Source: Candidatus Limnocylindria bacterium (GTDB lineage Bacteria > Chloroflexota > Limnocylindria > P2-11E). Taken from it: a stretch of DNA of 64,000 nucleotides. The number at the start of each line of letters is the position of its first letter. Within the stretch, counting starts at the first letter, position 1. The position numbers were made by a program, and so were the translations under genes. The notes under the pieces are model-generated. The model saw nothing but the letters and a program-made list of their open reading frames with translations. It made no database searches and was not told the origin of the DNA. The stretch spans positions 3,628 to 67,627 of the forward strand of contig DASWCU010000064.1 in the NCBI GenBank assembly GCA_036389935.1. Reading direction: 5' to 3'. This document shows, piece after piece, positions 1 to 64,000 of this stretch.

Positions 1-1
1 C

Positions 2-562
2 CCGTTCGTGCCCAACCCGCTGGGACCCGACCAGCATCTCGACCTGACGGCGCACTGGCTCCCGTGGATGATCCCCTGCCCGCCCGCGGAGCCGGGCGGC
101 AGCTGCGGCCTCGGCGCGCACGACCCGCTATTCATCCTCGCGGTCATCGCCGGTGGCGTGCAGCTCATCTCCTCGATCATGTTCCAGCCGGCCATCCAGC
201 CCAAGAACATGGACCAGCAGGCCAGGATGATGCAGTCCATGACGTATTACTTCCCGCTGATCACCGTGTACTTCGCGACCCAGTACCCGGCCGGCCTCGC
301 CCTCTATTGGATCGTGACGACGCTCATCGGCATCATCCAGCAGTATTTCGTCAGCGGTTGGGGCCGCCTCCCGCGGTTCCTGCCGTTCCTGCGGTCGATC
401 CCCTCGCCGGCCGATCGCACCCTCGCCGCGCGGCAGCAGGCCGCGCTCGAGGAGGAGCGGCGCGACATGCGGGTCGGCGCGGGAGCGAACGGACCGGGTG
501 CCCAGAACGCGCGCGAACGGCGCCGCGCCGAGCGGGCCGCGGCGCGGAAAAAGAAGAGGTAA
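2..562 (+). CDS. yidC: membrane protein insertase YidC, C-terminal fragment (5' end outside window)
   Basis: Translation has the YidC/Oxa1 hallmark segment 'PAGLALYWIVTTLIGIIQQYF' and a basic C-terminal tail; jag follows 3 nt downstream as in yidC-jag operons. Confidence 0.8.
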   Translation, partial: PFVPNPLGPDQHLDLTAHWLPWMIPCPPAEPGGSCGLGAHDPLFILAVIAGGVQLISSIMFQPAIQPKNMDQQARMMQSMTYYFPLITVYFATQYPAGLALYWIVTTLIGIIQQYFVSGWGRLPRFLPFLRSIPSPADRTLAARQQAALEEERRDMRVGAGANGPGAQNARERRRAERAAARKKKR

Positions 563-565
563 GGC

Positions 566-1471
566 ATGCCGCTGCGTGGGGAGGAATTCACCGGCCGAAC
601 GGTGGAAGAGGCGATCGAGCGCGGGCTGCACGAGCTCGGGCGGAAGCGTTCGGAGGTCGACATCGACATCCTCGAGCGGGGCAAGCCCGCCAACATGCTC
701 GGGATGGGAGGCGTCGACGCCCGCGTCCTGCTCTCGTTCGATGAGGCGGAGCTCGAGGCCGAGCCGGAGCCTCTGGTCGACGAGGCCGAGGTGCCGCGCC
801 GGCCCGACGCGGTGCGGGCGGAGGCCGACCGCGCCGCCGACGAGGCGGAAGAGATGCCTCCGGCGTATGCGGAGGAGCTCGCCGCGGGCCGGACGGTGCT
901 CGCCGAGCTGCTCGAGAAGATGGGGATCGAGGCGGACGTCGCGCTCGATGACCGGCCGGGCATGGAAGGGCTCGAGGTCGAGGGCGCCGATCTGGGCGCG
1001 CTCATCGGCCGCGGCGGCGAGAACCTCGTCGCGCTGCAGCAGATCGTCTCGGCCATCACCTCGAAGCGGGTCGGCCGTACGGTGCACGTCCCCGTCGACG
1101 TCGAGGGCTACCGCCGCCGGCGCGAAGAGCAGCTGCGCGAGATCGCGCGGCGCGTCGCCGGACGGGTCCGCTCGACCGGGCAGGCCGTGACGCTCGAGCC
1201 GATGCTCGCCTACGAGCGCCGGATCGTGCACCTCGCCGTGCAGGACCAGGGCGGTATCAAGACGGAGTCGGTCGGGGTCGACCCGAATCGCCGGGTCGTC
1301 ATCAGCTCGACCGCGCCCGGCGCGCGCGGGCCGCTGCCGCTCGGGCCGCAGCGGCCGATGGCGCCCCGGCCAGGGCGGCCGGGCGGCGGTTTCGGCGCCC
1401 GGCGGCCGTACGGGCCGCGCCCGGGCGGTATGCGCCCGCCCCGGCCGGGAGGCTTCGGCCCGCCGCGATAG
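566..1471 (+). CDS. jag: Jag/KhpB-type RNA-binding protein (KH + R3H domains) with Pro/Gly/Arg-rich C-terminal tail
   Basis: ATG at 566 with RBS aagaagagg; R3H-like 'RRIVHLAVQDQGGIKTESVG'; sits directly after yidC. Confidence 0.75.
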   Translation: MPLRGEEFTGRTVEEAIERGLHELGRKRSEVDIDILERGKPANMLGMGGVDARVLLSFDEAELEAEPEPLVDEAEVPRRPDAVRAEADRAADEAEEMPPAYAEELAAGRTVLAELLEKMGIEADVALDDRPGMEGLEVEGADLGALIGRGGENLVALQQIVSAITSKRVGRTVHVPVDVEGYRRRREEQLREIARRVAGRVRSTGQAVTLEPMLAYERRIVHLAVQDQGGIKTESVGVDPNRRVVISSTAPGARGPLPLGPQRPMAPRPGRPGGGFGARRPYGPRPGGMRPPRPGGFGPPR

Positions 1472-1549
1472 CCGCGCGAGCGCATCGCTGACGACACTCC
1501 GCTCGGGCCGCGCGACAGGCGGCGCTGGCGGGCCGTTACGGTCGTAGAG

Positions 1550-2758
1550 ATGCCCCAACGGAACTGGACGACCGAGCGCGTCCGCGCCAATTTCCGGATC
1601 GACACGTTCTCCGCCGTCTGCGCCGGCGCATACCTCGGCGTCGTCGTGGCCTTCGTGCCGGTCGTCGTTCGACGCATGGGCGGCTCGACGTTCGAGGTCG
1701 CGCTCGTGGTCGCCGCCCCGTTCCTCGGTCACCTGCTCACGCCTCTGTTCTCCTACCTGTTCGCCGGTCTCCGTCCGGTCAGGGTCGTCGCTGCGACCGG
1801 GACGGTGTCACGCCTCATCTTCCTCTGCGGGGTGCTCGTGGCGACGACGCCCTTCCTTCTCGCGCTCACCTCGGTGGTGTCGTGGATGATCGCCATCGCG
1901 AACATCGCCTCCTACGCGACGCTCATGCAGGCGATCTACCCCGATAGCGAGCGCGCCCAGGCGATGGGCAAGGTGCGCATCGGCTCGTCGCTCGCCGCGA
2001 TCGTCAGCGCGACGGCCGCCGGGCTCCTGATCGACGCGGTCCCGGCGACGATCGTGTTCGCCGCCGCCGCCCTGGTGAGCCTGCCCGGTGCGCTCGCGTT
2101 CGCGCGGATCCGCCACGAGCCTCCGCCGATCCCGGCGCCCCGCCGACCGGTGCCCGTGGTGGCGCGCGAGATCTGGTCCGATCGTCGTTACCGCCGGCTG
2201 CTCGTGGCGTTCAGCGTCTTCGGGTTCGGGAACCTGATGAACGCCGCCGTGTTCCCGATCATGCTGGTCGACCACTTCAACGCGCCGAACACGTTCGTCG
2301 GCGTCATGGCCGCCCTCCAGTCGGGGACGATGGTCGTCGCGTTCCTGGCCTGGGGACGCTTCATCGACCGCGGCTCCTCGCTCCGGATGAGCGTGGTGAA
2401 CACCGCGCTCGTCCTGCTCGTGCCGCTCGGCTACCTCGTCGCGCCGTCGACGCTGTTCCTGCTGCCGGTCGCCATCGTCGCGGGCATCACGAACGCCGGT
2501 GGGGACGTCATGTTCTTCACGAACGTCGTGCAGATCGCTCCGCACGGCCGGGTCGGAGAGTACGCGGCCGCGCAGTCGTTCCTGCTCGGCGTGCGCGGGA
2601 CGATCGCGCCGTTCGTGGCGTCGCTCTTGCTCGTGACGGTCGCCCCGCAGGCCGTCCTGGTCCTCTCGATCACGCTCATGGTCACCGGCCTGGTCATGCT
2701 CGACCGTGCCGTCCGGGCCGTGACGCCCGTGCCGGCCCTCGAGCCGGCGCCCGCCTAA
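1550..2758 (+). CDS. MFS-type membrane transporter (about 12 TM)
   Basis: 402 aa, hydrophobic helices throughout, ATG at 1550. Confidence 0.55.
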   Translation: MPQRNWTTERVRANFRIDTFSAVCAGAYLGVVVAFVPVVVRRMGGSTFEVALVVAAPFLGHLLTPLFSYLFAGLRPVRVVAATGTVSRLIFLCGVLVATTPFLLALTSVVSWMIAIANIASYATLMQAIYPDSERAQAMGKVRIGSSLAAIVSATAAGLLIDAVPATIVFAAAALVSLPGALAFARIRHEPPPIPAPRRPVPVVAREIWSDRRYRRLLVAFSVFGFGNLMNAAVFPIMLVDHFNAPNTFVGVMAALQSGTMVVAFLAWGRFIDRGSSLRMSVVNTALVLLVPLGYLVAPSTLFLLPVAIVAGITNAGGDVMFFTNVVQIAPHGRVGEYAAAQSFLLGVRGTIAPFVASLLLVTVAPQAVLVLSITLMVTGLVMLDRAVRAVTPVPALEPAPA

Positions 2759-3507
2759 CGGAGCGCGATCCCGCTCGCGGCGATCGCGTTCGCGAACCGC
2801 TCGGCGATCAGGGCGTAGCCGGCATCAGAGGGGTGGAACCCGTCCGCCGCGACGGTGAGGCTCGAGGTCAGCGCGGCGGATCCGGTGAACAGGTCGACCA
2901 CGACCGCGCGCTTTCCGAACGGCTGCGCCACCGCGGCGATCGCCAGGTTGTACGCGGTGACCCGCGCGCCGAGCGCGGCCTGGTCGGCGCCGGCGTACGC
3001 CGGCACGGCCCGGAGATCGGGAACGTTCCCGATGAAGAGCCGCGCGTCGGTCTGCTCGATCAGGGGCGCGACCACCGAGCGGAGCGCGGCCGTGTAATCG
3101 GCTGGCGTGAGGTTCGCGTTCATGTCGTTGACGGCGAGCCAGACGGTGACGAGCTCCGGTCGCAGCTGCAGCGCCCGCGGGAGCTGCTCCCGGGCAGCCT
3201 GGGCGGAGAGGGAGCCGGAGACCCCCAGGTTGACGTAGTCGGTGCCGGCGGGAAGCCGGGCGGCCACGCGCGCCGGCCAGGCCCCGGTGCGCGGATCGGC
3301 CGACCCGACGCCGACGGTGTCCGACGCGCCGATGGCGACGTAGCGCAGCGACGCTGCCGCGGCGGACGGCGACGGCGAGGCGGCCGCGACGCGAGTGGGC
3401 GACGCGGTCGTTCGCGTCACGGTGGCCAGCGCGCGCGTGGGGGTGGCGTTGCCGCTCGAACCGCAGCTGACGGCCACGAACGCGATCGCCACGACGAACC
3501 TCCTCAT
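2755..3507 (-). CDS. secreted SGNH/GDSL-family hydrolase lipoprotein
   Basis: Signal peptide plus lipobox Cys (VAVSCGSS); GDSx-like 'AIGASDTVG' and C-terminal 'DGFHPS' (DxxH); ATG at 3507 preceded by GGGTGA. Confidence 0.7.
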   Translation of the reverse strand: MRRFVVAIAFVAVSCGSSGNATPTRALATVTRTTASPTRVAAASPSPSAAAASLRYVAIGASDTVGVGSADPRTGAWPARVAARLPAGTDYVNLGVSGSLSAQAAREQLPRALQLRPELVTVWLAVNDMNANLTPADYTAALRSVVAPLIEQTDARLFIGNVPDLRAVPAYAGADQAALGARVTAYNLAIAAVAQPFGKRAVVVDLFTGSAALTSSLTVAADGFHPSDAGYALIAERFANAIAASGIALR

Positions 3508-3552
3508 TCACCCAGCGTACCGGTACAATCAGGGAGTCCTGAGAAGGACCAC

Positions 3553-3904
3553 GGGGATGCGTGGTTTCGACAGGGCAGGCGAACGTATCGCTGCGAGCCG
3601 AGGAACGCCGTTCCCCCTCGTTAATCCGAACGGCGGCCAGATAACTGGCACCAACACGTACGCTCTCGCTGCCTAGTCAGTGAGCGTCCTCCCGGTCTCC
3701 CCTCCGCGGGCCGGGAAGGGCGTCATAAGCGGAGGTGCGGTCCGCCGATCGGCCGGTAGGCGGACCCAAGATCCACGGCCTGGCGGGACCGAAAGCGCGT
3801 CGGTGCGCGTTCGGGCCCCGCGAGATCTGAAATCGCCGGCCACGCTCGTAGACGCGATACGGTCAACGGCCTTGGACGGGGAGTTCGACCCTCCCCCATC
3901 TCCA
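3553..3904 (+). ncRNA. ssrA: tmRNA (SsrA), not represented in the ORF track
   Basis: 5' GGGGATGCGTGGTTTCGACAGGG; 3' GGACGGGGAGTTCGACCCTCCCCCATCTCCA with T-arm; acceptor stem GGGGATG/CATCTCC includes G3:U70; internal tag reading frame ...ACC AAC ACG TAC GCT CTC GCT GCC TAG (…TNTYALAA*) ending at 3676; CCA not fully encoded. Confidence 0.85.
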
Positions 3905-4016
3905 CAGATGGCGGCTCATCCCGAGCCGCCGCGCGCGTTGTATGGCTCAGCAAGCTTTGGCCGAATCGCGCCATTCCTTGATACTCGAAAACCGCTGATC
4001 GCCGCGCTCACACAGT

Positions 4017-4169
4017 TTTGGCCATTCGCTAAGCCCTCAAACCACGGGATCGCCAGCATCCTGACGCAGCAGCTCTCTCGAGAGAACGGCCAAAGATTCA
4101 CGCCTCTGGTCGGGAACGGCCAGACCTTTTGCGGTCACAGTGGTAGGAACCGTCAATCTCTGGCCGTTC
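4017..4169. repeat. cluster of four short related sites (GAAyGGCCArAGATTs) in both orientations in the tmRNA 3' flank, including a 19-bp imperfect inverted repeat
   Basis: 4084-4102 GAACGGCCAAAGATTCACG versus reverse complement of 4151-4169 GAACGGCCAGAGATTGACG (17/19); additional copies at 4114-4126 and 4017-4030 (reverse); locally lower GC, non-coding. Confidence 0.5.
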
Positions 4170-4244
4170 GCGGAGCGCTTTAGCTGACTGCTACGAAGAG
4201 CTGGGTTCTCCTGTCAGCCTCTGGGAAGCGATGATCTTGAGACC

Positions 4245-4778
4245 TTGGTCACTCTCGATATTCGACGCCACGCCGAGGCCGCGAAGGAACCCGGTAGCGA
4301 GAGTGCGTTGTCTCCCGCAGGGCTCTCGAGTGCCTTGCGTCTGGCGTCAGGGGCACCGATGTATTCGCTTGTGATCTGCAGTCCACGCCCTCGGACGCAC
4401 GACACGGCGCTCGCGATCGCGGGCCGCGTCGACCGCGCCGAGCCGCTTCTCGATGTCGCGCCAGATGATGTGATCACCGTCGAGGAGTACTTCGCCCTTC
4501 GCTCCGGTATCGAGGTCGCAGCCTTCATTGCGGGCCGACCTGCGGCATCGCGATTCGCGCATCGCCAGCTGGGATTCTGGCGAGACCTCTTGTCTACCCT
4601 GAGTGAAGGTGAATGCGCCCTTATCGTGACCCACGGTGCGAACGTCGAGTTGCCCGCTGTCGCCCTCGCACTCGAACTCGGGGTTCCGCCGCTCCCGGTG
4701 CCCGTTCAGTACATCGAAGGCGTCCGCGTCCACCAGCTCGATCGGCGGCATGAAGTGGAGCCGCTACCGGCGCGGTAG
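4245..4778 (+). CDS. histidine phosphatase superfamily protein (SixA/PGAM-like)
   Basis: N-terminal 'LDIRRHAEA' (RHG-type motif), 'LSPAGLSSALRLA', C-terminal 'LIVTHG'; TTG start with weak RBS. Confidence 0.5.
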   Translation: MVTLDIRRHAEAAKEPGSESALSPAGLSSALRLASGAPMYSLVICSPRPRTHDTALAIAGRVDRAEPLLDVAPDDVITVEEYFALRSGIEVAAFIAGRPAASRFAHRQLGFWRDLLSTLSEGECALIVTHGANVELPAVALALELGVPPLPVPVQYIEGVRVHQLDRRHEVEPLPAR

Positions 4779-5228
4779 GAGGGGCCCGTGATGCGTCGGT
4801 ACGTCGTGTATGCGCGACTGGGCTGCTCTGAGCCGCCGGGTCGCGCTCACGCACCCGGAGCGGTATCACAGCACTCGATGCCAGAAACCCGCCGCCCGGG
4901 CGACGGGGGTCATGAAGCGAACCGAGCGGTCAGCGCGACCACGTGAGGGAGTTCTCGAAAGCCGGCGACGACGCGTCGGTAACGTCTCCGACTTCCTCTA
5001 CCTGACCCATGACACGCGCCCGCGGGCCGCGGCGCCGGGCACCTGAGCCGATTGCTGTCGTTTGTGCACGAAAGGTAACGACCATGAGGGCGAAAGACAT
5101 CGTCTATTAGACGACCACAAATGCTCATCGCGCTTCAGACCCTTGCGGACGGCGGGCGCAAACTTGCGCCTGGCGCGTGCGTGATCCTCGCCGGAGGGGA
5201 GTGCTGCTTCGCGCTTGGCCACTACGGC

Positions 5229-6236
5229 TCAGGTTGGCGCTCGCGCCGTTCGCTTCATCTGTTCAAGATGTTCTTGGACGTGCCCGAGCCCCAAACCCAG
5301 CTGCATGCGGACGGTGTCGCACTGCCCATTCGGAGCGACCCGAATGAGCGCGAGATCCGACTCGCCGAGGGCGGCGAGCCGCCCTTGCCACGTCGAGCGC
5401 ATCGCAAGCCAACGCTCGCGTACGCCGATCGGCCAGGGCACCAGACGATCGCGGTAGTACCGGTACCACGAAGCGATGGCGCGAACGCGTGGATCCCGTT
5501 CCGCGGCTCGTCGGAGCGCCGCATCCGCGACGAGGATGGCGTCGAGCTCGTCGGCTGCGGGCCGCGCGTCGTCATCCGGCCCGTCGTCGTCCGCGTATGG
5601 AAGCGATGGCGCGGGGCCTTCGCCGGCCAGGTGGGCGAGCCACGCAGCCTGCAGCGATCGGACCGTGCGGGCGACCTTGCGGGGAGTCCATCGAACGCGG
5701 CTGGGCCGCTGGTTCGGTCCGACCTGCTCGAACGCGCCGGGTTCGCCATTCTTGAGCCGCGCGACGAGCTCCCTCGCCGCCTCCGCCTGCGCGCGGTCCG
5801 CATCGAGCGGCCACGGTTCCAATCGGCGGAGGCCGATACCGAAACCACCCGCGGCATGGTCAAGCGTGCGGCGGATCGTCCATCCGTCACCTGGGTCTCG
5901 GTCCCATGCGCCTTTGGGGAGGCTGTCAAGGAACTCGTCGACCTCGGCAGCGACCTCGCTGACGCGCGTCATTGCGGCCCGAAGGAGCGCCGGCGGCGTG
6001 GGGATCAGTGAGTCGGGGATCAGCCACCACGGCAGGGTCCAATCGATCACCTCGTCTGCATCACCGAGCTCGATCGGATGCCCGAGCCTTCGGAACGCCT
6101 CGGCCTCGTCATGCGCGCGCGTCCGGCAGCGGGCGATCGCCTCTTCACGGGTGGGGGCGTCCTCCGCCGCGGCACCCGGCACCTGCGGAGCGGTCGTCCA
6201 CCAGGTCGCCGGCGACGCCGTGACGTACAGCCGCAC
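5229..6236 (-). CDS. DinB/YfiT-like (DinB_2 / MDMPI-N-like) family protein, start uncertain
   Basis: 'DGWTIRRTLDHAAGG' resembles the DinB_2 metal-binding helix; the long ORF's upstream part overlaps the neighbouring gene, so I place the start at the GTG right after that gene's stop (alternative ATG at 5972). Confidence 0.4.
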   Translation of the reverse strand: MRLYVTASPATWWTTAPQVPGAAAEDAPTREEAIARCRTRAHDEAEAFRRLGHPIELGDADEVIDWTLPWWLIPDSLIPTPPALLRAAMTRVSEVAAEVDEFLDSLPKGAWDRDPGDGWTIRRTLDHAAGGFGIGLRRLEPWPLDADRAQAEAARELVARLKNGEPGAFEQVGPNQRPSRVRWTPRKVARTVRSLQAAWLAHLAGEGPAPSLPYADDDGPDDDARPAADELDAILVADAALRRAAERDPRVRAIASWYRYYRDRLVPWPIGVRERWLAMRSTWQGRLAALGESDLALIRVAPNGQCDTVRMQLGLGLGHVQEHLEQMKRTARAPT

Positions 6237-6247
6237 GGCGAGGAAGC

Positions 6248-7663
6248 CTATTCCTCGTTCGCAGGTCGGCCGCTCCGAAGCGCATCCGTCGCGACGACTC
6301 CGACCGTGTTCGTCAGCGCGTCCTCGAAGCCGACGGTGACGTCCTGCGCGCCGCTTGCCGCGTGCGTCACCTCGTGCAGGAGCGCACCCGCGTAGCGCGC
6401 GATATCGGCCAGCTGATCGCGCCGGATCACCACCTCGCCGGAGCGCCCATCCCACAGGCCCACGACCTCGTCGCTGCCGGTCGCGTTGAGGCGCATGGTC
6501 GTGGAGATGCGGACGGCCCGCAGCGCCGCTGGGCGCTCGCCCCGCAGGGCGATGATCTCGTCGGTCCGGGCGAAGACGGTGCGCTCGTCGGGGGTCAGGT
6601 CGTCCTGGTCGACGAAGTCGAACGAGAAGCTCTCGTTCCACTGCAGCTCGTAGCGCTTCAGGTCGACCATCGGATTGCCGTCGATGTCGAGCACGCCGGC
6701 GAGCTTGCGGCGGAGCGCGTCCGGCACCGTGACGATCCGGCGGCCATCGGACCTCGCTCGATCCACGAAAGCGGCGGCAAGCCCGATCTCATGCGACGTC
6801 ATGAAGATGACCCGCTCCGCGGCATTGAGGATGCGGCACGCGTGCAGCGCGACGTCGATCCAGCTGTTCTCGTCATGCAATCGACCGCTCGAGAAGCCCT
6901 CGAGGTCCGCGGCCAGCGCGCGCGCCACCTCTTGGGATGAGGCCGCCAGCAGGATCGCCTTCACCCGGTCCGTGTACGCCGTCCGTCCCACGTTGGTGCG
7001 CTCGCGGTTGAGCGCGCGGCGCAGTGCGGCGGTCATCGACGTCACGTCGTAGCTGAAGAGGAATCGTTCCTCCTCAGCGACGCGCAGGCCGTTCACGTAA
7101 ACGCGTGCCGGCATCTTCTCCACGCGTCGCAGGACGGACCCGTGAGGTGTCCGTTCGAGCAGCTCGTCGCCGGCGTACTTGAGGAAGAACGACTTCGCCT
7201 CGGCGACGTCCTCGTCACGGACGCCGGTCAGCGTGATGTCGGTGCCCAGCGACCCCGGATCCCCCGGTGCATCCACGGTGACGTGGAGCGTCTTCAGATC
7301 TTCGAAGCCGTGCTTGGCGGTGCGCTTCAGCCTCATCCGGTGGTGACGCGAATCGATCGTCACGTCGATGCGCCGGCGGTCGAACGTCGCGAGCGCATCC
7401 TTCAGGCCGACGCCGAACTTACCGACCAGATCGGTGCGCTCGAGCTTCTCGCGGTTCTCCTTCTGGGTGAGGTGCTCGTAGCGCAGGCCCCGCCCGAAGT
7501 CGCGGACATGCCACGAGCCGTCACGGTCCTTCGTGATCTCCGGTTCGGCCGTGTCCGTGAGCGCCGCTTCATCCAGGGCGTTCGCGATGAGCTCGCGAAC
7601 GGCATGCGCGACCGTCCAGTGCTCGAGCACCCGCTCGACGTTGAGATCGAAATCCCGCCCCAC
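6248..7663 (-). CDS. Hsp90/GHKL-type ATPase domain protein with C-terminal HExxH (possible zincin/ImmA-like) motif
   Basis: Bergerat-fold motifs 'RELIANALDE' (N box), 'DFGRGL' (G1), 'GKFGVGLKDAL' (G2) closely parallel HtpG N-domain; 'LLHEVTHAASG' near C-terminus. Confidence 0.7.
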   Translation of the reverse strand: MGRDFDLNVERVLEHWTVAHAVRELIANALDEAALTDTAEPEITKDRDGSWHVRDFGRGLRYEHLTQKENREKLERTDLVGKFGVGLKDALATFDRRRIDVTIDSRHHRMRLKRTAKHGFEDLKTLHVTVDAPGDPGSLGTDITLTGVRDEDVAEAKSFFLKYAGDELLERTPHGSVLRRVEKMPARVYVNGLRVAEEERFLFSYDVTSMTAALRRALNRERTNVGRTAYTDRVKAILLAASSQEVARALAADLEGFSSGRLHDENSWIDVALHACRILNAAERVIFMTSHEIGLAAAFVDRARSDGRRIVTVPDALRRKLAGVLDIDGNPMVDLKRYELQWNESFSFDFVDQDDLTPDERTVFARTDEIIALRGERPAALRAVRISTTMRLNATGSDEVVGLWDGRSGEVVIRRDQLADIARYAGALLHEVTHAASGAQDVTVGFEDALTNTVGVVATDALRSGRPANEE

Positions 7664-7754
7664 GATGCCGTGAGATGATGCCAGCCGCTCCGGGCGGATT
7701 CACGCGGAGCCACGGGGAGTCGCCCCGGCGATCGCCCCGCCTACTCTGAGGGGC

Positions 7755-8273
7755 ATGCTGGCGGACGTCGTCGTCGGAGACGCCGGTGCCAAAGGGAAAG
7801 GCGTCTTCGCCCGACGCGGCTTTCGCGCGGGCGAGTTCATCTTCCGCCGCCGGCACGGTCGCATCGTCACGCGGGCGGAAGCCGAGGATCTCTCCGAAGA
7901 CGAGCGTCGTCATCTCTGTGAGCTCGACTTCGAGCGCAGCGCCGTGCTGCTCCCACCGGGCTGCTACCTGAATCACGCCTGCGAGCCGAACGCGATGCGG
8001 AGCGGGGTCAAGGTCTTTGCCTGGCGCGGCATCAGGGCCGGCGAGGAGATCACGATCGATTACCGGTTGAACGCCTTCGGCGCCGACCGCTGGGCGTGCG
8101 CCTGCGGATCGCCGAGCTGTGTCGGGGAGATCACCGGCAGCTTCTTCGCGCTGGATCCCGCCCGGCGGCAGCTCTACCTGCCATACGCGCCGAGCTTCAT
8201 CCGCCGCGAGCACCGGCGGCGCCTGACGTCGGGAGCGCTCGGCCCGCCTACTTCGGTGGCTGCCTCAGGCTGA
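7755..8273 (+). CDS. SET-domain protein (putative lysine methyltransferase)
   Basis: 'GKGVFA', 'NHACEPN', 'GEEITIDY' and post-SET 'CACGSPSC' motifs; 172 aa. Confidence 0.7.
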   Translation: MLADVVVGDAGAKGKGVFARRGFRAGEFIFRRRHGRIVTRAEAEDLSEDERRHLCELDFERSAVLLPPGCYLNHACEPNAMRSGVKVFAWRGIRAGEEITIDYRLNAFGADRWACACGSPSCVGEITGSFFALDPARRQLYLPYAPSFIRREHRRRLTSGALGPPTSVAASG

Positions 8274-8655
8274 ACCAGTTGCCCGAGTCGTCGCGGAAGA
8301 CGGCCTCCACGCCGTACGGCCGCTCGGCCGGCTCCTGGAGGAAGGTGACGCCCTTCGCTTTGAGGTCCTCGTACGTCCGGCGGCAGTCGTCGGTGTCCAT
8401 CACGCCGGCACCGAAGACGCCCTTCGCGAGCAGCGCCTTGATCTGCGCTCCGACCTCCGGCTCGACCATCGGCGGCTTCGGGTCGGCGAGCAGGAGCTGG
8501 AAATCGCTCTGCCCCTTCGGCGCGACGGTGAGCCAGCGGAAGCCATCGGCCGTGATGTCCATGCGCGTGTCGAAGCCGAGCTTCTCCGTGTAGAAGGCCT
8601 TCGCCGCCTCCTGGTCCTTCACCCAAACGGTCGCGTGGGACATCGAGTTGATCAT
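8248..8655 (-). CDS. VOC/glyoxalase-bleomycin resistance family protein
   Basis: 135 aa with a typical VOC fold signature (HATVWVKD...GFD...). Confidence 0.65.
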   Translation of the reverse strand: MINSMSHATVWVKDQEAAKAFYTEKLGFDTRMDITADGFRWLTVAPKGQSDFQLLLADPKPPMVEPEVGAQIKALLAKGVFGAGVMDTDDCRRTYEDLKAKGVTFLQEPAERPYGVEAVFRDDSGNWFSLRQPPK

Positions 8656-9200
8656 CGTCGTTCCTCCCGATCGTTCTCGCGGGCGACCCTACGTCGCTCC
8701 GACGAGCGCGCGCTTCTCCCGGATTGCGGAGCTTCGCGCGCGCTCCACATCAGGATGAAGCAGCCAGGGATCGCCGGCCGCTCGCCCGACCGCACGGCGC
8801 GGTCGCGATACTCGGACGGCGAGAGACCGACCGCCTTCTTGAAGCGGGCGCTGAACGAGCCGAGGCTCGAGAAACCGACGACGAAGCAGATCTCGGTGAC
8901 CGTGAGATTCGCGCCGCGCAGGAGGTCCTTCGCGCGCTCGATACGCCGGCCGCTCAGGTAACGACCGGGCGTGCTACCGAAGGTCGCACGGAACGTGCGG
9001 ACGAAGTGATAGCGCGAGTAGCCGGCCTCGGCCGCCAGCCCGTCCAGATCGAGCCGGGCACCGTAGTCGCGGTCCATGAGGTCCTTCGCGCGGCGTACGT
9101 GTTCAAGCCGGTCGGCGTCCTCGCGGCCCACAGCAAGACGGTACCCAAGCGCGCGGCGAACGGCCGCGGGGCCTTTGGCCCGGCCGAGACCGCGCGCCAA
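8652..9200 (-). CDS. AraC-family DNA-binding-domain-only regulator (MarA/SoxS-like)
   Basis: Two HTH_18 repeats 'YSRYHFVRTFRATFG' and 'VTEICFVVGFSSLGSFSARFKKAVGLSPSEYR'; no sensor domain; stop overlaps the start of the downstream VOC gene. Confidence 0.65.
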   Translation of the reverse strand: MARGLGRAKGPAAVRRALGYRLAVGREDADRLEHVRRAKDLMDRDYGARLDLDGLAAEAGYSRYHFVRTFRATFGSTPGRYLSGRRIERAKDLLRGANLTVTEICFVVGFSSLGSFSARFKKAVGLSPSEYRDRAVRSGERPAIPGCFILMWSAREAPQSGRSARSSERRRVARENDREERR

Positions 9201-9202
9201 CC

Positions 9203-10324
9203 ATGGCCGTCGCCTCCGATCAGCCTCGGCTGTACGCTGCCCGCGCGGGCACTGCCGATTGGGGGATCTCCGTGCTCAAGGCCCGTGGCGTCGCGCATCG
9301 CGGCCCCGAGCCGTCCTGGGTGCCGCCATCCGACTGGCGACGGTTCGAGACGCTCGACGCGCACGCCGCGGGCGAACCGCTGCGCCTCGTGGTCTCGGGC
9401 GTCCCGCCGATCCCCGGAGCGACGATGGTCGAACGACGGCTCTACGCGCGCGAGCACCTCGATGACCTCCGTCGCGCGCTGATGTTCGAGCCGCGCGGAC
9501 ACGCCGACATGTACGGCGCGATCCTCACGGCCCCGGCCACGGACGACGCGGACGCCGGCGTGCTGTTCATGCACAACGAGGGCTGGAGCACCATGTGCGG
9601 CCACGGCGTCATCGCCGTCGTCACCGCGGGTATCGAGGCGGGACTCCTTCCGCGGCGCTCACCGGTCCGGCTGGACACGCCGGCCGGACGCGTGTCGGCG
9701 CACTCGACCATCTCCGGCGAGCGCGTCGAGCGGGTGCGCTTCGAGAACGTGCCGGCGTTCGTGCTGGCGCTCGACGAGAGCGTCGAGGTCGGCGGCCTCG
9801 GGCGCGTGCGCTACGACCTCGCCTTCGGCGGGGCGTTCTACGCGTACGTGGACGCGACGGCCCTCGGGTTCGAGCTCGTCCCGGAACGCGCCCGCGAGCT
9901 CATCGAAGCCGGCAGCGCCATCAAGGCGGCGGTCGTGCGCGCGCGGCCCATCGAGCACCCCTTCGAGCCGGAGCTGTCATTCCTCTACGGCACGATCTTC
10001 GTCGGGCCCGGCCGGAACGCGCCCGGGAGCTCACGACACGTCTGCATCTTCGCCGCCGGCGAGCTCGATCGGTCACCGACCGGTACGGGCGTGAGCGGCC
10101 GGGCCGCCATCGAGCACGCCCGCGGCCGCGTGGCGATCGGCGAGCGGTTCGTGGTGGAGAGCATCATCGGCTCCGAGTTCACGGGCCTCGTCGAACGCGC
10201 GACGACGTTCGGCCCGCATCCGGCGGTCGTCCCGAGCGTCGAGGGCCGCGCGTGGATCACCGGGCGCCACCGCTTCTACGTCGCGCCCGACGATCCGTTC
10301 GCGGGCGGCTTCCTGATCCGGTAG
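9203..10324 (+). CDS. proline racemase / hydroxyproline epimerase-dehydratase family protein
   Basis: 'DAHAAGEPLRLVV', 'SPTGTGVSGRAA' and other Pro_racemase family motifs; true start may be downstream of the first in-frame start. Confidence 0.7.
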   Translation: MAVASDQPRLYAARAGTADWGISVLKARGVAHRGPEPSWVPPSDWRRFETLDAHAAGEPLRLVVSGVPPIPGATMVERRLYAREHLDDLRRALMFEPRGHADMYGAILTAPATDDADAGVLFMHNEGWSTMCGHGVIAVVTAGIEAGLLPRRSPVRLDTPAGRVSAHSTISGERVERVRFENVPAFVLALDESVEVGGLGRVRYDLAFGGAFYAYVDATALGFELVPERARELIEAGSAIKAAVVRARPIEHPFEPELSFLYGTIFVGPGRNAPGSSRHVCIFAAGELDRSPTGTGVSGRAAIEHARGRVAIGERFVVESIIGSEFTGLVERATTFGPHPAVVPSVEGRAWITGRHRFYVAPDDPFAGGFLIR

Positions 10325-11574
10325 TCCCTCCCACTCAGCCGCATGTACGCGAGCGCCGCGAGCGAGACGGCCGCGATCCATCCGAGGAGCGCGCCGGTCA
10401 GGAGCAGCACGAGGCCGCACGCGACGAACGCGCTCGCGGCGGCGTACCGGAGCGGAGGACGCAGGAGCCGGACCGCCGCCGCCATCGACAGCACGTACGT
10501 GGCGATGAACGACGACGTGCTGAGCGGCAGGAGATCGGCGATCCCCAGCCTGACCAGATAGGCGACCGCGAGGGCGATCGCCGCGAGCGAGAAGAGCACG
10601 AGGATCGCCCGCCGCGGCACACCCGCCGGGCCGAGCTCGCCGAGCCACCCGGGCAGCTGGCGGCGACGCGCGAGCGCCGCGGCCAATCGCGTGATGCCCG
10701 CCACGTACGCGTTCACCACGGGGAACGAGAGCACGAACCCGCCGAGGCCCACGATCCAGCCGGCGGAGGGCCCGAACGACCGCGTCGCGAGGCTGACCAG
10801 GGGCGCGCTGGCGACCACCGATTCGCCATATGCGCGTGTGCCCACGGTGACGACCGAGAGCGACACGTAGAACGCGCCGACGACGAGCACAGCGAGGAAG
10901 CTCGCCCGCCAGATGTCCCGTCTGTCGCGGAACTCACCCGCGAGTGGCGTGATGGCCTCCCATCCGACGAAGGCCCAGAAAAGCTGGACCGCCGCCACAC
11001 CGACCGCGGCGGGTCCGTTCGGGAAGAACGGCGAGAAGGCCGACGGATCCACCTCGGGCATCGCGCGCGCGATGACGACGAAGATGACGAGCGCGATGAT
11101 CCCGACGGCCACCGCCTGCGCGGTCGCGCTGACACGCAGGCCGACGAGGTTCAGGCCGAACGCGAGGAGTACGAGGGCGGCACCACCGAGGAACGCGGCA
11201 TCTCGACCGCCGCCGAACGCGCCGGCCGCGGATCCGCCGGCGATGAGCGCCGCGACCACGAACCCCGTCGGCGTCTGCGCGAGGAAGATCCAGCCCGCGA
11301 CGCCACCCCATTCGCGCCCGAAGGCGCGCTCGATCGCGCCGGCGAAGCCCGCGGCGTCCGGTCGCTGCCGCGCGAGCGCCGCGTACGTGAGGGCCAGCGG
11401 AACAGAGAGGACGACGAGCGCGACCCAGGCGAGCACCGACGCGGGGCCGGCGGTGGCGGCCGCGATGGCGGGGAGGACGAGGATGCCGGTGCCGAGCACC
11501 GCGCCGACGTACAGGGCGACCCCGTGGATGAGGCCGAGCGATCCCTCCTCTGACTCGGCGGGCGCCGCGATCAG
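10276..11574 (-). CDS. APC-family amino acid permease; start codon unresolved
   Basis: 12-TM APC topology 'GSLGLIHGVALYVGAVLGTGILVLP...'; no ATG/GTG/TTG lies between the upstream gene's stop (11571) and the first TM, only CTG/ATC, although a GAGGAGG lies just upstream. Confidence 0.55.
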   Translation of the reverse strand: MIAAPAESEEGSLGLIHGVALYVGAVLGTGILVLPAIAAATAGPASVLAWVALVVLSVPLALTYAALARQRPDAAGFAGAIERAFGREWGGVAGWIFLAQTPTGFVVAALIAGGSAAGAFGGGRDAAFLGGAALVLLAFGLNLVGLRVSATAQAVAVGIIALVIFVVIARAMPEVDPSAFSPFFPNGPAAVGVAAVQLFWAFVGWEAITPLAGEFRDRRDIWRASFLAVLVVGAFYVSLSVVTVGTRAYGESVVASAPLVSLATRSFGPSAGWIVGLGGFVLSFPVVNAYVAGITRLAAALARRRQLPGWLGELGPAGVPRRAILVLFSLAAIALAVAYLVRLGIADLLPLSTSSFIATYVLSMAAAVRLLRPPLRYAAASAFVACGLVLLLTGALLGWIAAVSLAALAYMRLSGRDYRIRKPPANGSSGAT

Positions 11575-12632
11575 GGGCAGGCGCCCGCGTACGTCGTGTC
11601 GGCGTACTGCTCGTACGTGATCGGCGCGCTGATCAGCTTGTAGTCGAGCGCGATCTTCAGCTCGGCGTCGAACCCGGCCCGGCTGATGCAGCCGGTGCCG
11701 AACCCCGTCTTGATGTGGTCGATCGTCTTCGCCACCAGCGAGCGGTCGTAGCCCTGGAACTGCTGGGCCGCCGTCGGATTGGCCAGGATGACGTCCGCGA
11801 TGGTGCTCGAGCTGTTGGCGCGGATGAAGTCGAGCGCCCGCTTCTGCACGTTCACCATCCGCTTCACGAGGTCGGGCTTCGCCGCGATGACGTCCTCCCG
11901 CGTGACGAGCGCCAGGGCGTCCGACCGCTCCGCGCCCACCCACTCCTTCTGGATCCCAGGCGCGTACGCGTCGATGAGGTACACGCCGATGTTGTCGGCG
12001 ATGGTCTTGCTGCCGATCGGCTCGAATGACACGATGGCGTCCACCCGCCCCGACTGCAGGGCCGTGTAGAAGACGGCGTTGTCCCCGCCGAGCGACACGA
12101 GCTCGACATCGCGGTCGGGATCGAGCCCCGCCTTCTTCAGGAAGACGTTCCCGAGGGCCCAGCTTCCCGAGCCCGGGGTGGTGAAGCCGAGCTTCTTGCC
12201 TTTGAGATCCTTGACGCTCTTCACCTGATCCTTGAGCTGCTGGCGGATGATGATCCCGAAGATCTCCTGGTCGTGGAGCTGGGCGACGACCTTGAACGGT
12301 GAGCCGGCGAGCCGGGCCAGCGGGACGTGCACGAAGGCGTAGAGGCCGAAGTCGTACTGCTTCGCGATCATCCCCTGGCGAAGCGTTCCGCTGGATCCGA
12401 TCACGAACTCGGCGAGCTCGATGTTCTCCGCCGCGAAGTAGTCCTTCCCGAGCGCCACCAGGGTCGGCAGGTTCAGCTCCGTCGAGTTGATGCCGGTCAG
12501 GACGACCTTGTCCTTCGCCGGCGCCGGCGTGGCCGCGGCCTGCGATGCTCCCGCCGGCGGCGCCGAGGCGGGCGGCGAGCTGCATGAGGCGAGGAGCGCG
12601 ATGGACACGAAGACCGCGACGATCGAGCGCAT
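11571..12632 (-). CDS. ABC transporter substrate-binding lipoprotein (NMT1/SsuA nitrate-sulfonate-bicarbonate family)
   Basis: ATG at 12632 with RBS GGGGGAAG; lipoprotein signal 'MRSIVAVFVSIALLASCSS'; SsuA/NMT1-like body. Confidence 0.8.
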   Translation of the reverse strand: MRSIVAVFVSIALLASCSSPPASAPPAGASQAAATPAPAKDKVVLTGINSTELNLPTLVALGKDYFAAENIELAEFVIGSSGTLRQGMIAKQYDFGLYAFVHVPLARLAGSPFKVVAQLHDQEIFGIIIRQQLKDQVKSVKDLKGKKLGFTTPGSGSWALGNVFLKKAGLDPDRDVELVSLGGDNAVFYTALQSGRVDAIVSFEPIGSKTIADNIGVYLIDAYAPGIQKEWVGAERSDALALVTREDVIAAKPDLVKRMVNVQKRALDFIRANSSSTIADVILANPTAAQQFQGYDRSLVAKTIDHIKTGFGTGCISRAGFDAELKIALDYKLISAPITYEQYADTTYAGACP

Positions 12633-12643
12633 GCCGCTTCCCC

Positions 12644-13432
12644 CTACGTGCCCAGCACGGCGGACGGCCGCCAGCGGAGCAGCCGGCCTTCGACGCGCTT
12701 GGCGATCTCGACGAGCGTGACGGCGAAGACCATGAGGATCAGAAGGATCAGGTATACGCGTTTCGTGTCGAGCAGCCCGGCCGCGATGTTCAGCCGATAG
12801 CCGAGCCCGGCCGACGCGCCGACGAATTCGCCCACGACCGCGCCCGTGAGCGCGAAGCTCACGCTCGTCCGCAGCGCGGCGAAGATCCAGCTGAACACGG
12901 ATGGGAGCACGACGAAACGCGCGAGGTGCGCGCGGCTGCCGCCCATGACCTGCACCACCTTCACGAGCTCCGGATCGACGGAGCGGATCCCGAGGTACGT
13001 GTTGAAGAAGATGACGAAGAAGACCGTGAAGAAGCTCAAGGCGATCTTCGACGCGATGCCGAGCCCGAGCCACGGCAGCAGGATCGGCGCGACGGCGATG
13101 CGCGGCAGCGAGTTGAGCGACACGAGCACCGGTTCCAGTAGCTCGGACGCCGGTCGCCAGTAGCCGAGCAGCAATCCGAGCGCGGCGCCGCCGACGATGC
13201 CGAGCACGAGGCCGATCATCGCCTCGGTCAGCGTCGTCGTGAGGTCGCGCCAGAACAGACCCGAGGCCGCGTATGGTCCCAGCTCCGCGAGCGCGCTCGA
13301 CGGCCGCGCGAGGATGGCCGGGCTCACCGCGACGAAGCCCAGCCCGAGACCGCCGGTGACGGCCTCCCACGCGGCGAACAGCGCCACGATGAGCACGGTG
13401 CGACGGACGGCGAGCGAGAGCGTGCGATTCAC
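12644..13432 (-). CDS. ABC transporter permease (SsuC/TauC-like)
   Basis: BPD_transp_1 EAA-type region; GTG start in a GTGA overlap with the ATPase stop. Confidence 0.8.
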   Translation of the reverse strand: MNRTLSLAVRRTVLIVALFAAWEAVTGGLGLGFVAVSPAILARPSSALAELGPYAASGLFWRDLTTTLTEAMIGLVLGIVGGAALGLLLGYWRPASELLEPVLVSLNSLPRIAVAPILLPWLGLGIASKIALSFFTVFFVIFFNTYLGIRSVDPELVKVVQVMGGSRAHLARFVVLPSVFSWIFAALRTSVSFALTGAVVGEFVGASAGLGYRLNIAAGLLDTKRVYLILLILMVFAVTLVEIAKRVEGRLLRWRPSAVLGT

Positions 13433-14226
13433 GCGGGCGGCGCCTCCGTGGCGGGTCGGAACTCGTCGCGCAGTGACCGCCAGATCGTCGTCTCGAGCTC
13501 GCCGAACTCGGGTGAGCCGCGCAGCCCGAACGCGTCGCGTGGATGCGGAAGCGCGATCTGGTAGATGGCCTTCACCGCGCCTGGCCGTCGCGACAGGACG
13601 ACCACGCGCTGCCCGAGGATGATCGCCTCGGCGAGATCGTGGGTGACGAAGAGGATCGTGCGCGGCGAGAGCTGCCAGATGCGCAGCAGCTCCGACTGCA
13701 GGATCATCCGATTCTGCGCGTCGAGCGCACCGAACGGCTCGTCCATGAGGATCGTGTGCGGGTCGTAGGCCAGGGTCCGCATGAGCGCCGCCCGCTGGCG
13801 CATGCCGCCGGAGATCTGGTGCGGGTAGTAGCGCTCGAAGCCGTCCAGCCCGGCGACGCGGATGAGCTCGCGGGTGCGCTCGGTGCGCTCCCGCGCACCG
13901 ATGCCCCGGATGTCGAGACCGAGCCCGATGTTCTCGGAGACGGTCCGCCATGGGAGTAGCGCGTCGCGCTGGAACACGTATCCGAGGTTCTGTTCGCGGC
14001 GGGAGCGCCGGCCCAGGGGCGTCCCGTCGACGCGGATGCTGCCGCGCACGTCGCAGTCGGCCGGGTCGAGCAGGTCAGCGACCGCGCTCAGCAGCGTCGA
14101 TTTGCCGCAGCCGCTCGGTCCGACGATGGCCACGAACTCGCCGTCCGCGATCTCGAGCGAGACATCGCGCAGCGCTTCGACGCCGGCCCGGAAGCGGATC
14201 CCGACGTGTTCGAGCGAGACGCTCAC
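13429..14226 (-). CDS. ABC transporter ATP-binding protein (SsuB/TauB-like)
   Basis: Walker A 'GPSGCGKST', signature 'ISGGMRQRAA', Walker B 'ILMDEPFGALD'; the ORF's first start (ATG 14418) is only 10 bp from the divergent GNAT ATG, so I use the GTG at 14226 (VSVSLEHVGIRF), giving a typical ~265 aa. Confidence 0.7.
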   Translation of the reverse strand: MSVSLEHVGIRFRAGVEALRDVSLEIADGEFVAIVGPSGCGKSTLLSAVADLLDPADCDVRGSIRVDGTPLGRRSRREQNLGYVFQRDALLPWRTVSENIGLGLDIRGIGARERTERTRELIRVAGLDGFERYYPHQISGGMRQRAALMRTLAYDPHTILMDEPFGALDAQNRMILQSELLRIWQLSPRTILFVTHDLAEAIILGQRVVVLSRRPGAVKAIYQIALPHPRDAFGLRGSPEFGELETTIWRSLRDEFRPATEAPPA

Positions 14227-14427
14227 CGAAGCGGTCGCCGCTTCGGCGCGATCGTCTCGTGGCTCTCGTCGATCGACCAACCCGGCAGGCAGAGGGCCCG
14301 CTCGACGAGCGCCTGTCGCGCGGCGCGAACGCTCGCCATCGCGGCGCAGACTGCCACGTCCTCGGGATGCGCGTCGATGGCGCGGCCTGCCGAAGGCGAT
14401 GGGAACGGCCGGTAGCATCGCGTCACG

Positions 14428-14997
14428 GTGATGCCAGCGCCCGATGCCGTCGCGCCGATCCGCTCGGAGCGGCTCGACCTTGTATCGCTCTCGCCCGACC
14501 TGCTCGACGCGTTCATCGCGGGCGATCGGCTCGCGGCTCGGCGGCTCGCCGACTTCGCCTTCCCTCGCGATTTCCCGGGCGAGGCGCTCGGTCTCCTCCG
14601 CTTCCGCCGCCGGCAGATCGCGGACGACCCGGAGTGGCGGCCGTGGGCGCTGCGCGCGGTCGTCTTACGCGAGCCGGAGCGGGTCATGGTCGGCTTCGCG
14701 AACTTCCACGGTCCGCCCGGCGTGAACGACCTGGCGCAGCCGGGTGCGGCGGAGACCGGCTACACGATCTTCGAGCCGCATCGCAACCGCGGCTACGCGA
14801 CCGAGGTCGCGCGAGTGATGATGGCCTGGGCGGAGCGCGAGCACGGCGTCCACCATTTCATCTCGGGCGTCACGCCGGACAACCTGCCGTCGCTCAGGGT
14901 GAACGCGAAGCTGGGCTTCGTTCGGACCGGCGACTTCATCGACGGCGAGCTCATCTTCGAGCTGCGGCGGCCCGTCGGCGAGCGGACGCGGCGGTAG
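14428..14997 (+). CDS. GNAT family N-acetyltransferase (RimJ/RimL-like)
   Basis: 189 aa, Acetyltransf_3-like 'RNRGYATEVARVMMAWA'. Confidence 0.7.
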   Translation: MMPAPDAVAPIRSERLDLVSLSPDLLDAFIAGDRLAARRLADFAFPRDFPGEALGLLRFRRRQIADDPEWRPWALRAVVLREPERVMVGFANFHGPPGVNDLAQPGAAETGYTIFEPHRNRGYATEVARVMMAWAEREHGVHHFISGVTPDNLPSLRVNAKLGFVRTGDFIDGELIFELRRPVGERTRR

Positions 14998-15147
14998 TCG
15001 CCGCCGTTGGGCCGAAGGTCCCTCTGTAACGGGACTACCGGCCCGTGCGAGTCGCGTGCCTCGCGACTAGGCTCGCTGTCGACGGCACCGGCTCGGGATG
15101 GGGGTGCTTGTTCGGGCGGGCGTGCCGAGCCGGGGAAGGATCGAGCC

Positions 15148-15474
15148 ATGGCCGAGTACGGCGATTTCATTTGCGTTGCGGAGTCGCATCAGACGCCAGC
15201 GGCCGGAGGCAGCGGCATCTTCTCGTATCAGGGCTGCCTCGCCTACTGCCCGGCCGGTGCCGGATCCGGTCACCGCTGGTCGAGGGTGGGCGCCCTCCCG
15301 TTCGATGTCCTTCGGCGGAGCGCTGTGCTGCACCGCACGGACCATCCAGGCGCCCGGACTCCGCCGCGCTCGTTCACCGCGTCGACCGGCCTCCCCCGCA
15401 CGCTCTGGGATCCCTCGGAGCGACTCGATGACGGGCGCGGGGAGCGGAGCGACCTCGAGGTGGCGCGCCGCTAG
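15148..15474 (+). CDS. hypothetical small Cys-containing protein
   Basis: ATG with RBS GGAAGGA, high GC3, CxxxC (GCLAYCPAG); no recognisable family. Confidence 0.35.
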   Translation: MAEYGDFICVAESHQTPAAGGSGIFSYQGCLAYCPAGAGSGHRWSRVGALPFDVLRRSAVLHRTDHPGARTPPRSFTASTGLPRTLWDPSERLDDGRGERSDLEVARR

Positions 15475-15475
15475 C

Positions 15476-17539
15476 TCAGTCCGGGTTGCCGAGCACGACG
15501 TCAGCCGATCCCGGGATGTTCCACGCGTTCGACCCGAGGTCGGTGATGCCCGAGCTGTCGATGACCGTCGCCGGCACCTGTAGGCCGAGGGCCGTGCCCG
15601 AGGCGACGAGCGCCGGGGCGCTTGACAGGGTCAGCGTGAGGACGCGGCTCGGGAGGTAGGTGGTCGTCCCGAGCTTCTCGTTGGACGTGTTCAGCGCGCA
15701 GGCCGCGTTCGTGCCGCAGACGAAGTCGCCGATGGTGCCGTCGGCGTCCCGTGCCCGGATCGTCGCGCCCAGGCCCGGCAGCTTCATGTCCTTGTTGAAC
15801 GCGATCTTGATGACGTCGCCCGCGTCGAAGATCGACCCGAGGCCCGCCGAGGTCACCAGGCGCGCGTCGCTCGAAGTCGGGGCGGTCGAAGTGCCGATCG
15901 GCGTCGGCGGGTTCGCGATCGTCGCCGGATTCGCGTAGCCCCAGGCGATCACGGTCGTCGCCGGATTCGTCGCGCCGACCCGGTAGCAGTACGCCCCGCT
16001 CGCGAGGTCGCGCTCGACGAACGTCGCGGTGTTCGATCCGGTCGGGATCGCGACCGTGCCGCGCTGGGCGTACGTGCCGCTCCCGGAGTCGCAGCTGATC
16101 GGCAGGCCCGTGGCCGTGGCGCGCTGCACGACGTACGAGATGCCGTCCACGTTGGTGGCCGCCTCGGTGAGCGTGAGCTGGATGTCGTCGGCCACGGTCC
16201 CGCTGTCGTAGCTGTCGACCGCCGCCTGGACCGTCGGGGCCGCGCGTCCGACGTCGTTCGTCAGGTTGAACGTCGACTGCCCGGCGGGATTCGGGTCATA
16301 CCCGAGCGTGACGGTGTCACCGCTGGAGATCACCTGCTCGAACTGGGCCTTGGTGATCCCGACGCTTCCATACTGGAACACGTCGTTCGTGTCGTAGTAG
16401 AAGGTCTGGGTGCCGCCGGCGTCCGTGAAGCTGTCCGCCGCGACGTTCGCGACCCCGACCGTGATCGTCTGCGCGCCGAACGGCGCTTCGGGCGGCACGA
16501 AGGCCACGCTGCCGCCCACGCCGACCGCCTCGATCGGCTCGTTGCGTGAATTCAGGTCGAGCGCGTCGTTGCTGTTCGCGTCGACGAACACGATCGGCCG
16601 GACCCACGCGTTCCCCGTCGAGGACGTAACCGTGAAGTCGATCGAGCCGCTCGGCGGGATCGCGACGCAGCGCACGAAGCTCGTTCCGTTCGCGACGCCG
16701 GCGACGCTCGCGAACACGGCGGCCGACGACACGTCGGCGCGGTCGTTGCCGACGACGAAGCCCGAGCCATCCGTCTCGCCGTCGCGGAACGTCCCGTCCG
16801 TCGGATAGGTCGCCGCGTCGACGAACGCGAGGTCGACACAGCCTGAGTTCCCCGTGACCTGGGCCGTGTACGCGCGAGTCGTCGCCACGTTCGTCGTCGC
16901 GGCGGCCGTCGGCGACACCGTCACGCCGGTCGGTGGCGGGGTGCCCGTCTTCACGGTCACCTGCCAGAAGACGCCGACATCCTCCATCCAGTTCGCGCCC
17001 TCGACAAGGGGCCGCACGTACAGCCGGTAGGTGCCCGCCTGCAGGGGCGCCTGGATCGTGAACTGGAACCACGCGACCTGGTTGGGGCCGACGTAGCTCG
17101 CCGGCTGCGCCGCGACGCGGTTGTAACGTGGCCATCCGGTCGCCGGCGAGCCGAGGGTGCCGTCGCCGCCGAGCGAGCTCGCCAGATCCTGGCCCGGGAT
17201 CGGGTTCCAAGTGCCGAGGAACGCCATCTCGCCGAGGCGGCCGGAGACCCAGCCGCGCGCGCCGGAGTTGTAGTACGCGACGACGGCCGTCGAGCGCTCG
17301 CCCGGGCACAGCGTCGGATAGCCTGATTGCCCATACCAGGAGGCGTGGAACCCCTCCAGCCCCGACGGTCGGGTGGCCGGAGGCGGGATCCCCGGCCCGA
17401 CGCTCGACACGCAGGTCGCGTCCCGCGCGGGCGGTGCCGGCGGGGGCAATGCGGCGACACTCGGAACCGCGCCCACGACGAGGAGCACGACCGCCGCGAA
17501 GGGCGTCGCCAGCCGCGTTATCCCCACCCCGATCGACAT
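15476..17539 (-). CDS. large secreted repetitive Thr/Ala/Gly-rich cell-surface protein
   Basis: N-terminal signal peptide (MSIGVGITRLATPFAAVVLLVVGAVPSVAA), ~690 aa of beta-rich repeats; ATG at 17539 preferred over the upstream TTG. Confidence 0.55.
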   Translation of the reverse strand: MSIGVGITRLATPFAAVVLLVVGAVPSVAALPPPAPPARDATCVSSVGPGIPPPATRPSGLEGFHASWYGQSGYPTLCPGERSTAVVAYYNSGARGWVSGRLGEMAFLGTWNPIPGQDLASSLGGDGTLGSPATGWPRYNRVAAQPASYVGPNQVAWFQFTIQAPLQAGTYRLYVRPLVEGANWMEDVGVFWQVTVKTGTPPPTGVTVSPTAAATTNVATTRAYTAQVTGNSGCVDLAFVDAATYPTDGTFRDGETDGSGFVVGNDRADVSSAAVFASVAGVANGTSFVRCVAIPPSGSIDFTVTSSTGNAWVRPIVFVDANSNDALDLNSRNEPIEAVGVGGSVAFVPPEAPFGAQTITVGVANVAADSFTDAGGTQTFYYDTNDVFQYGSVGITKAQFEQVISSGDTVTLGYDPNPAGQSTFNLTNDVGRAAPTVQAAVDSYDSGTVADDIQLTLTEAATNVDGISYVVQRATATGLPISCDSGSGTYAQRGTVAIPTGSNTATFVERDLASGAYCYRVGATNPATTVIAWGYANPATIANPPTPIGTSTAPTSSDARLVTSAGLGSIFDAGDVIKIAFNKDMKLPGLGATIRARDADGTIGDFVCGTNAACALNTSNEKLGTTTYLPSRVLTLTLSSAPALVASGTALGLQVPATVIDSSGITDLGSNAWNIPGSADVVLGNPD

Positions 17540-17587
17540 CGGAGCCTGAAGGGTACGCCCCCGCGCGATCAAGTTCCCGGAGGGCTG

Positions 17588-18274
17588 CTACGTCGGGGGC
17601 GTCGCCCCGAACTCGCTCATGTGACCGGTCACCTCGTAGATGGCACGCTCGCAGATGTTCTGGACCCGGTCCCCCATCCGCTCGAGGTTGTGTGCGGCCC
17701 AGAGCAGCCAGGTCGCGCGGTCGATCGTCGTCGGGTCGGCGAGCATGTAGGTCAGCAGCTCCCGGTACACCTGGTCGTAGAGCCGGTCGATCTCGTCGTC
17801 CTGCGCGCCGATCGCCTCGGCCAGCTGCGCGTTCTTCGTGATGAGCGCATCGATCGAGCCGCGCAGGCCCTGCCGGACGACGGACGCCATGCGCGGGATG
17901 TCGACGAGCGGCTTGAGGAGCGGCCGGTCCTCATGGAGAAGCGTGATCTTGCCGATCCCGACGCAGTAGTCACCGATCCGCTCGAGCTCGCTGATCACGT
18001 TGAGCACCGCGATGATGAAGCGCAGATCACCCGCGATCGGCTGCTGCATCGCGATGAGGTGGACGGCTTTGTCCTCGATGGCGAACCGCAGCTCGTTGAT
18101 CTCGTGATCGGCGGCCATCACGCGCTCGGCGCCGCGGCGGTCCAGGCGCGCGAGCGTCGCGACGCTCCGCTCGATCGCGACGTCGACGAGGCTCGCGAGC
18201 CGTCGGAGGTCGCGCCGGAGCTGCTCGAGGCCGTCGTCGAGCGCCGCGCGCGAATGGATCGTCCGGACGGCCAT
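17588..18274 (-). CDS. phoU: phosphate transport system regulator PhoU
   Basis: PhoU repeats; ATG overlaps the pstB stop (TGATG). Confidence 0.85.
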   Translation of the reverse strand: MAVRTIHSRAALDDGLEQLRRDLRRLASLVDVAIERSVATLARLDRRGAERVMAADHEINELRFAIEDKAVHLIAMQQPIAGDLRFIIAVLNVISELERIGDYCVGIGKITLLHEDRPLLKPLVDIPRMASVVRQGLRGSIDALITKNAQLAEAIGAQDDEIDRLYDQVYRELLTYMLADPTTIDRATWLLWAAHNLERMGDRVQNICERAIYEVTGHMSEFGATPPT

Positions 18275-19128
18275 CAGCCGAACCGTCCGGTGATGTAGGC
18301 CTCGGTCCGGGCGTCGCGCGGCGTCGTGAACACGTCCTCCGTCCGGCCGTGCTCCACGAGCCGGCCGACACCGTCGTCGCCGGCGAGCATGAACGCCGTG
18401 TGCTCGCTCACGCGTGAGGCCTGCTGCATGTTGTGGGTCACGATCACGATCGTCACCTCGCTGGACAGCTCGCGCACGAGCTCCTCGATCCGATACGTGG
18501 CGAGCGGGTCCAGTGCCGATGCCGGCTCGTCCATCAGCAGGACCTCCGGATCCGTCGCGAGCGCACGGGCGATGCACAGCCGCTGCTGCTGCCCGCCCGA
18601 GAGCGCCGCGCCCGACCGCTGGAGCTTCTCCTTCACCTCGTCCCAGAGCGCCGCCCGGCGGAGATTCCGCTCGACCAGCTCGTCGAGCTCCCCGCGGGCG
18701 AGGCGCCAGCCGCGCAGCCGCGGTCCGGCGGCGACGTTCTCGTAGACGCTCATCATCGGGAACGGGTTTGGCTTCTGGAAGACCATCCCGACCATGCTCC
18801 GGACCTCGACCGGGTCGGTGCCCGGCCAGTAGATGTCCTGCGGGCCGAGGAACACCTGTCCCGTCACCCGCGCTCCCGGCGTGAGCTCGTGCATCCGGTC
18901 GAGGCAGCGCAGGAGCGTCGACTTACCGCACCCCGACGGCCCGATGATCGCGGTGACGCTGCCCCTCACGATGTCGAGGCTCACGTCACCGATCGCCTGG
19001 GCCTGGCCGTACCACGCGGAGAGCCGCTCGATGCCGACCGCGCGTTCGGCCGATCGCTCCCGCCGCGGCCCCGGCTGGGGCACGCGCTCGGCCGCCGGCC
19101 GCCGCGCGATGGGCTCGCTGACCGTCAT
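18274..19128 (-). CDS. pstB: phosphate ABC transporter ATP-binding protein PstB
   Basis: Walker A 'GPSGCGKST', '[14 protein letters not shown]'; ATGA overlap with pstA. Confidence 0.9.
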
Positions 19129-20009
19129 GCGATCGTCCGCCGCGTCACGATACGCAACGTCAGGCTGAGGAGCGCGATGACGAGGACGAGGACGAGCGAC
19201 GCGCCCCAGGCCTTCGTGTGCCAGTCGTCGTAGGGCGCGACCGCGTACTGATAGATCTGGAGCGGAAGCGCCGCGAGCGGGCGCAGCAGATCCGTGCTGA
19301 AGAACTGGTTTCCGAGCGAGGTCAGGAGCAGGGGCGCCGTCTCCCCGGCCGCGCGCGCGATCGCGAGGACCGAGGCGGTGACGATGCCGGCGCGCGCGCT
19401 CGGCAGGACGACCCGGAGGATGACCCGCCACCGGGGTGCCCCGAGCGACAGCGCGGCCTCGCGGAACGATTGCGGGACGAGCCGGAGGACCTCCTCCACG
19501 GTCCGCGCGACGATCGGCGCCATGATGATCGCGAGCGCCGTGGCGCCGGCGATCCCGGCGTAATGGCCCACCACGTTCCGTACCAGGAAGGCCCAGACGA
19601 ACACGCCGACGACGATCGAGGGCAAGCCGGCGATGAGCTCGGCCGCGAAGCGCACCGGGCCGGCGAACCGGCCGGATCGGTACTCGACCACGAAGATCGC
19701 CGCGGCGGTGCCGACGGGGATGGCGATCGCGGCCGACACCGCGCCGAGCAGCAACGTCCCGATCAGCGCGGGCGCGACGCCGCCGCCGGTTTCGCCGAAC
19801 GGCTTCGGGCGTTGCGTGAAGAAGTCGACGTTGAGCGCCGGAAGCCCACGGACGACGACGTAGCCGAGGATCGTCGCGAGCAGCGAGACGGAGATGGTCG
19901 TGGCGGCGATGAACAGGGCGACCATCAGGCGCTGCCGCGCGTGCCGCCGGGACGAGACGCGGTGCCGCGCCGGCGCGACGAACCTCGCGGCGGCCGCGGT
20001 CGTCGCCAT
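19125..20009 (-). CDS. pstA: phosphate ABC transporter permease PstA
   Basis: PstA-type permease; TGATG overlap with the pstC stop. Confidence 0.85.
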
Positions 20010-20947
20010 CAGACGACCACGCCGAGCGGACGATCGGCGACCGCGCGCCGGATGAGCAGCCGCGCGAGCGAGTTCACGATCAGCGCGACCACCAGCAGGA
20101 CCAGCGCGATCTCCACGATCGCGCTGAAGTAGGTGTCGCTGTCCGCCTCGGTGAACTGGTTGGCGATCGCGGACGCCATCGTGTAGCCGGGCGTGAAGAG
20201 CGAGCCGCTGATGTCGCGTGACGAGTTCCCGATCACGAGGGTGACGGCCATCGTCTCGCCGAACGCGCGCGCGACGCCGAGGACGGCGCCGCCGATGATC
20301 CCGGGCCGCGCGTACGGGAGGACCGCCCGGCTCACCGCCTCCCAGCGTGTCGCGCCGAGCCCGATCATCGCTTCGCGTTGCGTGGGCGGGACCGCCAGCA
20401 GCACCTCGCGCGAGACCGCGAGCAGGATCGGCAGGATCATGATCGCGAGGATCACGCCCCCGCTCAGCAGATCGAGCCCGATCGGCGCTCCGCTGAAGAG
20501 CCGTCCGATGACCGGCAGGCGGCCGAGCGTCGCCTGGAGGGCGGGCTCGACCGTCGATCGCATCACCGGGACGAGCACGAAGATCCCCCAGAGCCCGTAG
20601 ACGATGCTCGGGATGTACGCGAGGAGCTCGATGACGTACGCGACCGGCTCCCGCAGCCTTCGGGGCGCGAACTCCGTCAGGTACACCGCCGCGCCGACGG
20701 CGACCGGGATCGCGAGGACGACCGCGACCGCGGTCGTGACAAGCGTGCCGTACACGTAGGCGGCGGCCCCGAAGACGAGGTGCACGGGATCCCAGACGGT
20801 CGTGGTGAGGTACGACAGGCCGTAGCGTGTCAGCGACAGCCACGAGTCGCTGAGCAGCAGGACGATGATCGCCGTGAGCGTGAGCGGCACCAGCAGCGCC
20901 AGCGCCGTCACGCCCGCCGCGAACGCGCGGTCGGCGGTGCGGGTCAA
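20009..20947 (-). CDS. pstC: phosphate ABC transporter permease PstC
   Basis: PstC-type permease, 312 aa. Confidence 0.85.
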
Positions 20948-20953
20948 CGAGGG

Positions 20954-22081
20954 CTACTTCGGAAGGACAGGCTGCCCGCCGGAGGCGATGGACCGGATCT
21001 TGTCCTCCGCCTTGGCGACGACGTCCTTCGGCAGAGGCGCGTACCCGAGGTCCTTCGCGAAGGCCTGACCGTCGTGCGTGCTCCACCAGAAATAGCGCGC
21101 CAGGGCGAGGGCCTTGCCCTTGTCGGAGACGTCGGCGTAGGTGAGGGTCCAGGTGAAGCCTGAGACCGGATACGCGTCGGCGTTGTCGGAGTTGGTGATC
21201 GACACGCGCAGGTCAGGCGCGAGCGCGATGCCCTCGGCGGCCTTCGAGACGCTCTCCAGATCCGCCTCGACGAACTTGCCCTTCGCGTTCTGCACGATGC
21301 CGATGCCGAGCTTCTGCTGGATCGCGTAGATGAGCTCGACGTAACCGATCGAATAGGGCGTCTGCTTCACCGCGCCGGCGACGCCCTCGTTCCCCTTGCC
21401 ACCGATGCCGCCCGGCCAGTTCACGGAGTTGCCGAAGCCCACCTTCTGCTTCCACTCGGGGCTGATCTTGGACAGGTAATCGGTCCAGATGTACGTCGTA
21501 CCGGAGCCGTCAGACCGATGCACCGTCGTGATCGGCTGATCGGGGAGGCTCACCCCGGGGTTGGCCGCCGCGATCTTCGGGTCGTTCCAGCGCTTGACCG
21601 TCTCGAGGAAGATCCCCGCGAGGGCGTCGGGGGTGAACTTCAACGACGCCGTGACGCCCGGCACGTTGTAGGTCGCGACGTCCGCGCCCATGACCATCGG
21701 GATGTGCAGGATCGATGACTTCGCGTCCGTGAGCTGCTGATCGCTCATCGGGCCGTCGGTCGCACCGTAGTCGACGGTCTTGTCGGTGATCGACTTGATG
21801 CCCGCCCCCGAGCCCACGCTCTGGTAGTTGATCTGCACGCCGGTGAGCTTGTTGTACTCGTCGATCCACTTCGTGTAGATCACCGCCGGGAACGTCGCGC
21901 CGGCTCCGGTCAGGCTCTTCGCCTCGTCGCCGCAGGGCCCCTTGACCGGGAAGCACGCGTTCGCGGCGCCGCCTCCGGATCCGCCGCCTGATCCGCCGCC
22001 GCAGGCCGCGCCGAGCACGCCGAGCGCGAGGATCGCTCCGAGGAGCCGTCGAGGTCGGTACACGTTCACGTCCTTCTCCAC
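20954..22081 (-). CDS. pstS: phosphate-binding lipoprotein PstS
   Basis: Lipoprotein signal (LGAILALGVLGAACGGGSGG) and PstS body; the GTG at 22069 (preceded by GGAGAAGGA) may be the real start. Confidence 0.85.
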   Translation of the reverse strand: MEKDVNVYRPRRLLGAILALGVLGAACGGGSGGGSGGGAANACFPVKGPCGDEAKSLTGAGATFPAVIYTKWIDEYNKLTGVQINYQSVGSGAGIKSITDKTVDYGATDGPMSDQQLTDAKSSILHIPMVMGADVATYNVPGVTASLKFTPDALAGIFLETVKRWNDPKIAAANPGVSLPDQPITTVHRSDGSGTTYIWTDYLSKISPEWKQKVGFGNSVNWPGGIGGKGNEGVAGAVKQTPYSIGYVELIYAIQQKLGIGIVQNAKGKFVEADLESVSKAAEGIALAPDLRVSITNSDNADAYPVSGFTWTLTYADVSDKGKALALARYFWWSTHDGQAFAKDLGYAPLPKDVVAKAEDKIRSIASGGQPVLPK

Positions 22082-22131
22082 CTTCTCGCCATCGATGCTG
22101 GCGACCGGCGGTCAGTCGGACGTGAGCGTTC

Positions 22132-22149
22132 GGTGAACGCCCGGTGAAC
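22132..22149 (-). promoter_or_regulatory. PHO box: two GTTCACC direct repeats spaced 11 bp upstream of pstS
   Basis: On the pstS strand the site reads GTTCACCgggcGTTCACC; it lies between the regulator's stop and the pstS start and matches the actinobacterial PhoP direct-repeat site. Confidence 0.5.
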
Positions 22150-22848
22150 TCACGCGGGCTGGCGGTCCTCCTTGAATCGGTAGCCGACGCCGCGAAGCGT
22201 TTCGATCCAGTGCGGCGTGCCGGCGCTCTCGCCGAGGCGCTCGCGGAGCGTCTTCACGTGCGTGTCCACCGTGCGCGAGTCGCCGAGATGGCCGCCTCCC
22301 CACACGTTCTGAAGGAGCTGTTCCCGGCTGAAGACCTGGCCCGGATGGCGGGCGAGGAACAGGAGCAGGTCGAACTCCTTCGGTTTCAGCTCCACCTCCC
22401 GATCGCCGACCGTGACCCGATGGCGGGGCTCGTCGATCGTCAGGCCGCGGGCACGGATGGTGTCCGCCGTGGCGGACTCGGGGGGTCGGGAGGCGCGGCG
22501 CAGCATCGCTCGCACCCTCGCGACGAGCTCGCGCACGGAGAACGGCTTCACGAGGTAGTCGTCGGCCCCGATCTCGAGCCCGACGACCTTGTCGAACTCG
22601 CTGTCACGTGCGGTCAACATCAGGATCGGGACCCCACTCGTCCGTCGGATGCGCCGGCAGACCTCGAGCCCATCGATCTTGGGCAGCATCAGGTCGAGCA
22701 CCACGAGATCGGGCTCCGACGTGCGGAAGACTTCCAGCCCGGCCTCGCCGTCCGCGGCGCCGATCACCTCGAACCGTTCTTGGCGCAGCGCATAGCCAAG
22801 CGTGTGGCGGAGATTCGCCTCATCGTCGATCACGAGGATGCGGGTCAC
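22150..22848 (-). CDS. OmpR-family response regulator (PhoP/RegX3-like)
   Basis: Receiver 'ILVIDDE...DLVVLDLMLP', winged-helix C-domain 'TLRGVGYRF'. Confidence 0.85.
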   Translation of the reverse strand: MTRILVIDDEANLRHTLGYALRQERFEVIGAADGEAGLEVFRTSEPDLVVLDLMLPKIDGLEVCRRIRRTSGVPILMLTARDSEFDKVVGLEIGADDYLVKPFSVRELVARVRAMLRRASRPPESATADTIRARGLTIDEPRHRVTVGDREVELKPKEFDLLLFLARHPGQVFSREQLLQNVWGGGHLGDSRTVDTHVKTLRERLGESAGTPHWIETLRGVGYRFKEDRQPA

Positions 22849-22891
22849 CGCGAAGGGAGGCTAACACCGGAGCTTCGCACCGCCGCTCCGG

Positions 22892-24628
22892 TCACACCGT
22901 TGGCAGGGTGAACGTGAACGTCGCGCCGCGCGGGCCATCGCTGTCGACGCGGATCTCCCCGCCGTGCGCCTGCACGATGTGCTTCACGATCGCGAGCCCG
23001 AGGCCGCTGCCGCCGCCCCCGCGGCTGCGGTCCGTCTTGTAGAAGCGCTCGAAGATCCGTTCCCGCTCGTGCAGCGCGATGCCCTCACCCGTATCAGCGA
23101 CACTGAACGCGACGCTGCGGTCCCGTGTGGCGGCGGAGAGCCGGATGGTGCCGCCGGCGGGGGTGTGCTTCGTCGCGTTGTGGATGAGGTTCGCGAACAC
23201 CTGATCGATGCGCTCGCGGTCCGCGAGCACCGTGGGCAGGTCCGCTGCCGTGACGAGGAGGTCGATGCCGGCGCGCGCCGCGAGCGCTGCCATCCGGTCC
23301 TGTGCGTGCCGGAGGAGCTCGGCGGGCGCGACGGGCTCGCGGCGGATCGCCGCGTCGCCGGCCTCGAAGCGGCCGAGCGTTAGGAGCTCCTCCACGAGCC
23401 GGGCGAGGTCGCCGATCTCGATCTCCATCCGACGGACGAAGTCGCGCGCAGCGTCGCGATCGTCGATCGCGCCCGCGCCGAGCGTCTCGGCGATCGCCTT
23501 GAGCGACGCGAGCGGTGTACGCAGCTCGTGGGACACATTCGCGACGAAGTCGCGCCGGACCGTCTCCAGACGGCGGAGGTTCGTCAGATCCTGGATCACG
23601 AGCAGCAGCTCGCCGCCGGCGAGCAGGCGGGTGATGATCCGCTCGAACCGCGCCGGCTCCGCGCGCTCGAGCTGCCCGACCTCGTCGGCGTCGGCGCGCG
23701 CCGCGCCGATCGCCTCGATGACCTCGTGGTCGCGGACGACCTCGACGAGGCGACGGCCGACCGGTTCCGGTACCCCGAGCCGCCGCGCGGCCGCCCGGTT
23801 CGCTCGGAGGATCCGCCCGTCCGCCGAAGCGATCACGACCGCGTCCGCCAGCTCGTCGATGAGCACCGCGAGGCGGTCGCGCTCGAGCTCGGCGCGTTCG
23901 CGCTCGCCAATGATCACGCTCGACATCCGCCGCAACGCGCCGCCGAGCCGAGCGACCTCGTCCGGCCCGCCGACCGCGAAGCTCGCCGCGTCGCCGCGCG
24001 CCAACCGCTCCGCACCGGCCGTCAGGCGCGCGATCGGTCGCGTGACCTGGCGCACCAAGATCGCCAGGACGACGACCACGATGAGCAGAGCGCCGAGCCC
24101 GGAAGCGACGATGAGGCCGACCAGCGGTGCCGTGAGCGAGCGGAGCGTCGAAAGAGGAAGCGCGGTGCGCGCGACCCCCACGATCGTCGCTCCATCGCGC
24201 ACCGGCACCGCGACGTACACCAGGTCGAGGCCGACCGTGGCCGAACGACGGATCACGGAGCCGGTATCACCCGCGAGGGCCGCGGCGACCTCGGGCCGGC
24301 TTGAGTGATTCTCCATGGTCCGCCGATCCTCATCCGACTCGCCGAGTACGACGCCGGTCCGACCGATGATCGTGATCCGTACGCCCGCGCTGCTCGCGAG
24401 CCGGTGCGCGAGCGCGTCCAGCGCGTCGGCATCTTCCGCGCGCAGGCCGTCCCGCGACAGCTCGGCGACGATGCCGGCTTCGCTCGCGAGCCGGTCGCGC
24501 AGCGCATCGCCATCGTGTTCCTGCGCGATCAGGGGCGCGACGACTGCGAGGAAGAGGAGGCCAGCGAGGAAGCCGACGACCGACGCCGCGACGATGCGGC
24601 CCGCGAGCGTGCGGGGCGGAACGCGCAC
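22892..24628 (-). CDS. sensor histidine kinase (PhoR/SenX3-like: TM-HAMP-PAS-HisKA-HATPase)
   Basis: H-box 'VSHELRTPL', N/G boxes 'NLIHNATKHT', 'DTGEGI', 'GGSGLGLAIVK'. Confidence 0.8.
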   Translation of the reverse strand: MRVPPRTLAGRIVAASVVGFLAGLLFLAVVAPLIAQEHDGDALRDRLASEAGIVAELSRDGLRAEDADALDALAHRLASSAGVRITIIGRTGVVLGESDEDRRTMENHSSRPEVAAALAGDTGSVIRRSATVGLDLVYVAVPVRDGATIVGVARTALPLSTLRSLTAPLVGLIVASGLGALLIVVVVLAILVRQVTRPIARLTAGAERLARGDAASFAVGGPDEVARLGGALRRMSSVIIGERERAELERDRLAVLIDELADAVVIASADGRILRANRAAARRLGVPEPVGRRLVEVVRDHEVIEAIGAARADADEVGQLERAEPARFERIITRLLAGGELLLVIQDLTNLRRLETVRRDFVANVSHELRTPLASLKAIAETLGAGAIDDRDAARDFVRRMEIEIGDLARLVEELLTLGRFEAGDAAIRREPVAPAELLRHAQDRMAALAARAGIDLLVTAADLPTVLADRERIDQVFANLIHNATKHTPAGGTIRLSAATRDRSVAFSVADTGEGIALHERERIFERFYKTDRSRGGGGSGLGLAIVKHIVQAHGGEIRVDSDGPRGATFTFTLPTV

Positions 24629-24684
24629 GACGTCAGCGTAGGCGGGTGGTCTGCCTAGACTCGGCTCGAGGGGGAGCGATACGT

Positions 24685-25872
24685 ATGGCGCGGATCATCG
24701 TCTACACGGGGAAGGGCGGCGTCGGGAAGACCAGCGTCGCGGCGGCCACGGCGCTCGCCTGCGCCGAGCGCGGCCAACGCACGATCGTGATCTCCACCGA
24801 CATCGCCCACAGCCTCGCCGACTCGTTCGACCTGCCACTCGGCGCCGAGCCGACTCCGATCGTGCCGAACCTCTGGGGCCAGGAATCCGACGTGTATCAC
24901 AACATCCGGAAGTACTGGGGAACGATCCAGGCCTACGTGACGAGCGTCTTCCAGTGGCGCGGCCTCGACGCGGTCCTGGCCGAGGAGATGACCATCATCC
25001 CCGGCATGGACGAGCTGTCGAGCCTCCTGTGGATCGCCGAGCACCACGACAGCGGCGCCTACGACGTCATCGTCGTCGACGCCGCGCCGACCGGCGAGAC
25101 CGTGCGCCTGCTGTCGCTCCCCGAGGCGGGCCGCTGGTGGCTGGAGCGGATCTTCCCGATCCAGCGACGCGCCGTGCAGCTCGCCGGGCCGGTGCTCCGC
25201 CGGGTCATGGGCCTGCCGTTGCCGGACGACGCGGTCTTCGTCGCCGGAGAGCAGCTCTTCCGCCGGCTCGATCACATGCAGGCATTGCTCAGCGATACGG
25301 CGAAGAGCTCGGTCCGGTTGGTCCTGAACCTCGAAAAGATGGTGATCAAGGAGGCGCAGCGCTCGTTCACGTACTTCCATCTCTTCGGGTACCCGACCGA
25401 TCTGGTCGTCTGTAATCGCGTCCTTCCGAGCGGTACGGGCACCTACTTCGAGGCGTGGCGCGAGGCGCAGCAGCGTTACATGCCGATGGTCGAGGAATCC
25501 TTCGCGCCGGTGCCCCTCCGGAGCGTTCCGTTCTTCGAACGCGAGGTCGTCGGGATCCCGATGCTGCGCGAGCTCGCGCGCGTCCTCTTCGGGGACGACG
25601 ACCCCGCGGCGTTCTTCTACCGGGGCCGGCCGTACACCGTCCGGCGCGAGGACGGCACCTTCGTGCTGTCGCTGGAGCTCCCGTTCACTTCGAAGGAGGA
25701 CGTCACGTGCGTTCGGAACGCCGACGAGCTCGTGCTTCAGGTCGGCAGCTGGCGCCGGAACCTCATCCTGCCGCACATACTTGTCGACGCACCCACCCAG
25801 AGCGCAAAGTTCGATGGCAACACCCTGCGGATCGAGTTCGCGGCGCCGCCGCGGGCGACGGGAGGACGATGA
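24685..25872 (+). CDS. ArsA/GET3-family ATPase with C-terminal HSP20-like domain
   Basis: P-loop 'GKGGVGKTS' and ArsA-like body; C-terminus resembles the ArsA_HSP20 beta-sandwich; ATG with RBS GAGGGGGAG. Confidence 0.75.
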   Translation: MARIIVYTGKGGVGKTSVAAATALACAERGQRTIVISTDIAHSLADSFDLPLGAEPTPIVPNLWGQESDVYHNIRKYWGTIQAYVTSVFQWRGLDAVLAEEMTIIPGMDELSSLLWIAEHHDSGAYDVIVVDAAPTGETVRLLSLPEAGRWWLERIFPIQRRAVQLAGPVLRRVMGLPLPDDAVFVAGEQLFRRLDHMQALLSDTAKSSVRLVLNLEKMVIKEAQRSFTYFHLFGYPTDLVVCNRVLPSGTGTYFEAWREAQQRYMPMVEESFAPVPLRSVPFFEREVVGIPMLRELARVLFGDDDPAAFFYRGRPYTVRREDGTFVLSLELPFTSKEDVTCVRNADELVLQVGSWRRNLILPHILVDAPTQSAKFDGNTLRIEFAAPPRATGGR

Positions 25873-26129
25873 TGGCCACCACGGCAGACCTCGAAGCGCG
25901 CATCGCCGAGCTGGAGCAGCGCATCCGCACCATGGAAGCCGAGAACGCGGTCCCCGGGGCGGTGCGTTCGTTCGTCGACGCGATGTTCCCCGGTGACGTG
26001 CGCCAGCACATGCGCGCCGCGCGCAAGGAGCAGCTCCTCGCGATGCGGTCGTTCCTCGATCACTGGATCGAGAAGGCGGACGAGACCCAGGGGTCGCCTC
26101 GTCGGAGGGAGAGCATCACGGTCGAGTGA
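25869..26129 (+). CDS. hypothetical small coiled-coil protein, ATGA-coupled to the ArsA-like gene
   Basis: RBS GGAGGACG; 'ADLEARIAELEQRIRTMEAE' coiled coil. Confidence 0.45.
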   Translation: MMATTADLEARIAELEQRIRTMEAENAVPGAVRSFVDAMFPGDVRQHMRAARKEQLLAMRSFLDHWIEKADETQGSPRRRESITVE

Positions 26130-26153
26130 GCGGGCCGCGCGATCGAGGGCCGG

Positions 26154-26321
26154 CTACTTCTTCTTCGTTTCGCCCTTCTTCCGCCGGGTCTTGTTCGTGG
26201 TCGCGGCGGCGATCCGTTTCGCGACCTTCGGGCTGCGGCCGCTCGATTCCTCGCTCTTCTTGATGTGCTCGTACTGACGGGTTCGCTTCGCGCTCTTCAC
26301 ACCACGTGGCGGCACGGTCAT
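26154..26321 (-). CDS. small Lys/Arg-rich basic protein (55 aa)
   Basis: ATG with RBS GGAGGTG; 'MTVPPRGVKSAKRTRQYEHIKK...RRKKGETKKK'; high GC3. Confidence 0.5.
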   Translation of the reverse strand: MTVPPRGVKSAKRTRQYEHIKKSEESSGRSPKVAKRIAAATTNKTRRKKGETKKK

Positions 26322-26347
26322 CACCTCCGCGGCGGCGTGTCTGCACG

Positions 26348-26917
26348 GTGCGCGCCAGTCCGGTGACGACCGCCCTGGCGCCGACGGTCCGTTGCGCGTG
26401 GGCGCTGCAGAGTCCCGCGTTACGCGCCTACCACGATCGCGAGTGGGGCCGGCCCGTCCGCGGTGACGCACGCCTCTTCGAGCGGATCGTCCTCGAAGGT
26501 GCCCAGGCTGGACTGTCCTGGTCGACGATCCTGGCGAAGCGGCCCGCATACCGCCGCGCGTTCGCCGGCTTCGAGCCCGACCGGGTCGCGCGGTTCGGCG
26601 AGCGTGATGAGGAGCGACTGATGATGGACGCCGGGATCGTTCGCAACCGGGCGAAGATCCGCTCGGCGATCGTCAACGCGCGGCGGTACCTCGCCCTGCG
26701 CGCCGAGGTCGGCGGCGTGGCGCGTTACCTGGGCACGTTCACCGATCCCGTCGCGCTCTCGCGCGATCTGCGCCGGCGTGGCTTCACCTTCGTGGGGCCG
26801 ACGATCTGCGAGTCCGTGCTCCAGGCGATCGGCGTGCTCGACGGGCACGTGCCCGGCTGCGCGGCGCGTCCGTCCCGCCGGACCGCGCGGCGGCGTCCCG
26901 AGGCGCTGCCGTCGTAG
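26348..26917 (+). CDS. tag: DNA-3-methyladenine glycosylase I (Tag)
   Basis: 'CAWALQSPALRAYHDREWG' matches the Tag N-terminus CGW…YHD.EWG; start is one of two in-frame GTGs (26348 or 26363); the upstream part of the ORF overlaps the divergent small gene. Confidence 0.7.
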   Translation: MRASPVTTALAPTVRCAWALQSPALRAYHDREWGRPVRGDARLFERIVLEGAQAGLSWSTILAKRPAYRRAFAGFEPDRVARFGERDEERLMMDAGIVRNRAKIRSAIVNARRYLALRAEVGGVARYLGTFTDPVALSRDLRRRGFTFVGPTICESVLQAIGVLDGHVPGCAARPSRRTARRRPEALPS

Positions 26918-27098
26918 ACGCTCCGCCCAGCTACCCCGTCGCCCTCACCTGAGCCGCGGTCCGCACCGAACGGCACAGCCCTCGCCGGTCGGCGCGAGCC
27001 TCCGCACGACCCGGCGCGTCGGCGCTGCCGACGCCGTGCCCGCTCCTCCGACGGCCACGATCGCGGATGAATGTGCCAAATGATGCGGTAATCCGGGG

Positions 27099-27127
27099 TT
27101 GGCAAGAAGGTACGGCACCCGTATATT
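27099..27127 (+). promoter_or_regulatory. sigma70-type promoter (TTGGCA-17-TATATT) upstream of marR
   Basis: -35 TTGGCA 27099-27104, 17-nt spacer, -10 TATATT 27122-27127, in an AT-richer stretch 28 bp upstream of the marR ATG. Confidence 0.45.
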
Positions 27128-27154
27128 TCGTCAGATGAACTATTCGGGCGTCGA

Positions 27155-27652
27155 ATGAACCTGCGATCAAGCGCTTCGTCGCCGGCGACCGATGCCGACC
27201 GTCGGCTGGCCCAGCTCGTCGTCGGGCTCCTTCCCCGCCTCGGTCGGCTGATGTCCGATGCGCTGCGGAGCGCCGCCGGGCCGTCGGCCGTTCGGGTGCG
27301 GCTGCTCTCGGCGCTCGCCCACAAGGGTCCCACCCGGGCCGGTGAGCTCGCGACGTTCTGCGCGACGACGCCGTCGGGCGTGACCGAGCTCATCGAGTCG
27401 CTCGAGGCAGACGGTCACGTGCGGCGCGGGCCGGACCCCACCGATCGCCGCGTGGTGGTCATCTCGCTCACCGAGCACGGCCGGGCCGAGCTCGTCCGGG
27501 CCGAAGCGCTCGTGACCGCGGCGGTGACCCGCGCGCTCGACAGGCTCACCCCGGAGCAGCGGGCGCGCCTCGTGGCCGCGCTCGCCGACCTGAACGAGAT
27601 CCTCGCCTCGACATCCCAGGCCCACCACAAGGAGAACGCCAATGTCCACTGA
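27155..27652 (+). CDS. MarR-family transcriptional regulator
   Basis: wHTH 'GPTRAGELATFCATTPSGVTELIESLEADGHVRRGPDPTDRRVV'. Confidence 0.8.
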   Translation: MNLRSSASSPATDADRRLAQLVVGLLPRLGRLMSDALRSAAGPSAVRVRLLSALAHKGPTRAGELATFCATTPSGVTELIESLEADGHVRRGPDPTDRRVVVISLTEHGRAELVRAEALVTAAVTRALDRLTPEQRARLVAALADLNEILASTSQAHHKENANVH

Positions 27653-29240
27653 GCTGCGCGGCGGGCGTCTCGCCGTCGTCACGATCGGCGTGATGCTCGC
27701 CCTCTTCCTCGCGGCGCTCGATCAGACCATCGTCGGCACGGCGCTGCCCCGCATCGTCGCGGAGCTGCACGGCCTGGACTACTACGCGTGGGTCCTCACC
27801 GCCTATCTGGTCGCGTCCACGACGATGACCCCGATCTCGGGCAAGCTCGGCGACCTCTTCGGTCGCAAGCCGCTGCTCCTCGTGGGCATGGTCGGCTTCG
27901 TCCTCGCGTCCGCGCTCTGCGGCCAGTCGCAGGACATGCTCCAGCTCGTTCTCTTCCGGGGGCTGCAGGGCCTCTTCGCCGGCGTGCTGATGTCGACGGT
28001 GTTCGCGTCGGTGGCCGACCTCTACCCGCTCGAGCGGCGAGGCCGGATCCAGGGCGTCCTGGGCGGCGTGTTCGGCCTGAGCTCGATCATCGGCCCGACC
28101 CTCGGCGGGTTCCTCACCGACAACGTCGGGTGGCGCTGGGTCTTCTACGTGAACATCCCGGTCGGCGTGCTCGCGATCGCGTTCGTGCTCCTGACGATGC
28201 CGCGGACCGAGCATCACGCGACGTGGCGTGACATCGACTTCCTCGGCGCCGCCGCCCTCGCGGCCGGCCTCGTGCCCATGCTCATCGCCTTCTCGATCAC
28301 CCGTGACCACGCCTGGGGCTCGCCCGAGGTGCTCGGCCTGCTCGGCTTCTCCGCCGCCGTGCTCGTGGGGTTCTACTTCCTCGAGCGGCGAGTGGAGCAC
28401 CCGATCGTCCCGTTCGAGCTGTTCCGTGATCGGACCTTCGCGGTGTCCGTGGGCGTCGGCTTCCTGGTGGCGGTCGGGTTCTTCGGCGCGATCATCTACG
28501 TGCCGCTGATCTATCAGGGCGTGCTGGGGATCGCGGCCACGAACTCGGGCCTCCTGATCACCCCGATGATGCTCGGCCTGGTCACCGGCAGCGTCGTCAC
28601 CGGCCAGCTCATGCCCCGGGTCAGGCGGTACCGCTTCATCGGCACCGTCGGCATCGGCCTGATCGCGATCGGCGTCTACCTCATGTCCCAGATCACGACG
28701 GCGACGACGGAGCCCGAGGTCGTGCGCGATCTCGTGCTCGCCGGCCTCGGCGTCGGCACCACGTTCCCGCTCTACCTCAACTCGAGCCAGGCGGCGGTGA
28801 GCCCGCGCTACATCGGCGTCGTGACGAGCCAGATCACGTTCTTCCGGAACATCGGCGCGACCGTCGGCGTGGCCGTGCTCGGCGCCGTCCTCTCGCAGCG
28901 GCTGCCCGGGTACATCGCGGAGAAGGTCGGAGCGCTCGATCTCCCGCCTCAGGCCCGGGCGCTGATGTCGTCGAGCTCGACGAACAGCCAGCAGCTCTTC
29001 GACCCGTCGGCGATCGCCGCGACGAGGGCCCAGCTCGGGCCGCAGCTCGCGCCGCTCTTCGACCAGGTCGTGATCGCCATCCGGAGCGCGCTGGCCACCA
29101 CGCTGCACGATGTCTTCACGTACACGCTCGCAGCGGTGCTGGTGGCGATGGTCCTCTCGGTCTTCCTCCGGGACGTGCCGATCCGCTCGCCGGATCGCGA
29201 GCGGCGCGTGGGCGTCGGCGCCCCGGCCTTCGGGGACTAG
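27642..29240 (+). CDS. MFS DHA2-family (EmrB/QacA-like, 14 TM) efflux transporter
   Basis: 532 aa, motif A 'GKLGDLFGRKP', 14 predicted helices; overlaps marR by 11 nt (regulator-pump pair). Confidence 0.85.
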   Translation: MSTELRGGRLAVVTIGVMLALFLAALDQTIVGTALPRIVAELHGLDYYAWVLTAYLVASTTMTPISGKLGDLFGRKPLLLVGMVGFVLASALCGQSQDMLQLVLFRGLQGLFAGVLMSTVFASVADLYPLERRGRIQGVLGGVFGLSSIIGPTLGGFLTDNVGWRWVFYVNIPVGVLAIAFVLLTMPRTEHHATWRDIDFLGAAALAAGLVPMLIAFSITRDHAWGSPEVLGLLGFSAAVLVGFYFLERRVEHPIVPFELFRDRTFAVSVGVGFLVAVGFFGAIIYVPLIYQGVLGIAATNSGLLITPMMLGLVTGSVVTGQLMPRVRRYRFIGTVGIGLIAIGVYLMSQITTATTEPEVVRDLVLAGLGVGTTFPLYLNSSQAAVSPRYIGVVTSQITFFRNIGATVGVAVLGAVLSQRLPGYIAEKVGALDLPPQARALMSSSSTNSQQLFDPSAIAATRAQLGPQLAPLFDQVVIAIRSALATTLHDVFTYTLAAVLVAMVLSVFLRDVPIRSPDRERRVGVGAPAFGD

Positions 29241-29758
29241 CCGGAGCTTCCCGGGCCGCGCCCGACCCGGCGCTTGATGGCCGCTTCCATCTCGCGCCGG
29301 GTCTCGCGCTCGCGGATGACCTGCCGCTTGTCGTAGCGCCGCTTCCCCTTGCCGAGCCCGAGCTCGACCTTCGCCACGCCGTTGCGGATGTAGAGGCGGA
29401 GGGGGACGATCGTGTATCCCTGCTGGGCGACCGCGCCGGCGAGCGTCCCGATCTCGTCACGATGGAGCAGCAGCCTGCGCGGCCGGATCGGGTCGTGGTT
29501 CTCCCATGACGCGTGCTTCCACGGCGCGATGTGCACGTTCCGCAGCCAGGCTTGGCCCCGATCGATCTTCGCGTAGCCGTCCGCGAGGTTCACGTGCCCC
29601 GCCCGCACCGACTTGATCTCCGTGCCGGTGAGGGCGAGGCCGGCCTCGAGACGCCGCTCGATCGCGTAGTTGAACGTCGCCTTTCGGTTGTCGGCGATGA
29701 TCCGGGGGGCGCGTTCCTCGTCCGCATCCGCGGGGGGCGTCCTCGTGCCGGCCTTCAT
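29237..29758 (-). CDS. smpB: SsrA-binding protein SmpB
   Basis: 'KATFNYAIERRLEAGLALTGTEIKSVR...LLLHRDEI' SmpB family. Confidence 0.85.
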   Translation of the reverse strand: MKAGTRTPPADADEERAPRIIADNRKATFNYAIERRLEAGLALTGTEIKSVRAGHVNLADGYAKIDRGQAWLRNVHIAPWKHASWENHDPIRPRRLLLHRDEIGTLAGAVAQQGYTIVPLRLYIRNGVAKVELGLGKGKRRYDKRQVIRERETRREMEAAIKRRVGRGPGSSG

Positions 29759-30017
29759 GGCGAAGTGAGCGTACAGAGGGACAAAAGGAAAGGCGGCGGC
29801 ATCGCTGCCGTCGCCTTTGCCTCGGGTCTCACGAAGACTCGCTAGACCGCGATCACCTCAGTTGGATGCATTCCGGAAGCCTGAAGTGAGCACCACCGGG
29901 TCTTCGGATTCCCAGAGCTATCGCCCACTCCACATCACCTCCTTTCCTTCGCCGTTCATGCTCGCATCCGCCGGGTGGCGCGTCAATGTCGCCGTGGGAT
30001 CACCCAGCGGTGCGGGC

Positions 30018-31391
30018 TCAGGGGAGGTACGGCAGGGGGTCGACCGCGCGGCCGTTGACGATCGTCATGAAGTGCAGGTGCGGCCCGGTGGTCCATCCGG
30101 TCATCCCCTCGTAGGCGATGACCTGGCCGGCCTGCACGAACTGCCCGACCGACACGATCGGCGGCTTCGCGCGATCGTCGAGGTGCCCGTACAGCGTCGA
30201 GAAGTTGCTTCCGTGCGCGATGATCACGACCGTCGCCGTGTCGCCCGAGGCGAGGTACGGCTTGCCCACGGTGACCACGCGGCCCGGTGCCGCGGCGACG
30301 ATGGGCGAGTACATCGGCGCGGCGATGTCGAGCCCGTTGTGGAAGCCGCCCCAGCGCGCGCCGAATCCCGACGTGATGACGCCGCGCAGCGGCCAGGTCG
30401 CCAGCTTCTGGCCATTGAAAGTCCCGAGACCGGAGCGCGCGGCGAGCTGCGCGGCGAGCTGCTCGTACGCGGCCTCGGCGCGCTCGAGCTGCTTGTTGAG
30501 GGTGGCCGTCTCCTGATCGGCCTTCGCGGCGAGGCCGAGGGAGTTCTGGCGGTTCGCGGCGGCATCGCTCCGCAGCGCGGCCTGCGTGTTGATCGCGACC
30601 TGCGCTTGGCGGACGAGATCGTCGAAGCGTGCCTTCTGCGCGGCGAGCCGTTCGCGTTGTTGGGTGATCTCGTCCTGCAGGCCGGCGATCTCCTGCGCCT
30701 TGGCGGCGGTGGACTCCTGCTTCTTCGTCGTGTCGGCGCGGATGGTGCGGATGTCGTTCGCCAGCTGGACGTCCTGACGGTTGATGACCACCATCGCCTG
30801 CACACGGCTCGCGAACTCGGACAGCGAGCCCGACGACAGAAGCATCTCGAGCGGGCTGATCTGCGCCTGCAGGTAGGTCGTCTTCAGATGCTTCGCGTAG
30901 AGGTCCTCGCGCCGCGCGAGCTGGCGCGTCGCCTCGTCGACCTGTGCCTTCAGAGAATCGACGAGGGCCTTGGTCTCGTTCAGCTGGAACGTCACGAGCT
31001 GCAGCTGCTGCTCGGCGATCTCGATCTCGTACCCGAGCTGCTCCGCCTCGGATCGCGCGGCGGCCTGTTTCGTGGCGAGGTCGCTGATCCGCGCGTTCGC
31101 GGCTCGGACCGCGGTCTCGAACTGGTTCGCGGCCTCGCGGTAGCGCTCGCTGTTCTGCCGCGAGACGGAGACCGCGCGCTCGAGCTCCTGCTTCTTCTTC
31201 AGCGCGTCGGTGAGGTCGTCGTCGCCGGAAGACGGGAGCTGCTGCCCGACGAACAGGGCGAGGACCGACAGCACGACGATCGTCGTGCGGAGGACGCGTC
31301 CTCCTACCCCACCTCCCCGGCTCGTCCGGGGAGTACCCAATGCGGACGGATGGTCGCACCCCGGCGCACCCTCGGTCAAGGCTCGGCTCAC
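30018..31391 (-). CDS. M23 peptidase with long coiled-coil N-domain (EnvC-like FtsEX partner)
   Basis: Coiled-coil region then LytM/M23 'HNGLDIA...GHLHF'; I place the start at the GTG in a GTGA overlap with the ftsX stop, because no other canonical start precedes the signal/TM segment. Confidence 0.65.
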   Translation of the reverse strand: MSRALTEGAPGCDHPSALGTPRTSRGGGVGGRVLRTTIVVLSVLALFVGQQLPSSGDDDLTDALKKKQELERAVSVSRQNSERYREAANQFETAVRAANARISDLATKQAAARSEAEQLGYEIEIAEQQLQLVTFQLNETKALVDSLKAQVDEATRQLARREDLYAKHLKTTYLQAQISPLEMLLSSGSLSEFASRVQAMVVINRQDVQLANDIRTIRADTTKKQESTAAKAQEIAGLQDEITQQRERLAAQKARFDDLVRQAQVAINTQAALRSDAAANRQNSLGLAAKADQETATLNKQLERAEAAYEQLAAQLAARSGLGTFNGQKLATWPLRGVITSGFGARWGGFHNGLDIAAPMYSPIVAAAPGRVVTVGKPYLASGDTATVVIIAHGSNFSTLYGHLDDRAKPPIVSVGQFVQAGQVIAYEGMTGWTTGPHLHFMTIVNGRAVDPLPYLP

Positions 31392-32278
31392 TTGGCCAGA
31401 TGTGTCCGGACGGAGAAGGAGGCCCCGCCGGCGCCGACCAGGAGCGCGAAGCCGAACACCCCCAGGACGAGCTGGAGCATGAAGCTCGCGCCCAGCGAGA
31501 TCGGCAGGATGTCGAGGAAGCCGATGAGCGCCGTGGTGACCGGACCGGATGCGGCGAGGATCACCACGAGGGACACCAAGGCCCCGAAGGCGCCGACGAG
31601 CATGCCCTCGAGGACGAACGGCCAGCTGACGAGCCAGTCGGTCGCGCCGACGAGCTGCATGATCTCGATCTCGTCGCGGCGCGCGTGAACGGCGATCCGG
31701 ATCGTGTTCACGATCACGAAGAGCGCGACGAACAGCATCATCCCGAGGACGGCGATGCCGCCGAACGACAGGACGCGGGTGATCGTCAGGAGCTTCTCGA
31801 CGACGGTCGGGTTGTCGATCACGTCCGACACGACGCCGCGGCCGATCTCCTCCTTGAGCGAGGCGGCCACGCGCGGCGTGTCCTGCGCGCTCGCCATCTT
31901 GATCTCCAGCGACTGCGGGAGCGGATTCGTCCCGATGTCGGCGAGCTCGAAGTCCTTCTTCCGCGCGGCGATGTCCTGGAGGCGCTGGAGGGCCTGCTCT
32001 TTGGTCACGTAGTCGACGTGCGACACCGCGGGGTCGGTCTCGATGCGGGCCTTGAGCGCGAGGATGTCGGATGGCTTCGCGCCGTCCTCGAGGTAGAGCA
32101 CCAGCTCCACCTTGGACTCCAGCACCGTGACGGCGGCCTGCAGGCCCCGGTCGGTCACGATGAAGAACGCGAACAGCAGCAGCATCAGCGACACCGTGAG
32201 GGTCGCCGCGATGCTCATCACCGGGTTGCGCCAGAAGCCCTGCCACGCCGCGGTGAAGATGTAGGCGAGGCGTCTCAT
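31388..32278 (-). CDS. ftsX: cell division permease-like protein FtsX
   Basis: FtsX topology, 296 aa, ATGA-coupled to ftsE. Confidence 0.8.
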   Translation of the reverse strand: MRRLAYIFTAAWQGFWRNPVMSIAATLTVSLMLLLFAFFIVTDRGLQAAVTVLESKVELVLYLEDGAKPSDILALKARIETDPAVSHVDYVTKEQALQRLQDIAARKKDFELADIGTNPLPQSLEIKMASAQDTPRVAASLKEEIGRGVVSDVIDNPTVVEKLLTITRVLSFGGIAVLGMMLFVALFVIVNTIRIAVHARRDEIEIMQLVGATDWLVSWPFVLEGMLVGAFGALVSLVVILAASGPVTTALIGFLDILPISLGASFMLQLVLGVFGFALLVGAGGASFSVRTHLAK

Positions 32279-32955
32279 GCCGCGTACAGCCCTTCGCGCT
32301 CGTCGCGGACGACGGAGCCGTGGTCCAGATGGATCACCCGGCGACGCAGGGCGTTCACGATCTCCGCGTTGTGGGTGGCGATCACGAGCGTCGTCCCGAG
32401 CTCGTTCACGCGGGTCAGCAGCTTGATGATCTCCCAGCTCGTCACCGGATCGAGGTTGCCGGTCGGCTCGTCGGCGATGAGGACGCGCGGCCGGTTCACG
32501 AGCGCGCGCGCGATCGCCACTCGCTGCTGCTCGCCGCCCGAGAGCTCGCGCGGGAAGTGGGTGCGCCGCTGCGTGAGGCCGACGAGGGCCAGGACGCGCT
32601 CGGTCTCCTCGCGCACGACGTGGCCTTCGTGCCCGGTCACGAGGAGCGCGAAGCCGATGTTCTCGGCGACGGTCTTGGTCGGGAGCAGCTTGAAATCCTG
32701 GAAGACGACGCCCACGGAGCGCCGCAGGTGCGGGATCTGACCGCGCCGCAGGCGCGCGATGTCCAGGCCGTCCACCAGAACGCGCCCGGTCGTGGGCAGC
32801 TCGGACCGGATCAGAAGGCGGATGAGGGTCGACTTGCCGGCCCCCGACGATCCGACGAGGAACGTGAACTCACCGTCCTCGATCGTGAGGTCGACGTCCT
32901 GCAATGCGAACGTCCCGTTCGGATACCGCTTGCTCACATCCTCGAGCCTGATCAA
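32275..32955 (-). CDS. ftsE: cell division ATP-binding protein FtsE
   Basis: Walker A 'GSSGAGKST', 'LSGGEQQRVAIARA', 'LIADEPTGNLD'. Confidence 0.9.
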   Translation of the reverse strand: MIRLEDVSKRYPNGTFALQDVDLTIEDGEFTFLVGSSGAGKSTLIRLLIRSELPTTGRVLVDGLDIARLRRGQIPHLRRSVGVVFQDFKLLPTKTVAENIGFALLVTGHEGHVVREETERVLALVGLTQRRTHFPRELSGGEQQRVAIARALVNRPRVLIADEPTGNLDPVTSWEIIKLLTRVNELGTTLVIATHNAEIVNALRRRVIHLDHGSVVRDEREGLYAA

Positions 32956-33154
32956 GGCCTCGTGATCCCTCCGCTCAGCTCACGCTCGGACGGCGATGGT
33001 CCGGCGGCTAGACCCGCATCGACCGTAACGGGGTGTGCGCGCGCCGCGCAACGGGGCCAGGCCCGGAATTCGTACCAAAGGGACCCACAGGCAGGCGAAA
33101 ACGTACGCCCAGCGAACACGGATTGCCCGTGCTGCTCTGTGTCGAGCGAGCGAG

Positions 33155-36100
33155 CTACTGCCCGCCGGAGAGTCCGAGGCCGGGCTGCGACGGCCGGTTC
33201 GTGGCGAACGTCGCGATCGACGCGATCTTCGCCTCGCCGGTGGCCATCACCTTCACGCCCTGGGTCGCGCGGCCGAGCGCGCGGATCTGCTCGATGGGCA
33301 CCCGGATGACGACGCCGGTCGTCGTGATGAGCAGGATCTCTTCGCTCTTCTCGTCGACGACCTGGATCGCGGCGACGCCGCCGGTCTTGTCGGAGAGTGA
33401 AGCGAGGATGACGCCCTGGCCGCCGCGCTTGTGCGTCGGGAACTCCTCGACCGCGGTGCGCTTGCCATAGCCGTTCTGCGTCACCGACAGCACTTCGGTG
33501 CGCGCGACCGCGACGCCCATCCCGATGACCTCGTCGCCTTTCGCGAGACGGATGCCGGTGACGCCCTGCGTCTGGCGGCCCATCGGACGCGTGTCGGTCG
33601 CCTTGAAGCAGATCGCCTTGCCTTTCCGCGTCGCGAGCACGATCCGATCCTTGTCCCCGCAGGCCGCGACCCACGCGAGCTCATCCCCCTTGCGGAGCGC
33701 GATCGCGATGAGCCCGGCGCGCCGGACGTTGCCGTACTCGCTCAGCGGGGTCTTCTTGATGAAGCCCTTGCGCGTGGCCATGACGAGATGCTGGGCGCCG
33801 CTGCCCTCGCGGATCGCGATGAACGCCGAGACGCGCTCGCCGGACTGCATCGCCTCGAGGATGTTCTGGATCGGGATCCCCTTGGCGGTCCGGCTCGCGT
33901 CCGGAAGCTCGAAGACCTTGAGCGCGAACACGCGACCGCGGTCGGTGAAGACGTAGAGGCGATCGTGGGTGCGGGCGACGAGGAGATGGTCGACGTCGTC
34001 CTCCTCGCGGGTCGCCATGCCGATCACGCCGCGGCCGCCGCGATGCTGGGCCTTGTACGTCGAGAGCGGCATCCGCTTCACGTAGTTGCGGCTCGAGACC
34101 GTGACGACGACGTCCTCGTCGGCGACGAGGTCGGCATCGGTGAGCTCGCGGTTCCGGTCGTCCAGGATCTTCGTCCGCCGGTCGTCGCCGTACTTCTCCG
34201 CGAGGTCGTCCATGTCCTGCTTGATCAGGAACAGCACCTTCTTCGGATTCGCGAGGATCGATTCGAGCTCGGCGATCGTCTTGATGATCTCGCGGTACTC
34301 GTCCTCGACCTTCTGCCGCTCGAGCCCGGTGAGCCGGCGCAGCTGCATCTCGAGGATCGCCTTGGCCTGGGCCTCGGAGAGGCCGAACTTCTCGCGGAGG
34401 TTGTTGAGCGCGGTCTCGGGTGTCTTGCTCGCGCGGATCGTCTTGACCACCTCGTCGATGTGGTCGAGCGCGATCTTGAAGCCCTCGAGGATGTGCGCGC
34501 GCTCGCGCGCCTTCGTGAGATCGAACTCGGTGCGCCGGCGGATGACCTCGCGGCGGTACTCGATGTGCAGCCGGAGCACGTCCTTGAGCGAGAGCGTCTT
34601 GGGCTGCGAGTCGACGAGCGCCAGCATGTTCAGGTTGAACGCCGACTGCATCGCGGTGTGCTTGTACAGGTTGTTGAGCACGCGCTCGGCGCTGTCGTCG
34701 CGCTTCACCTCGATGACGATCCGCATGCCGTCGCGGTCGCTCTCGTCACGGATGTCGGAGATGCCCTGCAGGCGCTTCGCCTGGACGAGCTCGGCGATCT
34801 TCTCGATGAGCGAAGCCTTGTTCACGGCGTACGGGAGCTCGCTGACGATGATCGCCTGGCGGCCGCCCTTCATGTCCTCGACGAACGCGCGGGCGCGCAT
34901 GAGAATGCGTCCGCGCCCGTTCGCGTAGGCGCGGCGGATCGCGTCGACCCGCTCCGTCGCGCCGGTCTCGACGTTCTTCTGCTCGTCGTAGCGGTAGATG
35001 GTGCCGCCGCCGGGGAAATCGGGACCGAGGACCGTATCGCAGAGGTCGTCGGTGGTGAGCTCGGGATCGTCCACGAGCTTCTTCACCGCGGCGGTGACCT
35101 CACGAAGGTTGTGCGGCGGGATGTTGCTCGCCATGCCGACCGCGATGCCGGTCGAGCCGTTCACGAGGAGGTTGGGCAGCCGCGCGGGCAGCACGCTCGG
35201 CTGCATGTGGCGGTTGTCGTAGTTCGGGTACCAGTCGACGGTCTCACGCTCGATGTCGGCGAGCAGCTCCGCGGCGATCATCGACGGACGAGCTTCGGTG
35301 TTGTGGCTGACGAACCCGTTCGTGATGTAGCTGTGGTCGTCGGTGTCGACGCGCAGGGAATAGACGGGCTGCGCGCCCGCGTCCTCGATCGACGCGACCT
35401 CGGCGTAGTAGTACGTGCCGTCGACGAGCGGCGCGATCACGCAACGGACCTCGTCGTTGGTGATATGGGCGAGGATGGTCTCGCGGTCACGTTCCCAGCG
35501 CTCGATCCGGTCGATGTTGTGGCGGTTCAGCCAATCCCGATCGACCCATCGGCCGGAGCGCTCGTGCCGGACGTACGCGGCGACGAAGGGGACCGCGTCC
35601 GAGCTGAGCGCGGTGCTGGCGAGCGGAATGGCGGCGAGCTGACCCTCCAGCTTGCGCTGCTTGGCTCCGTGGAAGCCGACCGCGGTGGCGAACCGGCGTC
35701 CGTCGCGCCGGTTCGTGATGACGACCTTGATCTCGCCGTCTGCGTGGTGGCATTGCTTCGACACGACGCCGAGCTCGAGCAGGAGCTGCTGCACGTCGCT
35801 CGCGAGGCCCGCGCTTCGGGTCGAGTAGCTGATCTGGATCGCGACGCGGCTGCCGTTCCGCAGGAGCGAAGACGAGCCGTCACCTTCGAAGAGCGCCCGG
35901 AGGAACGCGGCCTTGAACGCCGGTCGGGCCGCCCAGACGAACGACGGGACGCGCTTCGCGGCGCTGCGCGCGCCGACCAGCGCCGCGAGCGGGCTCGTGC
36001 GGAGGGCCGTCATGTCCTGGACGTCGAGCTCGTGGATGAGGCTCGCCGAACGGATCGTCCGCGAGTAGCTGTATCGCCTGCCGCCGACGATCTCGTCGTA

Positions 36101-37411
36101 CGCGCCCACGACGGCGTCGAAGTAGTCGCGGTCCAGGTCGTTGGATCCGGCGCGCCGCTCGGAGACCCAGCCCTCGGAGATCATGCCGCCGGCCAGAGTC
36201 GCGAGCGCAAGCTCGCGCCCCGTCAGCACGCCGCCGCTCGGGAGCGGCCGCCTGAGCATCGCCACGCGGTCGCCAGGTGCGAGCTCGGCGAGGAGCTTCC
36301 AGATCAGCATCGGCACGCCGGCGACCGGCACGAGGCACAGGACCGGATGGTTTCGGGTGCCGGTCAGCTCGTAGCCCTCGCGTGTCCGCAGCCGGAGCGT
36401 CGGGTGCACGCCGGAGTGGAAGAGCTTCGATGCCATCACGGGCTCGCCGCGACGATCCAGCGCCCGTAGGTCCACGTCGTTGTCGGACTCGGGCCGCACG
36501 TTGGTGAAGATGTCCCCGATCGGCGTCGTTCCGGTCGCCGTGCGGATCAGTGTGTCGGCGGTCACGCAGTAACGCATTGCCGCTGGCGGATCGTCATCGA
36601 TCGAGTTGTGCACGAACACGCCGGCGGCGAGCGCGAAGTTCTGGGTCACGTCGACGGTGAGGTCGTACACGTCCGCCCGGCCCGCGGGCTCGACCGACGC
36701 GACGGACTGCGAGAGGCTGGCTGGGATCGGGAACGCGCCCGTGCGGTGAAGGCGTTCGGGGATCGCCGTGCGCGCGAACGGCATGAGCTGGTCCTTCGGC
36801 TTGAGCTTCTCCGCCTCGCGGTACGTGCCGCCGCGCAGCATGAAGCGATGGTCGGGCGTGCAGACGATCTCCACGCCCGAGGCGAGGGTCACCTTGACCA
36901 CCGGATCGTTGCGGCGCACCAGGCGCGGGGCGCGGATCGGCTTGATGCGCACGTTGCGGTGCGAATCGAGGGTGAACACCTCGGCCCGCACGCCCCGATG
37001 CACCATGTCGACGAGCTCCACGAAGGTGCGCTGCTCGCCGTTCACGAGCTCGATCTTCGTGTCGCCGGCGAAGCAGCCGAAGTTGCCCTGCCCCTGGATC
37101 GGTGGGTAGCGCATGGTGAAGTCCTGCGCGAAGCGCGCGAGGGCGTCGTAGATCGGCGCCTCGCCGTGCGGGTGATACTTCCCCATCACGTCGCCGACGA
37201 TCGCCGCGCACTTGCGGTATCCGCGATCGGCCCGCAGCCCCATCTCGTGCATCGACCAGAGGATCCGGCGCTGCACCGGCTTCAGTCCGTCGCGGACATC
37301 CGGCAGCGCGCGCGCGACGATGACCGTCATCGCGTAGTCGAGGTAGGCCTTGCGCATCTCGACCTGCAGGTCCACGTTGACGATGCGTTCCTGCCGCGGC
37401 TCTTCGATCAC
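33155..37411 (-). CDS. gyrA: DNA gyrase subunit A precursor (1418 aa) containing two inteins; mature extein ~838 aa
   Basis: N-terminus 'YAMTVIVARALPDVRDGLKPVQRR'; extein motif split as QGNFG|intein1|SIDDDPPAAMRY|intein2|TEARP; C-terminal GyrA beta-pinwheel repeats; GTG start in a GTGA overlap with the upstream thioesterase. Confidence 0.9.
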   Translation of the reverse strand: MIEEPRQERIVNVDLQVEMRKAYLDYAMTVIVARALPDVRDGLKPVQRRILWSMHEMGLRADRGYRKCAAIVGDVMGKYHPHGEAPIYDALARFAQDFTMRYPPIQGQGNFGCFAGDTKIELVNGEQRTFVELVDMVHRGVRAEVFTLDSHRNVRIKPIRAPRLVRRNDPVVKVTLASGVEIVCTPDHRFMLRGGTYREAEKLKPKDQLMPFARTAIPERLHRTGAFPIPASLSQSVASVEPAGRADVYDLTVDVTQNFALAAGVFVHNSIDDDPPAAMRYCVTADTLIRTATGTTPIGDIFTNVRPESDNDVDLRALDRRGEPVMASKLFHSGVHPTLRLRTREGYELTGTRNHPVLCLVPVAGVPMLIWKLLAELAPGDRVAMLRRPLPSGGVLTGRELALATLAGGMISEGWVSERRAGSNDLDRDYFDAVVGAYDEIVGGRRYSYSRTIRSASLIHELDVQDMTALRTSPLAALVGARSAAKRVPSFVWAARPAFKAAFLRALFEGDGSSSLLRNGSRVAIQISYSTRSAGLASDVQQLLLELGVVSKQCHHADGEIKVVITNRRDGRRFATAVGFHGAKQRKLEGQLAAIPLASTALSSDAVPFVAAYVRHERSGRWVDRDWLNRHNIDRIERWERDRETILAHITNDEVRCVIAPLVDGTYYYAEVASIEDAGAQPVYSLRVDTDDHSYITNGFVSHNTEARPSMIAAELLADIERETVDWYPNYDNRHMQPSVLPARLPNLLVNGSTGIAVGMASNIPPHNLREVTAAVKKLVDDPELTTDDLCDTVLGPDFPGGGTIYRYDEQKNVETGATERVDAIRRAYANGRGRILMRARAFVEDMKGGRQAIIVSELPYAVNKASLIEKIAELVQAKRLQGISDIRDESDRDGMRIVIEVKRDDSAERVLNNLYKHTAMQSAFNLNMLALVDSQPKTLSLKDVLRLHIEYRREVIRRRTEFDLTKARERAHILEGFKIALDHIDEVVKTIRASKTPETALNNLREKFGLSEAQAKAILEMQLRRLTGLERQKVEDEYREIIKTIAELESILANPKKVLFLIKQDMDDLAEKYGDDRRTKILDDRNRELTDADLVADEDVVVTVSSRNYVKRMPLSTYKAQHRGGRGVIGMATREEDDVDHLLVARTHDRLYVFTDRGRVFALKVFELPDASRTAKGIPIQNILEAMQSGERVSAFIAIREGSGAQHLVMATRKGFIKKTPLSEYGNVRRAGLIAIALRKGDELAWVAACGDKDRIVLATRKGKAICFKATDTRPMGRQTQGVTGIRLAKGDEVIGMGVAVARTEVLSVTQNGYGKRTAVEEFPTHKRGGQGVILASLSDKTGGVAAIQVVDEKSEEILLITTTGVVIRVPIEQIRALGRATQGVKVMATGEAKIASIATFATNRPSQPGLGLSGGQ
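35300..36568 (-). mobile_element. GyrA intein (423 aa) with LAGLIDADG-type homing-endonuclease region at the classical AMRY/TEAR site
   Basis: Begins 'CVTADTLIRTATG', ends 'YSLRVDTDDHSYITNGFVSHN' followed by Thr +1; strong similarity to mycobacterial GyrA inteins (Mxe/Mle); internal 'LRALFEGDGS' and 'LAGGMISEGW' LAGLIDADG-like blocks. Confidence 0.85.
36605..37075 (-). mobile_element. GyrA mini-intein (157 aa, no endonuclease domain) inserted between GNFG and SIDDD
   Basis: Begins 'CFAGDTKIELVNG', ends 'DVYDLTVDVTQNFALAAGVFVHN' followed by Ser +1; canonical Cys1 and His-Asn C-terminus; boundaries checked codon by codon. Confidence 0.75.
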
Positions 37412-37931
37412 GTGCGGACGTGCTCCCGTTCTCGGGCTTCGGCGTCGACCGCCGCGCGGACCCGGGCGAAGGCCTCGTCGGTGCGCGAGTAGCGGCGCTC
37501 GAGCTCACGGCGCTGGTCGTCGGGCATGCGAAGGAACAACGCGGTCGCGTCGGCCAGGATCGCGCCGTCGGCGACGCGCGTGATCGCGCCCGTCGTCTCG
37601 ATCGCCCGGCCGCGGTCCCGCACGACGGTGCCGGTCACCGCGAGCTCTTCCCCCACCACCGCCGGCTGGCGGAAGGTCACCGCCAGCTTCGCGGTGACGC
37701 CCCAGAGGCCCTGATGGAAGATCGCCCAGCCCATCGCCTCGTCGAGGAGCGCGGCGAGGACGCCGCCGTGCAGCGCGCCGTCATAGCCCTGGTGCCGCTG
37801 CAGCGCGATGTACCGCGCGGTCGCGCTGTTCTCCGCGACCTCGAAGTCGAGATGCAGCCCGGCCGGGTTCAACCGACCGCAGGCGAAGCACCAGTGGTCG
37901 AAGTCGACGCCGAGCTCGCTGAGCCGCGCCA

Positions 37932-37932
<1 letters not shown>
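37408..37932 (-). CDS. PaaI/hotdog-fold acyl-CoA thioesterase inserted between gyrB and gyrA
   Basis: 'HGGVLAALLDEAMGWA' hotdog thioesterase motif; GTG start overlaps the gyrB stop by 1 nt (TAGTG); stop overlaps the gyrA GTG (GTGA). Confidence 0.65.
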
Positions 37933-41682
<3,750 letters not shown>

Positions 41683-41701
41683 CGCAGGCCGGCGCGAGGC
41701 T

Positions 41702-41717
41702 TGTCACACGTGAAACA
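41702..41717. promoter_or_regulatory. parS-like centromere site upstream of parA
   Basis: TGTCACACGTGAAACA matches 14 of 16 positions of consensus parS TGTTTCACGTGAAACA. Confidence 0.55.
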
Positions 41718-41788
41718 CCGGCCAGGACGGCGCTTCGAGGACATCCTGTCATGCGCCACAGAGACTCGTATTGTAGCCGAAATGGTGC

Positions 41789-42430
41789 TTGCACCGCAAT
41801 GACAGACGCTGCGTGAACGCACTGCAGCTCACTTTGGCTGCAGGAGCTGCGCTCGGGAGCTACCTTCTCGGGAGCATTCCGACCGCGCTCCTGGTCGCCC
41901 GCTTGGCTGGTGGGCCGGATCCGCGGACGGTCGGGACGGGCAATGCCGGCGCGAGCAACGTGCTCGTCTCGAGCGGTGTGGTCGCCGGCCTGGCCGTCTT
42001 CCTGGTGGACGTCGCGAAGGGCCCGGTGGCTGCGACCTGTGGGCTCGTCCTGGCGGGCCCGTTCGGCGCCGCCGCGGCGGCCCTGGCCGCGATCGCCGGC
42101 CAGGTCGCGCCGGTGTTCGCATCGTTTCGCGGCGGGAAAGGGGTCGCGACGACGCTCGGCGCGTATCTCGCGCTCGTCCCGGCGTTCGCCGTGCTGGGCA
42201 TCGCCACGTGGCTCGTCGCGCTGCTGCTCGTCCGCCGTTTCGTGATCGCGACGCTGATCGCGATGATCGGACTCGCGGTGTCGGCGGTCGCGCTGGATGT
42301 CTATCCCGCGTTCGCGATCCCCGCCGCCCTCATCAGCCTCTTCGCGCATCGACGCGATATCGCTACGTGGCGACGCGGCGAGATGCGGACCGTCGGCGAA
42401 ACCCTGCGGGATAATCGGCCCGCACGGTGA
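41789..42430 (+). CDS. plsY: glycerol-3-phosphate acyltransferase PlsY
   Basis: 'GSIPTALLVARL', 'GTGNAGASNV', 'FRGGKGVATTLG' PlsY motifs. Confidence 0.75.
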   Translation: MHRNDRRCVNALQLTLAAGAALGSYLLGSIPTALLVARLAGGPDPRTVGTGNAGASNVLVSSGVVAGLAVFLVDVAKGPVAATCGLVLAGPFGAAAAALAAIAGQVAPVFASFRGGKGVATTLGAYLALVPAFAVLGIATWLVALLLVRRFVIATLIAMIGLAVSAVALDVYPAFAIPAALISLFAHRRDIATWRRGEMRTVGETLRDNRPAR

Positions 42431-43590
42431 GCGCGACGAACGCGGCACGCTGGAGCCCCGCGACGAAGCGCATCGTCGTGGCGGTCCTGGCCGTCGCCGT
42501 CCTGTACGTCGTGTACCGCGCCGGCGACATCGTCCGGCCGTTCATCTGGGCCACGATCGTCGGCTACATCCTGCTTCCGATCGTCCGCGTGCTGGAAATG
42601 CGGCTCGCGAACCACCGCGGGCTGGCCGCGGGGATCGTGTTCCTCGCGCTGCTCGTCCTCCTCGGCGCCGCCGGACGCGTGCTGGTGCCGCTCATCTTCG
42701 ATCAGGTCACCGGCTTCCAGCAGACGCTTCCGGCCCTCATCGCGAACGCCCAGAACACGCTGGCCGAGACCCTCGACCAGCTCGGGGCGGAGGACCTCGA
42801 TCCGATCGTGTTCGGGCCGATCGCGAACGGCCCGATCGAGCTCACGCGGAACGCCGCGAACCTCGCGGTCCCGTTCATCGTCGGCCTCTCGCACTTCCTG
42901 CTCGAGTTCCTGATCTTCCTGATCGCCACGTTCTTCGTGCTCCGCGACCTTCCCCGGCTCATCCGGTGGGTCGGCCGGCGCATCCCGACGGCGCATCGGC
43001 ACGAGGTGCTCCCGCTGGGCGAGCAGGTGAATCTCCTCCTCGGCCGCTACGTCCGCGGCCAGCTCATCCTCGTCGGGATCATGTGGACCGCTACCACAAT
43101 TGGTCTCACACTGTTCGGTGTCCCGTTCAGCCTGCTCCTCGGGTTCATGACCGGCGCGCTCGAGATCGTTCCGATCATCGGCCCGATCACCGCCGGCGCG
43201 ATCGCCTGCCTCGTCGCCCTCGGCCATCCGAATCCGTTCGGCTGGTCGCAGCTCGTCTACGTCGCGGCCATCGCGATCATGTACACGGTCCTCCGGCACG
43301 CGGAGGACTACTTCGTGATCCCGTTCGTCATTGGGCGGATCGTCAAGCTCCACCCGGCGGTGGTGATCTTCTCGCTCCTCACCGGTGGGGCCATCTTCGG
43401 GCTGCTCGGCGTGATCCTCGCGGTGCCTGCGGCGGCCACACTGCGGCTGGTGCTCATCTACGTCGGGGCGAAGCTCCGCGACGAGGACCCGTTCCCGCGG
43501 CTCGAGGAGGAGCTCGCGGCCGAGGGGGAACGTCCGCCCGAGCCGGCAGCCACCGGCATCCACCCGGTCGGAGGGCGCCTGCGCTCGTAG
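42427..43590 (+). CDS. AI-2E family (PerM/UPF0118) membrane transporter
   Basis: 387 aa, 8-TM AI-2E pattern; GTG start in a GTGA overlap with the plsY stop. Confidence 0.75.
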   Translation: MSATNAARWSPATKRIVVAVLAVAVLYVVYRAGDIVRPFIWATIVGYILLPIVRVLEMRLANHRGLAAGIVFLALLVLLGAAGRVLVPLIFDQVTGFQQTLPALIANAQNTLAETLDQLGAEDLDPIVFGPIANGPIELTRNAANLAVPFIVGLSHFLLEFLIFLIATFFVLRDLPRLIRWVGRRIPTAHRHEVLPLGEQVNLLLGRYVRGQLILVGIMWTATTIGLTLFGVPFSLLLGFMTGALEIVPIIGPITAGAIACLVALGHPNPFGWSQLVYVAAIAIMYTVLRHAEDYFVIPFVIGRIVKLHPAVVIFSLLTGGAIFGLLGVILAVPAAATLRLVLIYVGAKLRDEDPFPRLEEELAAEGERPPEPAATGIHPVGGRLRS

Positions 43591-43655
43591 CCGGCCGGCG
43601 CGCGTCCGGACGCGTAGCGCTCCGGCCGCGGGCGCGTTGCGGAGGGGGAGGAACG

Positions 43656-44159
43656 GTGCGCATCGCGCTCGCGATCGTGGTGCCGCTCGTCGCGGCGCTC
43701 CTCCAGGGCACGGTCGTCCCATTCCTCGCGATCGGAGGCGCTCGCCCCAACATGCCGCTCCTCGTCGCGGGCTCGTGGTCGCTCGCCGCCGGCGCCGGTG
43801 AGGCGGTGTGGTGGGCGTTCCTCGGCGGCCTCGCGACCGACCTGCTCTCGGGCGGCCCACTCGGCGCCTTCGCCATCGCGGCGCTCCCGCCCGTGGCGGT
43901 CATCGGGCTCGGCGAGCGCCCCGCGCCCCGGCCGATCCCGTGGCTCGTCGGCGCCCTGCTCGTCGGCGTGGCCGCGTTCCTGGCCGCGCTCCTCTACGTC
44001 CTCATCCTGTTCGTCGCCGGCCCGCCGCCGCCCGACCTCGGCATCGTGGCCGCGCAGGCCGGTGGGGGAGCCGTCTACACCGGCGTCTGCGCGCTCGCCG
44101 CGTATCCCGTCGCACGATGGGCCACCCGGACGAGGGAAAAGCAGGCATCCTTCGGATGA
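43656..44159 (+). CDS. mreD: rod shape-determining protein MreD
   Basis: 167-aa polytopic membrane protein directly upstream of mrdA and ATGA-coupled to it; GTG with RBS GGAGGGGGAGGA. Confidence 0.6.
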   Translation: MRIALAIVVPLVAALLQGTVVPFLAIGGARPNMPLLVAGSWSLAAGAGEAVWWAFLGGLATDLLSGGPLGAFAIAALPPVAVIGLGERPAPRPIPWLVGALLVGVAAFLAALLYVLILFVAGPPPPDLGIVAAQAGGGAVYTGVCALAAYPVARWATRTREKQASFG

Positions 44160-46060
44160 TGCGCAACGGATCCTCGCGCGCATTCGTACGGCCGTATCGC
44201 TTCGCCGCGATCGGCCTCGTCGTCGTGCTCCTCATCGCGGGGCTCGTCGGCCGCCTCTACGACCTGCAGATCGTGAACGGCCAGCGCTACCACAGCCTCG
44301 CCGAGGACAACCGCGTCCTCCGGCTGCCGGTGAGCGCGGACCGCGGCGTGATCCTCGATCGGAATCACAAGGTGCTCGTCCGCAACACGCCCGGCTTCGC
44401 GGTCAGCATCGTCCCGGTCGACCTTCCCCGCGCACGCGACGCCGAGGTCGCGGCCGCGCTCGGCGTCTTCGTGAACCGCGATGGCCAGGACGTGCTCGAC
44501 GCGATAACCGGTCAGCGCGCGCGCAACCCGTTCGAGCCGGTGAAGATCTCGCTCAAGCCGATCGCCCGCGACGTCGCGCTCCTGCTCACGGAGCGCGCGG
44601 AGCTGTACCCGGGGATGCGCATCGATGCCGAGTCCATCCGCGACTACGTCGAGGGACCGCTCTATTCGCCGCTCATGGGTTACGTCGGGCCGGTGACCGC
44701 CGAGGATCTCGAGGAGCACAAGGACGACTTCGCCTACCTGCCGACCGCGACGATCGGCCGCACCGGGCTCGAGTGGGAGTACGAGAGCTACCTGCGTGGC
44801 ACGTACGGCTGGCGGGAGATCGAGCGCGACGCGGCGCAGCGCGAGGTGAAGACGCTCGGCCAGACGCCGTCGGTCCCGGGCAACAACCTCGTCCTCACGA
44901 TCGACGACCGGCTCCAGCACGTCCTCGCGACGCAGCTCGAGGCCGGCGTCGCGGCGGACGCGTTCACCCAGGCCGTCGGCGTCGCGATGAATCCACAGAA
45001 CGGCGAGATCCTCGCGATGGTGTCGACGCCCTCGTACGACAACAACATGTTCATCCGCGGCATCACGACGAGCGAGATGGCCGGGCTGAACAAGGACGAC
45101 CGCCATCCACTGGTGAACAAGGCGGTGGGGGAGATCTACCCGCCCGGATCGACGTTCAAGATGGTCACCGGGCTCTCCGCGCTCACGGAGGGCACGGCGA
45201 CCCGGAACACGATCGTCAACGTCACCGCGATGTCGATCAATGTCGCGGGCACGAGCTTCTACGACTGGCGCGCGCACGGCGTCCTCGATTTCGTGAACGG
45301 CTTCGCCCACTCGAGCGACATCTACTTCTACACGCTCGCCGGCGGGAGCCCGATGGGCAGCGCCCGCGGGGTCGGGCCGGACGCGATCGCCAAGTACGCG
45401 CGGATGCTCGGGTTCGGCGCCCCGACCGGCATCGACCTTCCGGGCGAGGCCGGCGGCATCATGCCCGACCCGGCCTGGAAGCAGCAGACGTTCGACGAGC
45501 CGTGGACGATCGGCAACACGTATCACGAGGCGATCGGGCAGGGCTACGTGGCGGTCACCCCGTTGCAGCTGCTGAACGCGTACGCGTCGGTCGCGAACGG
45601 CGGTACGGTCTTCGCGCCGCACCTGCTCAAGGAGGTCGAGAGCGCCCAGGGCGGCGTGGTGTTCACCAAGGCGCCCGAGGTCAAGCGCAAGCTCGCGATG
45701 AGGCCCGAGGATCTGCGCCTGATCCGTGAGTCGGCCCGGCGCGTGGTCACGATCGGCCACGCCTACATGCCGAACCTCAAGCTGCCGATCGCCGGGAAGA
45801 CGGGCACGGCCGAATTCGGCGCCTCGTCGGGCAAGGACAGCGCCGGCCGCAACCTCCTCGGGTTCCACAACTGGTTCGTCTCGTTCATGCCGAAGGCGGA
45901 CAACACCGACCCCACGGCCGAGATCGCGATGGTCATCTTCACGTTCAACTCGAGCAAGAGCGTCTGCGACTCGTGCATCAACCCGGCGGTCACGATGACC
46001 CAGAAGGTGTACGAGGCGTACTTCGGCGTGAACGGCGAGAAGAAGGCGGCCCTCCCGTGA
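44156..46060 (+). CDS. mrdA: penicillin-binding protein 2 (elongation transpeptidase)
   Basis: N-terminal TM, 'STFKMVTG' (SxxK), 'SSD', 'KTGTA' motifs. Confidence 0.85.
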   Translation: MMRNGSSRAFVRPYRFAAIGLVVVLLIAGLVGRLYDLQIVNGQRYHSLAEDNRVLRLPVSADRGVILDRNHKVLVRNTPGFAVSIVPVDLPRARDAEVAAALGVFVNRDGQDVLDAITGQRARNPFEPVKISLKPIARDVALLLTERAELYPGMRIDAESIRDYVEGPLYSPLMGYVGPVTAEDLEEHKDDFAYLPTATIGRTGLEWEYESYLRGTYGWREIERDAAQREVKTLGQTPSVPGNNLVLTIDDRLQHVLATQLEAGVAADAFTQAVGVAMNPQNGEILAMVSTPSYDNNMFIRGITTSEMAGLNKDDRHPLVNKAVGEIYPPGSTFKMVTGLSALTEGTATRNTIVNVTAMSINVAGTSFYDWRAHGVLDFVNGFAHSSDIYFYTLAGGSPMGSARGVGPDAIAKYARMLGFGAPTGIDLPGEAGGIMPDPAWKQQTFDEPWTIGNTYHEAIGQGYVAVTPLQLLNAYASVANGGTVFAPHLLKEVESAQGGVVFTKAPEVKRKLAMRPEDLRLIRESARRVVTIGHAYMPNLKLPIAGKTGTAEFGASSGKDSAGRNLLGFHNWFVSFMPKADNTDPTAEIAMVIFTFNSSKSVCDSCINPAVTMTQKVYEAYFGVNGEKKAALP

Positions 46061-47223
46061 GCGTCGGGTCGGTCTCGCTGCCGCGCGCCGCATCGCCGCT
46101 GCACGACCGGCCCACGGTCCGACGGCTCGAGTTCGTGGATCCGTACCTGCTCATCGCGACGCTCCTCCTCGTCGCGTACGGCCTCGTGATCACGTACTCC
46201 ACCACGTTCGAGGACCGCTCGGCCGGCGACCCGATGCAGTTCGTCGTCCGGGGCGTGATCTTCGCCATCCTTGGACTGGCCGCGATGGCGGTCGTGGCGT
46301 ACTTCGACTACGCGTGGTCGGGAACGTTCGCGCCCCTGCTCTACCTCCTGACGCTCGGCCTGCTCGCGCTCGTGCTGTTCATCGGCCACAGCGTGCTCGG
46401 CGGGCAGCGCTGGGTGACCATCGCCGGGCAGAAGTTCCAGTTCAGCGAGTTCGCGAAGGTGCTCATCATCATCGTGCTCGCGAAGTACTTCGCCGACCGG
46501 CACGATCGCATCACCTCGCCGCTCGTCCTCCTCGGCGCGCTCGCGCTCCTGCTCCCGCCGTTCGCGCTCGTCTACCGCCAGCCGGACCTCGGCACGAGCC
46601 TCGTATTCGTGGCCATCTTCTTCGGCATGGCGTTCCTGGCCGGCGCCCGGCTCTGGCAGCTCGCCACGCTGGTCGCGACGGCCATCGCGGGCTTCCCGCT
46701 CATCTGGTCGATCCTCCAGCCCTACCAGCGCGGGCGACTCACCGCGTTCCTCGATCCGTACGCCGATCCGCAGGGCGCCGGCTGGAACATCATCCAGTCC
46801 CTCATCGCGATCGGCTCCGGCCAGGCGACGGGCAAGGGCCTCACGGCCGGGACGCAGTCGCCGCTCGGCTATCTGCCGATCGCGGAGTCCGACTTCGTGT
46901 TCGCCGGGCTGGCCGAGGACCTCGGCTTCATCGGCGCGGTCATCCTGTTCGCGCTGTACGTGGTGCTGCTCGCGGCGACGCTGCGGATCGCGTTCCGAGC
47001 GCGCGATCCGTTCGGCACCTACGTGGCGGCTGGCGTGTTCGCGATGCTCGCGTTCCAGCTCGTGGTGAATGTCGGCATGGCGATGAGCCTCATGCCGGTC
47101 ACCGGCATCCCGCTGCCGTTCATCTCACACGGTGGCTCGTCGCTCCTCTCGGTATGCATCGCCCTCGGCGTCCTGCAATCGGTCGCGATGCGCCGAGATA
47201 CCGACCGGCTCAAGCTCCCGTAG
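46057..47223 (+). CDS. rodA: SEDS-family peptidoglycan glycosyltransferase RodA
   Basis: FtsW/RodA/SpoVE family; GTG start in a GTGA overlap with the mrdA stop. Confidence 0.85.
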   Translation: MSVGSVSLPRAASPLHDRPTVRRLEFVDPYLLIATLLLVAYGLVITYSTTFEDRSAGDPMQFVVRGVIFAILGLAAMAVVAYFDYAWSGTFAPLLYLLTLGLLALVLFIGHSVLGGQRWVTIAGQKFQFSEFAKVLIIIVLAKYFADRHDRITSPLVLLGALALLLPPFALVYRQPDLGTSLVFVAIFFGMAFLAGARLWQLATLVATAIAGFPLIWSILQPYQRGRLTAFLDPYADPQGAGWNIIQSLIAIGSGQATGKGLTAGTQSPLGYLPIAESDFVFAGLAEDLGFIGAVILFALYVVLLAATLRIAFRARDPFGTYVAAGVFAMLAFQLVVNVGMAMSLMPVTGIPLPFISHGGSSLLSVCIALGVLQSVAMRRDTDRLKLP

Positions 47224-47866
47224 CCGGGAGCCCGGCCGGCGGAAGTGCGGCCGCGTCCGCGGGGATCGAGTAGTAGGCACCCCGCGGGTCGAAGAGCGCG
47301 TCGTTCGCCGCGATCAGGCCTCGGATCTCGTCCCGCACCCGCCGCGCGAAGCTCGCTTCCGCGGGGCTCAAGGCCACGAGCTGCTCCTCGTCCTTCTCCG
47401 TTACGTCGCCGCCCGGGCCGATCAATACGTCCAAGAACAGGTCGACGAACTCGATCACGTCGTCCTCGATCGTGGGACGTCGTGCCACGTCGACATAGAA
47501 GTGCTTCGCGCTCTCGGCGCCGTAACAGCTGATGACGAACGCGCGCTCCCGGTGGAACGCCGTCAACCCGGCGTGCTCCTGGGTCCATCCGCCGAGGCGG
47601 TTGGCCCAACCGGTGCCGGCCGGGTGGAGCACGCGAGCCCAGCCCTCGTGGTCGTTCAAGCGATATCCACGCCGCGTCTGCCAGATGGAGCCGTCGGGAA
47701 TGCGCTTGTCGATCCGAACGAGTGGGTACACCTCTATACTTTGTGCTTCAACGGCTGCGAACGGGAGCAGTAGCCGCGCGCCATCGCCAAGCGAGCCGGC
47801 GGCAGGTGCGAGCCGGTGCGATGGAGCGGTGAACTCGCCCGGGAGCCGCGATCGTGACGTCCACAC
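47210..47866 (-). CDS. DUF402 family protein (YgaC/FomD-like); start uncertain
   Basis: 'VDLFLDVLIGPGGDVTEKDEEQL' DUF402 signature; the upstream part of the long ORF overlaps the tRNA-Ala gene on the other strand, so I use an internal GTG. Confidence 0.5.
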   Translation of the reverse strand: MWTSRSRLPGEFTAPSHRLAPAAGSLGDGARLLLPFAAVEAQSIEVYPLVRIDKRIPDGSIWQTRRGYRLNDHEGWARVLHPAGTGWANRLGGWTQEHAGLTAFHRERAFVISCYGAESAKHFYVDVARRPTIEDDVIEFVDLFLDVLIGPGGDVTEKDEEQLVALSPAEASFARRVRDEIRGLIAANDALFDPRGAYYSIPADAAALPPAGLPATGA

Positions 47867-47933
47867 GGGCCAGCGATCGCCGGGGCCACGTCCCGTTACC
47901 ACCGTGCTCGAGCGGAGACGAACGTTCGTTGCT

Positions 47934-48008
<75 letters not shown>

Positions 48009-48032
48009 GCCGCGCAGCGGTGGGCGTCTCAA

Positions 48033-48053
48033 GTCGGGGTGGTACCGCGGAAG
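48033..48053 (+). promoter_or_regulatory. T-box antiterminator-like sequence (GGGGTGGTACCGCGG) with no upstream Stem I/specifier
   Basis: Exact match to the T-box core GGGUGGNACCGCGG; the UGGU bulge is complementary to an ACCA tRNA 3' end; possible A1 helix GGGG(48036-39)/CCCC(48066-69) competes with the terminator 5' arm. Confidence 0.5.
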
Positions 48054-48095
48054 TGGCCCTTTCGTCCCCAACACGGACGGTGGGCCATTTTTTAT
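48054..48095 (+). terminator. intrinsic terminator after tRNA-Ala / T-box-like element
   Basis: TGGCCC-ttt-CGTCC-ccaacac-GGACG-gt-GGGCCA two-tier hairpin followed by TTTTTTAT. Confidence 0.6.
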
Positions 48096-48113
48096 CGAGA
48101 AGAGAACGAAGCC

Positions 48114-48189
48114 GAGCGACGAGCGGCTTCGCCGCGCGGAGCGAGTCTGCCAGCCCTGAGCGCGTCTCGGGCCGAAGGCCGAGAGATTG
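48114..48189 (+). repeat. ~76-nt structured repeat element, copy 1, in the leuS 5' leader ending at the RBS
   Basis: ~87% identical to copy 2; contains hairpin GCGGC-ttc-GCCGC and hairpin TCTCGGgCC-GAA-GGCCGAGA (48165-48184), then GAGATTG immediately before GAGGAGG and the leuS GTG. Confidence 0.55.
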
Positions 48190-48202
48190 AGGAGGTGCCG
48201 CG

Positions 48203-50635
48203 GTGACGAGCGAGACGAAGCTGGAGCGCTACGCGCCCGCCGCCATCGAGGCGCGCTGGCAGGCCCGCTGGGCCGAGACCGGCGCGCACGAGACGCCGGA
48301 CACCTCCGATCGGCCCAACTTCTACTTCGTGACGATGTATCCGTACCCTTCGGGCGAGCTGCACGTCGGTCACTGGTACGCGATGGCGCCGTCGGACTGC
48401 GCGGCGCGCTTCCTGCGGATGCGCGGCCACAACGTCCTGTTCCCGATGGGCTTCGACGCCTTCGGCCTGCCCGCGGAGAACGCCGCGATCAAGCGCGGGC
48501 TCCATCCCGCGGTGTGGACCGAGCAGAACATGGCCCACATGCGCGACCAGTTCCGGATGATGGGCGCGTCCATCGACTGGCGGCGCGAGGTGGTCACGTG
48601 CTACCCCGAGTACTACCGCTGGAACCAATGGATCTTCCTGAAGCTGCTGGAGCGTGGTCTCGCGTACCGGGCGAAGGCACCGGTGAACTGGTGCCCCAAG
48701 GATCAGACCGTGCTCGCGAACGAGCAGGTGATCAACGGTCGCTGTGAACGCTGCGATACGCCGGTCGTCAAACGTGACCTCGAGCAGTGGTTCTTCCGCA
48801 TCACCAAGTACGCCGACGAGCTGCTGCGCTTCGACGGCATCGACTGGCCCGAACGCGTCCGGGTGATGCAAACGAACTGGATCGGCCGGTCCGAGGGCGT
48901 CGAGATCGAGTTCGCCGTCGACGGGCATCGCGACGCGCGGATCCGATTCTTCACCACGCGGCCGGACACCATCCACGGAGCGACGTTCATGGTGCTGGCG
49001 CCCGAGCACCCGCTCGTGCAGACCATCACCATCCCGGCGCAGCGAAGCGCCGTGGAGGCGTACGTCGCGCGCACCCGCGACCTCGCCGAGATCGAGCGCG
49101 CCGCGGCCGACCGCGAGAAGACCGGCGTCGACACCGGTGCGTTCGCGCTGAACGCGTTCACCGGCGAACGCATCCCGATCTGGATCGCGGACTACGTCCT
49201 CGCGACGTACGGGACCGGCGCGATCATGGCCGTGCCCGGGCACGACGAACGCGACTTCGCGTTCGCCGAGCGATACGGCCTCGAGATCCGTGAGGTGATC
49301 TCACCGGACGGCGTGGAGCACGCGCACTTGGCCGCCGCGTACCTGGGACCGGGGACGATGGTCCGAAGCGGCTCCTTCAGCGGGATGCCGAGCGAGGACG
49401 GGAAGCGCGCCGTCGCGGAGGCGGCGGAGCGGCAGGGGATCGGCGGGCCGGCGGTGACCTACCGGATCCGTGACTGGCTCATCTCCCGCCAGCGCTACTG
49501 GGGCACGCCCATCCCGGTCGTGTACTGCGACCGCGACGGCGTCGTGCCGGTCCCGGAGGACCAGCTGCCGGTGGTGTTGCCCCGGGACACCGAGTTCACG
49601 ACCGAGGGCGGGAACCCGCTCGCGCGGGTCGACGCCTTCGTCAAGACGACCTGTCCGAGGTGCGACGGTCCCGCTCGGCGGGAGACCGACACCTTGGACA
49701 CGTTCGTCGATTCCTCGTGGTACGTGTACCGGTATCCCGATCCGAAGATCGACACCGCGTTCATGAACGTGGACGTGGCGCGGCGGTGGCTGCCCGTCGC
49801 GCGCTACACCGGCGGGATCGAGCACGCGATCCTGCATCTGCTCTACGCCCGGTTCGTCTGCAAGGCGCTGCGCGACATGGGCTACCTGTGGTTCGACGAG
49901 CCGTTCCGTCACCTTCGGAACCAGGGAACCATCGTGTTCGGCGGCCGCAAGATGTCGAAATCCAAAGGCAACGTGCAGCCGCCCGACGAATATGTCGCCC
50001 GCTACGGCGCCGACACGCTGCGCCTGTTCCTGATGTTCATGGGCCCCTGGACCGAGGGCTCGGATTGGGACTCCGCCGGCATCGAGGGCACCTGGCGCTT
50101 CCTGAACCGCGTCTGGATGGTCGCCTTGGGCGACGCGGACCTGACCGGACCTCGTGACGTCGAGCTCGACCGGACCCTGCACCGGACGATCAAGAAGGTC
50201 ACGGAGGATCTCGAGGCCTATCACTTCAATACCGCGATCGCGGCGCTGATGGAGCTGACCACCGCGCTCCTGCACGCCTCCGGCCCGAGCCGGAAGGATG
50301 GGACCGACGCCGTCGTCCTGATGCTCGCGCCGTTCGCACCGCACATCGCCGAGGAGCTGTGGGAGCGGCGGGGCCGGACCGGGTCCGTGCACGCGCAGCG
50401 CTGGCCCGAGCACGACCCCGAGGCGGCCCGTGACAGGGAGGTCACCCTCGTGGTGCAGGTCGATGGCCGGCTCCGCGACCGTCTCAGCGTGCCCGCCGGG
50501 CTGCCCGAGGCGGCCGCGCGCGAGGCCGCGTTGCGGAGCGCGAAGGTCGCGCACGCGATCGGTGACCGGCCCGTGGCTCGCGTCATCGTCGTGCCGGATA
50601 GGCTCGTGAGCGTGGTGACCGAGCGCGGATCGTGA
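48203..50635 (+). CDS. leuS: leucine--tRNA ligase
   Basis: 'HVGHWYAM' (HIGH), 'KMSKSKGN' (KMSKS), full-length 810-aa class I LeuRS; GTG start 7 nt after GAGGAGG. Confidence 0.95.
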   Translation: MTSETKLERYAPAAIEARWQARWAETGAHETPDTSDRPNFYFVTMYPYPSGELHVGHWYAMAPSDCAARFLRMRGHNVLFPMGFDAFGLPAENAAIKRGLHPAVWTEQNMAHMRDQFRMMGASIDWRREVVTCYPEYYRWNQWIFLKLLERGLAYRAKAPVNWCPKDQTVLANEQVINGRCERCDTPVVKRDLEQWFFRITKYADELLRFDGIDWPERVRVMQTNWIGRSEGVEIEFAVDGHRDARIRFFTTRPDTIHGATFMVLAPEHPLVQTITIPAQRSAVEAYVARTRDLAEIERAAADREKTGVDTGAFALNAFTGERIPIWIADYVLATYGTGAIMAVPGHDERDFAFAERYGLEIREVISPDGVEHAHLAAAYLGPGTMVRSGSFSGMPSEDGKRAVAEAAERQGIGGPAVTYRIRDWLISRQRYWGTPIPVVYCDRDGVVPVPEDQLPVVLPRDTEFTTEGGNPLARVDAFVKTTCPRCDGPARRETDTLDTFVDSSWYVYRYPDPKIDTAFMNVDVARRWLPVARYTGGIEHAILHLLYARFVCKALRDMGYLWFDEPFRHLRNQGTIVFGGRKMSKSKGNVQPPDEYVARYGADTLRLFLMFMGPWTEGSDWDSAGIEGTWRFLNRVWMVALGDADLTGPRDVELDRTLHRTIKKVTEDLEAYHFNTAIAALMELTTALLHASGPSRKDGTDAVVLMLAPFAPHIAEELWERRGRTGSVHAQRWPEHDPEAARDREVTLVVQVDGRLRDRLSVPAGLPEAAAREAALRSAKVAHAIGDRPVARVIVVPDRLVSVVTERGS

Positions 50636-51039
50636 GCCAGGCCGAGATCCGCCTCGCGGCCCTCTGCGACCACGCCCTCGTGGCGCAGGACGGCAAGGTC
50701 AGCATCCTCGGGGTGTTCCGGAACATCAGCGTCACCGGGCTGCCGGCGCAGCACCCGCGGATGTTCCTCGTCGCCGTACTTGGACTCGACGCGGGGTCGC
50801 ACGCGGTCGTCGTGCGGCTGCGGAAGCCCGACGGCGGACAGGGGATGCCGAACCCGCCCGAGATCTCGGTGACCGCGATCGCAGGCCAGGATGTCAACGT
50901 CATCGTCGAGCTGAACAACCTGAGCTTCACGACCTTCGGGACGCATCGGTTCGATCTCGAGGTGGACGGCGACAAGGTGGGCACCCTTCCGGTCTCGATC
51001 GTCCAGATGACCCAACCGCAGCAGGGCCGGCCGAACTGA
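50632..51039 (+). CDS. conserved hypothetical protein (135 aa) GTGA-coupled to leuS
   Basis: GTG overlaps the leuS TGA; globular-looking sequence 'AEIRLAALCDHALVAQDGKVSILGVF...FDLEVDGDKVGTLPVSIV'; family not recognised. Confidence 0.5.
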   Translation: MSQAEIRLAALCDHALVAQDGKVSILGVFRNISVTGLPAQHPRMFLVAVLGLDAGSHAVVVRLRKPDGGQGMPNPPEISVTAIAGQDVNVIVELNNLSFTTFGTHRFDLEVDGDKVGTLPVSIVQMTQPQQGRPN

Positions 51040-51073
51040 GCCGATCGGGCGATCGGAGGGTCACTACGGGAGG

Positions 51074-51150
51074 AGCGACGAGCGGCCTTGCCGCGAGGAG
51101 CGAGTTCCACCAGCCTTGAGCGTGTCTCCTGGCCAAAGGCCAGAGATTGG
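51074..51150 (+). repeat. ~77-nt structured repeat element, copy 2, ~230 nt upstream of comEA
   Basis: Same two hairpins as copy 1, with a compensatory change in hairpin 2 (TCTCcTGGCC-AAA-GGCCAGAGA, 51126-51147). Confidence 0.55.
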
Positions 51151-51378
51151 ACCGGACCGGTAGGGCGAGCGCCCCGATCGGACGGCCCGAAGGCGGGCTC
51201 CGGACCCGATCGGTCAGACCGCGGGGCAGGGCGATGAGCGCGAGGACAGGGTGGGGGACAGCGAGAGGTCAGGGCGAGGGCGGCGGCCCGACCCTCGTGG
51301 GCAGGCGGTGGACCCAAAGGACGACGACCGCCGCCCAAAAGGAGGACTGGCCACGCCCTCCCCGCCCTGCGCATCGTC

Positions 51379-51933
51379 GTGCCCGTGCGCCGCCTGCTCC
51401 TGCTCTTCGTTCCGGTCCTCGCGCTCGGTGGCCTGGCGGTCGGCGTGGTCACGCGCTCGCACGACGACCCGCCGGTCGTCGACCCCGTCGCCGAGCCCAC
51501 TCCTCGACCGGTGCCGCAGACGATCCTCGTCGACGTCGTCGGCGCGGTCGCGCGGCCCGGCGTCGTGCGTCTGCCCGCGGGCGCGCGAGTGCTCGACGCG
51601 CTGCTCGCGGCCGGCGGCATGACCGCCGAGGCCGATCTCGTCGCGCTCAACAAGGCCGCGCCGCTTCGCGACGGCATGCGCATCTATGTGCCCCGGCCGG
51701 GCGAGCTCGTGCCCGCCGGCAGCGCAGGCAGCCCGGCCGAGACGAAGGTGAACCTGAACAACGCGACGGCGACCGAGCTGGAGGCACTGCCGGGGGTGGG
51801 CCCGAGCACGGCGGCGCGCATCGTCCGCTCGCGCGACGCGAAGCCGTTCGCCAAGCCCGAGGACCTCCAGACCCGCGGTCTCGTGTCGCCGCGGGTCTTC
51901 GCCGATCTCCGCGACCTCGTCAGCGTGCGATGA
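51379..51933 (+). CDS. comEA: competence protein ComEA (signal/TM + helix-hairpin-helix DNA-binding domain)
   Basis: 'VNLNNATATELEALPGVGPSTAARIV' HhH motif. Confidence 0.75.
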   Translation: MPVRRLLLLFVPVLALGGLAVGVVTRSHDDPPVVDPVAEPTPRPVPQTILVDVVGAVARPGVVRLPAGARVLDALLAAGGMTAEADLVALNKAAPLRDGMRIYVPRPGELVPAGSAGSPAETKVNLNNATATELEALPGVGPSTAARIVRSRDAKPFAKPEDLQTRGLVSPRVFADLRDLVSVR

Positions 51934-54050
51934 GCGCGGTCGCACGGCTTCCGCTCCTACCGACGGCCTGTGCGGTCACCGCGCTCGCGGCGCTTGGAAG
52001 CTTGTCCGTGGTGGGCGCGGGCCTCGTCGCCTGCGTCCTGGCCGCCGGCTGCGGCGCGCTCGCCCTCGCGAGCGCGGACCGTATGCGCCGGATCGCCTGG
52101 CTCGCCGCCGCCGTCTGCGCGATCGCGACGTTCGCTCGTCTGGCCATCGGTGACGTGCCGCTGCCCGCGCTCGAGGGTGACGCGCTCCACGCGCTGCGCG
52201 ACCGGCTCGGCGACCCGCTCCGGCGGCTCGTGCCCGAGCCCGAGAGCGGGATCCTTCTCGGCATCGCGCTCGGCGACCGCACGAGCATCGGGCACGACCT
52301 CGCCCTCGCGTTCGCGCGGAGCGGCACGACCCATCTGCTCGCGATCTCGGGCTTCAACATGACGCTCGTCGCGGCGGCGGTCGCGGCGATCCTGCGCGGC
52401 CGTACTGGAGCGCGCACGCGCGCCGCCGTCACCGTCGCCGCGGTCGTCGCCTACAGCCTGCTCGTCGGCCTCGGCGGCAGCGTGCTCCGCAGCGCGGTCA
52501 TGGCTTCGACCGCGGCGCTCGGGCTCGCGCTTGGCCGGCGCGCCGCCGCGGCCAACGGACTCTGCGCCGCGGTCGCGGCGATGCTCGTCCTCGATCCGCG
52601 CACGCTCGGGGACGCCGGCTTCCTGCTGAGCGTCTCCGCGACCGCCGGCCTGCTGGCGTGGCAGGCGCCGATCGCGGCGCGTCTCGGCCGGTTCCCCGCG
52701 GCCGTGCGAGAGGGCCTCGCCGCGACGCTCGCGGCGACCGCGCCGACGCTGCCGATCGTCGCGGGCATCTTCGGCCGCGTCTCGCTCGTGTCGCCCATCG
52801 CGAACCTCGTCGCGGTGCCGCTGTTCCCGCCGCTCATGGTCGCGAGCGTCGCGACCGTCGGCGCCGGCGCCGTCTCGCTCGACGCCGCATGGCCGTTCGC
52901 CCTCATCGCCTACGGTCTCGCCTTCGCGCTGCGCACCGTCGTGGAGCTCGCCGCGGCGGTCCCCGTCGCCGCGATCGACGTACCGGCCGGACCGCTGACC
53001 GCGCTCGCGTTCGCGGCGGCGATACCGCTTGTCACCGCCGCCGCCCGGCGCATCCGGCCACCGGTCCCGTTCCCACGGTGGATCGCGCTCCGTCTTGGCG
53101 GCGCGTTCCGGTCCTTTCCCGGGCGACCGCTCACCGGCCATCGCGTCGCCTGGGGCCACCGGCTCCCACTCGATGTCCCCTGGCGCGCGATCGCCATCGG
53201 CCTCGCGATCCTGCTCGCGATCGGCTCAGCGACGGTCGTGGTCGCGGCCGGCGGAGCGCCGGCGGTCCGCGTGCGGGCGCTCGACGTCGGGCAGGGTGAC
53301 GCATTTCTGCTGGAGCTCGACGGCCACCTCGCGCTCGTCGACGGTGGCCCCGAGCCGGGACGGCTGCTCGCCGAGCTGGGCGCGAGCCTGCCGCCGTGGA
53401 CGCGACGGATCGATCTCGTCGCGCTCACGCACGCGCATCTCGACCATGGGGCGGGTCTGTTGGCCGTGCTCGATCGCTACGACGTGGGGCTCGCGATCGC
53501 GCCGCGGGGCCTCAATGCGGGGCCGCTCGCCGACGGCTGGAACGAGCGCATCGCGCGTCATGGGGTGGCGCGCTCCGACGCGACGGTGGGCACGACCGTC
53601 CATCTCGGCCGGGCGACGATCCGCGTGCTGTCGCCGAACGGCGATCCAGCTGTCGACGTGCCGTCGCTCGTCCTGCGCGTCGAGCTCGGGACCCTCTCGC
53701 TGCTGTTGTGCGGCGATGTGACCGAGGCGGCGCAGGCGGATCTGCTCCTCGATCCCGCGTCACTGCGAGCGCGCGTGTACGTCCCGCCGCATCATGGCGC
53801 GGCGACGCCATACGCCGCCGCGCTCGTCGGTGCGGTCGCTCCGGAGATCGCGCTGATCTCGGTCGGCTTCGAGAATCGCTACGGTCATCCGACCGCCGAG
53901 ACGCTCGACGCCCTCGCATCGGTCGCGACCTATCGGACGGATCGCGATGGCACGGTCGCGGTGGCCGTCGACGGTGCTCGCGTCGCGGTGCGGACGCACG
54001 CGAATGGGCTCGCGCCACCTCGTCCCGGATACGGCCGCGCCGGACGCTAG
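51930..54050 (+). CDS. comEC: DNA internalisation competence protein ComEC/Rec2 (DUF4131 + Competence + metallo-beta-lactamase domains)
   Basis: ATGA-coupled to comEA; polytopic membrane domain then MBL 'HAHLDHGAG'. Confidence 0.85.
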   Translation: MSAVARLPLLPTACAVTALAALGSLSVVGAGLVACVLAAGCGALALASADRMRRIAWLAAAVCAIATFARLAIGDVPLPALEGDALHALRDRLGDPLRRLVPEPESGILLGIALGDRTSIGHDLALAFARSGTTHLLAISGFNMTLVAAAVAAILRGRTGARTRAAVTVAAVVAYSLLVGLGGSVLRSAVMASTAALGLALGRRAAAANGLCAAVAAMLVLDPRTLGDAGFLLSVSATAGLLAWQAPIAARLGRFPAAVREGLAATLAATAPTLPIVAGIFGRVSLVSPIANLVAVPLFPPLMVASVATVGAGAVSLDAAWPFALIAYGLAFALRTVVELAAAVPVAAIDVPAGPLTALAFAAAIPLVTAAARRIRPPVPFPRWIALRLGGAFRSFPGRPLTGHRVAWGHRLPLDVPWRAIAIGLAILLAIGSATVVVAAGGAPAVRVRALDVGQGDAFLLELDGHLALVDGGPEPGRLLAELGASLPPWTRRIDLVALTHAHLDHGAGLLAVLDRYDVGLAIAPRGLNAGPLADGWNERIARHGVARSDATVGTTVHLGRATIRVLSPNGDPAVDVPSLVLRVELGTLSLLLCGDVTEAAQADLLLDPASLRARVYVPPHHGAATPYAAALVGAVAPEIALISVGFENRYGHPTAETLDALASVATYRTDRDGTVAVAVDGARVAVRTHANGLAPPRPGYGRAGR

Positions 54051-54061
54051 GCTCGGTCGAG

Positions 54062-55153
54062 GTGTCGCAGCGATCCGCCGCCGGCCGCCAGCTCTACCTG
54101 ATCCATGGCGACGACCCGTATCGCGCGCGGCTCCGAGCGGCCGAGCTGGTGTCGGCGCTGGAGCGTGGCGCCCCGGGGCCGACCGATCTCCGCACGCAGC
54201 GCTCGGCCGACCTCGGTGATCGCCTCGGTCTGACCCGGCACGACGCCCGTACCGCGTCCGGCGCCGTCATCCTGATGAGCGGACAGGCCCAGGGGCTGTT
54301 CGACGCGGTGGACGAGCGCCGCACGGTGGTCGTCGAGCACGCGGAGGCGCTGAAGGACGTCGAGCTCGTCGCGCGCTTCCCGGCCGAGGCCGCGCTCGTG
54401 CTCGTGAGCGAGGAGAAGATCGCCGCACGCGCCAGGCGGGGTGCGCGCGCGAAAGAGACCGCGACGCCGGCCGATCTACCGGCCGCGGTCGAAGCCGCCG
54501 GCGGTGCCGTCGAGCGGATCGCCCGGCTCAATGCGAACGAGCTGCCGGGCTGGATCGCCGCCCGGGCCACATTGCTGGGCGTCGAGCTCGCGCCCGATGC
54601 GATCACGGAGCTGGCCGGGGCCGTCGGGCCGGATAGCGAGCGCATCGATCAGGAGCTCGCCAAGCTCGGTGCGTTCGCCTCGGGGGCGCGCGTGAGCGGG
54701 GCGGATGTCCGCGCGCTCGTCAGCGGCGCGATCGAAGGCGACGTCTTCGCGCTCGCCGAGGCGATCGTGCGCGAGCGGAGCGGCGAGGCGCTCGCGCGGC
54801 TCGACCGCCTGCTCGCCGATGGCCAGGCGCCCCAGCAGATCCTGGCTCTCCTGCTCTGGCAGTTCCGGGTGCTCCTGTTCGCGTCGGCGATGCAGGGCCG
54901 CGCCGATGCCGAGCGGATGGCAAAGGCGATCCGCGGCTCCGCGTACTCGCTCGAACGGTGGCGGCCGTTCGCGCGCGGGGTCAACCGTGGCAGGATCGTG
55001 CGCGCCTACGAGGCGATCTACTCGACGGATCTCGCGATCAAGCAGGGCCGGACCGATCCGGAGACGGCGATGACGCTCTGCGTGCTCGATCTCTGCGGCG
55101 TGCACGCCGCGGATCCCCGTGAGCTCGTGGTCGGCGAGCCGCCCCGCCGCTGA
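54062..55153 (+). CDS. holA: DNA polymerase III subunit delta (HolA)
   Basis: 'LYLIHGDDPYRARLRAAEL' delta N-terminus; position after comEC matches the conserved comEA-comEC-holA order. Confidence 0.7.
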   Translation: MSQRSAAGRQLYLIHGDDPYRARLRAAELVSALERGAPGPTDLRTQRSADLGDRLGLTRHDARTASGAVILMSGQAQGLFDAVDERRTVVVEHAEALKDVELVARFPAEAALVLVSEEKIAARARRGARAKETATPADLPAAVEAAGGAVERIARLNANELPGWIAARATLLGVELAPDAITELAGAVGPDSERIDQELAKLGAFASGARVSGADVRALVSGAIEGDVFALAEAIVRERSGEALARLDRLLADGQAPQQILALLLWQFRVLLFASAMQGRADAERMAKAIRGSAYSLERWRPFARGVNRGRIVRAYEAIYSTDLAIKQGRTDPETAMTLCVLDLCGVHAADPRELVVGEPPRR

Positions 55154-55154
55154 G

Positions 55155-57544
<2,390 letters not shown>

Positions 57545-57598
57545 CTACCTCTTGCCCGATGACGCCCGCTGCCCGCTCCGCTCTTCGCTCCGCGATCG

Positions 57599-58576
57599 TT
57601 ACCCCAGCGGGAACGGGAGCGAGTGGAGCACGACGAGCCGGGGCCGCTCAGCGCCGCCGCTCGGCGGATTCGTCGGCACGCCGACCGGCTCCTCTCGCCG
57701 GCAATCGTCCATTCCGCCGTCGAACCGGATCGCGCGGAAACGCGCGTCGCCCAGGAGCCCTCGCTCTTCGCCCTCGTGATCGACGATCGCGACGAGCCGC
57801 GGTCGGAGCCAGACCATGCCCGGCCGGAGCGGCATCGGTCCCGCGAAGGGTGACCCCTCTCCGCGGAACGCCCGCGTCGCTTCGTCGAGCCACCCCGCGA
57901 GGTATGGCGGCACGTATGCCTCGCCGGCGAACGCGAGCGATCGATCGTCGTTCGCCCAGCCACAGAGGACGGCCCGGGCGCCGCGCGATTCATCCACGAC
58001 GAGCCCGCCGATCGCCACGTCCGCGCGGGGCGTGACGAGGCATTTCAGCCAATCGGCGCTGCGCGCTCCGGGCACGTAGCGTCCGTCGCGCCGTTTCGCC
58101 ACGACACCTTCCAGGCCGTACTCGGCGACGACCTCCAGGAACGGCTCGCCGTCGGCCTCGAGGTGCTCCGGCACGACGAGGCCCTTCCCGGCGAGACCTC
58201 GGGCCGCCAGCCGCGCTCGCCGCTCCTCGAGCGCCAGGCCGAGCAGCGACCGGTGGTCGTCGTAGAGGAGGTCGAAGGCGACGAAGATCGGGCCGCGCCC
58301 GCGCTTCGCGGCCTTGGGACCCAGTCGCCCGACCAGGAGGTCGTAGCTCGGCCGGCCCCGCGAGTCGCAGACGATGATCTCGCCGTCGAGGACGGTGCCC
58401 GCCGGGAGCCGGAGCGTGCGCAGCTCGGGCACGGCCGGCAGGAGGTCGCCACCCCGCCGATCGGTGATCCGCAGGCCGCTCGCGTCGCTCGAAACGAGCG
58501 CACGGAGGCCGTCCCACTTCAGCTCGAACAGGTGGTCCGGCGAATTGAACGCGTCCTCCGCGAGTCGCGGTCGCAT
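57599..58576 (-). CDS. ATP-dependent DNA ligase (adenylation + OB domains; LigC-like) adjacent to ku
   Basis: 'FELKWDGLRAL' KxDG motif I; start taken at the internal Met preceding the adenylation domain (ORF start at 58666 is the alternative). Confidence 0.7.
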   Translation of the reverse strand: MRPRLAEDAFNSPDHLFELKWDGLRALVSSDASGLRITDRRGGDLLPAVPELRTLRLPAGTVLDGEIIVCDSRGRPSYDLLVGRLGPKAAKRGRGPIFVAFDLLYDDHRSLLGLALEERRARLAARGLAGKGLVVPEHLEADGEPFLEVVAEYGLEGVVAKRRDGRYVPGARSADWLKCLVTPRADVAIGGLVVDESRGARAVLCGWANDDRSLAFAGEAYVPPYLAGWLDEATRAFRGEGSPFAGPMPLRPGMVWLRPRLVAIVDHEGEERGLLGDARFRAIRFDGGMDDCRREEPVGVPTNPPSGGAERPRLVVLHSLPFPLG

Positions 58577-58705
58577 CGGTGCGAGCGTGCGCGGTAGGGC
58601 CGACGGCGCCGGTGGGGTATCGAGCAGCCGCGGGTGATCGGGACCGGCGCGGGCCGCTCTCGTCATCCTGATCGAGTATGCGGTCCGCGCTTGCCGCCCG
58701 CGGGC

Positions 58706-59599
58706 TTAGGACGCCTTCCGCCGCGCGGTCTTCGTCCGCGAAGACTCGCGCGCCGTCGTCTTCGGATGGACGAGCGATTCGTGGCCGCCTCTTCCGGCGC
58801 GGCCGCGCACCTTCTCGCCCTGCTTCGCCTTCTCGACCGAGGCCTTGAGCGCCGACATGAGGTCCACCACCGTGGTCTCGGCCTCGGGCTCGGGCGCCTC
58901 GACGAGATCCATGCGGTTCTCGACCTTCGCCTCGACGATCTTCTCGAGGGCCTGCTTGTACTCGTCCCTGAATTCGTCGGGCTCGAACTTCATCGCCATC
59001 ATCTCGACGAGGTTCTCCGCCATCTTCAGCTCGGCCGGGGAGACCTTCACGTCGCCCGGCAGGTCCAGGTCTTCGGTCGAGCGGATCTCATCGGGCCAGT
59101 GCAGCGTGTTCAGCAGGAGCGCGCCATCGAGCGCACGGAGCGAAACGAGTCGCTCACGGTCACGGAGCGCGAACTTGGCGATGGCGATGCGGCCGCTCTT
59201 CTCGAGCGTCTTGTTCAGCAGCGCGTACGGCTTCTGTGCGGACTTCTCCGGCTCGAGGTAGTACGCGGCCTGGTAGTAGACGGGGCCAGGCAGGTCCTCG
59301 TCCTTGATGAAGCCGGCGATGTCGATGGCCTTGCTGCTCTCGAGCGGCAGCTTCTCGAGGTCGTCGTCGTCGAGGACGACGTAGTTGCCCTTCTCGTACT
59401 CGTAGCCGCGGACGACGTCACCCCACGCGACCTCGTGGTCGCCCTCGGGGCACCAGCGCTTGTTCTTGATCCGCGTCTTGTGGTCAGGGCAGAGCAGGTG
59501 GAACGAGACCTTCGATGTGCTCTCGGTCGCGAGGTACAGGCGGATGGGGATCGCGACCATCCCGAAGCTGACCACACCGCGCCAGATCGATCTCGGCAT
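58706..59599 (-). CDS. ku: non-homologous end joining protein Ku
   Basis: 'SIWRGVVSFGMVAIPIRLY' Ku N-terminus; ATG 5 nt after AGGTGG. Confidence 0.85.
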   Translation of the reverse strand: MPRSIWRGVVSFGMVAIPIRLYLATESTSKVSFHLLCPDHKTRIKNKRWCPEGDHEVAWGDVVRGYEYEKGNYVVLDDDDLEKLPLESSKAIDIAGFIKDEDLPGPVYYQAAYYLEPEKSAQKPYALLNKTLEKSGRIAIAKFALRDRERLVSLRALDGALLLNTLHWPDEIRSTEDLDLPGDVKVSPAELKMAENLVEMMAMKFEPDEFRDEYKQALEKIVEAKVENRMDLVEAPEPEAETTVVDLMSALKASVEKAKQGEKVRGRAGRGGHESLVHPKTTARESSRTKTARRKAS

Positions 59600-59707
59600 C
59601 GTTACCACCTCTCCGTCTGCCTGGCCGCACGACGCGCGGCTAGCCGCGCGCCCAGCGTAGCGACCTCTGTCAAGGCGCGCATGACCCGTGCCGCGGCTCG
59701 CCGGCCG

Positions 59708-60106
59708 TCAGGGCGTACGCGCGAGGCGCAGGAGGTGGCGGAGCGAGGCGGGGTCCCCGTGCCAGTGCTCGGCGACGATCTCCGTGGGCGCCGTGCGGAC
59801 CACGTACCGGAGCGCCAGCGCCGCGATGATCGCGTCGTCCAGCGCACCCGCGACCGGCACGAAGTCCGGGATGATGTCGATCGGGAACGCGAGATACGCC
59901 GCGGTGATCCCGAGCACGACCTTCGCCCGGCGGGGCACTCGCGGATCGGCCAGCAGGCCGCTGAACAGCCGCACGAGGTTCGGGACGAGCGACGCCACCT
60001 CGCGCGCGAGCGGACCGCGGCCCGCCACGACGAGCCCGACGATGATCGCGAGCCACGCGAGCGCGACGATCGCGACGGCTGCGACGAGTCCCTCCACCGC
60101 GTCCAC
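59708..60106 (-). CDS. DUF1232 (YkvA-like) membrane protein
   Basis: 'IDIIPDFVPVAGALDD' DUF1232 motif. Confidence 0.6.
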   Translation of the reverse strand: MDAVEGLVAAVAIVALAWLAIIVGLVVAGRGPLAREVASLVPNLVRLFSGLLADPRVPRRAKVVLGITAAYLAFPIDIIPDFVPVAGALDDAIIAALALRYVVRTAPTEIVAEHWHGDPASLRHLLRLARTP

Positions 60107-60118
60107 CGCTCGGCCGGC

Positions 60119-61744
60119 TCAGGCCGCGATCGCGCGCTCCGCGAGGCGCGTGGGCATGTTGCCGGTCGAGACCAGCGCGTCGTGGAACGCACGGAGCGCC
60201 GCGACGTCGCTGCGGCCGCGCCCGGCGAGCCACCTGGTCCGGATGTCGACGATCTCGAGCATGCCGGTGAGATACGCGGAGGCCTGCGTCGGGGTCGAGC
60301 AGTACCGGCCGACCTCGGCTCGCGCGTTCGGCTCGGTGAGGTTGGCCTTGTCCATCATGAACCGCACGGCCTCGTCGAACGTCATCTCGCCCATGTGCAG
60401 GCTCGTGTCGACCACGATGCGCGCCGCGCGGAAGATCGTCGCCTCGTACTGATAGAGCTCCTGCCTCGGATCGGAGAAGAAGCCCTGCTCGCGCATGACG
60501 CGCTCCGCGTAGAGCGCCCAGCCCTCCGAGAAGTATGAGGTGTTGAAGACCCTCCGGATCCGCGACGGATTGGCCTTCGCCATCACGAGGTGCCAGTGGT
60601 GGCCGGGGTAGGCCTCGTGCACCGCCGTCGTCGGAATGCCCGCGCTGCAGTTGCCCTCGAGACGCTTCTGCACCTCCTCCGCGGAGGTGCCCTCCGGCGG
60701 ATAGGGCACGAAGAAGTGGCCGGCGAGGGACTCGCTGAACGCGGGCGGGCGGTTGTACGAGGCGACGGCGAGGACCGGCCGCTGGAAGGGTGGGGATGGC
60801 TCGACGCTGCAGCGCTCGCCGGGCGGAAGCGTCACGAGGCCGCGGTCGCGCAGGAAGGTCCTCGCCCGCTCGGTCCACTCGGCGTACTCCTGACGCATGC
60901 CGTCGGGCGTCGGAGCGTGCACCCGGTTCAAGGCGGCCAGGAGCCCGACCCAGTCCTCGTTCCCCGCGATGTCCTTCGCGAGGCGGCGCGCCTCGGCCGC
61001 GAGGAGGTCGTACTGCTCGCGTCCGCGCTCACGAAGCTCCCGCGCGTCGTACGGAAGGAGCTCTTTCTCCCGAAGGAGCGCGGTGTAGAGCTCTCCGCCG
61101 ATCGCGTAGTCGCCAATGGCCTTGTCCTTCTTCTCCTGCAGGAACGCCGCGAACGCGTCGAACGCGTCGCCCGCCTCGGCGCCCACCGCTTCGAGCCGCT
61201 CGCGCTGCTCGGGGTCGCTCACCTCCTGGGGCACCAGCTCGCGGGCGTAGCGAGCGGCGGCGCGGGCCTGTCCGATCGCCCGGTCGACGTAGACCCGAGG
61301 CGCGAGCGTGAAGTCGAGGTTGTCCATCCCCTGACGCAGCGCGCGCGGGACCTCGGCCAGGCGGGCGCGGGCAGCGTCGGCGAGATCGCCCTCCGGGCGC
61401 AGACGGTGAAGGAAGAGGCCGAACACGCCTTGGAGCGGGGGATTGAGGTATGTCGCCGGCTGCCGCTCCCAGTTACGCCGCGGCGCCGTGAGCTCGCGGC
61501 CGCGCAGGATCGAAACGAGGAACTCGCGGTCGATCCGCTCCGCGGGCGCCAGGCCGTCCTCGGGAAGAGCGGCGAAGCGGCGCAGCCAGGCGCCGGCGCG
61601 CTCGTCGCGCCGCCGGAAGGCGTCGGCGGAGAGGTCGTCGAGCCGCTCGTCGTATTCGGTGAGGCCGAGGGCGCTCGCCGTCACCGGGGAGTCGTCGAGC
61701 TCCTCCTTCAGGAACGCGTCCGCGAGCTCCGCGTACGACGGCAT
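60119..61744 (-). CDS. DUF885 family protein
   Basis: 'AVHEAYPGHHWHL' DUF885 signature; ATG at 61744 with RBS GGGGAGGG; the upstream part of the ORF overlaps divergent ligD. Confidence 0.7.
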   Translation of the reverse strand: MPSYAELADAFLKEELDDSPVTASALGLTEYDERLDDLSADAFRRRDERAGAWLRRFAALPEDGLAPAERIDREFLVSILRGRELTAPRRNWERQPATYLNPPLQGVFGLFLHRLRPEGDLADAARARLAEVPRALRQGMDNLDFTLAPRVYVDRAIGQARAAARYARELVPQEVSDPEQRERLEAVGAEAGDAFDAFAAFLQEKKDKAIGDYAIGGELYTALLREKELLPYDARELRERGREQYDLLAAEARRLAKDIAGNEDWVGLLAALNRVHAPTPDGMRQEYAEWTERARTFLRDRGLVTLPPGERCSVEPSPPFQRPVLAVASYNRPPAFSESLAGHFFVPYPPEGTSAEEVQKRLEGNCSAGIPTTAVHEAYPGHHWHLVMAKANPSRIRRVFNTSYFSEGWALYAERVMREQGFFSDPRQELYQYEATIFRAARIVVDTSLHMGEMTFDEAVRFMMDKANLTEPNARAEVGRYCSTPTQASAYLTGMLEIVDIRTRWLAGRGRSDVAALRAFHDALVSTGNMPTRLAERAIAA

Positions 61745-61771
61745 GCCGCCCTCCCCGACAATTCGTAGGCG

Positions 61772-64000
61772 GTGAGTCTGACCGAATACCAGCGCAAGCG
61801 CGATTTCAAGCGGACGCCCGAGCCGAAGGGGAGCGTGGCCGCTCCCGCGCCGAAGGCGCGCTACGTCGTCCACCGTCATCACGCGACGCGCCTCCACTGG
61901 GACGTGCGGCTCGAGATGGCCGGCGTGCTCGCGTCATGGGCCGTCCCACATGGCCCGCCGCTCGAGGCCGGCAAGCGGCGTCTCGCGGTCCACACCGAGG
62001 ACCATCCGATCGAATACCTGACGTTCCATGGCGTGATCCCCGACGGCTACGGCGCCGGGACGATGACCATCTGGGACGAGGGCACCTACGAGCTCCTGCT
62101 CGCGAAGCCCGGTCGCGCCGAACGCGGCGGCGAGTACAAGATCAAGTTCGACGGACGTCGGCTCACGGGCGAGTACGTCATCGTGCAGACGTCCGCGCAT
62201 GAGGGCCGCGACTGGCTGATGATCATGCACGGCACGCCCCCGAAGGACGATCCGCTCCAGGCCAAGATCACCCCGATGCTCGCGACCTCGTCGGACGAGC
62301 CGTTCGATTCGCCCCAGTTCACCTACGAGCCGAAGTGGGACGGTGTCCGGACACTCGCCTTCGTGGACGGCGGCGAGGTGCGGCTGCAGACCCGCAACCT
62401 CCTCGACTGCACGAAGCAGTACCCCGAAGCGACCGCGGTCGCGGAGGCGCTCACCGGCGGATATCAGGCGATCGTCGACGGCGAGGTCGTCGCGTTCGAC
62501 GAGCGCGGCGTGCCGTCCTTCCAACGGCTGCAGCCGCGGATGCATCAGCGCGACGAGTCCGCGGTCGGCCGGCTGCGACGGAGCGTTCCGGTCGTGTACG
62601 AGGTCTTCGACCTCCTCTATCTCGACGGCGACGATCTCACCCGCCAGCCGCTGCGAGAGCGCCGCCGCCGGCTCGAGGCGGCGCTCACCCCGATGGGCCC
62701 GATCCGGCTCTCCGAGGGCTTCCCCGGCACGGGGCGCGCGCTGTTCGCCGCGGTGCGCGAGCAGGGGCTCGAGGGCATCGTCGCGAAGCGGCTCGACGCT
62801 CCGTACGTGACCGGGCGCTCGGCGTCGTGGGTGAAGATCAAGGCCCAGCGTTCGATGGAGTGCGTGATCGGCGGCTGGACCGAGGGGCGGGGCGGCCGGC
62901 ATAGCACGCTCGGCGCGTTGCTCCTCGGGATCTACCGCGACGGCGCGCTCGTGCCGATCGGTCACGTCGGCAGCGGCTTCGACGATCGGACGCTGCGCGA
63001 CCTGCTCGCCACGCTTCGCGACCAGCAGTCCCCGAGCTCACCCTTCGCGTCGCCGCCGCGGGTGAACCAGCCCGCCACCTGGTGCTTCCCCACGCTCGTC
63101 TGCGAGGTCCGGTATTCGGAGATCACCCGCGACGGCACCCTCCGCCACCCGGTCTACCTCGGGCTGCGTAGCGACGTCGACCCGAAGGAGTGCACTGGCC
63201 AGGAGATTGCCGCGTCAGCGAAAGAGGCGCAGCGGGCGGCGGAACGCGCGGCGCGGACCGAACGCCCGGCGGAGGTGAGCGCGGAAGTGGGCCAGGCGCG
63301 CAAGGCGCGGATGCCGGCGGTCCTGCGCGTGGACGGTCACGACATCAAGCTCACGAACCTCGAGAAGGTCCTGTTCCCCGAGGACGGGTACACGAAGGCC
63401 GACCTGATCCGCTACTACACCGAGGTCTCGCCGTTCCTCATCCCCGCCATCCGCGACCGCCCGCTGACGCTCAAGCCCTTTCCCGACGGGATCAGCGGGC
63501 CGAGCTTCTACCAGAAGGACAAGCCGAGCTTCACGCCGCGGTGGATCAAGAGCTGGAAGGACGCCGAGGCCGATCGCGAGGGTGGGATCGATTACATCCT
63601 GGGGAACGACCTGGCCACGATCGTGTGGCTCGCCAACTACACGGCCCTCGAGATCCACCCGTGGCTCGCACGCGTCGACAAGCCCGACAACCCGGACCTC
63701 GCGATCATCGACCTCGACCCCGCGGCCGGCGCGACCTGGGACGACGTGAAGGCCGCGGCGATGATCGTGAAGGACCTGCTCGACGCGCGGGACATGCAGG
63801 GCTTCCCCAAGACGACCGGCTCACGTGGCATCCACGTCCTCGTGCCGATCGCGCGACGCTACGGCTATGACGAGTCGCGCGGCTTCGTCGAGGACGTCGG
63901 AAAGGCGGCGCGCGAGAAGGATCCGAAGCTGATCACGCTGACGTTCGCGAAGCGCGAGCGTCGCGGCATCTACGTCGACTACCTCCAGAACGTCCGCGGC
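61772..64000 (+). CDS. ligD: multifunctional NHEJ ligase LigD (phosphoesterase-ligase-polymerase order), 3' end outside window; not listed in the ORF track because it has no stop in the window
   Basis: PE domain 'YQRKRDFKRTPEP...VVHRHHATRLHWDVRLE', ligase 'YEPKWDGVR', Pol domain 'LAIIDLDP...TTGSRGIHVLVP'; GTG at 61772. Confidence 0.8.
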   Translation, partial: MSLTEYQRKRDFKRTPEPKGSVAAPAPKARYVVHRHHATRLHWDVRLEMAGVLASWAVPHGPPLEAGKRRLAVHTEDHPIEYLTFHGVIPDGYGAGTMTIWDEGTYELLLAKPGRAERGGEYKIKFDGRRLTGEYVIVQTSAHEGRDWLMIMHGTPPKDDPLQAKITPMLATSSDEPFDSPQFTYEPKWDGVRTLAFVDGGEVRLQTRNLLDCTKQYPEATAVAEALTGGYQAIVDGEVVAFDERGVPSFQRLQPRMHQRDESAVGRLRRSVPVVYEVFDLLYLDGDDLTRQPLRERRRRLEAALTPMGPIRLSEGFPGTGRALFAAVREQGLEGIVAKRLDAPYVTGRSASWVKIKAQRSMECVIGGWTEGRGGRHSTLGALLLGIYRDGALVPIGHVGSGFDDRTLRDLLATLRDQQSPSSPFASPPRVNQPATWCFPTLVCEVRYSEITRDGTLRHPVYLGLRSDVDPKECTGQEIAASAKEAQRAAERAARTERPAEVSAEVGQARKARMPAVLRVDGHDIKLTNLEKVLFPEDGYTKADLIRYYTEVSPFLIPAIRDRPLTLKPFPDGISGPSFYQKDKPSFTPRWIKSWKDAEADREGGIDYILGNDLATIVWLANYTALEIHPWLARVDKPDNPDLAIIDLDPAAGATWDDVKAAAMIVKDLLDARDMQGFPKTTGSRGIHVLVPIARRYGYDESRGFVEDVGKAAREKDPKLITLTFAKRERRGIYVDYLQNVRG

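What the first reader, a model, noticed from the sequence alone, without database searches (positions are those of the whole stretch)
6248..8273. Divergent pair: Hsp90-like GHKL ATPase with C-terminal HExxH, and a SET-domain protein
A 471-aa protein with a textbook Hsp90/MutL/MORC-type ATPase N-domain (N, G1, G2 boxes) and an HExxH motif near the C-terminus (LLHEVTHA) sits 91 bp head-to-head with a 172-aa SET-domain protein carrying the full NHxCxPN / EELxxDY / post-SET Cys set. The pair lies in the accessory-like stretch after ssrA and ahead of a DinB-like gene. GHKL ATPase plus SET resembles eukaryotic chromatin-modifier pairings and some conflict-system modules. I cannot assign it to a described system.
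Basis: partly seen in the sequence, partly recalled or inferred. Interest (0 to 1): 0.55.

Follow-up and report, generated by a model that had tools for sequence, protein, structure and literature searches.

The report
Stand-alone GHKL–zincin gene beside unrelated SET
Both genes and their domains are real, but the head-to-head pairing is a chance adjacency seen in one lineage only; the gene worth following is a widespread, uncharacterised ATPase–metalloprotease fusion that moves between bacteria and archaea and often sits among anti-phage defence genes.

Summary
The 172-aa protein is a bona fide SET-domain protein (Pfam E=6e-14). The 471-aa protein has an Hsp90-like GHKL N-terminal plus middle-domain fold (Foldseek E~1e-8). 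It also has a C-terminal minimal zincin metallopeptidase whose HExxH is kept in 95% of divergent relatives.

The interpretation as a GHKL+SET module is not supported. In 81 homologous loci from bacteria and archaea, at most 1 of 146 flanking genes could be SET or DinB, and tblastn found none. SET homologues lie in unrelated housekeeping contexts. Only strains ≥99% identical to the window repeat the pair.

The GHKL–zincin protein belongs to the uncharacterised Pfam family MPN635_N (PF25856). The family is patchy, sometimes plasmid-borne, and about 50% identical across domains of life. It has no conserved partner. Its immediate neighbours are enriched for SMC/ABC ATPases, nucleases and R-M genes, and one copy sits inside a type I R-M operon. 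Some members carry TPR, LRR, Sel1 or FGE-sulfatase sensor fusions.

The best reading is a single-protein conflict or defence module, with an ATP-gated clamp controlling a protease. This is analogous to the GHKL-nuclease VcSduA. The function is inferred, not shown.

The parts
6248..7663 (-). Gene for a 471-aa GHKL ATPase-zincin fusion of Pfam family MPN635_N (PF25856), stop codon included
   Evidence: ORF. An identical protein, P0001, carries precomputed PF25856. More than 5,112 homologues. AF2 model pLDDT 79.8.
7169..7663 (-). GHKL (Bergerat-fold) ATP-binding domain, about aa 1-165. N box at 7571..7594, G1 at 7487..7501, G2 at 7406..7423. Domain boundary is approximate.
   Evidence: Motifs, invariant in A1. 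Foldseek matches to Hsp90 N-domains, GyrB and ParE. Sub-threshold HATPase_c/HATPase_c_3 and the sacsin-N ATP-binding model.
6674..7168 (-). Middle region, about aa 166-330. It aligns with the Hsp90/TRAP1 middle domain and contains the invariant LNRERxNVGRxAYxDR loop (aa 218-233). Boundaries are approximate.
   Evidence: Foldseek alignments to full-length Hsp90 and to TRAP1 NTD-middle (4ivg) extend beyond the N-domain. Invariant columns. The loop is modelled with pLDDT below 50.
6251..6673 (-). C-terminal minimal zincin metallopeptidase domain, about aa 331-471. HExxH codons at 6362..6376. Candidate third ligands are D441 and E447.
   Evidence: Domain model pLDDT 90.4. Foldseek best hits are abylysin, selecase and jannalysin (minigluzincins) and the M48-like 3c37, probability 0.82-0.99. 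Pfam tally: SprT-like 19/32, DUF6782 16/32, MPTase-PolyVal 15/32, M76 12/32. Best PDB profile hit is Wss1p. HExxH kept in 117/123 representatives.
7664..7754 (.). 91-bp divergent intergenic region between the GHKL-zincin and SET genes
   Evidence: Sequence. No sigma-70-like consensus found, which is uninformative for this high-GC organism.
7755..8273 (+). Gene for a 172-aa stand-alone SET-domain methyltransferase with post-SET Cys cluster. Functionally unlinked to the GHKL gene by comparative evidence.
   Evidence: Pfam SET E=6.3e-14. PDB sequence hits to Set2/NSD/ASH1L/MLL SET domains down to 1e-10. 1,197 homologues, named ones from Chloroflexota. Unrelated contexts.
5229..6236 (-). 335-aa DinB_2-family gene, co-directional with the GHKL gene and 11 nt downstream of it. 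Probably co-transcribed here, but the linkage is not conserved.
   Evidence: Gene call in the identical contig L084. Pfam DinB_2 30.6 bits. Junction sequence. No DinB in other loci.

Best explanation
The locus holds two unrelated genes that happen to be neighbours in one lineage, probably a Limnocylindria-like Chloroflexota. The SET gene is a lineage-typical stand-alone SET-domain methyltransferase. The 471-aa gene is a self-contained member of the uncharacterised MPN635_N family, which is horizontally mobile. It has an N-terminal GHKL ATPase with an Hsp90-like middle region, fused to a C-terminal minimal zincin metallopeptidase. Proposed mechanism (inferred): like other GHKL proteins, it dimerises through its N-domains on ATP binding and forms a clamp on a ligand, either DNA or a client protein. 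That ATP-driven conformational cycle gates the C-terminal zincin, which then cleaves a protein target. The module would work as a single-protein conflict or defence device. Its logic is analogous to the experimentally validated GHKL-nuclease VcSduA (paraMORC3 / Shedu type I-D), with a protease in place of the nuclease. Shown here: the gene structure, the domain identities, conservation of the catalytic motifs, the absence of a conserved partner, the patchy cross-domain distribution, plasmid carriage, and the enrichment of defence-type neighbours. Inferred: dimerisation, ATP gating, the protease substrate, and the defence role.
For: Stand-alone nature: neighbour clustering found no family present in more than 9 of 80 loci. 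Pfam and PADLOC tallies of 146 flanking ORFs agree. Mobility and patchiness: 449 hits among 185,579 species genomes; 21 of the best 80 loci are archaeal by record title (my count); identities are 47-64% with no regard to taxonomy, for example 56% to a Hadesarchaeon and 55% to Chloroflexia. There are 13 plasmid records, including conjugative ones and haloarchaeal megaplasmids, and 15 IMG/VR contigs. Defence-type context: flanking ORFs compared with ORFs ≥5 kb away in the same loci give AAA_23 10 vs 2, SMC_N 9 vs 2, AAA_15 8 vs 2, RmuC 5 vs 0, Endonuc_Holl 5 vs 0, LmuB 9 vs 2, AriA 7 vs 3. In Salinibacter pSR56 the gene is inserted between hsdS and hsdR of a type I R-M operon. In Croceicoccus it lies beside IS110, CoiA and SbcCD. 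Active enzyme: the N/G1/G2 boxes and HExxH are invariant, and HExxH is kept in 117/123 representatives at 50% clustering. Sensor-type C-terminal fusions (TPR, Sel1, LRR, FGE-sulfatase, Bles03) occur in family members. Tandem duplication of the GHKL+middle half with a single zincin (P0002, P0023) fits N-domain dimerisation. Analogy: VcSduA is a single-protein GHKL-effector defence in which both activities are required (PMC12137116). paraMORC GHKLs with C-terminal effectors occur in R-M contexts (PMC2292703).
Against: There is no experimental datum for any family member. There are no hits to any PADLOC-DB v2 model. The family is unusually conserved for a defence gene (about 50% identity between bacteria and archaea; more than 90 invariant columns in A1). 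Most neighbourhoods are not recognisably defensive: only roughly a quarter of flanking ORFs have ATPase, nuclease or R-M-type domains, and the window copy itself sits among metabolic or regulatory genes (glyoxalase, AraC, proline racemase, DinB_2). Recurrent SbcCD, RmuC and resolvase-like neighbours fit DNA repair as well as defence. Zincin family placement rests on individually weak matches (best Pfam 5.5e-5, Foldseek E 0.03).
Confidence: 0.55

Rival explanations
1. One reading: GHKL-HExxH and SET (with or without DinB) form a two- or three-gene conflict or chromatin-like module, co-regulated from the 91-bp divergent promoter region.
For: Head-to-head arrangement with a short shared intergenic region. 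DinB_2 lies 11 nt downstream of the GHKL gene. The arrangement is retained in three metagenomic contigs.
Against: Those three contigs are 99-100% identical to the window, so they add no independent support. SET and DinB each occur in at most 1 of 146 flanking ORFs in 81 loci. There are no tblastn hits in 80 loci. GHKL relatives at about 70% identity lack both genes. SET relatives at about 70% identity lack the GHKL gene.
Confidence: 0.04
2. DNA-repair enzyme: a GHKL DNA clamp coupled to a SprT/Wss1/Spartan-like protease that removes DNA-protein crosslinks or protein-blocked ends, cooperating with SbcCD/Mre11-Rad50-type nucleases.
For: The C-terminal domain's best sequence affinities are SprT-like (19/32 members), Wss1p and Spartan. 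Co-directional sbcD-sbcC-GHKL arrangements occur in L006, L018, L019, L052 and L072, and SbcCD lies nearby in L020, L021, L081, L082 and L090. RmuC and Holliday-resolvase-like endonucleases flank 5 loci each. High sequence conservation is more typical of repair proteins.
Against: The family is found in only about 0.24% of species genomes (a lower bound). It is plasmid-borne, embedded in an R-M operon, and fused to TPR/LRR/Sel1/FGE-sulfatase sensors, which are not repair-like. The adjacent 'SbcC-like' proteins hit defence ATPase models such as LmuB, AriA, GajA and PtuA. More than 85% of loci have no SbcCD.
Confidence: 0.2
3. Hsp90-like chaperone-protease for protein quality control: client binding by the N+M domains and degradation by the zincin.
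For: The best fold matches over N plus middle domains are Hsp90, HtpG and TRAP1. TPR fusions recall Hsp90 co-chaperone interactions.
Against: There is no sequence-level relationship to HtpG (PDB phmmer finds only GyrB/ParE at E>0.1). No Hsp90 C-terminal dimerisation domain is present. The patchy, mobile distribution and the nuclease/ATPase/R-M neighbours do not fit a proteostasis role.
Confidence: 0.1
4. Regulatory protease that controls an adjacent operon, in the manner of CapP/CapH, ImmA/ImmR or IrrE/DdrO, with the GHKL domain acting as the damage or infection sensor.
For: Weak similarity of some members to Peptidase_M78/IrrE (4/32; IrrE 3dte E=2.1). Frequent position next to defence-type operons. 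There is precedent for regulators encoded beside immune operons, including a GHKL-kinase one, CapK (PMC13373217).
Against: No conserved adjacent HTH repressor substrate: HTH_11 occurs in 2 of 146 flanking ORFs. CapK has a different architecture (HTH-STAS-GHKL kinase). The neighbouring operons are too heterogeneous, and the orientation is not consistently upstream.
Confidence: 0.07

Closest known systems
VcSduA / paraMORC3 (Shedu type I-D), a single-protein GHKL-nuclease anti-phage defence (PMC12137116; PMC2292703)
   Same: One polypeptide with an N-terminal GHKL ATPase carrying all motifs, a middle clamp-like region and a C-terminal effector. Stand-alone gene without conserved neighbours. Sporadic distribution in bacteria and archaea, consistent with lateral transfer.
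   Different: There the effector is a PD-(D/E)xK nuclease (DUF4263); here it is a minimal zincin peptidase. No sequence-level membership was shown, and the PADLOC Shedu models do not hit. Defence activity is untested for this family.
Hsp90 / HtpG / TRAP1
   Same: Best structural match over the N-terminal ATPase plus middle domain (Foldseek E 1e-8 to 1e-7). The N, G1 and G2 boxes are present.
   Different: No significant sequence similarity. No Hsp90 C-terminal dimerisation domain; a zincin replaces it. The distribution is patchy and accessory rather than housekeeping.
Minimal zincins: minigluzincins (abylysin, jannalysin, selecase) and SprT/Wss1/Spartan-type peptidases
   Same: A catalytic domain of about 110-140 residues with a beta-sheet, an HExxH helix and a following helix carrying an invariant acidic residue. 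Fold matches at probability up to 0.99. Sequence-profile affinities to SprT-like, DUF6782, MPTase-PolyVal and M76.
   Different: All matches are below the family thresholds. The third metal ligand is unassigned (D441 or E447, rather than the His of Wss1/Spartan). The domain is fused to a GHKL ATPase, an architecture I did not find described in the literature searched.
Bacterial and archaeal stand-alone SET-domain proteins (for the 172-aa gene)
   Same: About 160-aa SET plus post-SET. Closest solved relatives by sequence are Set2/NSD/ASH1L/MLL SET domains, and the bacterial BurB also hits.
   Different: The substrate is unknown. No eukaryote-like partner domains are present, and there is no conserved genomic partner.

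Membership tests
GHKL ATPase superfamily (Bergerat fold) | Motif I/N box (ExxxNxxD), G1 box (DxGxG) and G2 box (GxxGxG) in order | tested here: met
   E24-N28-D31, D55-G57-G59 and G81-G84-G86, all invariant in 25 sequences.
GHKL ATPase superfamily (Bergerat fold) | Fold similarity to solved GHKL domains | tested here: met
   Foldseek: Hsp90/HtpG/TRAP1 at E 1e-8 to 1e-7; ParE, GyrB, MutL, TopoVI-B and Topo II ATPase at E 2e-4 to 3e-2.
GHKL ATPase superfamily (Bergerat fold) | Pfam HATPase_c / HATPase_c_3 above the gathering score | tested here: not met
   19.4 and 18.0 bits against cut-offs of 26.4 and 25. Similar sub-threshold hits occur in relatives. This is a limitation of sequence-model sensitivity, outweighed by the motifs and the fold.
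Pfam PF25856 (MPN635_N) | Hit to the family model | tested here: met
   Precomputed PF25856 on P0001 (100% identical to the window protein) and on all 120 listed homologues. The model is absent from the local Pfam copy, so it was not rescanned.
Hsp90/HtpG family proper | Sequence homology to HtpG, plus the C-terminal dimerisation domain | tested here: not met
   No Hsp90 among the PDB sequence hits. The C-terminus is a zincin domain.
MORC / paraMORC1-5 (Iyer et al. 2008) | GHKL plus S5-fold domain with family-specific motifs, and conserved operons with SF-II helicases, methylases or REases | tested here: inconclusive
   R-M, helicase and REase neighbours occur only sporadically. No reference paraMORC sequences were available for direct comparison. 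None of the described paraMORC C-terminal domains is a zincin.
Zincin metallopeptidases | HExxH on a helix, with a downstream third ligand on the next helix, and a zincin fold | tested here: met
   H430, E431, H434, D441 and E447 are invariant in A2. HExxH in 117/123 representatives. Minigluzincin and M48 fold matches at probability 0.82-0.99, though E is only 0.03-0.07.
SprT-like / WLM (Wss1, Spartan) | Significant match to PF10263/WLM models, and HExxH(x)nH with a His third ligand | tested here: inconclusive
   19/32 members match SprT-like at E<1, best 5.5e-5. Wss1p E=0.07 and Spartan E=0.42. The aligned third-ligand position is Asp, not His.
SET domain (PF00856) | Pfam hit above the gathering score; NHxCxPN and ELxF/YDY-type motifs; post-SET CxCxxxxC | tested here: met
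   52.7 bits against 22.4. Motifs at 73-79, 97-103 and 115-122. PDB hits to Set2/NSD2 down to E 1e-10.
Catalogued anti-phage defence systems (PADLOC-DB v2.0.0) | Hit to any system component model | tested here: not met
   No hits at E≤0.01 for the GHKL-zincin, SET or DinB-region proteins.
Shedu type I-D (VcSduA) | C-terminal DUF4263 PD-(D/E)xK nuclease | tested here: not met
   No such Pfam hit. The C-terminal domain is a zincin.
ssrA-integrated genomic island | Integrase next to tmRNA, and a direct repeat of the tmRNA 3' end bounding the island | tested here: not met
   No such repeat within 26 kb downstream. None of the seven ORFs scanned between 4.2 and 10.3 kb is an integrase. Only a modest GC dip.

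The most novel reading that the evidence does not exclude
The MPN635_N family is a previously unrecognised single-protein immune or conflict system, present in both bacteria and archaea. In it, an Hsp90-like GHKL ATPase clamp senses an invader-associated cue, DNA or a conserved protein, and licenses a fused minimal zincin to cleave a conserved target. This would be the first GHKL-gated protease effector. The unusually high cross-domain conservation would then reflect a universally conserved ligand or substrate.
Probability: 0.3. Interest if true: 0.7.

Novelty: new variant of a known kind. Interest (0 to 1): 0.4.

Why it matters
The GHKL+SET 'chromatin-like module' would have been striking, but it is not real, which saves follow-up effort. 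What remains is a large family: more than 5,000 proteins at 90% clustering and 1,649 clusters at 50%. It has two intact catalytic centres, a Pfam entry that is only a place-holder name, and no literature. GHKL-effector fusions have just been validated as single-gene phage defences with nucleases. A protease-armed version would extend that principle and add to the small set of protease-based prokaryotic immune effectors. Its high conservation makes it attractive for structure and biochemistry. If it instead turns out to be a DNA-protein-crosslink protease working with SbcCD/Mre11-Rad50, it would be a prokaryotic counterpart of Spartan/Wss1 coupled to an ATPase.

Tried and rejected
2. Literature searches for PF25856, MPN635, GHKL+SprT, GHKL+metallopeptidase+conflict systems, GHKL+anti-phage+protease, and Hsp90-like+defense islands found no description of this architecture. 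MPN635 is mentioned only as a non-essential M. pneumoniae gene.
3. CapK (a GHKL kinase beside immune operons) was considered and rejected. It is an HTH-STAS-GHKL anti-sigma-type kinase with a STAS partner.
4. An ssrA island was rejected: no att repeat and no integrase.
5. The 'DinB' tblastn hits in L001-L003 are an alternate-frame artefact of the long ORF overlapping the GHKL gene.
6. The sigma-70 promoter scan of the intergenic region found nothing and is uninformative for this organism.
7. Phage carriage was tested. There are only remote partial hits in INPHARED and 15 of 2.9 million IMG/VR contigs, so this is not primarily a phage gene.
8. A fixed multi-gene system with SbcCD was considered. 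It is present in only about 12 of 85 loci, in varying orientation, so it is not a defining partner.
Full report
OBSERVATION. ORF 6248..7663(-) encodes 471 aa and ORF 7755..8273(+) encodes 172 aa, and 91 bp separate them. In the 471-aa protein these are the GHKL N box (ELIANALD, aa 24-31), G1 (DFGRG, 55-59), G2 (GKFGVG, 81-86) and HEVTH (430-434). In the 172-aa protein they are NHACEPN (73-79), EEITIDY (97-103) and the post-SET CACGSPSC (115-122). Both are genuine genes, with more than 5,112 homologues for the first and 1,197 for the second. tmRNA lies at 3553..3905.

One correction concerns the DinB-like gene. The 470-aa ORF 5229..6641 overlaps the GHKL gene in another frame at its 5' end. That overlap produced spurious tblastn hits inside GHKL homologues. 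The real DinB_2 gene is 5229..6236 (335 aa), starting at a GTG 11 nt after the GHKL stop codon.

DOMAIN IDENTITIES. SET is secure. Pfam gives E=6.3e-14, above the gathering score, and the best solved relatives by sequence are Set2, NSD2, ASH1L and MLL SET domains.

The GHKL call is sub-threshold in Pfam (HATPase_c 19.4 bits, HATPase_c_3 18 bits) and in NCBIfam (the sacsin-N ATP-binding model, 25 bits against a cut-off of 50). It is nevertheless well supported in two other ways. All three boxes are invariant in alignment A1. The AlphaFold model (pLDDT 79.8) matches Hsp90, HtpG and TRAP1 over the N plus middle domains at E 1e-8 to 1e-7, followed by ParE, GyrB, MutL, TopoVI-B and Topo II ATPase domains.

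I aligned the C-terminal ~140 residues from 32 divergent members (A2). H430, E431, H434, D441 and E447 are invariant. A profile of A2 finds Wss1p and Spartan as its best, though weak, PDB sequence hits. Scanned one by one, 19/32 members touch Pfam SprT-like, 16/32 DUF6782 (putative metallopeptidase), 15/32 MPTase-PolyVal and 12/32 M76. Modelled alone, the domain is high confidence (pLDDT 90.4, pTM 0.83). Its best fold matches are the minigluzincins abylysin, selecase and jannalysin and an M48-like peptidase, with probability 0.82-0.99 and E 0.03-0.07. HExxH is retained in 117 of 123 representatives at 50% clustering.

IS THE PAIR A SYSTEM? No. I fetched 80 loci for GHKL homologues from species-representative genomes, five loci for the closest metagenomic relatives, and plasmid examples.

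- tblastn with the window's SET, DinB, glyoxalase, AraC and His-phosphatase proteins found nothing in the 80 genome loci apart from the frame artefact.
- Unbiased clustering of all ORFs within 4 kb of the gene found no family present in more than 9 of the 80 loci.
- I scanned the 146 ORFs that directly flank the gene in 81 loci against Pfam. Neither SET nor DinB_2 is among the families hit by two or more neighbours.
- Relatives at about 70% identity (L081-L083) are flanked by SbcC/SbcD-like genes, a helicase and unknown genes.
- From the other side, SET homologues at about 70% identity sit beside ArgRS/AHSA1/MacB, methyltransferases/DAO/prenyltransferase, or methyltransferases/SDR genes, with no GHKL gene.
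- The pair recurs only in L084, L085 and L086, which are 99-100% identical to the window.

The adjacency is therefore a lineage-specific accident. The co-directional DinB_2 gene may be co-transcribed here, but it is equally unconserved.

WHAT THE 471-AA GENE IS. Every homologue, including one identical to the window protein, carries the precomputed Pfam family PF25856, 'MPN635_N'. This is a place-holder family. I found no literature on it beyond a note that mpn635 is non-essential in M. pneumoniae.

The family is large: 1,649 clusters at 50% identity with E≤1e-3, and 354 with E≤1e-30. It is also patchy: 449 hits among 185,579 species genomes, which is a lower bound because the scan used only two peptide patterns. 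By my count of the record titles, 21 of the best 80 loci are archaeal (Bathyarchaeia, Aenigmatarchaeota, Nanoarchaeota, Nitrosopumilus, Thorarchaeota, Hadesarchaea and others). Identities to the window protein (47-64%) do not follow taxonomy, which indicates horizontal transfer.

The gene occurs on 13 plasmids and megaplasmids of Bacillus, Euzebya, Croceicoccus, Salinibacter and haloarchaea, annotated only as 'ATP-binding protein'. It is rare in phages.

Neighbourhoods are heterogeneous, but they are enriched right next to the gene for SMC/ABC-type ATPases and nucleases. Flanking ORFs compared with ORFs ≥5 kb away in the same loci give:

- AAA_23: 10 vs 2
- SMC_N: 9 vs 2
- AAA_15: 8 vs 2
- RmuC: 5 vs 0
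- Endonuc_Holl: 5 vs 0
- PADLOC LmuB: 9 vs 2
- PADLOC AriA: 7 vs 3
- PADLOC GajA: 6 flanking, and absent from the control's listed top families

The distal control set contains cytochrome oxidase, chaperonin, glutamine synthetase and RNA polymerase genes, but also DISARM, BREX and Dpd components, so some copies lie in larger islands.

On Salinibacter ruber pSR56 the gene sits between hsdS and hsdR of a type I R-M operon. From my own knowledge, that is a known slot for embedded defence genes. In Croceicoccus it lies between an IS110 transposase and CoiA/SbcCD genes. A minority of loci show a co-directional sbcD-sbcC-GHKL arrangement: L006, L018, L052, L072 and L019.

Family members also carry C-terminal TPR, Sel1, BspA-type LRR, FGE-sulfatase or Bles03 extensions. 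Three representatives have a tandem duplication of the GHKL+middle half followed by a single zincin.

MECHANISM (INFERRED). It is established for GyrB, MutL, Hsp90 and MORC that GHKL proteins dimerise through their N-domains on ATP binding and work as clamps or switches. The tandem-duplicated variants look like covalent versions of such a dimer. Both catalytic centres are under purifying selection. The gene needs no fixed partner, and sensor-type repeats are sometimes appended. The most economical model is an ATP-gated clamp that controls the fused protease.

The closest validated precedent is VcSduA (paraMORC3 / Shedu type I-D). It is a stand-alone GHKL-nuclease that protects against phages and requires both activities (PMC12137116). 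The 2008 paraMORC survey had already linked GHKL+effector fusions to R-M contexts, but it lists REase, TIR and an unknown HxH domain, not a peptidase (PMC2292703). I put about 0.45-0.55 on a conflict or defence role.

The main rival, at about 0.2, is a DNA-protein-crosslink or blocked-end protease cooperating with SbcCD-type nucleases. It is suggested by the SprT/Wss1 affinities, the SbcCD, RmuC and resolvase neighbours, and the unusually high conservation. Chaperone-protease and CapP-like regulator models fit less well. There is no HtpG-level sequence homology, no Hsp90 C-terminal domain, and no conserved HTH partner.

UNEXPLAINED. The family is strikingly conserved for a mobile accessory gene. 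Identity between bacterial and archaeal members is about 50%. An invariant LNRERxNVGRxAYxDR loop (aa 218-233) is modelled as disordered. This hints at a universally conserved ligand or target, and I could not resolve it.

VERDICT. The proposed GHKL+SET(+DinB) module is not supported. The SET gene is an ordinary lineage-typical stand-alone SET protein. The GHKL-zincin gene is an uncharacterised, catalogued-but-unstudied family, best regarded as a candidate new variant of the GHKL-effector single-protein conflict systems. Interest is moderate (0.4): the pair itself is uninteresting, and the family is a reasonable experimental target.

Noticed in passing
window 5229..6641 (-): The 470-aa ORF is a high-GC artefact at its 5' end, where it overlaps the GHKL gene in another frame. 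The real DinB_2-family gene is 5229..6236 (335 aa), with a GTG start 11 nt after the GHKL stop. Its N-terminal ~170 aa have no Pfam match.
   Followed up: yes
window 8248..10324: The SET 3' end overlaps a convergent glyoxalase/bleomycin-resistance-family gene (8248..8655, -) by 26 nt. That gene overlaps an AraC-family regulator gene (8652..9200, -) by 4 nt, which suggests an operon. A proline-racemase-family gene (9203..10324, +) diverges from the AraC gene with only a 2-bp gap, so the annotated starts may need revision.
   Followed up: partly
window 3553..5000: tmRNA with tag peptide GTNTYALAA. GC drops to 0.63-0.66 just downstream (3.5-5 kb), against 0.70-0.73 in the flanks. There is no att-like repeat or integrase, and a weak His_Phos_1-like ORF lies at 4245..4778.
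   Followed up: partly
P0002 (823 aa), P0023 (772 aa), P0145 (815 aa): These family members have a tandem duplication of the GHKL+middle half followed by one zincin domain. They look like a covalent pseudo-dimer of the ATPase module.
   Followed up: partly
L006, L018, L052, L072, L019 (about 5.1-9.4 kb in each locus): A co-directional sbcD-like, sbcC-like, GHKL-zincin gene order occurs in DPANN archaea, Nitrosopumilus and an Acidobacterium. It could be a sub-type that works with an Mre11/Rad50-like nuclease.
   Followed up: partly
L091 (Salinibacter ruber M8 plasmid pSR56) 2952..12676: The GHKL-zincin gene lies between hsdS and hsdR of a type I R-M operon. Directly after hsdR come a separate gene annotated 'SprT family zinc-dependent metalloprotease', a second methyltransferase and a GIY-YIG nuclease.
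   Followed up: no
L038, L043, L047, L073 (about 7.4-7.95 kb); also L033, L044, L062: A ~170-aa protein of Pfam Endonuc_Holl (an endonuclease related to the archaeal Holliday junction resolvase) lies immediately upstream of, and co-directional with, the GHKL-zincin gene in four loci, and nearby in three more.
   Followed up: partly
L098, L100-L103, L105 (IMG/VR contigs of about 35-40 kb): Six related viral or proviral contigs carry a GHKL-zincin homologue (43% identity) within a few kb of a contig end, in the manner of accessory cargo.
   Followed up: no
GHKL-zincin protein aa 218-233 (window 6965..7012, -): The motif LNRERxNVGRxAYxDR is invariant, yet it lies in a loop that AlphaFold models with pLDDT below 50. 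It is a candidate catalytic or ATP-sensing loop, or a ligand-binding loop, and remains unexplained.
   Followed up: no
P0124, P0131, P0191, P0204, P0223, P0246: Six of 123 divergent representatives have lost the HExxH motif. One of them, P0124 (HELTY), carries a Bles03 C-terminal fusion. These may be inactivated or repurposed peptidase domains.
   Followed up: no
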